Assembly: GCA_001938485.1 (NCBI GenBank)
Contig: MQRK01170873.1
Coordinates: 14,585 to 64,004, forward strand
Direction of reading: 5' to 3'
Length of the DNA: 49,420 bases
Source of the DNA: Girardia tigrina
Lineage: Eukaryota
A model generated the notes under the pieces. That model ran no database searches and was not told the origin of the DNA. It saw nothing but the letters and a program-made list of their open reading frames with translations. The translations under genes were made by a program, and so were the position numbers. Numbering within the stretch: position 1 is the first letter of the stretch; each line of letters opens with the position of its first letter. Positions 1-49,420 of this stretch are shown in pieces.

Positions 1-35
1 TTTCTCATATATAAGCTGCAAAAAGCCAGTGTTAA

Positions 36-83
36 TTTAGTCTGAAGATGGCACTGGGTAATCCGCCGAAATTAATTACGAAA
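36..83 (+). ncRNA. Minimal type I hammerhead ribozyme of Penelope-like element type
   Basis: TTTAGT-CTGAAGA-T-GGC...GCC-GAAA-TTAA-TT-ACGAAA: CUGANGA and GAAA cores, a short stem II, a palindromic loop III (TTAA) and a stem I with one mismatch. Preceded by TATATAAG like the related copy at ~18000. Confidence 0.7.
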
Positions 84-488
84 ATAAATTGTGAAAAATG
101 GCGTTCACTTTTTAATAAAAATGTGTCAATGTATATTATAATACATCAATAGGTTGACTTTAGTTAAAAAAAGAATTAGTTTACCTAAAACTTTTAAAAA
201 TGCACAAAAATGTAATTGCAAATATTTTGTCCAGTAGTATACTTAAATCAACATACCACATCCATACATTTACACATTCAAACAATTTAAAATATTCCTC
301 ACAATAACATCACAAACAGAATTGTCATGACAACAATTAAAATGTTTTTATTTTATTTCTCAAAAAGAAACTCTTGAAAAGTAAGTTTAAATTTTTCAAA
401 GAAAGTGAATGAAAAGTAAAACAAATTTGAGAAATAATATTGACAAAATGTTTGAAATACGAAATAATATTTATTTCAATAAATTCAG

Positions 489-938
489 TTAAAGTGTCCA
501 ATTTGTAAATCGGAAGATCTTCTTTTCGACACGGCTCCGTCCAATCAGATCGACTCATGGATGACTATCGATGAAGGTGAAGAGAAGCAATATCTAACAG
601 ATGAAATAATCTCTCAAATGACCCAAATGAGACTCGATAAAGAGCGCCAACTACTTACTTCGAAAATTAATGAAGAAAATCAATTACAAATTGATGACAA
701 CAATAATAAAGAAAGTCCAGAACAATCAGTAATCGATAATCGCAATGATAATCATGATTCGAATCATTATTTCGGCAAGCACAACCATTTTCGATCTAGA
801 GGGCAGTTCAATCCATGTAGATCTCGGCAAGGTCACGCGAATAATCGTGGCGGTTCCCGATCGCGGAATACCAATCAATTTCGACGTGGCTTCCACAACT
901 ATCGGGCAAATACGAACCAGTCAGATAATTTATTGTGA
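489..938 (+). CDS. Probable terminal coding exon: begins LKCPICK (end of a RING-like finger), ends in an Arg/Gly/Asn-rich tail
   Basis: ORF 561-938 extends in frame upstream to a TTCAG acceptor (484-488), giving LKCPICKSEDLLFDTAPSNQIDSWMTIDEG. Stop is TGA, with AATAAA near 986. Upstream exons are not recognised in the window. Confidence 0.5.
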   Translation, partial: LKCPICKSEDLLFDTAPSNQIDSWMTIDEGEEKQYLTDEIISQMTQMRLDKERQLLTSKINEENQLQIDDNNNKESPEQSVIDNRNDNHDSNHYFGKHNHFRSRGQFNPCRSRQGHANNRGGSRSRNTNQFRRGFHNYRANTNQSDNLL

Positions 939-1129
939 TGATTGCCAATAGAATTATTCAATTGATTTGTCTGTTTTTTATCTTCAATAAAAGTACAGAT
1001 TTAGAGTTATTTAATTTTTTTTCTATCCATTCTTTATGCAGACAGAACTCTGCTTTGCCAACAAAGTTTTGATTACAAAAATAGTATAAAATATTAATAT
1101 AAACTACTTATAATTTATAAGTAGATATC

Positions 1130-1365
1130 TTGCAATTAATATTGTTCGGGAACTCCGAATTTTCCGTTTTTTCCCATTTTGGGACCTTAAAATGTTTTTT
1201 TGATCAAATTTTCACATAATCATTTATTGTCATCGAGAATGAGTAAGTGGGCAAAGATTGGAGAAAATTGATTGAGTAAAAAGCCTTCAAAAATATGTTT
1301 CTAAATTCCATGTATGCATGTATATATATATAGAAAGTAAGCTAATAAAAAGAATGGAAAAATAT
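1130..1365. repeat. Possible non-autonomous interspersed element (HINE/DINE-like architecture)
   Basis: A short (TA)n/CATG microsatellite sits next to a TTTTTATTAGCTT end on the minus strand. Only the architecture supports this call. Confidence 0.25.
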
Positions 1366-2026
1366 TGATTTTAAGTCTAAAAACTCACTCGAAGTCAATG
1401 TGCTGTTTTTATTTTGCTTATTTCGTTAATAAAGTCGATTATGTTTTACAAATTTTTAGGGTCAAAGTTTAGAGACATGAATTTAAATTATCGAAAGTCC
1501 TTTTTTAAAATCTGTTTGAATGTCTTTGTTTCGTTAGATAATTATTTTTTAAAATTTATTTCCTGTTTTTAAAATATTATAATTGTATTTGCTATGATAT
1601 ATGGTCGTTAATTATCAACATCGATATAAAAATTTAAATTAGAAGGCTGCTTCAAACTTAGATTGAGGTTTTATTTGTTTTGTTACCTAATTTCTTTTTA
1701 CATGAATACTCCATACGAAATTCAAACAAAAATTGAATAACCTATTGCTCTGAACACTTAGTGATTATGTATAATTTTATCTCTTATTAATTTTACTAAA
1801 TTTGTTCAAATTAAGCAAAATTTGATTGAAAAACAAAATTTATAACTTTAGTATTTGTTTTTATTTTTCATTATTAATCCAAAAGAAACAATACCCCGGT
1901 AAATAAATTACACAATAATTAAAGGTAATACATATATAAAAATCAAATAGTAATTTGGTATGTATATTAAAATAACACCTTTTAAATGTTTATTGGAAAA
2001 CATATTTCGCCACTTTTGTGATTATA

Positions 2027-2514
2027 CAGTGTTTTTCGAGCTATTAAGTCAGTGTCGCAAGTAATTGCACCAATGTTGCAAGCAATTAAATCATCGTTAG
2101 AACTAGTATAAAAACGCTAATTAATAAACGCTGTTTACATTAAATTTTTACATTTTTTGACATTCGAGTGTTTACATTAGTAATGTAGTTTTCCTAGAAT
2201 GATTTATACGAAGGCCTAAAAAATTAGCTTACAATAGCTAACCTTATAGGCCTTCCACGAACTACAATAATTAGTATTGTTTAAAAGTTCTATTCAACTG
2301 GACAATGGGAAACTAGGGCAAGAGATTTAAATCATTTTGGAAAACTACACTACTAATGTAAACACTCGAATGTAAAAAAAATGTAAAAATGTAATGTAAA
2401 TAGCGTTTTTATACTAGTTCTATCGATGATTTAATTACTTGCAACACTGGTGCAATTGCCTGCCACATTGACTTAAAAACCTGTAACACTGACGTAATAG
2501 CTCAAAAAACAATG
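2027..2514. mobile_element. Tc1/mariner-type foldback MITE with ~180-bp terminal inverted repeats and TA target duplication
   Basis: TA|CAGTGTTTTTCGAGCTATTAAGTCAGTGT... pairs with ...ACACTGACGTAATAGCTCAAAAAACAATG|TA. The inverted arms continue through GCAAGCAATTAAATCATCG/CGATGATTTAATTACTTGC and ACATTCGAGTGTTTACATTAGTA/TACTAATGTAAACACTCGAATGT. Confidence 0.85.
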
Positions 2515-3850
2515 TATTTAAGTAAAAAGTTCTTGTTTTATAGAGGTGACAATTTTTCTTTCCAAAGTACAAGTATTCACACTTTTGACTTTTATATTGA
2601 TAAACTAAATTTGCTTTCATACCAAATTGTGTAGGAATATGGGAATATAACCATTACATCAAAATGTGTTACGTCAAAATACTTTAATATCATTGAACAA
2701 ATCACTTTGCCCGTTTAAACTAGGTTTATAAAACTTTATTAACAGTGCTTCAGTAATTGTCCTTTCATAATTGTGATCAAAGTTGGTAATCAAAGCCTGA
2801 TAATCATTGTCATATACCCTCATATGAGTTCCATGATATTTTACTATGTGATCCATAATTGAGCTTTTTCTACTCTATTAGGTATGTTCAGCAATTCTAG
2901 TACTGAGATGTCGATTTGTCTTTCCAATGTACAAGGACTTTTATACTTTTATACTGATAAACTAAATTTGTTTTCATACCAAATTCTGTTTCAGATTTAT
3001 TTGCAAAAAAATTAGAAATAATATTTTAATTGTAACAACTACTTAGACCCGTTTTTCATATTGAAATTGCAACATACTGGGGTCTGGTGTTTTAAGTATG
3101 GATTACAATTCCTTTGATGATTTTTTAATTCTTTTATTAGAGGTTTTTAGCTCTTGCAATTATATTTTCAGACATTTGTTTCAATTTTGAAGTACAAATT
3201 TATTTTGAAATTAATAATAAACGTTATGGTAAAATAAAAAAATATATATAGATTAAAAGAATAGTAAATAATAAAAGGCGCCATTTTTCTGAATATTTAT
3301 TCTACAAAACATGTTTAACAAGTTTTGGCATAAAAATTGACAAATTGAAAATTCAACTCATTTATAAAGCAACATACTACTACACAATAACACAAAATTT
3401 TCAGACTTCTTTTTCTATAACTTCAAATTATTTAAAATACAAAAAAATAAATTATTTTAATATAATACCATTATCTAATCCGAATTTAAAAATATAAAAT
3501 TCTGATGGAGTTAACCTGTAATCTGATTTATTAATAATTATGGTATTAGTATTATTTTCGTTAAAAACATTATCTCCGAAAAAATTGCCCAAAAATTTTA
3601 ATTTTTAATTATGAGATTTTAGCTTTATAAAATATTTAGTTTTAAAAGACTCAAAATAAAAGTGAATAAAAAACGAAAACAGTCAATGTAAACCATTTTA
3701 CAGAACTCAAATTTTACTTTAAACAATTCGTCACAAATGATCTGGATCTCTTTCCGTTCTTCGCCAATTGCTTTTCTAAGTAATCGTTTCTTCATCTTCC
3801 TTATTTCACCATCCATAGAAAAATTGATGAATTTCGGCAATTTTTTTTCA
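2515..3850 (-). mobile_element. Decayed Penelope-like retroelement (two partial GIY-YIG endonuclease copies plus N-terminal/RT-flanking remnants)
   Basis: Copy 1 (2674-2980) reads NLVYQY...LYIGKTNRHLSTRIAEH...IMDH...TITEALLIKFYKPSLNGQ. Copy 2 (2530-2620) reads NLVYQYKSQKCEYLYFGK. Further PLE-type N-terminal motifs: INKSDYRLTPSEFYIFKFGL (~3470-3535) and PKFINF...KRLLRKAI (3625-3840). Confidence 0.8.
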
Positions 3851-4109
3851 TTTTTGCAAATTATTTAAAATCAAGCAAATCCTCACGATGATTTAATTTT
3901 TGATGATGATGAAAATTAGTAAAAACCAATGGTTATTGAGGACTCCGCGATTGAAATTGCTATACAATGGTAACGACGTCGAGAATTTAGAAATTATTGA
4001 AAGAAATCAGTCTGAATCTGAGCGGAAACTTTCGAATATATCAAGCGGAAAAAAGAATAACTTGTGTCGAAATTGGTTGGTAAATACCGACGAGTGATTA
4101 AACGTAATT

Positions 4110-5965
4110 AAATTTCTTTCATGAATGATATTTACGAGGAGAAGAGGAATCATAGCGTCTATCAAATGTCTGATGTCTATTCATTCACAAGCATTCAGTT
4201 CATATCTCATGCTTGCTACAAGTGAAGATCGAGAAGTGCGGGTGCTTGGGCTTAAAGTTTTTCAAAAAGGTTATTTGTTGAAATGGAAAAGAGATAATCA
4301 TATCAGAGAAATTACCGATATCGCGTCTTTATCACACCGCGATTTATATTCAATTTGCAGACAGTTAGTAGGCATCTACCCGGTGGCGGGATGGCTGCGT
4401 CCGACTTGTTCTTATATGAAACGCCTCAGTGAGGGCAACTGAGAGGACAAAGTGGGAGAAGAGATAATAGAAAAAGTCAAGTGGGTGATGAGAAGAGTCG
4501 AGGAAGCCGACCCGTGCAAGGGGGAATGGTTTATAAATAACTGTGAAGAAGGAATTTTATGGTGTGATGCGAGTTCGATTGCGATTGGCGTTGTGCTCGA
4601 GGTCAAGGGTCAGACAATCGAAGATGCATCATGGTTAAGGAAAACAGACGACTCCCATCATATATATTTAGCTGAACTGGAAGCTGTAGTAAAAGGTTTA
4701 AATTTATGTATTAAATGGGGGATGAAAAGGGTAATAGTTAAATCGGACAACAAGTCGGTCCTATCCTGGATATCCACGGTGTTAGCGTTTCGTGAGAAAT
4801 TGTGTACAAGAGCGTTTAGTGAACTGTTGATTAAAAGAAGATTGGCGATCATTAAAAAGTTATGTCAAGAATATCAAATGGAAGTGACGATTGAATTTGT
4901 GTACAACGAGAAGAATCGGGTGGACGAGTTGACAAGAGTACTAAATAGAGTAAAACAGAGTAATTGTTGTTTATTAATTTCAGGTAGTCGCGATAGTCTT
5001 GTGGAACTTCACAACAAATGTCATCTGGGAGCAAGAAGGATGCAGTACTTATGTAAAAAACTGAACATTGATGCATCAAATACGGACATTAAAAAATTAA
5101 TTTCTAGATGTCAACAATGTCAATCGATTAACCCAGCGCCGATAAAATGGAAAGAGGGAACGCTGAATGTTAGTGAAATTTGGACGAGATTAGCCATAGA
5201 TGTTACGAAATATAATCAGAGGAAGTATTTGAGTATTATCGATTGTCGTCCGTCACGTTTCGCAATTTGGAAGCTGATTAGATCGGAGGGTGCTGATTCG
5301 ATTATCTCGGAAATAGCAAGTGTATTTTCTGAACACGGTACGCCTCAAGAACTACTAGTCGATAATTATAGTTCGTTTACCATTATTTTTTCTTAGGTTA
5401 ATGAAAAAATGGAATGTTGAAGTCATTTATCGGGCCGTAAATAGACAAAATTGCAACGGTATTATATAGTGAAATCATAGAACGGTCAAGAGAATAGCGT
5501 GTCGTTCTAATATATACATTTTAGAAGCCGTATGGTGGTACAATAATACTCCTTTCGACAATAAGCAGCCGCCGAGTCTGAAGATGTATAATTATATACC
5601 AACTGGATTAGAATCGCTAAGAAAGACAGTTAGAACGGAGAACGTAGAGCGGTCAAAATTTGTAGAAAACCATCTGGTGTGGATATAACCGAATCAAAGT
5701 ACACCTTGTACACGAAAGTGGATGACGAGGACGGTGGTGAAACGATTAGATTCGGTAAAGTTTTTGATTAATTGTAATGGTTTTTGTAGCCCGCGGCATG
5801 TTGCGGATATTAGACCGCGACAACCGGATCAAACCCCGGCGCTGAGTCTAGAGTTCGGGAATGATGATGACGACGAGTCGGCAAAAGAGAGAAATTAGAA
5901 ACCTGAAAGAGTGCGACCACGATGGGAAACACGCCGATAAGCCTACCTCGATGATTTTATTGTTA
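4110..5965 (+). mobile_element. Ty3/gypsy LTR retrotransposon pol remnant (RT C-terminus, RNase H, integrase), with stops and frameshifts
   Basis: RNase H: WCDASSIAIGVVL, AELEAVVKGL, KSDNKSV. Integrase HHCC: HNKCHLG...CQQCQ. Integrase core: LAIDVT...IIDC.PSRFAIW...HGTPQELLVDN, continuing after a frameshift as NGII**NHRTVK...AVWWYNNTP. Domain order is RH then IN. Confidence 0.92.
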
Positions 5966-5974
5966 ATGGGACGA

Positions 5975-6210
5975 ATCGGTGGGCGGTGGTGCATGGTCAT
6001 TTTTAGTTGGTGGAGCTATTTTTCTGGTTAATTCCGTTAACGAACGAGACTCTCACCTGCTAAATAGTACATTTGTGTTAAATCGCAAATGCTGACTTCT
6101 TAGAGGAATAAATAGCGTTTAGCTAAATGAAATGGAGCAATAACAGGTCTGTGATGCCCTTAGATGTCCGGGGCCGCACGTGCGCTACAATGGCAGTACC
6201 AGTGAGTTTT
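5975..6210 (+). pseudogene. Eukaryotic 18S rRNA fragment (3' major domain), mutated orphan copy
   Basis: Universal SSU motifs GGTGGTGCATGG, TTAGTTGGTGGAG, CTGGTTAATTCCG.TAACGAACGAGAC, CTTCTTAGAGG and GCAATAACAGGTCTGTGATGCCCTTAGATGTCCGGGGCCGCACG.GCGCTACA. It is only ~235 nt, with substitutions at conserved sites. Confidence 0.95.
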
Positions 6211-6234
6211 ATGTGTGGACGAATCTGGTGGGGT

Positions 6235-6358
6235 TGTAGTGGAGAATTATTAAAAACAAATAAATCAATTTGTTTTAATTCTCTGAAATTAGCAATAGAG
6301 TTTTATTTGAAATAAACATTCACGTATTAACTCTTGTTTATTATTTTCTTAGATAGCA
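6235..6358 (+). repeat. Possible short or truncated 3' LTR of the gypsy element
   Basis: Starts TGTAGT immediately after a G-rich PPT-like tract (GGTGGGGT), contains AATAAA and could end at ...TAGCA. No matching 5' LTR is seen. Confidence 0.3.
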
Positions 6359-6527
6359 TGAAAACAAATTGTTTCACAAAAATATATATTCACAAAAATA
6401 TTGTCGCGATTTTCAAACAATAAAATTTTTCGTTGAAGTCATTAATCATGCATTATTTTAAATTTACTGTTTCAAATTGGTTTTGATATTGTTTTTGATT
6501 TTCAATGAAAATTCGATTGTTTGTTCA

Positions 6528-6840
6528 ATGAAAACCCCGAGTTCCTCTAATACTAATGTGGCATCTAATATCAACTATATCGACGTTCTCAAATCACTCG
6601 ATATTATCGAAAAACATCCGGAAATAATGAAAAATGGAAGTTATTTCTGCATCGATAATTCGTCAAGACAACAAGCGACCGATTTGCCGAGAATGACACG
6701 ATCGAGTTGCGATCTCCGGGGACAACACTTAAAATTGCAATTGTGAATCACTGTCAATTGGTGTTCGAGAATTGTATGAATGAATTGATACAGTTGCAAA
6801 TAAAATTTGAATCGACCAATGTGAATGAAAGAAATTGAGT
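6528..6840 (+). pseudogene. Unidentified gene-like fragment with probable frameshift
   Basis: Coding-like composition (MKTPSSSN...DVLKSLDIIEKHPEI), and a second frame reads TLKIAIVNHCQLVFENCMNELIQLQ. AATAAA follows. No confident family assignment. Confidence 0.3.
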
Positions 6841-9800
6841 GTGTGTAAATAAATACATGTACAGTAAAACCTACAAAGTTGAAAACTCTATAATTTAAAA
6901 AAACTCAGTAAGTTGAAATGTCCTCAGCCTCACAAGAAAAAATTAGATCTTTTTTCTCTTTAAGTTGAAAATCTCTTCAATGTCAATACAGCAGAACTTC
7001 CAAAGTTAAAAATCACAGAGAATTGAAAAAAAAAATAAACTCCTTATGAAAATATAAATTTTAAAACTGCAGTTTTAATTTGAAATACAAACCATTTTTA
7101 TAATTTTATGTAAACAGAAAGTAAAAGAAAGTTAAATAATAGTCATAAAATAACTTATGTAACTTAAGTAAATTATAAATAGTAATTCAAAGAAACTGTT
7201 ATACAATTCTTTATGTAGACAGAACTCTACTTGGCCAACAGAATTTTTTGTTATCTTTTGTAGAACGGAAAACTATGATTACATCTTTTAATAAATTTAT
7301 TATGTTATTAGTAATTATTTCAATATTTTGCTGAATGGAAAATTTCATACAAAAACATTTTTAATTCTATTTTACAAATAAATAGTTACTTTTAACATAA
7401 CCAATTTATTATAAAGCATGAAAGGAAAAAAACAAAACAAATTATAATTTTAGACGGATGGTAAAAATTATAAACAAAATTTAAGGCTGTATTTACCAAA
7501 GAAAAATCCTTGAATTGAAAATCACATTCATTGAATGTAACAGATATGTAAAAACGATATGATTATTGCAACTATACCATTATTTTTGTATCAAATGCTC
7601 GAACTAAATTGTTTTTAGGAATACCCTGTAAACATTTTATGAAGAAAAATTGTCATACATGAAATTATCGAAATGAATGGGCTTCGAAAAAAATAAAGCA
7701 TAGTTGCAATGTTTTTCTATGAAGTTAGAGATCATTTAAACGTTTTCTAAACGTTTAATTTGCTCAACGAAGACCGTTTAAACGTTTAGAAAATTTTAAA
7801 ACGTGCCCACGCCTAAACATAAGGCATCTCATGGATCAAAGCTCTTCGTTGTGAGCGAAAATTAAGAAATTTCATATTACGACTAGTACCAACGTTATCT
7901 GAAGATGTGATGACCTCGGAATAAAATTTTGAAGAGGCTCAGCTACAGTGTAATAAAACTCTAAGACAAACCTCTCTTTATTTATGGATCTTTAGAAAAT
8001 AAATAAATTTATCAATACACACTTCTTATTCTTCTTGTCATATTCAATAGTTGTGATATATGAGTATATTTTCTCAAACTTGAAACCCTCCATAAGTTTA
8101 AAAAAATTTCTGCACCGTGACTTTATACTTTTAGAGATTTTACTATAGTAGAGAAAATGATTGCACGTGGATGTGTGCGTGTGGATTGAAAATTGCTACA
8201 TGAATTCTGTGATGTATACATGATTGCGATCGGTGTATGTGTATGTTGAGGGTAAATTATTTTGTTATTTTTTTATCACAATTACAATTTTGATTTTAAA
8301 AAGGTGTGAAAAATAACTTGGTGGTTGTTTTGAGAAGAATAAATCTTAAAAAGCGATGGTGAAATAAATCGATTGAGTGTTTAAAAATAAAAAAAAACTA
8401 AATCGTTTGTATCTAAAAAATGACGTGTTTAAATTTTTCATTAGTGAGAATTTTCAATAGGTCTAATTTTCAAATTACGTTAAAAATGAAAAATCCAATA
8501 CGAATGATAATAATAAGAATCAAATAATAGAACCTTCTGCCATAAAAAGTTTCTCAATTCAAAAGACACTAATTCAAAAGGTTACTTTAATATAAATAAT
8601 ATTTATTTAGACGATTCTGATGATTTGATTGATAGTATCAATAGGTTTATCAAAATAAGTTGTTTGCTAATTGTACTAATAAAGCTGATTGAATTTTCAG
8701 CAAAAATAAATTTAATATTTATTCGTTTAATGATTCAATTTCAAGTTCGGTAAATAAAATGAAATCTCCAATTCCTTCTAAACCAAAACCAAATCAAAAC
8801 TTCATGAAAATATATCCATTCGTAAATATAACAAAAATTGATTATTAAATTTGAGAAATTACTATAATAAAGATTACCCAAAGAATAATATTGCACATTT
8901 ACTCTTGAATATTGGTTAACTATTCTTAATTGTAAGACAGTATTAATAAATTTGGGGGTACATATTTTAGAAAAAACCTATTCAAATCTAGATCTTTTAA
9001 AATTTACTCTTTCAATATTTTTTTCCTTAGAAACTTTTAATAAAAAATAATTTTCACTTATTCATTTTTACATTTTTTCCAAACATCATAAAAAGAGAAA
9101 CAAATCAAAATTAATTGAATTTCTCTTTGAGATTTTAAATATTAAATAATTAACTTTTAACACTTGTTTAAATAATTTCTTTGTTTAAATTAATTTTAAT
9201 CAATAATGGCAGCTCAATTATGTACGTTTTTCTTTTGATTTTGTATTTGTATCCAATGAAAATAATTCACTTTAAATTCAAAATGAATTATGTAGTGCTC
9301 TTTATTGCTTATTTTATTTCCTTTTGATTATTTTTTATTGTTTGGAAAATCGATTGATTTCAACGGATTCTTTATTGACAAAATAGTGGTTTGCAGTTAA
9401 CTGTAATGAATCAACTGCAAATTCATACCGTTATTATAAAATTTTTCACGATTTTTCTTATTTTTCTCAATTATTATGCATTAAATAGAAGTAAGGTAAT
9501 AGTTTATTATTTATTATAACATAAGATTACATATTTGTTAACATAGTCATATTAATTTAATTAGTCATCAAAGATATCTGCTCTATCAAAACATTCTGCA
9601 AAGAATTTCTTTGTATGACGATAATATTTTGTTTTATCTTTGTACTCCTCTTTGGCCACCAAAAGTTAGATCTTCCCCTTTTATGTGACCACTCTTTCTT
9701 GGTGACTGATTACCAGGTGGTCCAGGTAATTTGTCATTTCTGTCCTAACGTTTCTCTTCAATTTCTCAAAAAATGCCTCAATACGATTGAGGAATGGGTT

Positions 9801-10059
9801 ATATTGATCATTTTATGTTAATACAAGAACTACGAAGACTTACCATTTACCTATTCTATCAATTGGTGATTTTATTTGTTTAAGTAAATAAAATAGTGAA
9901 ATTAAAGACAAAACTAAAAATTCATAAGATAATTTAATTTTAAAGAAAATAAAATATGCAACTGTGGTTATTACATAACATAAATAGTAGTGTTATTCAT
10001 TTTGTATTTAGGTTTCAATTTAGATATGTTCAAATTTTCAGGACTCTTCAAGAGGTTGT

Positions 10060-10980
10060 TTAAGTATTCTAGTTCCGATGAGTCTTCATTCATTTGTGAA
10101 AGTTCTTTTGCTAATTGAAACAAGAATTTTTTTCTTGATAAATTTTATCCAGTTGTTTCTTTATGTGTTGCATGCATTTGTTTCAAGAATATTGAAACAA
10201 ATAAGAATATTCAAACAAAAGGCCAAGAATATTGAATAATATTTGCAGAGGTCATCTTCGTGATCCTGACTTAACAGTATACTTCATGGCCGTTTGATCG
10301 GTTACATCTACTCCGAATTTAGTATTGTTATAAAATTTTATAGTTTCCGGCATCTTTTTTTCATCTTTTTAAATGCTAAATGATTTATGTTTCGTATTCA
10401 GCGAGAGAACTTTTTTTGATGGCTTACTTATATATTGTCAAAGTGGCTTTGTTTTTTTCTATAAATTACTGATGAAATTCGAGGTTGAACTATATTTTTT
10501 TTGTTTCCCAAGTTATGGTAATTCTTTTCTGTTTGCGCGAACAATTCCAACTGAAGTATTACCTTTCTCCAATAATTTTGAAGCTAGTGATAGGTTAGTG
10601 AAAAAATTGTCAGTCGTTACATTTCTTCCACACTAGGTGCATGGTTCAAATAATTTTAGAACCAATCCAGCCAAAGAAACTGACGATTTCTTTGTTGTAT
10701 CCTTTCCCAAATACTGGAAACCATTTATAATAAATTTGTTCTTAAGAACAGATGCCAACTAAAATTTTAAAACTTTTTAGGTTTGTTCAGCATATATTAC
10801 GTGAACTTGCATCTTGATTTAGTTTTTTTATCTTCAAAAGTTATACTTTATTAACTCTTGTAAATGAGTGCGAAGGTTCGAATGTGAAATCCTTAACTCT
10901 TTATACATTATAATATATTTCGCGGTTATACCCATAAAGCCTTATTCGTCGATTCATCTATCTCATCAACTCATCATATT
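10060..10980 (-). mobile_element. piggyBac transposase remnant
   Basis: Minus-strand translation GRNVTTDNFFTNLSLASKLLEKGNTSVGIVRANRKELP and FYNNTKFGVDVTDQTAMKYTVKSGSRR*PLQI match the piggyBac DDD motifs. Confidence 0.93.
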
Positions 10981-11154
10981 TTGTTGGGTATAAAAGTTCT
11001 TTAAAAATAAATTCAAAAATGATAGCTTACATTAGTAACCTAAGCTGCATCATTATTTCGATATATTTACTCTAAAAGGTAGTTTGAAGCTAAAATCAGT
11101 GTATATTCTAATTGTCCGGAATATTTAAAATTGTATGTGTTTGTTTTAAAAAGG

Positions 11155-11583
11155 GGCCTAGGATGCCCTGGCACACCAATACTTGAAGCAATATTATGAT
11201 CAAGCGGATGAGGTAATTGCAGTAAAGCCATTCACATTTGAACAAGAATTAGATGACTTACCAAAGGAAACTGAAAGAAATGATTTGGAAAGAAGCGCAA
11301 AGTTATATAAATAGTTTCAGTAATTGAGTGTTTCATTCTTTACCTGTAATGAAATGATTCTGATCTCTAACAACATATTTACAGGCTAATATATAGGACA
11401 AATTATTTTGTATTTCTTTTCTCTCAACACATTTATTTTATATTTTCTATTCATTGAGTATTACAGAGAATCTAGTCAATCATTTATTTTCAAATTGTAC
11501 AACATTTTGTGAATTATTTTTGTGATGTTTGAAAGACTGATAAATTCTGCAATAAAATATTATTCGTTATTAAATAAAAAAAA
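11155..11583 (+). pseudogene. ERK/MAPK C-terminal fragment with 3' UTR, frameshifted
   Basis: [17 protein letters not shown] / [16 protein letters not shown] / LKEMIWKEA aligns with the ERK1/2 C-terminus ([44 protein letters not shown]). AATAAA near 11551 and an A-run near 11575-11583. Confidence 0.85.
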
Positions 11584-11674
11584 GTAGATCAAAGGAAAAA
11601 ATGAATAACAATATTGTGAGAATGTTGCCAAAATGGCAATAAAAGTTCAAATAATTAAAATAAAATAACAATGT

Positions 11675-11720
11675 ACAATGATCACGTATACAAAAATGAT
11701 TTTGTATACGTGATCATTGT
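11675..11720. repeat. Perfect 21-bp inverted repeat with 4-nt loop
   Basis: ACAATGATCACGTATACAAAA-atga-TTTTGTATACGTGATCATTGT. Confidence 0.95.
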
Positions 11721-11876
11721 TATTATTTTTTAAAATAAATTGTTTGAATAAAAATAAAGTTTGGCGCGAAATTTTATCTTTTAAATTGACGGTTTTTTAT
11801 TTTGCGTCCATTGATGTTTTATATGGCGAATGTAAAAATCGTCTTGTTCGACACGGAAAGGGTATCATTGGTCGGA

Positions 11877-12040
11877 AAGGACAAGAGCAATGAAGCTTAT
11901 AAACCGAAGAATTTTTCAGTCACTTATGATCATTATGAAGCTATCGAACTTGATTAAAAAATACTAACATTAGTGCTGTACATTTTGAGAAAGGAGAATA
12001 TGAGCAATGTATTGTGGTGTGTGATAAATCCGTTGAATTG
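11877..12040 (+). pseudogene. STIP1: STIP1/Hop TPR2A-like fragment with stop and frameshift
   Basis: KDKSNEAYKPKNFSVTYDHYEAIELD* / TNISAVHFEKGEYEQCIVVCDKSVEL matches Hop [27 protein letters not shown]...[25 protein letters not shown]. Confidence 0.8.
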
Positions 12041-12519
12041 CGCTGCATTCACGACTCCACTGCGCCCGTTCTGTTGCTAACAGTATGTATGAATGCATTA
12101 ATGCTGTATGTTGTATCGATTATTGTAATCTTTGAATGGTGATCCTAATCCAACATTGACAGAAATGGTTAAATTTGATGTCTTAAAAATAAATATTTAT
12201 AAAAATTGTTCGATTAACCATTATTATAACTAGAAATAAAAAAACCAAGTTGAATGATGTCAAACGATGAACAATCTTCCGAGAGTTGTTTTAACTCGAA
12301 ATATGATAATAATAAATATTCAATTGAAAATTGTCTCAATTTTATTAACGTTATTAAAGGTGCTGCAATATTTAAATAAAATAAACACAAGAAATTTTAC
12401 AGAGATATTTTTAAACATTCAAATATCAACATTTGGATTGTATAAATCTTTTTTTACAATCTAAAAAGAAATTAAAAGCATTTAAGTTATTATGTTTCAC
12501 ATATCTTCTCCATAGGAAC

Positions 12520-13090
12520 TCGTAGAGGTGGGACTGCAAATATTCCTTTGGAATCACGTGGTGTAACAAATAAATTCGTCACCGTACATTGCCTCTTAGC
12601 TTACCAACCCGAGGAAGTGTCATTGATTAAGGGAACTTAACGTTTTACCAGGGTCATTTGTAAAATTAAAATAAATTAATGTTTTAAAATATAAATAAAA
12701 TAATTGCTCCCTCATCATGGCCATCTCTATAAGCGGACCATTACATTTTATGGTTGGTAGTGTGAATCGAGACAATTATAAAAAATTACTTTTTTTTAAC
12801 TCATCCACCACCTTCCTTTCACCAAACATTATTTGATACATAACAACGCCTTTATTCACACAGGAATTGTCACGCTGAACCATATGTAAGTGGTTCATTT
12901 GCCCCCATATTCCCTATTCTTAAACCCCATCGAATTAGTTTTCAGTAAACTAAAGAGAAGTATTCGATCGACGTTAACATTTGTGTCAGGAATTTCAGAC
13001 ATGAGTCCGTCTCAGAGACAGAACCTGTAGTCAGACTTAAAAAGTATTCTAACTTTAAGAATATTATCACCACATTAAAAATTTTTTTCC
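12520..13090 (+). mobile_element. IS630/Tc1-like (DDE_3) transposase remnant
   Basis: NCSLIMAISISG...LIHNNAFIH...VHLPPYSLFLNPIELVFSKLKRSIR carries the DNA.FH and LPPYSP.LNPIE signatures. Confidence 0.88.
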
Positions 13091-13479
13091 GTCATGATAA
13101 TGTAAATTAATGAAGATATATTAATTGTAAAGTAAATGTAAATAAATAATTTAATTTATAAATTATCTTTTTAATTATTTTTATTTGAAAATTCCATAAT
13201 TTCAAAATTATGATTTAAATTTATTATCATAATTTAAATTTATTATCAGTGCCCTTAATTACTATAAAACGACCTTAATAAATTGTAAAGTTGTGAATAT
13301 TGCAGTTTGATAAATATGCACTTTTTAAACAAATGTTTAAAGCAAATTTGTTAATATTGATTTTCAATTATTATTGCAATTTAAATTAAATTAGTTTGTT
13401 TTTTTCATTTTAAATTTTTTAATTTTAATAAATAATCATTGATTATGAAATTTTATTTTCTTCGTGATGTCCCTAGTCA

Positions 13480-13810
13480 TCACACTTGATCAGTTTGAAT
13501 CTTCGGACTTCCTACATTAGAGTCTGAAACATCTTATCCCATCGTATCTCTCTTCCAGTAGTCTCAAGAGGTCTGGAGAACATTAGAACCGAAGCCAATG
13601 TTCTCGATAAGTCTCAGAGGTTCACACACTAACGATTTCTTTAAATATAACATTTTTTTCTCGTTTGAAGCGTCCGTATCTATGATCGTTACTCTTAACG
13701 TTGTTTTCCAAATCTCAAATTCCTTTCCGGACTCTTCAAAACGTCGGTACATTTAGTGGGCTGAACATCCCAAACTTTTTCTTTGGTTTCGCCTCTGACA
13801 TGACAGTCGA
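13480..13810 (-). mobile_element. BEL/Pao gag (DUF1759-like) remnant
   Basis: RFEESGKEFEIWKTTLRVTIIDTDASNEKKMLYLKKSLVCEPLRLIENI fits the Pao gag pattern F.G...W...F...I......K..YL...L.GE....I. Confidence 0.65.
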
Positions 13811-13889
13811 AGACGAAGCTCGAATGCTGATTGACGCAATGTAGTGACCAGTAACATGTTCGTTTTATAAATAAAAATTCTTTATTCAT

Positions 13890-14565
13890 AATTCTTAAAA
13901 ATTCATAATCGTATTTCCTGTTTTATTTTTTAATGGAAAAACTCAAGCATATTTTGTATATAAATCTATAATTGTTAAAATATATTTATAATCTTCTTTT
14001 TTCATTTCAACTAAATCCGCTCCCCAAATATCATCTTTATTAAAAACTTTAATTTTTAAAAAAGTTTTTAGGTTTTCTGTATTCTTTATGTAATTCATCT
14101 TTATTTAAATAACCACCGAAGGTAGGACTTTGTCCGCCACCAAACATAATTTTTAACTTCATTGCATTTTTTACAAGCATTCTAGCAATTATTTCTCCAA
14201 TGGTTGGCTTTTTAATTTCATTTAAATCTTGAATTAAATCAATATCTGCTTTTTGTCTTGAACGAATATCTTCATTTTTATAAGCAATATCATGTTTTAA
14301 TGTTGCTTCATCAACACGATTTATTGGTTCTTCTCCAGGATTTGGATTATTATTTTTATCTAATCTGATGTCTAAACGTGTTCTTGGTCCAGCATAAGCG
14401 TAGCCCGGAAGATGGTGTTCTCCTTTATAGTTTGACCATTTTGGTAATTTTTGAAAGTGTTTGAAGATCTCCTTGTTTTGTAATATGTTTTTGTGTTTTC
14501 TCATGTTTAGCTTTGTTAGATTTTGAAATGTATTTTTCACATGAGTTACAAAAATATTTAGTCAT
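13890..14565 (-). mobile_element. Polinton/Maverick (adintovirus) ORF: C2H2 zinc finger + parvovirus-type PLA2 + retroviral-like integrase N-terminal part, frameshifted
   Basis: ATG at 14565 gives MTKYFCNSCEKYISKSNKAKHEKTQKH. Then HLPGYAYAGPRTRL...PINRVDEATLKHDIAY...RQKAD (PLA2 Ca-loop and HD motif). Then ELHKEYRK / KIKVFNKDDIWGADLVEMKKEDYKYILTIIDLYTKYA*VFPLKNKTG (Polinton integrase). Confidence 0.92.
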
Positions 14566-14619
14566 TTTTAAAATAAAAATTATTGAGATGTAAATTTAAT
14601 AAAACTATAAGTCAGCATA

Positions 14620-14890
14620 ATAATCAAATTTTACAACCGTGTTGTAATCTAAGAAAAGTTTAAACTTTATCATTTCAACATGTTTTCGTTAGTATAATAA
14701 TCAAATTTTACAACGGTGTTGTAATCTAAAAATAGATAATTTTTACAACGCCGTTGTAATCTAAAAAATAAATAATTTTTATATAAAATATTTTGATAAT
14801 TGATTTTTATTTAATAAAACTATAACAACATAATAATCAAGTAAACTATCAAATTTTACAACAGTGTTGTAATCTAAAAATAGATAATTT
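14620..14890. repeat. Four copies of the palindrome TTACAAC-nnn-GTTGTAA within a ~35-bp repeat unit
   Basis: TTTTACAAC(CGT/GGT/GCC/AGT)GTTGTAATCTAA at ~14630, ~14706, ~14742 and ~14854. Confidence 0.9.
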
Positions 14891-14892
14891 GT

Positions 14893-15660
14893 TCATACAT
14901 TTCGCCAATATGTTGGATCATCTTCCAAGATTTCACAGATGAGCCTCCAATTAGCTTGTACATATCTAATTGGGACACCGAGATATTGTAATCTGGGGAA
15001 ATCGCTTGCTTTCTTATACAATTTTCTAAGAAAATATGTCATTGATATTTTATATTCAATTAGTTTGGAATTAAAATGGTATTTAAATGCCAATCCTTGG
15101 TTTTCACAAGTTTCTTTGATTGAATTAAAATAACCCCCTGAAAGAATATAATAATATAATACTTCCACTTGTTTTTGCTTTATTTTCTCAGCAAGTTCTT
15201 GAATTTTTTTTAATTGAATCATCCATTTCGAGATCATAATTTGCATCAAGAATAGTATTATCATATTGTANNNNNNNNNNNNNNNNNNNNNNNNNNNNNN
15301 NNNNNNNNNNNNNNNNNNNNNNNNNNNNNNNNNNNNNNNNNNNNNNNNNNNNNNNNNNNNNNNNNNNNNNNNNNNNNNNNNNNNNNNNNNNNNNNNNNNN
15401 NNNNNNNNNNNNNNNNNNNNNNNNNGTTGATTTATTATTTTCTAATTTCTTTTTTATTTTATTTTGCTTTTCTTCTTGTAATTTACTAATATATGCTATA
15501 TTTGTAAATTGTGGCACTAATAAATTCTTCTTTTAAATAAATATTACATTCTTCTCTTAATTCTGGGATCACATATTTATCCAATAAAGTTTGAAAAATA
15601 TTTTTTAAACCTAATATAAATTTCTTCTTTTCCTCAAAACTATTTTGTTTCTTCATTTTC
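14893..15660 (-). pseudogene. Hypothetical Polinton accessory ORF(s), interrupted by an N-gap
   Basis: Lys/Ile-rich intronless ORFs co-oriented with and adjacent to the PLA2-integrase ORF (…LQYLGVPIRYVQANWRLICEILEDDPTYWRNV). No recognisable domain. Confidence 0.45.
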
Positions 15661-15689
15661 TTTTACTAAAAAAAGAAACAAATATAATA

Positions 15690-17030
15690 AAATATGATTA
15701 AATAGGATGACTGTAGAATTTCATTATTTATTTTAGAAATAATATTAAAATTATATCTCTAAACTAAATAATATTATATTCTTAATAAATTAAAATAAAA
15801 TATAATTAAATAGGATGACTGTAGAATTTCATTATTTATTTTAGAAATAATATTAAAATTATATCTGTTAAGAATTGATAAAGGAAAAAAATATATGTAT
15901 TTAATTTTTATTAAAATTTAAAAATTAAAAGGTAAAAAAATTTATATATATTTATAAAATTTTTGAATTATAATTAAAAAGAGAAAAATACAGTTTAATT
16001 ATTCTGGAATGTTGTTTAAATGTATCAATTTAAATGAATCTTGCGTGACTGTTGTGGCCTCAGTTTTCAATCAATAAAAGATATTTTATTTCGTTTACTC
16101 TATTCAAATTTGATAGTGATTTTGATTCCTATTGTTGAATTATATTGTCAACTCTGATTTGATTTTTAAACGATTTAAAGATAATTGTCTTGAAACAGAA
16201 AATTCGATAGCGATGAATTTCGATTTGATTGTGCAGAGAAATTTGCCGTATGACTTTCACGAGTTATCGACCGACAAAAAGATGAAGCGAATCGATGAGA
16301 TGCAGCACGTGCACCTCGATAGAGAGAAAATCACGAGGATCGAGAATACAGAGATGCTGTCGAGTGGCGTCACGCATCTGTATTTGCATCACAATCGAAT
16401 TGAAAGAATCCAAAATCTCGACGGTCTCGTCAATCTACGATGTATCATGCTATCGGATAATTTGATCGGGACCATCGAGAATATTTAAGGTTTTAAGAAA
16501 CTGAAAATACTCGATCTTTCTTTCAATCGGATCGAGGAGATTAGCTCCAAAAATAAATCAAATAAAACGATAAACGATCGATTGTTCGATAAAGACATCG
16601 ATCATTTCTCTTCAACAGACTCAGGGAAAACGAAAGACAACTCGAATAAACCCGCTAAATCGGTTCTCAAGTCGCTCTTAAATCCCTCAAAAGAACTCAG
16701 TGACATTTCGTTTCTCTTCGACAAATCACAATCGCAATTCGATCTCAAAACGAACTCGATCGATAAATCTGCACCGACAAATGCGTTCAAAACCGAATAT
16801 CAACCGTCGACTGGCAATCCGAAGACATCTCTATGGGCCCAGATGCTCACTTCTGTGGGGAAATTTGGAAACAATATCTCTAAACTAAATAAATATTATA
16901 TTCTTAATAAATTAAAATAAAATATAATTAAATAGGGTGGCTGTAGAATTTCATTATTTATTTTAGAAATAATATTAAAATTATATCTCTAAAATAAATA
17001 ATATTATATTCTTAATAAATTAAAATAAAA
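15690..17030. repeat. 108-bp tandem repeat array split by a ~1-kb insertion
   Basis: The unit core AATAGGATGACTGTAGAATTTCATTATTTATTTTAGAAATAATATTAAAATTATATCT occurs at ~15701, ~15809 and ~16931. The array breaks after ATATCT (15861-15866) and resumes in register at ATATCT (16874-16879). Confidence 0.9.
16213..16875 (+). pseudogene. LRRC46: LRRC46-like leucine-rich-repeat gene fragment with in-frame TAA, 3'-truncated
   Basis: LIVQRNLP...HVHLDREKITRIEN...THLYLHHNRIERIQNLDGLVNLRCIMLSDNLIGTIENI*GFKKLKILDLSFNRIEEI. SDS22-like LRRs, with an N-terminus resembling LRRC46 (LITKRNL...VRLDREGITTIRN). ORFs 16132 and 16582 are in the same frame. Confidence 0.72.
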
Positions 17031-17437
17031 TCAACTTACTGATTCAATAGATCAATTATTTTAAATAATTAACACTATTGCTATTCACAACTAATTGCTT
17101 AGTTATTGGAATAGTTAAAAAAAATTATATTTTTATTAAAATTTTTTTACATAATCATTTTTTTTATTTGGGGAATTGTGATCTTTAGAGTTTTCATGAG
17201 ATTTTAAAGCTGATGGTTTTAGAAAAGATTTTTAACAAAGTCTACAAAATAAATCTTCGCTGGTACTCGACATTTTTTTCGCCCTTTTTTACTATTTTTT
17301 TATTTTATTAATGAGTTTTTTTTATAATTTTGGAAGGTGATTTTTGTATCTTTTTTTATTTTTCATGAAATTTTAAGGATTTTAGGGTAAAAGAATGTGA
17401 ATCTTATATTGAGATTTTTGTTTAACCAAGATGCTGT

Positions 17438-17672
17438 AGTAGTATGAATATAACTAGCATCAGGACAATCTAACCCGAGTGAATGGAATGAGCGAGGTGA
17501 AACGAGGCCGGTTCGAGGAGTGAGCGAAGTGAACGACGATAAAGAGGCCGAAGTTGAGCCGAAAACGAACGGAATGAACGGTTTTTAGGTCCCTGAGGAG
17601 CGAACGAAGTGAGCGACAAAGGGGCCTAAAAAACAGGTGGGTTGTCCTGGTGCTAGTTATATTCATACTACT
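17438..17672. mobile_element. MITE with ~33-bp terminal inverted repeats and internal GAGCGAAG-type motifs
   Basis: AGTAGTATGAATATAACTAGCATCAGGACAA pairs with TTGTCCTGGTGCTAGTTATATTCATACTACT. Internal hairpin GTTTTTAGGTCCCT...AGGGGCCTAAAAAAC. Confidence 0.85.
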
Positions 17673-17969
17673 CATAGGCTAGCAGTATTACTTCATTGTC
17701 TGGAATAACGAACTCGTTCACTTGCAAGGCGAAGTTGACATGTTGCAAGGTGTTTACTAACTGTTCTTCCTCAAATTTTGTAGAACAGAATTTCTAAAAG
17801 CAAAATACACTATAATTATATACTTTTGAATTACATCATTCAAATGACAAAACATTATTTCATTTTATGTCTATTAATCATAATTTATGAAAAATTATTT
17901 CATTTTGTATGTTTTTTGATTGATTGATAATCTAATTAGTCATTAATTTAAAATACAAAAGAACTGCTA

Positions 17970-18560
17970 TTTAAAAATATATTTCTGGATCCGTTTTGAC
18001 GTTTCTACCGTCATCTTCAGATCACAAAATTTTAGCTTTTTTACTGCTTATATATGAAATTGATGATTATCTAATCTATTACATAAAATGAATGGAAAAC
18101 TCTTAACAAATTGGTTGATAATGTTGCTTGAATATTAATTTTAGAATCACGAGACTTTATTAACAAAGCTTCTTACGACACCCTCTCCCAATAATTTTTA
18201 ACATGCTTGCATAAAATTTTGAAATCATTTATACTCAAGTTACATTTACAAGTTTTTCTATGCTCTTTTCCTATTACTCTTACCTCCATAAGTAATGTTC
18301 TTGGACTCATTGTCAGAAATGATGCCCAGTTTCCAATGTATGTGGCATTGCACTCATTACATGTATAATGGTAAACAACGTCCCAAAAAAAACTCGATCA
18401 TCATTAAATAACATATGTCGATAGACTTTACCTTTAAAAATTTAAATTTTGTGCAACTGCGCCCTTTATTAATGCTATATTTAAAGTGGTTGACCTTTAT
18501 GTACTTTAAATTTGTATTTGACTTTTGGCCCTTAGTGAGTCAGCTAATCTATCACGATTT
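17970..18560 (-). mobile_element. Penelope-like element 3' end: GIY-YIG remnant followed by a damaged hammerhead motif
   Basis: DVVYHYTCNECNATYIG...EH...CKCNLSINDFKILC...EALLIKSRDSKINIQ. Downstream is TATATAAG...GTGAT-CTGAAGA-T-GACGGTAGAAACGTC-AAAA, where the GAAA core is lost. Confidence 0.85.
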
Positions 18561-19104
18561 TTAAAATTTTTCCTCCAAACTATATCTTAAAAGTTTTCCA
18601 CGTATAATATTTATACAATATTTTTATATAAAATATAAATAATATTTTTTTATTTTAAAATTATAAATACTAAGAAAACAACGGTGGATATCACCATTAT
18701 TTATAAATTTATTTACATTTTAACGAAATAGAAGACGTCGTGATTGCAGAATGTAAACAGATTTGATAATTAACACTCTCAGTGGAGCCAGTTTTCGACA
18801 TCTCGAATAGTTACATTTCTATGGTTCGTAAAATATTTTTTTCATTAAAACAAAAAAATATGACGATTAACTTAGAATAACAATTTGTAATAATCAAAAA
18901 ATTTTTGCGAAATTATTACAATCATATTATCTTTCCTTTTATTTGCACACCAAAAATCAAACCACTTAGAAAATTTGTACATTTAAACACAAATTATTTT
19001 AATAAAAATTTGAATTATACAATAATGACATTTAATAATAAAAATCTATAAGATAAGCGTGACACAACAATACATAACATGTTGATCTTCAAATTGTAGT
19101 TAGG

Positions 19105-19420
19105 AATTTGACTTCGAGCGATTGGGGCCAGCATCTCTTTATAGTGCGAGTTGTCGGGAAGTCGATCGGTCGGTTGAGTGGCCACCACGAACCAGTCAGG
19201 CTTGATGGCCATCGGTTGGCGTGTCGATAGGTATCGCATTTCTGTCCAGTCGGTGATGGCTTCCTGTCCCGTCTTTCCTGCTGTATTGCAGTCGGCGCCG
19301 CTCGAAACAGTGGTTAGTGAGACCGGCTCGTCGGTCGGTGATTCAAATATACAGCCGGTAGGATCGCGTAGATTTTTTATTGAACCACTACTGTAGCGGC
19401 TGCCGTTTGGCGAAGCACTC
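19105..19420 (-). pseudogene. Member of an unidentified GC-rich dispersed family (copy A)
   Basis: Reads DWTEMRYLST...SHYKEMLAPIARSQ, related to the copies at ~41100 and ~42600. Confidence 0.45.
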
Positions 19421-20059
19421 GATTTACGAATAAAATTAAAAGTAAAAAGACGATAAATGTTCGTTAAAAATGTATTAATATAAAAATTATTGACATTCGA
19501 AATTGTGAATATTTAAACAAGTGTTAATTTTTTTAATTAGTTTTTCTATTAATTTTTTTAATCGGTTTTTGTCAGCGTCACCACAGTGGGGAAAATGATT
19601 CTAAGCAAAAATAAAAATTATAGTAAAAGTTATTATAGTAAAAAAATTCCTATATCATTTATTAATGTAAATGGTATAAAGGTAAGGCTGATATGATAAT
19701 TTACAAGATCGGGGTATAAGAAATCATCCTTATGATTTCATTAAAAGTGAAGGATGAAAGTTAGAATTTACAAGAATATAATTATATGACATGTAAGATT
19801 AACATTAGCTTGTAATATTTTACAAGTGGCTGTACTAGGATCTCTGTTTATTTAAAGGATCATAATAGAAACATCATTGTAATTGATTAAATTGACATAC
19901 AAAAATTCTTATCTATGTAAGGTTAGGAATTTCTAACTCTGTGTGGGCAAATTAATAAAATTGTGACATTTATAAGTTATATCATATATTAAAAGAATAT
20001 TTATTGAACTCGGAAGTAAGAGAAAAATATTTAATGATACATCATCATAATTTTCAATA

Positions 20060-20330
20060 ATATCGTATTCCCTTCCTATATGCAATCTGCAATTGGGAAT
20101 TTTAATTCCCGTGCTGCATGCCACACTCAGACACCGTACGATCATCATATAATTGTCCTCCGTTATACACCAATCGCTGTAGAGCTATCGGTACTCCTTT
20201 ATCATAGATCTTTACTTTGATTTCTTGTATCATTTCATCAGCAGTGATGAATCATTGCAACGAATGCGTAGTCGGTATTATGTCAGTATTCTCTTCAATC
20301 ATTCTTCTCATCCATACTGTCAAACAATCA
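20060..20330 (-). pseudogene. Ubiquitin-like domain with two in-frame stops, at the C-terminal end of a larger decayed ORF (to ~21765)
   Basis: ITADEMIQEIKVKIYDKGVPIALQRLVYNGGQLYDDRTVSECGMQHGN*NSQLQIAYRKG aligns with ubiquitin [57 protein letters not shown]. Confidence 0.85.
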
Positions 20331-23300
20331 TCATTCAAATTCCATGCAATCTCAGTCATATTTCTCCAACAGAAGATCCCAAGGGATGAATCGTACAATG
20401 GTGCTGGGCCCATCTGTTGCGTCATACTTTGACACCTGCCCGAACAGAACATCGATTTAACGACCCTTTAATTTTTAAACCTTTTTATACTTTTTTACCC
20501 CCCTCCCGAATTTTCTACTAAAAGATTTCCAACGTTCATTTTTTCCCAAAATAAAATTTTCAACCACAATCCATGCAATTTCTAGCAGGTGGAGATTTAC
20601 ACGGAATTCGACAATCTTTCTTCATTCTAAACATAATGTTTCAATCACCAAATCATCATGGGGATCATGTTTCCATCATAAATATCATATATAGTTAAAG
20701 GAATCTGAGTAGTTGCTAGCATTGTAGTTGGAATTGTGGTAATTGGTTTGGCTGTCACATAGATTGATGGACTAATCATGATTTTCTTGAGGTTATCCTG
20801 ATATTTGATATCGATATCCAATTATACTGAGAACTGAAATAATAAACTCTCCTATGTGCAAATCTGCATACCATCGGTGTAAAATTTATTCTGAAAGTAA
20901 TTGCAAATATTTTATTTCGTCTTTGATAAATCTCTCTTGATCTCCCAATCTCGAATACCATGGGGTTGTTTCTCATTTCTAATTGAATGATACAGCTGAC
21001 ATAGATTGTAAAAACAAAAATCTATTGATTGTATTATCTGTTTCTGTTCGAAATGAAAGATGAATATAAATTATACTTATTCCTCTATTTCCGTATCTGA
21101 AACATATATAATAAAAATAATCATTAGAAAGATAAATAATAAGCATTTATTAATCGATATCATAACTTTTACATTCGCTTTCCTTATTTTTGGCATTTCT
21201 TTGGTTTCTTTTACTATGATATCTGTTAATATATTGGATCTCTGGATTATTTTCATGAAGTAGGTGTATTTGTACTATATTTTGTAGTAGGTCTTGCTGA
21301 ACAATTTCTTGATTGATTTAATTCTCACTGTCGTAATCCTCCTGCTTGAGTGTGTTTTCTTCTATATGATCGTTGAGTTTACAAAAGAAAATAAATACAT
21401 GGCAGCCAAGAATTCCGTATTTTACTGTAACACTAATAAAGTTTGTAAAAATGGGAGATTTTTCAAGTGTCATCTCCAAAGATCACATTACTTTCTAAAT
21501 ACTTAAGCAACTCCTATTTTTCAATCACTAAAATTTTGGCCGGATCATTAGCACCCCTAACATGCAAAATGATGACTGCATATTTATCCGGGATTTCAAA
21601 ATTTGTTGCATTTGGATTATATAAACAAGTAACCTCATTGTACATTTGCAAAGTTCTAGTAATAAAAAAATTTACATTTTCTTCAATATGTCCGAATTTA
21701 CACTCGATTGGAATGTCCTATAACAATCTTAGGCTTTCCCCATATATTCTTAATTGTATCATTTATTTTTTGTTTTAAGATTTGCGTTTGACTTTTTTGC
21801 GGATTTGATTTATGACAATGATTCCTCAAACAAAACTTCTTTTTTCGTCTTTAAATTTGCTCTGAACTTTTTCGAATAGTATAATAAGTCAATAGTATAA
21901 TAAGTTGTAATCACATTATAACCCTTTTGAAAAATAATATGATAAATTATATTTTTTAGTATAAATTATGTTATAAAATAAATTACTTAAATTCATACAT
22001 TACTTTACATCAAAAGTATTTTAAACACCATTCAAAAATATAGTATTCTACTATATAATATTATATAAAATATTCTATAATAATAATTATTATTACATTA
22101 TACATCATTTATTATATTAATAAAATATTCTATTTTTATTATTATACTATTTATTATTATAATTAATGCTGTAATTTTATTAAAAAAATGCAAATTTTAA
22201 TGCATTACTGACATTAGAAAAATCTCGATTTTTAACCTTTCTTGTTGCAACTTACATAAATATAATATTTAAACGAAAATAAATAAGCTTGCAACATCTC
22301 AGCTCTATCCGATAATGAAAAGTAGGAGAAATAATGACTAAAAGATTAAAATAAACATAGTAAAGCTTAAAAGTAAGTATTTGCTATAAATTTTTATTTT
22401 TTATTAATAAATAGATTTAATAGATAGAATTTTTTTTCCTCAATAAATTTTAATTTTTATGGATACAAAAAAATAATCTTGTTCTGTTTTATCTTGTTTC
22501 GAAATTTTGTAAGCATTTTATTATATTATAATTTTTATGGATATTTATATTTGCGTCCTTTTCAAGAATCAATTGTTTCGTTATTCTCATGATTAGAATC
22601 TTCATCGAGTTTGAATGACAAAAGTCACTGATTTATTTCTGTTTTCATTGATTTATAGATATCTATATGTGCATATAATAATATTTTAATGTAATTAATT
22701 TAAAATATTGAAAAGAAACTAAAAATAAAAATTATTATTAAAATTTGGTTTGAATTCAAACACGAACAAAGACTTTCTTGTTTGGTTTTTGTATGTTGAT
22801 TGATTTACCTAGTCATCGTGTATGTGTGCCGAGTAACATAGACACAATAGCTTACTCAACACTGTTCTATGGGATAGAATTTTCAATCATATCGAGTTAT
22901 CAGTCATCAATTATTTTTAAATGTCATTTTTTGTTATTATTTTGCGTTATTTTGAAGTGTTCGTGATTTTCTGAATTTGACAGTTGTTGACTTAAATAAT
23001 ATTTTAGTTGTGCGATTAAAAAGTCGATTTTTGAAAATTGAATTTAATTTCAATTTCCAATTTTGTAAATAATATTTTGAGCCAGTGAAATTTTAAATTA
23101 CTGACGACGAATATTTTCTGGCGAATTAGAATTCATTTTATTTTAAAATTTGAAAAGAAATATTTGCAAATTCATTTGAGCCAAAAGAATTTGCGATTTG
23201 AAAAAAATATTTTTTGTCATTGTGATTTGCAAAATATTACAGTTGAAGGATTTTTAGACTAAATATTCACCATTTATGCGATTTTTTTTGTTTCGAGCTA

Positions 23301-25569
23301 TTTGTTTTGCTGAATTTATCAGTTGAAAGAATTCTGATTTTTTTGAAAACGATTGATTTGTCATATAAAATTTTTAATTCGTTTTTGAAAATTATTATTT
23401 TTGAGCTGAACAATTTTAAAATATGAGCCAAATAAATATTAAAAATTTTGAAATCTTTAAACTATTGGTATAGTAGTACAACCTTGATGGCAGTTCTTTA
23501 GAGCAACCCAGGGACTGCCAAAATGCTTATTCTATTTTATCTGGTCACCTTTGAAATGATAACCACTTAGTGGTCACAACTGGTATAATGCATAATTTAA
23601 ACAAGTAATAAATCTATTATCTGTTGATAAAATGTAGGTTATTTTACGTATTTTACCGTAAATAATAATTTTAACCCTTTATTTCCCAAATTATGAGATC
23701 TTATTAAAAAAAATTTTTAAAAATATTCATGAGACTTGTTTGTGACCCATATATCATACTTTGAATGTATTACATCATCGATTATTGATTTATCGATTTT
23801 GTAAGAATGTTCATGTACAACATTGCGAAAATTAGAAATTCACATAAATAATTTCAAAGGTAATCATATAATGAGTTGCATATATTAAAATAAAAATTAC
23901 TTACATTTAAAATAATGTTAGTACTTTTACAATAAAAATGTAATAGAAACATTCATTATTCATGATAAAAGTCATAAAAGCAGTTACGAGATGATAATAG
24001 GCATAAAAATATTACATTTGCAGCATTTGACATATGTATAACCTTTTTTGCAAAAAAATATATCTTATTTTAAGTTTTTCGGTATTTAATGTATTATTTA
24101 ATTTTTCTTTTTCATTTCCTATTTAAATAAGTTCAAATAATATTATGAAACATTTCGAAAATAATTAATTAAATTTCAAACTTATCTAGATCGTAAGATA
24201 ATATCAAGATATCTTGATAAGATTTCTTAATGAATCGATTTACTAGTCATTCTATTAAGAATTCGAACAATAAGTTTAATAATCGATGCTTTTGGAAGTT
24301 CGGAGATAATAATATAATGTGAATTCTTTTCTGCATCGGTCACATGGTACTTGTTATGAAGTTACTGAAGTAAGTTATAAAATCGGTTCGCTTCTCCTTA
24401 CTTCATTTCATATCAAATGCCAACTGGTCATACTTTTGTTCAAATGTGAAATGTTGAGTACTCAAGAGAGCTGATCGAATAATTATTTATTCAACCCGCT
24501 TGAAAACCAACAAAAGGAAATTCAAATTTATATTAAGATAGACTTTGTTTTAGTTGTGTTTATACCAATAAAATTTAATATGTATTAGATATTAAATAAT
24601 CAGAAAAGACAACTCAAATTCTTTTTTATAAAATATATTTAATTAGTCACAAAAATTACAAAATATTTTCCTTTGCACAATTATATAAAAATAACCTACT
24701 TGTGTAATGTAAAATTTTAGTGTAGTCCCAAAACTTCGTTTGCTGACTACAAATTGGATTTTGCAAGATAAATAAATATTATTATTTTAATATAATAGAA
24801 ATTTATGATAGAATTTAAATATTAAAATTTAATATAATAATTATAATAAAAAGATAAAAGGTTGATGCTCACCGAATAAAGGGATATCTTTTCAACTCAA
24901 TAAAATTTTTGGCAACTTCAAATAATTTCTCGAAAAAAATGATTAGCGACCAAGAAAAAATTGAATTTACGAGCGGAATAAAATTTTTGGAAACCTAAGA
25001 AATTTAATTAATAATAAAATTTCTTTGGGAACGTCTGATAATTTCTTTGGCAGATATTCAGCTATGGAGACGGAATTCGACTAAAAATATATTAAGTTTT
25101 TTTTATCTACTTAAAGGTTAAAAAAATGCTTACTTAAAAATATATTAATTTTTATCAAACGAGAACTCTACGGCACTGTTTTTATTGTAATGCAAAACTG
25201 CGTAGCTAACGTAGAACAAAAAATAAAAGGAATGCGTAGCTACGCTAAAATGTGTTGCAAGGTAGAAGGACTTGCATTTGAACTTATAAATAATAATAAA
25301 TTCGATTTTAATGAATAATGAATATAATAAGTTCAATTTATTTTCCTTATAAACGCAATTATTAAATAATAGCTTCGTAATATTTAATAAACGCAAAATA
25401 ATTAAATGAACATAAAATAAACGATAAAATGAAATAAAATAAAATTGCTTTATCACATTAATAACAAGAAAGTAAAACAAAAATAAAATTATTTTATTTA
25501 CAATCCCCAACAGAAAGTATAAATTTGAAAGTAGCATCTGTAGTCAGTTCTTATTCTTATTTTCTGTCT

Positions 25570-26440
25570 ATTCAAATTGATTGGAAATATTGGAGCTAGA
25601 AGATTTTTCTTTACAATATAACACATTTAAAATAGCCATGTGGATTGTGTGTACAAAGTAAAGTTGTTGTTCAACCTCAATTAGTCTCATTTTTTTATGA
25701 ATGATATAATATCTGTAGTTACACAAACGATGTCACTTGACGGACAAATATCAAACATCATTAGTTTTTCTTTTATGATCTGAATAATTTTTTTCAGCTG
25801 GCAAACTTCCAATAATACAAATTAATCCATGATTCCAAAATTGTTGTTTAGTATCAATGTTCATGTCTAAATAAAAACGATTTGATATTGACGTCCATTC
25901 ATTGAAAGTCAAACTAAAACCACAACCTTGCTTTTTCATGCCTGAGAGATTTTTTTCTAATTACATCGCAAATATTTTGACAATAATTTAACACCATTTC
26001 CGAATTGTATTTGACGATTGCGGTATATTTCAAAATCTTGTCGATTCAAGTAGCGATCTTAGATCATAAGATGTACAGAATAAAAAGGTCATGTTGTCTT
26101 TCGCAGTTATGTGTGATATAATCGTTGCCAAAGAATCGTCACTTCATAAATTATCCTGTAATTTTCTTTTTAGAGGAAGAAATATTGGTTAGTGGCGTAG
26201 ACATATTTGTGAATGCTTCACGGCTTCCAAAACAATCTTTAAAACCCCGTTTCAGAGCAGTTATTTTGTTTACAGTCTGCAAATGCGAATGAAGTGCACC
26301 AGTCGATCCATTTCATCTATGTATTTCATTACTTTTGAGAATGTTTTGCATTTCGCCTCTTAACCATTAGAAAATATGTCCTAAGTGATTTGTCATTATC
26401 AATAACTTTCCTGTATATCTCGAATTTGTTATCCATACTT
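25570..26440 (-). mobile_element. hAT transposase N-terminal remnant (BED finger plus first catalytic region)
   Basis: GSTGALHSHLQ (BED finger end), FSLTFNEWTSISNRFYLDMNI...FWNHGLICIIGSLPAEK, DIVCVTTD and HTIHMAI. Confidence 0.88.
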
Positions 26441-26704
26441 ATTATGATCTGTTTATAAAAACAAATATTAAAAAAATGGATTTCTAGTGTTGGGGAATAG
26501 TTTTAATTTTTGTTTTTTTTTTAAAAAAAATATAAAGGAATAAATTAATTAACATACTTTTGTGTTGCATAAAAATAAATGATCATAAGAATCATAATGG
26601 ATTGACAAAAGCATTAGGCAAATTAAATCCATCGGATGAAGACATGGATGAAATTCTCCACGGTGAATCTTGAGACAGCACAAAAGATTGACAGGATTAA
26701 ACAA

Positions 26705-27020
26705 TTTACGAATCTTTTCTCCAAATTCTCCAGTTCTTTCGAATGGCTATACCATCGGTTCTTGTAGTTCGGACGATTGGCAACGTCAAATGCATTAATT
26801 TCAAGCTCCATTGTTTGAAGCAGATCCTTTGCATCGACAAACAAGATCTCGATTTTTATGTGTTTTTGAGAATCATTTGATTTCATATCCACATTTTTGT
26901 GGCATTCGATTATACCTCTGAGATAAGTAATGAGCTGACCGAAGCAATAAGTTATTTCACTAGTTATATTTCCATATTGTTTTTTTCGTGGTTTTCATGA
27001 ATCGAAGGCATTTTTGACAT
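26705..27020 (-). pseudogene. VTI1A: VTI1-like SNARE N-terminal (Habc) exon with frameshift
   Basis: HE/KQYGNITSEIT...EILFVDAKDLLQTMELEINAFDVANRPNYKNRWYSHSKELENLEKRF aligns with VTI1A EQDFAVLTAEIT...EEAKELLEQMDLEVREIPPQSRGMYSNRMRSYKQEMGKLETDF. Similarity ends at a GTAAAT donor-like site. Confidence 0.8.
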
Positions 27021-28199
27021 AATTAAAAATTATATTAAAAAAAATATATTAAAAATAAAATAAATAGAATGAAGCTTTACCCACTCCTGGGGTATCCTCG
27101 GGGATGGGGCATAATCGATGCTCCATCCCTCCGGACAATCCCGGAGTCGGGCATATCTTTTTACCTGTTTTTTTTGTTGATTTTTTTTTAGCAGAAATAT
27201 TTTTATCCTGATCGTTTTGTTGGAAAATGAATGAATTTCAAAAAATAAAATTGTGAGTCTTTCTATGTCTACTCTCCAATCGGGAGAGTAGACATTAATT
27301 TCCTCGATTGGGGAAATTCCCCAATGTTAATAACCCAAAAAAGTGCAATGAAAAAATGGAGCAATTAGGGAATAATTCCCTAGAAAATTTATGGGCTTTT
27401 AGCCCGAATATTATTTTAAAAAAAATTTATAAATTTTTTTAAAATTAATATATATATATTTATATATTTTAATTAATTTATATTGTGATATATAGGCCAA
27501 AATAAGTATAAAAAGGCCAAAAAACTTTTATGGAAAAAAGGAAAAATCTCGACAAAACTAAAAGGACAAAATTTTGTAAGGAATCAAGCTTATCAACAGA
27601 AATAAATTATCCTTGGAAGAAGCTAATTCAAATTGTATAAATAAGAATAACATTTTTTTTGGAGAGTAATCTGATCAACAGTAACCTGTATAGGTGAAAG
27701 CATCAGACGTTTTCTTTTTAAAAATCAATTCTATTATTTGAATTCAAATTGAGCTGGAGTAACCTGCAATAGGTGAAGCTCATTTGTAATATAATTTTTG
27801 AGAATCTCGCCTCCAATCAATAATCTAATTGTACAAGTTGTTTTTAAAGCAATTGTAATTTGTTTGAATCAATAAAAATTTATTTCGAAATATTTTGTGT
27901 TGAACAAAGTTATAATCGAGCTCAAATTTAATCTGTGAATTCGGAAGCGGTACACCATCAAAAATCCTTCTGATAATTTTAAAATTTTGTTGGCTTGTTG
28001 TTAAACTCCCAACACTAGGTCAAAACACATTTATAATTTTCCTTACTTTTTCTTGATACTGAATAATAATTTCTCTAATAATGTGTTTAAAATAAATATT
28101 TAAACAACTTTAAATAAGATATTATATTTTATTGGAATTACGAAACTAAAAATAGAACGTAATAGTGCAAATATTAAAAATGTAAATATTTTTAAAAAA

Positions 28200-28303
28200 T
28201 TTACGAAAACCGGTTTTCCGAGGTTTCAAAACAGCAAAACCCAATTTTTTCAAAACCGGAAAACTCGGTTTTTAATCCATATACCCTCCGGATTACATTC
28301 CCA
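28200..28303. repeat. Probable hAT-type transposon end with AAACCG subterminal motifs
   Basis: Clustered AAAACCGG/CGGTTTT motifs ending in CCGGATTACATTCCC. Confidence 0.4.
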
Positions 28304-28304
28304 C

Positions 28305-28680
28305 CCAAAAACTAATGCTTACGAAAGGTAACAAGCAAAACTATAGTTGAAAGAAGAGTATTATTACCTTGAGCAGGGAATGATTTTAAAGAAAATCCAT
28401 AGAAAGTCGATCTTTCAAAAATCAGCTTGGCTCCAACCTTATATTGAGTTTAAAATACAAAAAAGAACAGAAGCCAAGCAAAGGAGGTATAGTTTTGGAG
28501 ATGTCTTCTTCAAGCTATTATATAACTTTTTCTATGGTAAAACCCTTGAAAATGTCCGCGATTATTCAGATATCGAGTTTGTAAGCGATATTAAAATATA
28601 TTAGAGACTTGCCGGTAGAGTAAATTATAACGGATTTATTGCGTTTCATAGTAAATTATGTACAATTTTATGTAATTTTT
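28305..28680 (+). mobile_element. Polinton protein-primed DNA polymerase B fragment
   Basis: YYLEQGMILKKIHR...FQKSAWLQPYIEFKIQKRTEAK...FFKLLYNFFYGKTLENVR (motif B, K-x3-N-x2-YGK, in Polinton context). Confidence 0.92.
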
Positions 28681-28975
28681 CGTGAGATTGAGCATCCAAA
28701 AAGACCTTGAAAAATATCGGAACCCAATTCAAAATCTAAAGCAAAACACTCCGCAACTCGCAGATTTCGGCCGGTCTCAAATTCTTTTATTTCTACAAGC
28801 AGTTAAATTTAATGAATTGCATTTAGAAAATAAGTTTTATATTTTATATTTCCTTTTGTAATTATTGATAATTGAAAAAAACGATATAAAGATTTATTTT
28901 TAATTCTCAAAGTATAATCGAAAACAAAACGAGATAATCATTCAAAAATTGAAAACAAAGAAAAAACTGATAATA

Positions 28976-29182
28976 TCACTGGGGTTCTCCGTCGACCCAC
29001 GTTATTTTAATATTCTGACAGGGTTTGTCCTGAACTATTTTTAGTTTTTTATCTGAGGCTAGTTGAAGGAGGGTGAAAAATTTGGATGATGCCTCTCTTT
29101 TCGATATGTCATTATTTCCTACTATCGTTGTGGTAAAGTCGACCTCTTCATTGTTGTGGATGGCGCAGTTTAGAATAATTCT
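28976..29182 (-). CDS. Rad21/Rec8 kleisin C-terminal winged-helix exon (probably pseudogenic copy; possible upstream exons to ~29790)
   Basis: RIILNCAIHNNEEVDFTTTIVGNNDISKREASSKFFTLLQLASDKKLKIVQDKPCQNIKITWVDGEPQ* matches Rad21 [36 protein letters not shown]. It is missing from the ORF track because it has no start codon. Confidence 0.8.
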   Translation of the reverse strand, partial: RIILNCAIHNNEEVDFTTTIVGNNDISKREASSKFFTLLQLASDKKLKIVQDKPCQNIKITWVDGEPQ

Positions 29183-29794
29183 CGATTAATTCAATAAATT
29201 TTTCATTTTTAAAAGATAAAGTTAAATTCTTCGATGAATTTGAAAAGTAATTCTCTACAAGTCGTCTCATGAATTGAATTCTTATCACTCCAATTTTATT
29301 TTGTCACACCGTGAGAATTTTTATCATAGAACACACACAAACAGACATTATAATTAAAATCAAACTATTTTGTAAAGCTTGACATCGATCAATAAATTTT
29401 GAATACAAGAATACAAAAGTACTTTTTGAAAAATTGATTAATTCAAAGTTTGAGTGGTTTTCCAGAAATTGGGATTGATCTTGATAAATTCCTGAGAGCA
29501 GAGATCTGCTATTAAATGAATACAGCAACATGGATTTTAAAATGCTAATATTTTGGGCGTGTTGGACTTTTACAAATCTACTGTTACAAAGGCGATGAAG
29601 TGATATCAAGAGTTAGGAAATTACGTGGATCAACTGGAGTAGGCCTCCCATCTCTTTCGAATGGTATTGAGCCACTAGGCTCTTTAGAGGGTTCACCCAA
29701 ACAAAAGAGTGCTAGCTGCTCTCCGATAGGCCTCCTACGGTAACGGAGTGCTTCAGTCTCCGAAATTTCTTGGGCTTCCCTGTTGCAAACGACC

Positions 29795-29970
29795 AATCAT
29801 GGATTGTGGTACCATGATTGAGCATCCCTTAGCCTGTATTTGTGGACTTGGTACAGCCGTGAAAGTGACATTTGAACTTTCCCATCGCATTTAAATCTGC
29901 GATCCTAAAAGACAAATGTGTATCTTTCGGATAAGTCTTTTGCTCCACCACCGTTGAAGGATCAAAAATT
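29795..29970 (-). pseudogene. C2H2 zinc-finger remnant, possibly the N-terminus of a non-LTR element ORF
   Basis: KFKCHFHGCTKSTNTG*GMLNHGTTIH (C-x4-C-x12-H-x4-H). Confidence 0.5.
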
Positions 29971-30552
29971 TTACACTTGAAATAATCGTTTATTGATTTT
30001 AGTAAAAATATAATAAACATATATTTCAGCAATATTTTACAACAACTTTTATTTCTATCAAGTTCTATATTAGCCAGACTTAAGTCTTGCTTTTCGGCAC
30101 CCAATTTTAAACTACAAAAACAATTTTTTAATAAAAATAGGCGTGGTTAAAAAATGTTTCTGAAGATCAAATTAAAGTGGTACAGATATTTATATTGAAA
30201 TGTATGAAAAAAGTAATGACATTTATTTATGCGATAGAAAAATTATTTAACAGCTTTTTAAGAGAAAATGTCATTAATTATCTTTGTTTATATTTCAATG
30301 ATACTAATATACATCATATTTTACATAAAAAGACTTTTTCAAATGAAAGATTTTATGAATATTTCTTATAAATAATATAAAATAAAAAACAAAAAAATAT
30401 AAAAAATATAAATATATAAAATATAAAAAATATAAAAATAAAAATTTTTATATTATTTAAAACAAAAAACAAAATTAAGACAACGGATCTTCTAGTGAAT
30501 CTTTTGAGGAAAGTCTTCACATGGTACGTAAACCTAAAAGAAAATGATTATA

Positions 30553-30840
30553 CAGGGTTATCATAAAGTAACTAGAGTTTTAAAACCACTTTAATATTTC
30601 GTAGAAATAGTGGAAAACACAAAACAAATTGAAAAATGTATTCAGTTATATTTCGGATTTNNNNNNNNNNNNNNNNNNNNNNNNNNNNNNNNNNNNNNNN
30701 NNNNNNNNNNNNNNNNNNNNNNNNTGTAGCATATCTTGAGGGATATTACTGATGAATGACGAAATGTTCTCCTTTAACTGAGCAAGGTTGGCAGGAGGAG
30801 GCATATAGACATTTGCCTTGAGATGACCCCACAACCAAAA
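30553..30840 (-). mobile_element. Tc1/mariner transposase C-terminus and terminal repeat
   Basis: WLWGHLKANVYMPPPANLAQLKENISSFISNIPQDML, with a TA|CAGGGT terminus at 30551-30558. Confidence 0.85.
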
Positions 30841-31211
30841 ATTTTATTGATTCAGTATTAGATTGTATATTATCTAATAAATATGGAGAATATTTTCATT
30901 AAGATTTCATCCTATTAAGAGTTGAATTTAAATATCCTTCATCTTTATTTTATTGTTCTACTTTTTTATTTTTTTCTCTTTAAATTTTTTTTAATTTCTT
31001 TATCAAACTCATTTGCTTTTACTTATCATATTCTCCCATGGATTGTCTTAATTTATCTTTATAAAAAAAATTCTTGATCTTATAAATGTTTATTTTTTTG
31101 GTTTTTTAACTTGCATATTTTACTAATGTACCAGAATAAATATTTAAATTACGTGTCATTTCCGATAAGACCACATTTTTACTAATTTTACTTTTACTAA
31201 ATCCTTAATTC

Positions 31212-31511
31212 ATGAGTGATGTAATGCTGTGGACAACAGGAAAAATCATAGCTACTTTCGATAGCGAGAGTGAATGGTCGTACTTTTCCGTGTTCCCCTT
31301 TTGGACAGACAATGCTGCATTGATAATGCTCAACGAGAGCGATCGGATTGTCAAGAGAATAGGTCTTAAAGGGGAATGAACATCTCATTCAAAACGCTTG
31401 GAAGTGTTTTGACGGTGCCGGTAAACATGTCGTTATTTGTCTTTAACAAAGAATTCACTTGATGTGGACGGACTGATCGAATTCGATAATGTGATCAAGA
31501 TAGATCAATAG
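31212..31511 (+). pseudogene. Unidentified gene-like fragment
   Basis: Higher-GC coding-like stretch MSDVMLWTTGKIIATFDSESEWSYFSVFPFWTDNAALIMLNESDRIVKRIGLKG followed by broken frames. Confidence 0.25.
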
Positions 31512-32082
31512 TAAAAATTAAGTGTTGATCATTGTTGGGAATTGATTGATTTGTTTTACTGTGCTATTACTATTAGTTTAATGATATGTTTTGTAAAAAC
31601 TTTTGAATTTGTAAACAATTGTTAATGAAACATTTTGTAATTGTTCAATTCAATTAAGATTAATTATCTACATAAAAATTAATCGCAATTATCAATTTCA
31701 ATCATTAAAAACCATGATATTTCAAATCGATTTTTCATTTCACCGCAAAACATTCCCGATAATCACAATAACAATCTTACCACTTGGATAACATTACTGG
31801 ATTTTTTTTCCGTTCAGTTATCTCACTTTTGAAAGCAACATCTGTATGAATGACACTACGCGAATTCCAAAATATTTTCAGCCTGAGAACTCATCGAAGT
31901 GATGATCTTTTCAGTTTATTCGAACTTAACGTTCCATGTGTCAGAAAAATGATATTTTATGTCAGTGACAATAATTTCTAACATTCATTTATCAATTTCT
32001 ACATGCACAAGTTGGAAATCATTCATTAAATATTTCATAATATTTGTCATTATTTTTTAGTCCCCAGGGAAATAATCATATA

Positions 32083-32218
32083 CCCTAATTTCTTGTGTAT
32101 AACCCGCGGGTTATATGAAAAAAAAGTAAGTCTTCCCGAAAATTCGAGGATGTGGGTTATACTTTTCATATAAATTTTTGATATTTTTAATGTGCGGGTT
32201 ATATGCAAGAAATTAGGG
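32083..32218. mobile_element. 136-bp MITE (pogo/Tc1 type) with 25-bp TIRs and TA duplication
   Basis: TA|CCCTAATTTCTTGTGTATAACCCGC ... GCGGGTTATATGCAAGAAATTAGGG|TA (23/25 match), with internal G.GGGTTATA repeats. Confidence 0.9.
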
Positions 32219-32581
32219 TAATTAAAAATGTACCATAGTCGACAGTTTAGGTCCCAGACAAGCACTGTTTTGTTGATTCGAATTTGAGACCGATTTCTTC
32301 AATAGTTTGAAGTTTTAAATTCATGATAATTAACGTTTTAATCAATATAACTTTGAATTAAATAAAGAAATTTCCGTGAAACTTTATTTTCTTACACTTT
32401 TTACCAAAAATGGCGACTTTTTCAAATAAATAACAAATATTTTCGCGCCAAATAAAATTATAATGCTTGATTAAAACAAGTCGAAAATATATCAAAAAAT
32501 AAAAAATAATAATAAAACACAATTTCGAATCATTCCCAGATTGGCTGATCCCGATTTGATCTATTTTTAGATTGGCCAATC

Positions 32582-32945
32582 ATGGGTCATTTATTAATAG
32601 ATCGACTCGAAATTTGTTAAATCGATTCCGAACGAATCGATTTTCGGATATTAATTGTGAAAATGTTGACAAACATGTGGTGAGAATCGTATTGAATAAT
32701 GTCAAACGTCACAATTCGTTATCTCTGAATTTTATAACTGAACTCGAGAATCATTTGCGCGGAATCGAGCAATCGAACAAGCCAATAAGACCGACATTAG
32801 GGCTGTCATCATTAAGTCGTCGAGTCGCACGTTTTCCAGTGGACATGATTTACGAGAATTTGATGAGAACGATTGTGAGCAACATCGAGAGATATTCGAT
32901 AAGGCGAGTTCGCTCATGAAATCGATTGCACACGCTCGTTGCTGT
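32582..32945 (+). pseudogene. ECHDC3: ECHDC3-like enoyl-CoA hydratase 5' fragment, frameshifted
   Basis: VVRIVLNNVKRHNSLSLNFITEL / DIRAVIIKSSSRTFSSGHDLREF...HREIFDKASSLMKSI matches ECHDC3 (IRNIVLSNPKKRNTLSL...VFSSGHDLKEL...HAEVFQTCSKVM). The frameshift coincides with the 8-bp duplication AATCGAGC-AATCGAAC. Confidence 0.85.
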
Positions 32946-33719
32946 TGATGCCGGTCTGGTAACCCTCCTCATTTACAATCAAACTACCAACTTAATTAAT
33001 AACTCTAAACAAATATTTTTATCTCTGAATAAATTTATCGACTTTAACGCTTTGTTCAACATTATTTATAATCCTCTAACAAAAAAAGGCAATTTAAAAT
33101 TTATTGATTCAAAGATCGTAAACATATACTAATTAAAAACATTACCAGCATATATCTTTTGTTTCTTATTTTTCGATTCTAAGACAGATCTTTGTAATCA
33201 TCGTTATTTAATCAGTTGACATAATTACTACTTAGTGTTAGTCTAACAATGGTTGTTGTAAATACGAAAAAATTCAGAACTCATATAGACTAATGTATAT
33301 TGGCAGATACAAAATCTCAGGGTCAATTAACAATATTACGAATATAAATGTGTTAAAATAAAGGTGAATTTCATTAATCTCAATTAAATTAATTCTTCAC
33401 GTTTAATTCACATTCAGTTTTTTCCATTTAATAAATTATTATTTGTTTATCTGTTTTTCTTGTATTAAATAAAACAGGAATTTAAACTTTATATACATAA
33501 CAGAGTGGATCGTACTTTTTTATTTTAAGAAATTCGCTTCGTTACTAGTGAGGAAAGTTGATACCCTCTGTGGAAAATTTTAGCTAAAACGAATTCGATT
33601 TAAGGGTGGGAAATTTCATTAATAAATCATGAAAATTCCAAATGTACAGTAATTATATGGAATTCAGACTGGGTATCATATTTCATTAATTGCAAACGAA
33701 ATACAAACTAGAATGATTA

Positions 33720-34010
33720 GGCTTTAGCGACTCCTTTGTGAATAAACATCTTAATATGCACTCGCGGTAATAGTTTGTCCAGGGTTTTACTTTCTCAGTT
33801 TCTGTTTCATCTGCATTTATCGGAATTTGATATACTTACCTAATTTATGCTGAGGAAGCACTGTAAAATACCCAACTTCGTCTACACTTAAATTTCTGAA
33901 GGGTAACGGAATCCAGAAGCGTTCCTTCTACCGCTAGTGTACCTACTTGCAAAACATCCTACCTTTTAACTTTATTTGATGGGGGAATGTACCTTTGCGC
34001 ATGAATCCAA
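33720..34010 (-). mobile_element. Possible BEL/Pao integrase remnant
   Basis: KERFWIPLPFRNLSVDEVGYFTV and ILRCLFTK loosely resemble Pao RFWI, PF...VD..GPF.V and IFTCL.T motifs. Confidence 0.3.
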
Positions 34011-34029
34011 TGTTTTGAAAAAATTTTCG

Positions 34030-34545
34030 TTTAATCTTACGAGTAATACATTTCTCTAATACTTTTCTATTCTGAAAGATGCTCTCTTTGGGATGCTAAA
34101 ATAAACTTCAATGCCGAAAAAGCTCTTTCAACGCTGACCTGAGTTGCCGGAACAGCTAATATGACCTGCACAGCTTCAAATAATAGAGGTAGATCAATTT
34201 TTTTTGTTCCAGAATTCTAAATTGTTCTGTTCTTTAGAAATTCTCGAATATGTGTCATATATTTCCAGTTAATTTTGTATCGTAACAGCAATAGTGCATT
34301 TATTATTAATGCTTTTTGATGACGAGTTCTTTTATTTCGTCTTTAGTAGTTCTTCAGGCATATCTGCTCCGTATGTAAATATTTTCATTGTTTTATGGTC
34401 TTGAAAAATTTGTTCATATCTTTGATGTTTTCATCATTTAATATCATTCTAAATCTAGGATCTAAATATAGGGCAGCGTTTAAAAGCTCGTTATCAATAA
34501 GCATTTTTTCACGTCTACGAACATTTATATACTGGTCTTCAAAAT
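34030..34545 (-). mobile_element. hAT transposase C-terminal dimerisation region
   Basis: RREKMLIDNELLNAALYLDPRF and LPLLFEAVQVILAVPATQVSVERAFSALKFIL. Confidence 0.92.
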
Positions 34546-36759
34546 GATTAACGCAAACAACTTTTTTGTGATAATTATTTTTCCTTTGAAATATTTTTAT
34601 TCTGCCAATATAAATTATTTTCCTTATTCAAGTACTTATTATTATATTAATATTTTTTCTTTTAATTTTGCTTTTACATCAAAATAAAATAAAACGTCAG
34701 TCTTTGACGAAAGCATCAATGAAACATTTTGAAGACATATTAATCTTAAAAAAAAGTCTTATGGTTTGATTATCTAATATATCGAGTATGTGAATGTTAT
34801 TTTTTATTTGTATTTTATTTTTTTGTATTTATTTTAAATTATTTTTGAAGAGAGCAATTTTTTGACCATCGAATAAGAAATAATGCCAGAAACAAGTGTA
34901 CTTTGTGTCAACGGTAGACGAAAGAATAAATAAAATAAATAAGTTAGTTCAATATGTTATAGATACATAAAAAAAGTTAAAATCGAATTCAAATTAAATT
35001 TTCATATAAAACAAATATCGAAATAATTAAGAAATAATTAATAATGAAAATTTAAAATTAAAATTAAAAAATATTATCGCTATGGGATATTTAAAGGCAG
35101 AATTAATAATAATTATATTCGAAATTATATCCTTATCAATTTTAACACAAAATAGCTACCTATCAACTTCAGAAAAGATTCACAGTCAAGCAAAAACATA
35201 CAAGAATGTTTACCGTTCAGCTGTGATTTTATTGTTTTCTTGCATAGAAGTTATTTTATCGATTAATATTTCTATTGCGTTGTCAAAATAAGTTTGAAAA
35301 TATTAGAACCAAAAATTATATATATCTGTAAAGTCTCACTGAGTTCTGATTATTCAATAAAGATGCGTGTTGTTTACCAGTCGTATGTTGACTGTGATAT
35401 GTGATCGATGATTTCAACACCCTTTACATGTAGGCCTAGACATATGTGTCATGTCTTGTTTTATTTTTTTTATTTATTACAACCCAAAACATAAAGAGCT
35501 AGAAGGATTCCTCAAACAACTGAAACAATATTCAAAAAAAAAATCATTAAGGGATGTTATGAATTTCATGATAAACAAGTGAGCATTCATATTATTCCAA
35601 GTGATACATCGATATACTTCGTGGAAAAAACAATTTAACAGTATTATGTGAGTTTTACCCATCTGATGTAATTAGAAGAAATTTAATTAGCGAAATTTTA
35701 TTTGAATCTAATTACTCTTATTCTCGTGTTTCCCTATTACATATCTTTATTGATAAAATAAATCCTCATTATCCAACAATTTGTGTAACCGGTGGTCATC
35801 GAATGTTTTTATATGTCAAAAAAATGTTATAAACCCTTTGGAAATTATAGTCTCACAATAAAACCAAATGTATCCATTGGTTTATATATTTAATATACCA
35901 TCTAATAAAATAAAAAAATCAATAAAAAATTTAGAATCAATAAACAATAATAACTAATTACCACGAATTCAGAAGACGGATCTCTCGTTGGGAAAATTAT
36001 CGTTTCTAATTAAACCTGCTCCGTTTGTTATAAAACAACAAAAGACAATTCCAAATTCAACTAAAAAAAAACTTGTCTATTCTGAATCATTCTCATTTGT
36101 CCGTTTCCTATTCCGGCAACCTATCAAATCCGATCCATTCAAAAAAAAAACAACTGGAATACTCACTGTCCCAAACTAGGGAAACACGTAGGAGTCTCTC
36201 TACACCGTAGTAGACTCTGAAGTAACTAACGGTATTATTTTTTGATTGTTTCTCGAAGCCAATTTCTTTTTTTTGTGATCAACTTTAATTACCTTCTTTT
36301 TATAATACTTTCTGTTTGATAGTTATCAATATAATAATTGTTGTTATAATTGTATTATTTTGGTGGTTTTATAAACACATCAGTCAAACACAGCTTGTAA
36401 ACAATCAGTAATTATACTAGTAATATCTTCTTTGAACAGTAATAAAAGCCGTGTTTTAGCACCTCAGTTGAAACACAGTTTTTATAATATCAAACAAATT
36501 AACCACCAGTTTATTATGAAATTTCAATTTATAACTTCTTTCATTCCAAAGTAATTTGGTTTTCTTATTATTTCTTTTCTTGTGTATAGTTAATTGTTAA
36601 TATAATTTCATTATATAATCTTAATTTATTCTTTATTTTTTCTTGTTTGGTAAAAGGGGGTTTATAAATAAATATATACATGGAAAAAATTTATTTATAA
36701 ACATAGTTTTTCGAGATTTAGTTTTAGTGCTTTCTGGCACGTCTGTTTAATTGGGGAAT

Positions 36760-37545
36760 TAAGCGGGGATCACTGGGACATCGGGTTTCATGCCAGGACT
36801 GAGAGAGGCCCACTATTGCGATCGTTCATCTTTTTGGTAATCAAGACCAATCAGGTGTTGAAGCAAATATTGAGCCGATTAATATTGAGTTATGACTCGA
36901 GAGATCCATCATACATAAAAATGAGGTCCCTACCTCCACCATACAAAGCCGTACCATCCTAGTAAACATACTAGAATGGGGTAAGTGATCCTCAATTAAG
37001 TGCCTCTGTCATAACGGACAGTATCCACAACAGGGAACACACTGATGTGGGGTCGAGGAACCTTATATAAACCATCATAAACACTGATCTCTTTGCCAAT
37101 ATGAATCCTCAATATCATCCATAAGACTTTACCACAAACCATGATCAGCCCCAAAGACAGAGTCAGCGTCACAATCATCAAAGATTGCCCCCTCTTGCAC
37201 CGTCTCCATCGTGGCTGTTGGGTTGTGGATCTCGTCATCGAATGTGTGTACGTTTCGTCTCTCCCGCGGGTCCTCGAATGCCGCCCATTGTCTCTGGCTT
37301 CATCGGATATTGGACTCCGCACAGGTGTTCGCGATCGATTTGATTCTATGTCATAAATTTAAACCATTCAGGAAAGTTTCATTGTTGGGCATCTGTTGTA
37401 TCTCAGCAGAGGTTCTTTTATTATTTGAATTTGAAATCGGATCGAATTGATTTTGAGAAAAATCTTCACCGGTTAAGACTGCTGGTTGTATCGCACCGCT
37501 ACTGATTTGAGTTAGATTTTTGAAGAACTGTTGTGACACAAAACA
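36760..37545 (-). pseudogene. Unidentified decayed ORF with acidic segment and Cys cluster
   Basis: The frame of ORF 37351-37539 continues through several stops: ...QWAAFEDPRERR...IFDDCDADSVFGADH...HQCVPCCGYCP. Confidence 0.35.
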
Positions 37546-38149
37546 TGTATCCTCTTTTTTTTCGAATTCAAATATTTATTCAGTTTGAAAAAGTGTGATT
37601 GATATTCACTATTTTCAAATCACACACACAAACTTGATTTGAGCCAATCAAATCACAATTCACTCTGTCCAATTAGTATGACACAATCATACCAATTTCA
37701 CCAAACACACAAAAAAAGAAAAAATGAGGCTCACCATCACATTAACAAAAACACTCTAATGACAACGAAAACGATTTTTTAATCGGTTTACCTCGAGATC
37801 AATTAAAACGTAAATTATGAAAATGTTGTAGATGTAATAACTGTCAGTGAGGAATCGTCAATTGATGTACTTTGTGATTCACGCACTGAAACTGAATTGA
37901 ATGGTAGAAGCATCAATTCTTGATCTGACTTAATTCTTACATTTATTTGTCACTTGGTTTTACAGCAATCATCACAAAACCATATGAACGTGATGATCAT
38001 ATGTATATTTATTTATATATATACATATATATATATATTTAATTTAATTAATTTAATTTTTATTTTTAATTAGTTTTAATCAATTATTTTAATTAAATTA
38101 TTTTATTTTTAACAAATGGGTTCAAAAAAAATGAGTAAAAATGGAATCG

Positions 38150-38750
38150 CAACGCGACCAGCATCCATGGATCAAGTGCACCAACAATGAAAGTATCTAA
38201 TATAACTGTAAACCCGCAACTTTCAATAATTTCCTCCAGAATATAAAAGTATTTGTCAACATTCCTGATTTCAGCGATCTCAAGATTGCGCATAGTATCG
38301 TAAGGACACTTGACACCAACAAGAAACAAAGTATTTTTATCTTCAAAGTAACCCTGCAGATCAACACGATCCGTTGAGGGGTAGTACTGGAATGTCTCAT
38401 TCACATGAAGAACTGTCCCAGAGTGCATCCTGGTTTCGGTTGCAACGATATCAAGCCCAGCATTGTCTTGCATTCCTGAAATTGTTCATTGGCATGCAAC
38501 CCACAATAACAAGCGCAAGAATTTTGTCATTGGAACAACCTCTGCGGCAGGATACGTGATAATCCATCCAGGGACGACACCTCAAAGGGATCGTGTATGA
38601 TCTGGTCTTATGGATAAATTCCCACTCAGCATTTGTAAGTCGACCAACATAGAGTGGTGAGGTTGAATATGCAGATTTAGATGGCAAGCGAATACCTTCC
38701 AGCATGTTTTTGCTTATCCCACTACCAAATATGAGTTCGAGATAAAATTA
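38150..38750 (-). mobile_element. RLE-type non-LTR retrotransposon (NeSL/Utopia/R2-like) C-terminus
   Basis: LTNAEWEFIHKTR...SCRRGC...(CCHC decayed)...GC, DRVDL, LVGVKCPYD, RNVDKY and FIVGALDPW correspond to the zinc knuckle and restriction-like endonuclease motifs. Confidence 0.88.
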
Positions 38751-39116
38751 CGAAGGGTTTTAGTAAGTGTTGCGGTCCGTTACAGATCCCTTACAAAACG
38801 TTAAGTATCAAACATATTACAGAAAGACCAAGAACGAAGACAATTAGATTTAATACATATATTTGAACGTATTATAAAATGATATACACTCATTACGACG
38901 TGGCACCCGTGGAACCCTTTGCGACCCCAAAGAACGGCATTGAGATGTTTTGGAGGCTGAAATAACCATGTAAATGAGAAAAAATAAGAAGCTATGTCAA
39001 AGCTTACCAGGTGGTCGAAATTGAACCGCAGATCTTCTCCGTGTAGATTTGGATGAGAACCATCGATGACGGAAAGCCGCATCTCCGTATGACCTTTAGA
39101 TGAGAAGATATACCCC

Positions 39117-39815
39117 TGTTGAAATAATAGAATTAATTAACAAATATAATAATTAATTAATAGATTTACGTGAGTCAACAAAAAGTCCATAAGAATCATC
39201 GCGTGATTATTCACGATGATTAACCCGTGAATCACGAGCCACATGTCATCAGCAACCTGCAAGCACACAATTACCAATTCCTATAATGAACCAAAATTAC
39301 TTGAAAAATTTTGGAGGCACACGGACGAGTACACCCCGACAATGCCAATAACTGACCAACCAGTGTTGGTCAAAATGGCTCGTTGGCGGATTGTGATTGG
39401 AGACGACAAAGCAGAGGCATGTTGGAACTCTAATATAAAAGCCGCGGATAATTCCAGAAACGAACACACTACACTACGACGATAAGACAAAAGACAATAT
39501 TACCGCAACACAATAAGCTCTTGGAAAACCAAAACTCTTGAGATACCAAAACAAAAAACAACCGACGCGAGAATCTGCAGGTCACGATCGATAAAAAATT
39601 CCGACACGAGATTGCACGGAGATAGAGAGAAGACAATCGAGCGACCGCAAATCGAGAACCGATATCGAGACCGACATTTCGAATCCCGACGTGTCAACAG
39701 ACGAAATCCGAGTACCGTGAAATCATTCTTAAAGACCCGCCTCCGGATTCCATCATCATTGTAAATTTTATTGTATTGTATATCGATTTCTGAAAAATGA
39801 ATATATTTTATAACG
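39117..39815 (+). repeat. Possible solo LTR
   Basis: Begins TGTTGAAAT, contains CCAAT/ATTGG boxes and TATAAAA (~39435), then a strand-skewed A/C-rich R/U5-like tract ending ...TTATAACG. No TSD is seen. Confidence 0.3.
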
Positions 39816-39834
39816 ATGTTTTATTGTTATTTAA

Positions 39835-40470
39835 TTATACCTAACCTTAATTTTCTCATCGCTATCTTCCGAATACGCCTGCAATGATGTTGCCTGACGT
39901 GATTCATCGTGCCTCTGTTTATACTTCTCTCCACTTCCTCGACGTATTATTCGTTCTTCCAGTCGTTCAGTTTCCTCTTTATCAATTGAGTCAATGTACA
40001 TATTACGGTAACTTTTTGGTCTAACCAAAAGCCCCATTACTTACTTTCACAGAGCAACTGTGACTTGCTAGCTCTCTTATACCACGGTTTACATATTTAC
40101 AAGTTCAAATATTAAACACTTTTTCAAATGTATTTAGTTGATTTTGATATGTGGATGAATTGCACTTTTCAGAAACATATTTGCGTAACTTTTTCACTTC
40201 AGAAATCACTTTTTTCATGCTTTTGAGAATCCTATTAAATCAAATCGTTACCAATCCTGCTTTTTCTAAATTATGTACTAAATTATTAGTCAAAATCTTA
40301 CAGATATATCGGACAGATTGTGGAACATTTAGTATTTTTCACACAGGTAATGTTTGAAAACTTCGGCTTTTGTTGGTAATTGATTATCTGAAAATTCAAT
40401 CGGTTGACCAAATATACATTGCTCTGTAACACATCTGGTGAGAAAATTCCTTGTCTTTAAATCCATTATT
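39835..40470 (-). pseudogene. Decayed ORF resembling the N-terminus of a DNA-transposase family
   Basis: CIFGQPIEFSDNQLPTKAEVFKHYL...KAGLVTI...FEKVFNI*TCK. The LPT..V / KA / LFDI..C pattern is recalled from transposase-derived proteins; the superfamily is not assignable. Confidence 0.35.
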
Positions 40471-41074
40471 GACTCTAAAATGTTAAATTAGTAAAATAAT
40501 CTATCAAAATCAACCAAGGCTGATTACTTAATTGACTCTGAGATTATTTTGATATAATTATTCACAAAATATGTTTTATATATAAATGAAATAAATAAAT
40601 TAATCTAATTTTATATAAAAAATTTATATAAATATTTAACAGACAGATTAAAACGAAGAATATAACGTAAATCACAAAAAAAGAAATGAGTCAAATAGGT
40701 TGAGTAACAACAATAATAATTAAATTACTTCAAAACGCAAATTTCTCAAAGTATGTAACAGTCGAAGGAAAATAACGATTGATTATTTATTTTGTTTTTA
40801 TTTGGAGTAAAATTATCTCTTCTTCATGTGATTTAATGTTTCACGCAAAAATTTCTTTACATAATAAAAATGATTTTCATTTTATTTATAGTTTTGGTGT
40901 TCGAAAAACATTAACCATATTGTTTAAATAAACTAACAAAAATAATTTGGCGTAACACTTTTTTGAAAAAATAAAATCTATTTATTATAATATTTATGCC
41001 TATCGGCTTTTGTTGATCGTCTTTGTTATGTATTTATTTCCACCTGATTTTCGTTGTTTCCAATTTGTAATTTT

Positions 41075-41320
41075 TCGGATCATCAATTTTCATTTCGTAC
41101 TCGGATGAAATCGGTCCGGCCAGATCTACCGCCGCATCATTCGGCGGATCGGCATCCGTATGATCCACTTAGACTTATCTAGTTGACCTTCAACCGACGC
41201 GACGCCGCCGTTAAACCGACATGCCGATCTTTCCGGGTACCGAGTCCCGGCACATTAAAGAGATACTGTTCACCACAGCTCGATCCGGTGGCCAGCACTC
41301 AATAGTAAATATTTTTTCAG
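41075..41320 (+). pseudogene. Unidentified GC-rich family (copy B)
   Basis: RHIKEILFTTARSGGQH. 41/52 nt identity (41247-41298) with the reverse complement of 42549-42600. Confidence 0.55.
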
Positions 41321-41329
41321 TAGTCAATA

Positions 41330-42124
41330 AGTTTGTTCGACAATGATAAAAATATTTGGTGAAGAAAACGTATAACAGTTTCTGTTTACAGACTCAAAAT
41401 AACAATCGTGCAACAAAACTGGTACTATTAATATAATTCACGATTAGGTATGATGATTCTGAGGAATTAACTGTTCTAACTCATCAGGAGACACTTGAAC
41501 CACTGCAAAAAGCACAGCGCTTCTTAGTGACTCACTTTGTTTTTAGTGAATATCATCTCCATGTTGTTGAGTGAAGATGTATTGCTCCAATTCGTAAAAA
41601 AAACAGACCACCAAAAATAACTGAATTCTTTCACACAAGGGAATAATATGCAAAAAGATATGAATGAATGCTGTAATATTGTGGTTAACCTTGAACAAAT
41701 AATATATTATTTGTATATTTTTATAATTTGTGTAAATATTTTTAAATTATAAAAATATTTATGATATATTTAAAATTTCATTCTCACAATAGAGAAATAT
41801 TTTACCGTCTAAAGCTCACAAATTTTCTCGGAAGAAAAACAAAAGCATATTGATAAATCTTAATTAGAAAATAGAATTTGTCCCCTGAGATAAATATAAA
41901 AGATTAAATTTTTAACCTTGTTTATTTGATGTTATTTTTGTACATTTGATGTTATTTAGTAGTTTATCTAAGTAGTTTTATTTAATATATGTCTTGTTAA
42001 CGTTAATTTCTGTCTTTCTTTCGCTATTTGAGAATGATTCCAAATAATTTGTGTAATCTGGAATTCGTCTAATCAGAATAAATTATTACGGTACCCAGAC
42101 ATCCGGATTATGCGATTTCGACTG
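41330..42124 (+). mobile_element. pogo/Tigger-like element 3' end
   Basis: DDSEELTVLTHQETLEPLQKAQRFL...KKNRPPKITEFF (Tigger-type C-terminus) and the terminus GATTATGCGATTTCGACTG|TA. Confidence 0.65.
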
Positions 42125-42544
42125 TAAATGATAAAATTTCTAATTTTAATTTATAATTAAAAATAATGATTTAAAAAAATACTGTTATATTCTACGAATT
42201 CTACCTCAAATAATTCGTGCTGATGACACTCGGTAATATATTCTTCGAAATCTTTCTTCTCTAAATTAAATAATTTAAGTCTTCTCCAGCAATTTCTTCT
42301 TCGAATTGACAATTTAGAACTCCTGAATTGATTTTTTGATTGTGCACTGCTATTTTCTCAGTGCTTTCTTTTATATTTTTTAAACTTCATAGGTTGTACC
42401 TACTTATATCTATTCTTAGATTTAAAATTGATATTTTTTGCTGGTCTAGATTTGGCATTTAAAATTTATTTTCTTGCTCCTTTTTAATCTTTCTTCTTTT
42501 TTTTTAAATAACATTTCCTTTTTAAAAATAAGTAATAATATAAT

Positions 42545-42890
42545 TGAAGTGCTAGTCTCCGGATCGAGTTGTGGAAACCAGCACCTCTTCAATGTGCTGG
42601 AAATTTTCGTTCTACGGGACGGATTAGCCGGTCTAGTGCCGACCAGAATTTGATTGGACCCGACCAGTACCCTTCGGAATACCGCTAAATAACGGTCTCT
42701 CGTCCAAATCGCCGCGTCTTTCCAGACCACGTTCCCGTCTCTGTTAACGCCGATATCGCTCTGTTCATCGACACGCGGCCCGAGTGCGTGGTCGGTGAGG
42801 TTGTGGGGATCCGCCATGCGTCGCTAAATTGTGTGAGGCGATGGTGCATGTGATCTGACTGATTGAGGCCGCTTCCGCACAGTGCGGTTC
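42545..42890 (-). pseudogene. Unidentified GC-rich family (copy C)
   Basis: AAIWTRDRYLAV and, after a frameshift, QHIEEVLVSTTRSGD*H. Confidence 0.55.
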
Positions 42891-43989
42891 GAATAATTAT
42901 TCATTATTACTTCAAAAGATAAAAAATAACGATTTAACACATATATTTTGCCGTGAACCACGATTCGAATTTTTCACACAATTTTTCCTTTTATTAGTTC
43001 GATAAAACAAATGTGTTTTGTTAATTTTCACGAGCCCCACAATAATGTAAATGAATAACATGTGCTGGAGTAAATAATAATTTCATATGATTTACTATAA
43101 AAATAAAAATAAACTTAATTTCATAAGAAAAATATATATTGAAAGATAACATAATATTTACATATACAAACATTTTACATAGTAAATGAAGTAATATATT
43201 TATAGTATATTTAATTAATTATTCAGATTACTAAAAGTAATTATCATTATTTTAAAAATTAAAAAAAATTTAATTTCAGACGAGGCGTTTTTTGGTGGTT
43301 TTTTGAAGTCGCAAAAGTTTTTTTTACAAATTGAAATTGTGAAAATTTATTCATTTATCGACAATAATTAAATTTATATATTAAAACTAAACGAAAAACA
43401 AATATTTCACAAAATTGGAATTAATCATTTCAACAACAAAGTCTTCGTTCTCTTTTCTCTTTCTCCCTTTATAAACTTATCCATGTCCAACAAGAATGAT
43501 GTTGAGTCTTTCTCAAGCTGATAAATCTTTTATTTTTAACTCTTCTGTGTTAGGGATATGTTATTATGCTATTATGTTTTTTATGTTTTGTTTGTGTGTT
43601 ATTTTTTTATTTTTTTATGATAAATATATCTATCATTTCTAATAAATCATTTCGTTCATTTCTATCATTTCTATTATTTCGTTAATAAAGATTTTGATTT
43701 TTATATAACATGAAGCTGTTATATAAACTTGTGTACATGTAAAACCTCTCTATAAAGTTCCCTCTTTATAAGATCTATTTCTCTATAAGGAACAATCTTT
43801 GGATTACTTTATGATTATAACTGGTAAACATGGATAACAAAAATCATATTTAAGCGTTATTTTGATGTGTTGCGGTCAAAATTTGAGTTCACAAAAATAG
43901 GTATACATAAATATAATAATAAAAGTAAATTAATAAGAGTGAACCAAGAAAAAGTATAAGGAAATACATATATTATTACGAACAAATAC

Positions 43990-44860
43990 CGAATGTTGGA
44001 GAAGTGGCGTGCCCATAGAGAGATCGGAGGCTAGAAGTGTCGTGTTGAGAGGCCGGAGGAGTTCTGAGAGGGTCTGTGAGCTAAAAAACGAGAAATAAAT
44101 TAATTAAAAGCCAGACACAAAACAACAAATTACCTGTAGGGCAATCCAGAAGACCTTCGGGGCCCGCCGACCCTTCAGCGGAAGGTCTTGATGAGGCCGT
44201 TGATTGAAGCCCGCCCCCGAGTCGATACGACTCTCCCAGCAGAGATACATCCCTGTAAAGTTGAAAGATATTAATTAGAAAGTACAAAAAATTAATTAAA
44301 AAACTCACATGATTCAGCCCACAGTCCAAAATTAGAATCGCGGCCTCAGATGACCGCACACTGGCATTATTACCGCGTAGGGGTGCAGCCGACACACAAT
44401 CACCAGATCCTATAATAAAAATAAAAATTATAAAAATTTCAAAAATCTAAAACAACACACTTACACTGTCAACCAACCGGCGANNNNNNNNNNNNNNNNN
44501 NNNNNNNNNNNNNNNNNNNNNNNNNNNNNNNNNTAGGGGTGCAGCCGACACACAATCACCAGATCCTATAATAAAAATAAAAATTATAAAAATTTCAAAA
44601 ATCTAAAACAACACACTTACACTGTCAACCAACCGGCGATCCAGAAAACTAGGCCGGCTCAGCGATTGGTGAAACCAAGACCCCGTGTGCGTTCCTAAAA
44701 AATATAAAACAGCAATCATTTCGATGACAATCACACAAGTTTTATCACATTTAAATCACAAACATTCAAGACCGAAAAAGACTTACCCCGAGCATAGACG
44801 ACAAGAGAACTTAACTTTCGACCGCATATCCACATTTCTTCGGAGCAGGTTACATTCTTA
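43990..44860 (-). other. Five-exon spliced transcription unit with GC-rich exons and no long ORF
   Basis: Canonical GT-AG AT-rich introns at 44695-44786 (GTAAGT), 44566-44620 (GTAAGT; duplicated at 44410-44464), 44253-44308 (GTGAGT) and 44081-44133 (GTAATT). Confidence 0.7.
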
Positions 44861-45044
44861 ATGTAAATTTTATTATTTTAGTGTCGATTTTGTTAGTATT
44901 TAATAAAATAATTCTAATGATTTTATATTGTTATTCTTAGAATTTTATTGAATAGTTAGTTTATATATAGATAAGAATTAATTACTTTCGACCAACCCAT
45001 AAGTAAGTAGTAGTTCGTCGTCAATCGTCGCCGTCCCTCCCGAC

Positions 45045-45215
45045 ATGTCTCAGTTTTCGGTGAATGAGAGCGCGTCATCTGAGAATAACGACGAGCAGCC
45101 GCTCCTCATTGTTGATGTGAGATCCATCTCGAAGATCGAGTTTGCCGCCGGTCATCACGAAGTGTCGTGGTGTGACGATTGGGAGTCGCAGACATCGCTT
45201 TACCGAACCATATAG
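45045..45215 (+). CDS. 56-aa ORF with weak chromodomain-like pattern
   Basis: VDVRSISKIEFAAGHHEVSWCDDWESQTSL resembles V..I.......Y.V.W...WEP...L. Confidence 0.25.
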   Translation: MSQFSVNESASSENNDEQPLLIVDVRSISKIEFAAGHHEVSWCDDWESQTSLYRTI

Positions 45216-48200
45216 ATATGATTACAGTCCGAATTTGATTTACCAACATTAACAAGTGACCCCATTGATGAGTTAAAACAAAAGGGGCTTTTACTAGTTT
45301 TGATTTTAGTTTTATTTGAGTTAAATTATTATTTATTGAAATAAATTTATTAACAATTTTATTACTATTTTATAAGGGATGGCGTGTAATTTATTAATCG
45401 ATTTTTTTTCTTTCTTAAAAAACATCTAGATTATTCGCGAGTTTAANNNNNNNNNNNNNNNNNNNNNNNNNNNNNNNNNNNNNNNNNNNNNNNNNNAAAA
45501 AACATCTAGATTATTCGCGAGTTTAATTTTGATCTGGATCTTTTATTCAATCGTACGAGTTAAAATGTAAACTCAGTCTAGTTATTTAAAAAACCTAATT
45601 TCAAGTTTAAGGAATCACCGGATTCAGTTGAGTTTTATTATCGATTGAATTTTAGTATTTATGAATTTTACTAAATTTAATAGTGATCAATTCCAACGAC
45701 TTTAGTGAAATATGGTTAATATCACTTATGAATTTTACTGAAATTAATAATAATTAGTTCTAATGACTTTATAANNNNNNNNNNNNNNNNNNNNNNNNNN
45801 NNNNNNNNNNNNNNNNNNNNNNNNATTATTTATTGAAATAAATTTATTAACAATTTTATTACTATTTTATAAGGGATGGCGTGTAATTTATTAATCGATT
45901 TTTTTTCTTTCTTAAAAAACATCTAGATTATTCGCGAGTTTAATTTTGATCTGGATCTTTTATTCAATCGTACGAGTTAAAATGTAAACTCAGTCTAGTT
46001 ATTTAAAAAANNNNNNNNNNNNNNNNNNNNNNNNNNNNNNNNNNNNNNNNNNNNNNNNNNNNNNNNNNNNNNNNNNNNNNNNNNNNNNNNNNNNNNNNNN
46101 NNNNNNNNNNNNNNNNNNNNNNNNNNNNNNNNNNNNNNNNNNNNNNNNNNNNNNNNNNNNNNNNNNNNNNNNNNNNNNNNNNNNNNNNNNNNNNNNNNNN
46201 NNNNNNNNNNNNNNNNNNNNNNNNNNNNNNNNNNNNNNNNNNNNNNNNNNNNNNNNNNNNNNNNNNNNNNNNNNNNNNNNNNNNNNNNNNNNNNNNNNNN
46301 GCACAAAATAAGTCGACGTAAGCGAACTTATGAGGCAATTTAGAGTAGAATCTTGTAGTATAATCCGATAGAATGCTTCCGATAATATTATAGATCAATA
46401 AATTTTGTAAGTTAAGAAATACAAATTTATCGATCCAAGGTTTCTTTTATATTAGGTACAAAGCCACCAATTCGAATTATTATTATGGAATTATTAGAGT
46501 GAGGATTAAATTAAGGTTGGCTTGGAAATAAGTGTACGATGGTANNNNNNNNNNNNNNNNNNNNNNNNNNNNNNNNNNNNNNNNCTCAGGTCCGATATTA
46601 AGAATTTTTGGGTGATTAAATTCTAGTAACAACAGTAAGACCGCGTTGCTTAGTAACTGTCGAACTAGTTCAGGGAAATTGTCGAAACATACAGTGCCAC
46701 AAGCTAATATAGACACAACAGTCAAGCGCATTAAGTCTCATGCAGATATAACACTGCCATAAGTTAATTCTACATACCACACACGATAATGAAGTATAAA
46801 AAAGTAGAATCAAATAAAATCATCCCCGAGCGACACTCCGCTAGGTGGGGGGCCCTTAGCCCATCCCGTCTTTATCTGAACCCGAAGGTCCTTCAAACTC
46901 TTCACTACCAGGCAGATGTTGAGTGAGAAGAGACGTCCGACCCCAATTAGATAATAGGGTAAATTTATAAATAAATAAATTTAATACTTATGTATTTATA
47001 TTAAAATAACTTATTTATTATTTATAAGAAACCACAATGAAATGCGTGATCGCTAAGGTCTAGTGCATGAGAAATGCATGGATTGTGTTGAAAAAGAAAA
47101 GTGCGTAAATGGCGCACTCATTCATTCTTGCATGTTGTTTTGCGTAGAAATAAATCACAGTTACCGTGCTACACTGAAGCAATTATCTTAATAAATAAAG
47201 GAGCTACAAGAACCAACGTCTGTTACTTTTTAAGAATTCATTTAGGTGTGGTATTTTCTTTATATTAAATACTTTTTAAGAATTCATTTAGAATCTTTTT
47301 GCCGAATATTTGATTCAGTTTCACTATTATTAATTTGCATTTTATTAATAAATTTGAAAGGAAGAAGAAATCATAACCGTTATAAATCCGAAAATTTAAT
47401 TGTGGTTGTTAAATCATTTCTGTCATTTCATTTGTAGAAAAAATGTGTTTGGATGGTGATATTTTTTGTGTATTATTATTATTGTTTATTTTTATTGTTT
47501 GTTGTCATTTGATGTATGAGAGAGAAAAAAACGAGAATGAAAAAAAAGAAAGTTAAAGAAAAGAAAGTGAAAGTAAACAAAGCGAAAGAAAAGAAAGTGA
47601 AAGAAAATCCCATCCCTCCTCCAGTGACAAATTATAATAAATATTTTTTTAATTAAAGAATAAAATTTAAAAAAATCGATAAAACAATCGAAGAAATAAT
47701 TATAAGTAGCATAATTACTTATCGCTGGAGGAATCGCTTGTCAGTCAAATTTAGTTGGATTTCATTGCTGGATTTTTTCCCAACACTGTCTCAATCATGA
47801 CAAATCAACAGAACTAATTTTTTGACTGTCGCTTCTACTAATCATAAACACCATTTGTCATAAATTTTGCCTCATATTTATTTACGAAAAACTATTCAAA
47901 GAAAAGTTCTGTGATCTATTTCAATCGCCAGTTGATCTAGTAGATTATATTATTCATATTTCCGAGTTTAGGCTGTCGTGCTTAAAGGAAGCCCTCAAAC
48001 AAGGGTATTAATTATTTTATTAAATCGTTTTGTTACTATTATACTGTGGTCATATTACATTAGAAATTTCTATTTATCTACATTAACTGTAATTGTTATT
48101 TTTGTATTCTTTTGAATAATAATATATTAAAGGTTATAGACAATTATTTTTATTATTTTAACTAGTTAGGGATGAAAATACTTTTAGTCGACAATATTTC

Positions 48201-48789
48201 GATTGAGAATATTTTCATTTTTATAGTGGGCATTGCATCCAGCGATTTGATTAATAAATTTTCAAGAGCGGAGGGAATCTAACAACCTATTAATCCGAAT
48301 TATTATAGTGGTATCTCGCTTATCCATTTCTAGCTTATTGGTAAATTTTGTCAATTTTTGGGTTATTATAAAATAGAAAGTGTCGTGCTCCCCTTCAAAA
48401 CAACCATTAATGATGGCTCTGAGCCCCCATCCGTTTTCCGTTTGAGTTCAACGGCAACTGTCAAATTAACTACACTTCAACGGGGAGTAGACGCGACTCT
48501 TGCCAACATCAACGAGTTGTGCAGACATTAGAGGGCCTTCGGGTTCTTAACCAGTAACGATGACATCCCGACTGGTAGCTGAGTTTCTGGAGGGGTAGAT
48601 ATGGACTTCATTCATACTCATTTCAAATTCATTTTATTTTCCGCATCAGACAAAGGTACTCTAGAGCCACAAGTGACGGTCAGCCCACGTGCCCCTGTGC
48701 ATGCTATGGGCCGCCTGCACCGTCTCTCTAGACCCTCTGTCCGACTGGTTATTATCTAATTGTTGTAATAAAATTTACAATTCCATATT

Positions 48790-49420
48790 TTATGTTGGGT
48801 ATACAATTAAAAATCTCGTTTTATTTTAAATTTTTAATCAACTACTAATTCTGACTCCAAATGAACAAAAGGTTTCTTCCAACAATAATATATGAAGAAT
48901 GAACAAGACCTTTTAATAATAATTTATTCTGNNNNNNNNNNNNNNNNNNNNNNNNNNNNNNNNNNNNNNNNNNNNNNNNNNNNNNNNNNNNNNNNNNNNN
49001 NNNNNNNNNNNNNNNNNNNNNNNNNNNNNNNNNNNNNNNNNNNNNNNNNNNNNNNNNNNNNNNNNNNNNNNNNNNNNNNNNNNNNNNNNNNNNNNNNNNN
49101 NNNNNNNNNNNNNNNNNNNNNNNNNNNNNNNNNNNNNNNNNNNNNNNNNNTTTCTTAATATTAACAAAAATCAAATTTACCGTACATTCAGTTTTTTAAA
49201 TCTTCTTTGAGTAATAATTTGTGTGAATTGTAACTGAAATAACTATTGCTTATATACTAATTTTTCCTAACCTTGAAAATTGAATAACTAAAACAATTCT
49301 CAAAATAACCAAAGTCATCCATTTAAAAATATATTTTACGACAATATATTTCGACGGATCTACCGTCATCTTCAGGTCACTAATTAATAATCAATTCACC
49401 TGTATATAAATACAAAAATG
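48790..49420 (-). mobile_element. Penelope-like element 5' end (pLTR with hammerhead, start of ORF)
   Basis: Hammerhead at 49337-49381, followed by a hydrophobic N-terminus (MTLVILRIVLVIQF) and, after the gap, NKLLLKGL (PLE L.KGL motif). Confidence 0.65.
49337..49381 (-). ncRNA. Minimal type I hammerhead ribozyme
   Basis: GTGAC-CTGAAGA-T-GACGG-tagat-CCGTC-GAAA-TATA-TT-GTCGT: perfect 5-bp stem II, palindromic loop III, and stem I with G-U pairs. Confidence 0.85.

Follow-up and report, generated by a model that had tools for sequence, protein, structure and literature searches.

A gene remnant on the minus strand (14565-13901) of a 49,420-nucleotide stretch of Girardia tigrina DNA, hereafter the window, has three parts: a U1-type C2H2 zinc finger, a parvovirus-type phospholipase A2 (PLA2) domain and the first part of an rve integrase of the Polinton type. 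In intact relatives, the PLA2 and integrase parts are read from a single ORF with intact catalytic residues and conserved motifs at the junctions, and a protease gene lies beside a close relative. The PLA2-integrase fusion is almost certainly real, and the fusion gene very probably belongs to a Polinton-type virus. With more reserve, we favor a reading in which the product is a virion precursor that is cut by the element's protease and delivers both PLA2 and integrase.

The gene copy in the window

The window copy is spread over three minus-strand frames: the first holds the finger, the second the PLA2 domain with the residues ELHKEYRKP and the third the integrase core. A start codon (ATG, 14565-14563) opens the finger leader, in which a C-x2-C-x11-H-x5-H motif (C-N-S-C-x11-H-x5-H, 14485-14550) matches Pfam zf-U1 (E-value: 2.8e-5, 24.2 bits, cut-off 22). 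The junction of leader and PLA2 (site 1, 14467-14478) reads K-Q-G-D, with a single Gly where relatives have Gly-Gly-Asp, and the first frame change follows at approximately 14450-14456. The PLA2 domain (14181-14417) is of the parvovirus VP1u type and matches Phospholip_A2_4 (PF08398; E-value: 2.3e-9, 37.8 bits, above the curated cut-off of 23.9). Its calcium loop reads Y-A-G-P-R (14396-14382), the Arg at the last place being absent from 111/111 relatives, and both the catalytic H-D-x-x-Y (14294-14280) and the downstream Asp (14246-14244) are present. The PLA2 frame reads on through KIMFGGGQSPTFGGY to ELHK. Along it lie a candidate maturation-protease site at the PLA2/integrase junction (site 2, K-L-K-I-M-F-G-G-G, 14133-14159, with MFGG at 14147-14136) and a second linker GG (TFGG, 14112-14123); the frame passes KLKIMFGGGQSPTFGGY into the integrase N-terminus ELHKEYRKP (14055-14096, ELH at 14096-14088), where the second frame change occurs (~14068-14055). 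The catalytic-core fragment (13901-14068) contains the first Asp of the integrase in WGAD (14026-14015) and has in-frame stops at 13945-13943 and 13897-13895. Similarity to relatives ends at ~13901, before the second Asp and the Glu. This fragment falls below the cut-off for Pfam rve (E-value: 0.01) and matches our own integrase profile with an E-value of 5.8e-18.

Both frame changes sit beside A/T homopolymer runs, the first beside a run of A. The window copy is dead and cut short at its 3' end, and it most likely derives from a Polinton (Maverick/adintovirus-type) gene; its breaks are due to decay or assembly error. A first-pass annotation of this DNA had reported the three parts, and this observation is largely real: its motifs and coordinates are correct, the PLA2 domain is of the parvovirus-VP1 kind, and the finger does lie in a different frame from it. 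However, that annotation counted a single frameshift, overlooking the second one, the stop and the truncation, and its statement that PLA2 is in frame with the integrase start holds for ELHKEYRKP but not for the core. A reassigned host stop codon was considered but is not supported, as recognisable genes are broken by TGA as well as by TAA, and one host-like gene has a frame change too.

Four spaced palindromes, TTACAAC-N3-GTTGTAA, are located ~65-310 bp upstream of the ATG (14631-14872). These are the only four matches in the window, with 0.03 expected in shuffles. They are possible candidate binding sites of a dimeric protein and possibly represent a regulatory or terminal part of the element, to which they are assigned by position alone. 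Adjoining them is the remnant of an upstream ORF (14893-15270, minus strand), cut by a gap of Ns at 15271-15425, that may be part of the element. It has no Pfam match at E≤0.001 and no sequence homologue; its Atlas look-alikes (score 0.94-0.95) are unnamed proteins of 127-148 aa, and less strong leads point to helix-turn-helix proteins and to a family of translation repressors. Searches for terminal inverted repeats or target-site duplications flanking the gene gave AT-rich matches of 70-86% and no convincing pair.

The gene sits in a degraded eukaryotic scaffold that is AT-rich and carries remnants of retroelements and host genes. On the plus strand, a decayed LTR-retroelement pol (DUF7047, RNase H-like and integrase zinc domains; 4125-5396) is broken by stops, an isolated divergent eukaryotic SSU rRNA fragment lies at 5908-6186 (best Rfam model microsporidian, 72 bits, and not necessarily the host's), a Tc1-type DDE_3 transposase fragment lies at 12890-13027, and a leucine-rich-repeat gene piece with an in-frame stop (16126-16920) is flanked by 129-nt direct repeats that are 93% identical (15680-15808 and 16910-17038). 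A nested inverted-repeat structure at 2031-2489 is MITE-like. Host-like pieces encode a v-SNARE (26626-26994, minus strand), Rad21/Rec8 (28979-29185, minus strand) and an enoyl-CoA hydratase (32560-32945, plus strand), the last of which shows a frame change near 32760 that no obvious intron explains.

Protease, capsid, ATPase and PolB genes were looked for in the window by tblastn with the proteins of L001 (a Polinton-type contig described below), by a protease profile run on 1121 ORF pieces (our own four-sequence profile, best E-value: 0.4) and by a Pfam scan of 133 ORF pieces, 131 of at least 60 aa, which shorter decayed pieces would escape; none turned up. With a truncated copy next to an assembly gap, the lack of these Polinton genes tells little.

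Intact relatives and known systems

P0002 (429 aa) carries finger, PLA2 and integrase in one chain, with 65% identity (P0002 residues 1-46), 76% identity and 89% identity (residues 171-227) to the finger, PLA2 and integrase pieces of the window, respectively. A search of longer proteins with the PLA2 piece gave 17 matches among 166 candidates, 15 of which contain both PF08398 and PF00665. A profile of 16 fusion proteins then gave 2159 matches at E≤1e-20. Both domains are present in 110 of the best 120 listed and, by our own profiles, in 34 of the top 150 representatives (50% identity), samples that are biased to fusions because the query had both domains. The fusion clusters contain repeated full-length members, and therefore the fusion is neither an artefact nor peculiar to the window's host; the arrangement, put forward as perhaps undescribed in this host lineage, is widespread. 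Some members come from megabase contigs and reach 300 copies, a pattern that would be expected for endogenous elements. Programmed frameshifting or separate genes for finger, PLA2 and integrase can be rejected as the normal state because the intact relatives are single ORFs.

Of the 123 distinct matches, 111 were aligned and 12 partial or frameshifted ones excluded. In the 111 fusions, the PLA2 catalytic residues are found in 111 (His), 110 (Asp), 111 (Tyr) and 111 (Asp) and the integrase DDE residues in 111, 111 and 110, and by these residues both enzymes look intact. A scan of the phage collection returned two weak integrase-only matches, and the plasmid collection returned none. In GTDB, 29 pattern matches led to two loci (L001 and L002), neither of which extends to PLA2. 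These stretches of Polinton-type viral DNA (L001 1-2472 and L002 1-1120) were found in archaeal and chlamydial MAG bins and are probably contamination.

Leader types among the 111 fusions are C2H2 (12), C4 ribbon (19), short (37), other (33) and none (10). In the integrase tree, all 12 C2H2 leaders group in a single branch of 15 rows (SH-aLRT 94), into which the window copy falls by identity. Judged from this distribution, the finger is a clade-specific, replaceable leader, not the core part of the polyprotein for which it had been taken. The idea that it is an HHCC domain of the integrase was also rejected, because the finger is a C2H2 of the U1 type, PLA2 lies between it and the core, and it is missing in 99/111 fusions. 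P0125 and P0130-P0142 are C4-ribbon (DUF5679)-PLA2-integrase-chromodomain proteins from contigs of up to several megabases (one cluster with n=300), apparently a multi-copy endogenous family. P0001, P0008, P0010, P0017 and P0046 have scattered short insertions that keep the reading frame and are rich in Gly, Pro, Ser and Ala; some of these resemble the GQSP linker of the window, and they may be small DNA elements that have inserted.

The AlphaFold model of P0002 has a pLDDT of 90 and a pTM of 0.67, and the only stretch below 50 is site 1. Its integrase fold matches that of foamy-virus integrase (VIA Z 20.8, rmsd 3.9, 253 aligned), and the best viral structural match of the model is the MELD virus integrase. 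Together with the 89% identity noted above and a Pfam rve match in P0002 with an E-value of 7.7e-15, these fold matches identify a Polinton-type rve integrase. No secreted-PLA2 structure was among the matches listed in whole-model fold searches, where the integrase dominates. The fusions show weak sequence matches to parvovirus capsid chains (E-value: 0.02). At the C-terminal end, 99/111 fusions stop at an ELQ motif and 12/111 have a tail of chromodomain length; no chromodomain is present in P0002 or P0007, the closest intact relatives, and the window copy is truncated.

Like the PLA2 of the parvovirus VP1 unique region (PF08398), the fused domain has a Y-x-G-P calcium loop, H-D-x-x-Y and a downstream Asp, and the catalytic His-Asp, Tyr and Asp are present in the window copy and in 110-111 of the 111 relatives. 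It differs in that it is tethered to an integrase and not to a jelly-roll capsid protein. As described in parts of two papers, alpha adintovirus encodes PLA2X, which has a pX-like domain at its C-terminus, and its integrase in two different genes (PMC8502044), and the PLA2 'CAP' and the integrase of the Sf Maverick are separate ORFs (PMC5803895). These systems share with the fusions a parvovirus VP1-type PLA2 in a Polinton, with a proposed role in membrane disruption at entry, and an element with adenain and rve integrase. In contrast to PLA2X, the PLA2 described here lacks a pX tail and is joined to the integrase: no Adeno_PX match was found in the fusions scanned by Pfam, PLA2 runs on into the integrase, and the pX-type gene of L001 is separate. 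The integrase resembles the Polinton/Maverick c-integrase in its ELH start, DDE core and foamy-virus-integrase-like fold, while the window clade adds an N-terminal PLA2 and leader and has no chromodomain. A C-terminal chromodomain is called distinctive of adintovirus integrases in a passage of PMC11071296, a paper that elsewhere mentions potential hexon-adenain fusions; P0002 and P0007 lack this feature. The gene is most likely a Polinton gene, although most of the features that define such elements were not found in the window, and it is distinct both from PLA2X and from the adintovirus integrases with a chromodomain.

In the literature searched, neither the PLA2-integrase nor the protease-integrase fusion is described; the fusion may be noted elsewhere, such as in subscription papers, Repbase annotations, figures or supplements. 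Specifically, the fusion is not described in the relevant passages of PMC3671162, PMC4642659, PMC11296320, PMC11161782, PMC11071296, PMC5803895, PMC7998265, 10.1101/341131, 10.64898/2026.10.13.758929, 10.64898/2026.06.19.733378 and 10.1101/2023.08.22.554363, or in the text of PMC8502044 (section 3.2 and passages), the supplement of which could still show or list it.

Glycine motifs and an indirect protease link

A glycine motif is found on each side of the PLA2 domain. Site 1, which the first-pass annotation missed, is equally conserved in relatives and reads Gly-Gly-Asp (G38 in 99/111, G39 in 91/111 and D40 in 98/111), with a GG/GxG core in 88 of the 101 fusions that have a leader and none in 13/101. 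At site 2, the first Gly is present in 110/111 relatives (ungapped reading), and this shared Gly is followed by another at +1 or +2 in 99/111 and by none there in 12/111. Besides the calcium loop, GG/GxG clusters only at these two PLA2 junctions (90 rows at position 38 and 99 at position 152); neighboring positions have it in 5-10 rows each, as against a background of 0.2% among 8-mers of the integrase part. The TFGG of the window was rejected as a second conserved site, as a second linker GG occurs in 3/17 close relatives (17 of 25 rows). Thus, among the GG sites of the earlier annotation, the motif directly after PLA2 is upheld and TFGG is not.

Adenain recognises (M/I/L)xGG-x and (M/I/L)xGx-G, the hyphen marking the cut, according to a passage of PMC7998265, and the two junction motifs appear to mirror these two site types. 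Site 2 of the window (MFGG-G) fits the strict consensus, as had been claimed. The relatives depart from it: a strict (M/I/L) P4 occurs in 15/111 at site 2 and 6/111 at site 1, P4 being mostly Lys/Arg/Tyr/His in the fusions versus Met/Ile/Leu in adenoviruses. The single MFGG match is weak evidence because (M/I/L)xGG occurs 20 times in the 98,836 six-frame codons of the window; the evidence for these candidate sites is their conservation in relatives. When site 2 is read as an adenain site (110 rows in register), P1' is Gly, Ala or Ser in each of the 91 rows whose P1 is not Gly, and P1 is Gly in each of the 12 whose P1' is bulky. This P1/P1' compensation has a Fisher p of 1.6e-7 if rows are independent, and a sign test on 11 independent pairs gives a median p of 0.22. 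Inside the fused integrases, GG/GxG is depleted (11 observed, 73.5 in shuffles), with a milder depletion in 106 integrases without PLA2 (73 observed, 112.8 in shuffles), both tests ignoring shared ancestry. From these patterns, cleavage at the Gly motifs is likely.

In the P0002 model, site 2 is located between two helices and the integrase fold begins directly after it, at residues 154-158. Stand-alone integrases often begin at this same point (65 representatives with <30 residues ahead of it). The linker after site 2 is 6 to 78 residues long.

It is unlikely that the chain stays uncut, with the Gly motifs acting as a helix cap and flexible turns, or persisting as relics of a stand-alone PLA2 gene that became joined to the integrase, and with PLA2 ferrying or tethering the integrase. 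Site 1 is kept although the leaders that precede it are unrelated, and leaderless fusions begin within a few residues of the Asp after site 1. Furthermore, GG/GxG is depleted inside the fused integrase, and a like motif stands ahead of the integrase when the partner is a protease and not PLA2 (see below). On the side of an uncut chain are the first Gly of site 2, which ends the long helix 132-152 and caps it in the model, the 11/110 rows that have only G-x-(A/S) at this site, the 14 rows with just 6 residues from the site 2 Gly to the conserved Glu of the integrase, the rarity of the strict adenain consensus and the independent-pairs test, which is not significant.

No protease gene was found in the window, as noted above; the adenain-like protease and pX-type gene come from L001 (VBPR01000135.1). 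This 2.5 kb contig encodes an integrase tail, a 161-aa protease, a pX-type protein and a 66-aa ORF end that may be the C-terminus of a major capsid protein (no Pfam match). It also encodes a 208-aa protein (580-1206) with hydrophobic stretches and no Gly motifs. The integrase tail is 89/87/83% identical to three PLA2 fusions and lacks a chromodomain. A four-sequence profile of the protease reaches adenain 1avp (E-value: 3.6e-4), the Pfam match is below cut-off, and the protease model is weak (pLDDT 59.5), with CE-clan matches at Z 4-6. The pX-type gene matches Adeno_PX below cut-off (E-value: 0.0019). Its product has Gly motifs of its own with Lys or a small residue at P4, one of them at the start of the Adeno_PX match, which fits a relaxed P4 in this group. 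The protease link to the window copy is indirect because L001 is of another subclade and is cut off before any PLA2.

A second type of fusion partner was found in 3/150 representatives. P0163, P0184 and P0153 join an adenain-like protease to integrase and chromodomain, with G-x-G or GG just ahead of the integrase; their protease has 34% identity to that of L001, and their clusters (70, 49 and 3 members, respectively) contain repeated full-length copies. At its N-terminus, P0184 additionally carries a C2H2-like finger. In P0287 the order is reversed (integrase-chromodomain-PLA2, with a G-x-G linker). This protein ends one residue past the site 2 Gly, where an xGx-G cut would end PLA2; this may be a cut-like PLA2 end or equally a truncation. 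On an integrase tree of 156 rows (11 partial ones dropped), the PLA2-integrase label needs 16 changes, a count that is inflated by truncated gene calls and covers gain and loss alike, and the fusions lie in separate lineages.

Proposed precursor maturation and integrase delivery

We infer a sequence of late synthesis, packaging, cleavage, PLA2-aided entry and integration by the delivered integrase. A single precursor, ordered as in the intact relatives (leader, site 1, PLA2, site 2, rve integrase), would most likely be made late and packaged into the particle. Motif conservation suggests that the adenain-like protease would cut site 1 between Gly-Gly and Asp and site 2 after Gly-Gly, or between Gly-x and Gly, with a relaxed and often basic P4. 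Cutting would take off the leader, here a nucleic-acid-binding finger that might, speculatively, aid packaging. By analogy with its family, the freed PLA2 would serve endosomal escape as in parvovirus VP1u, and the freed DDE integrase would insert the incoming genome ahead of new gene expression. For the packaging of integrase in the particle, we put the chances only slightly above even.

The proposed maturation resembles that of adenovirus pVI, pVII and pMu, in which the site types xGG-x and xGx-G flank the released module and the protease is packaged (PMC7998265, in part). It is unlike it in that P4 in the fusions is mostly Lys/Arg/Tyr/His and in that the candidate substrate includes an integrase, which adenoviruses lack. 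Adomavirus LO6, which has adenain-type motifs, was found cleaved in virions, as stated in a passage of 10.1101/341131.

A precursor could instead be cut in the cell to yield two proteins from one ORF, of which only PLA2 enters the particle, the cutter being the element's protease, the vOTU domain of its PolB or a host Ulp1/SENP-type enzyme. We consider this rather improbable. It is established that CE-clan and ubiquitin-like proteases recognise di-glycine, and the packaging of integrase is inferred rather than observed. In addition, the Polinton PolB vOTU protease has been proposed to process its own polyprotein (a passage of PMC11161782). However, adenain is packaged and is activated in the immature particle (PMC7998265, in part), the integrase partners seen, PLA2 and protease, are both presumed particle components, and PLA2 fusions have arisen or persisted in separate lineages of integrase, with the partners in either order. 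It is very unlikely that the zinc-finger clade is a capsid-less Polinton-derived transposon with finger and integrase as its working unit and PLA2 as baggage, as no other Polinton gene in the window and an integrase without a C-terminal chromodomain (99/111 end at the ELQ motif) might suggest: the finger clade keeps the PLA2 catalytic residues and both Gly motifs, the protease-linked L001 integrase also lacks a chromodomain, and absence from a truncated copy at an assembly gap says little.

In retroviral and Ty3 Gag-Pol, integrase is the C-terminal part of a precursor, is packaged via its structural partner and is freed by the element's own protease. The model of a cleaved virion precursor has the same elements, a C-terminal integrase, a particle partner and release by the element's protease, as an analogy and not as membership; it differs in that the virus has a dsDNA genome, the protease is a cysteine and not an aspartic one, and the carrier is an entry lipase or a protease. 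By these analogies, the gene most likely works like both an adenovirus-type precursor and retroviral Gag-Pol. A broader proposal, which we put forward tentatively and at slightly less than even odds, is that a Gag-Pol-like strategy has evolved repeatedly among dsDNA viruses of the Polinton type, with integrase fused to a particle protein, packaged and released at Gly-Gly/Gly-x-Gly by a protease that prefers a basic P4. In most cases seen, the fusion partner is the entry PLA2; in the others it is the maturation protease.

The window copy itself is a dead fragment, and its interest lies in the family behind it. According to a passage of a 2026 preprint (10.64898/2026.06.19.733378), no Maverick-Polinton virions have been observed. 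The family touches on several questions about Polintons: whether they form infectious particles, what their protease targets are and whether they integrate on entry. A widespread PLA2-integrase precursor with two Gly motifs offers a defined substrate with predicted cut sites and predicted mature ends. If the cleaved-precursor model is true, a dsDNA virus has converged on the retroviral way of integrase delivery, and an infecting particle could integrate its genome at once. The fusions would then also be the first defined natural substrates for the Polinton protease and would give a handle on the question of infectious particles.

Follow-up and report, generated by a model that had tools for sequence, protein, structure and literature searches.

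Tandem hairpins with a probable loop E module in a solo Gypsy LTR of Girardia tigrina belong to a motif present in thousands of copies

The solo LTR and its Gypsy clade

The stretch of DNA analysed here (the window) covers 49,420 nucleotides of a Girardia tigrina contig (MQRK01170873.1, positions 14,585 to 64,004; assembly GCA_001938485.1). Two tandem hairpins lie in this window inside a 1,527-bp repeat, the features of which are collected in Table 1. A DNA search of the genome revealed a repeat with a sharp end near 28014, and the termini are TG...CA with short inverted ends, as in Ty3/Gypsy (Metaviridae) LTRs. The 4-bp target duplication of the window copy has counterparts of other sequence (ATAT, CATC, ATAT, and AAAT) at four sister copies, and the empty site is represented by a contig of run X1 that joins 26484 to 28017. 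A sister LTR of the same family (L012) continues via a PBS-like motif starting with TGG into gag, as read by eye. Based on the LTR ends, the target duplication, the empty site and the continuation of L012 into gag, the window copy is a solo LTR, and it belongs to an env-bearing Gypsy clade. The TGG-starting motif follows the LTR in L012, L200, and L214; a genome pattern search for the LTR end with TGG directly after it remained at control level (6 vs 11), because the motif sits about 9 nt further on.

Table 1. Features of the solo LTR and its borders (positions in the window)
Feature	Position	Strand	Description and evidence
Target-site duplication, left copy	26484-26487	+	CTAG; sister copies have other 4-bp duplications
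Solo LTR, Gypsy-type retrotransposon, 1,527 bp	26488-28014	+	TGTTGGG...CCCAACA ends, empty site, sister LTR reaching gag
v-SNARE (Vti1-like) captured gene fragment, 5' part of LTR	26626-26994	-	Pfam V-SNARE, E value 1.4e-6
TATA-like box, predicted LTR promoter	27507-27516	+	Motif recurs in sister LTRs
Weak candidate splice donor GTAATC, overlapping the base of hairpin 1	27666-27671	+	GT[A/T]A motif in 20 of 27 subfamily copies
Hairpin 1	27670-27707	+	Outer stem, AGUA/GAA (loop E-type) internal loop, 4-bp inner stem, GUAU loop; sequence, fold
Hairpin 2	27745-27786	+	Core as in hairpin 1, GCAAU loop, other outer stem; sequence, fold
Candidate 3' splice sites, AG at 27801-27802 and 27836-27837	27796-27837	+	Sequence; distance like sister-family acceptors
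AATAAA, predicted poly(A) signal	27871-27876	+	Sequence
Target-site duplication, right copy	28015-28018	+	CTAG; sequence

Both hairpins are on the sense strand of the LTR, about 170 nt behind the TATA-like box and ahead of AATAAA. They would fall in the R region, as delimited by these two motifs. A 5' LTR beside gag at C247009:738-1194 is devoid of the hairpin, which was apparently lost there by deletion between short repeats, a GT..AG segment of about 40 nt being left. The v-SNARE fragment in the 5' part of the LTR is intronless and antisense; it is common to L151, L152, and L156 and absent from other LTR copies, the slot measuring 587 nt in the window LTR against about 100 nt in L155, L158, and L159. 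Its presence in several LTR copies and not in others indicates captured host sequence that spread with the LTR. The 5' part of the LTR also includes GC-rich inverted repeats at 27075-27150 and 27265-27330, the former being very deep in run X1.

The first idea for the hairpins, a Polinton gene-junction terminator, was given up in view of the LTR ends and the target duplication. The original prediction had placed them at the stop of a decayed minus-strand ORF (27780-28080) close to a pPolB fragment. That interval straddles the LTR end at 28014, and every minus frame has at least one stop in all 15 copies tested, including the window's own; the pPolB-like frame is situated outside the LTR insertion, so that both associations were abandoned. 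This frame (28347-28601, plus strand) resembles family B polymerase motifs by eye, returns no Pfam match and lies 333 nt outside the LTR. Elsewhere in the window, a minus-strand frame at 14049-14561 encodes a parvovirus-type phospholipase A2-like domain (PF08398, E value 2.3e-9), a domain type that occurs in Polinton-like elements, and a small-subunit rRNA fragment (5908-6186, plus strand; Rfam RF02542, 72 bits) stands just behind a broken LTR-retrotransposon pol frame (4125-5396).

The gene order of a sister element was read from neighbouring stretches of six contigs and comprises gag, a fusion protein of the Monjiviricetes type (Pfam Monjiviricetes_fusion), and, in sequence, RVT_1, RT_RNaseH, and rve (integrase), as in Gypsy elements. 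After the integrase come a predicted membrane-protein ORF and an exonuclease of the RNase T family. An element of this layout is found at C249883:44095-54068, and stops and nested insertions interrupt the copies encountered. Hairpins occur in the LTRs of the element, often as a tandem pair, and at one internal site just before the exonuclease frame; the window LTR and the internal site have only the 19-nt core in common. The product of the exonuclease gene (L171:869-2068, L433) has a fold like that of ISG20 (Z 19.2, rmsd 2.3, 161 residues aligned). Its N-terminal domain is confidently modelled as cupin/AlkB-like with invariant P, N, and H residues; a fold search with this domain gave matches of the cupin/2OG-oxygenase type with Z no higher than 8.3, which does not suffice for a functional assignment, and its scores in the ESM Atlas were all under 0.9. 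Relatives with both domains were found at 26-58% identity. The gene is also provided with TATA- and CCAAT-like motifs of its own, located ahead of the predicted first intron.

Fold, copy number and covariation of the hairpin core

In letters and coordinates the two hairpins are exactly as originally predicted. Their shared core (27680-27698 in hairpin 1, 27758-27777 in hairpin 2) occurs twice in the window, whereas shuffled sequences average 0.00 occurrences and none of 100 reaches two. The minimum-energy fold contains both stems. The energy of the 141-nt hairpin stretch is by itself unremarkable (z -0.69; 45 of 200 shuffles as good), and as the stretch is not unusually stable, the case for the hairpins rests on comparison. 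A model (R1) trained on 4-nt loops only matches hairpin 1 (E value 2.4e-4), which belonged to its training set, and does not pick up hairpin 2. Rfam searches with the hairpin region and the whole window returned no family at gathering score near the site, the best E value (0.38) being located elsewhere in the region.

In the genome from which the window derives (1.43 Gb), a search with the exact core returned 292 matches and one with the reversed control 1; with a relaxed pattern the counts were 4,975 and 0, respectively, in agreement with the repeated element that had been predicted. An additional 1,408 copies have C opposite A at pair 1, bringing the module to more than 6,000 copies in LTRs and in the accessory-gene intron, where copy counts do not equal independent events. 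The small motif of which the hairpins of the window form one copy is strongly conserved and occurs thousands of times.

The pattern of change in the inner stem differs by position. Pair 1 is changed on both sides in 842 matches (control 0), mostly to U-A, and pair 4 in 2,014 matches (control 28), mostly to C-G. At pair 4 the states are U-A, C-G, and U-G, the last accounting for 328 matches with the GUAA loop alone (19 among the first 100 matches listed, counted by eye), and C-A for just 47 of the 4,975. Mismatches are tolerated at pair 1, with C-A in the 1,408 copies and A-A in one subfamily; C-A here is equivalent to a U-G pair if read on the opposite strand. Double changes of the central CC/GG pairs are nearly absent (7 vs 2 and 10 vs 6 in the controls), and this near-fixation suggests sequence-specific recognition. 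In an alignment of 29 representatives (A1), from which one chance-like match (L169:9006) was left out, pairing of the inner stem reaches 100% and 12 positions show double changes, a number reached in 0 of 500 shuffles, in a sample biased by patterns that fix AGTA/GAA and favour double changes. An unbiased sample was obtained by picking 30 LTRs by their flanking motifs (mean identity 65%). AGTA is present in 28 of these and GAA likewise in 28, and column conservation amounts to 0.95 at AGTA, 0.98 in the loop, 0.97 at GAA, and 0.93 at the donor GTAA, while neighbouring sequence reaches 0.67-0.72; the acceptor region is conserved within the same 0.93-0.98 range as motif, loop and donor. The conserved islands of the hairpin are the loop together with AGUA, GAA, and CC/GG. 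Loops of the GUAU or 5-nt GNNNU type form the majority, and GUAA is also common. Tandem pairs make up 27 of 136 groups, the other 109 being single hairpins.

The outer stems change in sequence between families and still pair with their own partners, as the original prediction had held for the two hairpins of the window. The mean pairing energy is -4.1 kcal/mol with the own partner and -2.2 +/- 0.33 kcal/mol when partners are swapped, with 0 of 2000 swaps as good. Pairing is better on the sense strand in 22 of 30 cases and on the antisense strand in 5, and the outer stems have a sense-strand excess of G-U pairs (27 vs 11). They also shift register and are weak in the tandem family, with 56% of cells paired in one fixed register. 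As to orientation, the 3' end of an LTR was found downstream of 69 of 142 hairpins, and one looks antisense. AGUA and GAA are conserved on opposite strands between two helices, as is typical of loop E, and the motif likely folds as RNA in the LTR sense transcript to form a loop E (bulged-G) module.

Searches were also extended to other sequence collections. Viral contigs contained about 460 exact-core matches, which is near a rough chance estimate, with no tandem pairs among the 120 viewed; a tighter pattern left 9 stretches, and a protein scan 1 weak locus. In metagenomes, 120 loci were recovered from 46 distinct contexts, chiefly 23S rRNA of bacteria and coincidences in coding sequence (14 loci read), and an LSU rRNA match was obtained in 2 of the 20 loci scanned for it. 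No relative of the element was found in metagenomes by BLAST. Some bacterial 23S rRNAs (L274, L363) have an identical AGUA-ACCC-GUAU-GGGU-GAA helix at a variable position, and about 46 of the 120 metagenome matches are in such a context. In four related phage-like contigs (L270, L294, L299, L374), the stop codon of a homologous gene marks the start of the 19-mer, and a conserved intergenic stretch comes after it.

Predicted introns around the hairpin

The hairpin lies inside segments bounded by GTAA and AG, both in sister LTRs and upstream of the ISG20-like exonuclease gene of the element. Outside the window's subfamily, 74 of 87 hairpins, which are related copies, are preceded by GTAA at a distance of 30-95 nt, against 33 and 17 of 87 in two control windows, and a pyrimidine-rich YAG is usually positioned 23-57 nt downstream. 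In the window's subfamily GTAA is found at this distance in only 1 of 15 cases, and the sole candidate donor (27666), which overlaps the stem, is missing in 7 of 27 copies.

At the internal site, 22 copies were examined, of which 18 have both splice sites, with an upstream ATG in 16 of the 18. The ATG exon contains 22 coding nt in 14 of the 16 copies with an ATG and ends in phase 1, and the predicted intron measures 86-99 nt across all three frame classes. Removal of the segment would bring the ATG in frame with the long exonuclease ORF in 13 of 18 copies; with the segment left in, the frame stops after 11-31 codons. A distant clade, the exonuclease of which is about 44-57% identical, has the ATG exon at 9 of 14 hairpins, with 25 nt and phase 1 in all nine, and in frame in 6 of the 9 (one copy, L230, is counted in both sets). 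SL trans-splicing at the internal acceptor was considered as well but need not be invoked, given the conserved cis donor and its in-phase ATG exon.

Genomic copies retain the segments almost throughout. One count gave 1,583 long copies and 1 short, the latter imprecise; a second gave 68 long (6 unrelated by eye) and 3 short, which look unrelated; and the window's subfamily has 11 long and 0 short. Precise intron loss was found in none of these genomic copies, and if the segments are introns, it follows that only unspliced RNA gets copied. When contigs of four runs were compared with each of two LTRs, no GT-AG joint was found at the predicted sites and the joints present did not match the predicted introns; these contigs carry no start, strand or splice information, and an RNA origin is a guess for all except X2. 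From the conservation of phase we infer with some confidence that the internal exonuclease segment is a spliced intron. The LTR segments are probably spliced introns also, although this is held less firmly, and for the segment of the window's subfamily the same assignment is the most tentative of the three.

Possible functions and comparison with known systems

On balance, we favour a function of the hairpin as a protein-binding RNA tag on the intron-retaining genomic RNA, comparable to Psi, RxRE or CTE. In the proposed mechanism the hairpin would fold in the sense RNA of the Gypsy LTR as a loop E (bulged-G) module, and a bound protein would tag the intron-retaining genomic RNA for export or packaging and hold off splicing. 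Spliced RNA would have lost the hairpin and be translated. The unspliced form, presumably the one that is copied, would keep it, an arrangement reminiscent of retroviruses, in which Psi lies behind the major splice donor and Rex-type elements lie in the LTR. A variable outer stem and a covarying inner pair, combined with fixed AGUA, GAA, CC/GG, and loop, fit a protein site. The candidate ligands would be, in order, Gag as a first guess, a host export or splicing factor, and an accessory protein that the element encodes. A CCHC zinc knuckle was not detected in the gag of the element, so that Gag would need another binding mode. A further-reaching version, which as a whole we regard as unlikely, is a switch in the style of complex retroviruses, with one loop E hairpin placed in each of the element's introns. 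A protein that the element itself encodes, either Gag or the ISG20-like exonuclease together with the cupin-like domain, would read this hairpin and decide between spliced mRNA and packaged genomic RNA. If true, an RNA-protein circuit of the Rev/Rex-like or autoregulatory kind would be described for the first time among LTR elements outside the true retroviruses.

Several other readings can be set against a tag on genomic RNA. A role in poly(A)-site choice or in transcription within R is quite unlikely, whether the hairpin would help to suppress the 5' LTR poly(A) signal through the nearby donor and U1 snRNP, in the manner of foamy viruses, or act in a TAR-like manner. The hairpin lies behind the TATA box and ahead of AATAAA, a conserved donor precedes it, and foamy viruses employ a donor upstream of the poly(A) signal together with RNA structure (PMC3694450, available part), yet this would leave unexplained why the motif also occurs in the intron of the exonuclease gene, at a great distance from every LTR poly(A) site. 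An autoregulatory splicing switch, in which the exonuclease with its predicted N-terminal cupin/AlkB-like fold would bind the hairpin in its own first intron and in the LTR and block splicing, is quite doubtful too. It would be consistent with an intron that contains the hairpin and gates the exonuclease frame, with the retention of this layout between exonucleases as divergent as those of the two clades, and with the ISG20-like fold; however, the cupin/2OG match of the N-terminal domain at Z of about 8 shows no RNA-binding function, and LTR copies far outnumber exonuclease genes. Docking between RNAs, by which the GUAA/GUAU loop of one hairpin would contact the CC/GG pairs or the loop E of another and dimerise or compact genomic RNA, seems very unlikely. 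GNRA loops dock on CC:GG, the CC/GG pairs are invariant here, GUAA loops are common, tandem pairs are frequent, and the identical 19-mer forms a variable helix in some bacterial 23S rRNAs, but most loops are GUAU or 5-nt GNNNU rather than GNRA, and single hairpins are in the majority.

A site that acts at the level of DNA, either a palindrome for a dimeric transcription factor or a remnant of the 5S rRNA C-box as in Cassandra-type LTRs, is very improbable. Although the inner arms form an inverted repeat and C-A is common at pair 1, the spacer varies between 4 and 5 nt, the outer stems pair whatever their sequence and with G-U in excess on the sense strand, and U-G is far commoner than C-A at pair 4. 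One hairpin variant does have nine letters in common with the host 5S gene after AGTA; nevertheless, the scores of three LTR R regions against the host 5S did not stand out from those of shuffled sequence (174, 112, and 12 shuffles of 200 as good), these three do not exhibit the 5S-like region of Cassandra/Helenus-type LTRs, and the Rfam 5S model has no match in the window. In the host 5S rRNA gene (L439), TATGGGTGA stands four letters after AGTA and equals nine letters of that variant, the whole alignment being not significant. The original prediction had offered an undescribed ribozyme or a protein-binding motif, and of these the repeated structured RNA with a loop E module, perhaps bound by protein, is supported by the present results, whereas a self-cleaving ribozyme is extremely unlikely: no Rfam family matches, conservation is confined to a core of about 19 nt and a stem of variable sequence, a second conserved domain is lacking, a genomic RNA cleaved within R or within an intron could no longer serve as template, and an RNA-library contig (X2) runs across both hairpins.

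The loop E module and solo LTRs are already known, as are exonuclease ORFs in LTR elements (PMC5408684). Among the openly accessible papers searched, including the available portions of PMC4558846, PMC10886601, and PMC3601003, none was found to describe a hairpin of this kind from the LTRs or introns of Gypsy elements. Packaging and export signals of Gypsy-type retrotransposons are hard to find, being poorly conserved in sequence, as was said of the PSI of TRIM elements (PMC4558846, in part). With a recurrent 40-nt module, the manner in which an intron-bearing LTR element keeps its genomic RNA unspliced becomes directly testable using short RNAs and minigenes, and solo LTRs spread a predicted promoter, a candidate 5' intron and the proposed tag through the host genome. 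The RNA motif is real and well supported, and we infer for it a function as a retroelement cis-signal.

Among known elements, the planarian Gypsy elements Burro/GYPSM1 have env between gag and pol (PMC6431247), and rotifer LTR elements encode a DEDD exonuclease as ORF3 (PMC5408684); neither source, in the part available, mentions a hairpin or an LTR intron. The element described here has in common with them a mononegavirus-like fusion protein between gag and pol and an accessory 3' exonuclease gene. It differs in its short LTRs (about 0.5-1.5 kb) and in a gag without a detected CCHC knuckle, Burro being compared by its published description, and its exonuclease is ISG20/RNase T-like as opposed to the RNase D-like DEDDy type of the rotifer elements.

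AGUA opposite GAA is the typical sarcin-ricin sequence, which, according to the accessible part of PMC13085918, occurs in RAGATH-18, the HCV IRES, RNase P, ROOL, and raiA; that part names no retrotransposon family with the motif. The likeness extends to the placement of AGUA/GAA between two helices and to the adjoining short capped stem, as in loop 3 of RAGATH-18. Here, in contrast, the predicted module would constitute a stand-alone cis element of about 40 nt in a retrotransposon, recognised from sequence, and not a part of a large RNA.

In the R region of foamy viruses, the major splice donor is upstream of the poly(A) signal and U1 binding depends on structure (PMC3694450, as far as available). 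Donor, RNA structure and AATAAA follow in the same order in a long R in both systems, whereas the Gypsy LTR has a predicted acceptor within R and the motif recurs internally. Structured elements on intron-containing retroviral RNA include the CTE of MPMV and the Rev/Rex response elements (PMC7551171, in part). As in CTE, RxRE, and Psi, the hairpin would be a structured sense-strand element, with repeated modules, kept by unspliced RNA only. It is much smaller, at about 40 nt versus 150-175 nt for CTE, and is further distinguished from CTE and RxRE by a loop E core without Rfam similarity, by its Gypsy host, and by its location in both the LTR and the predicted intron of an accessory gene.
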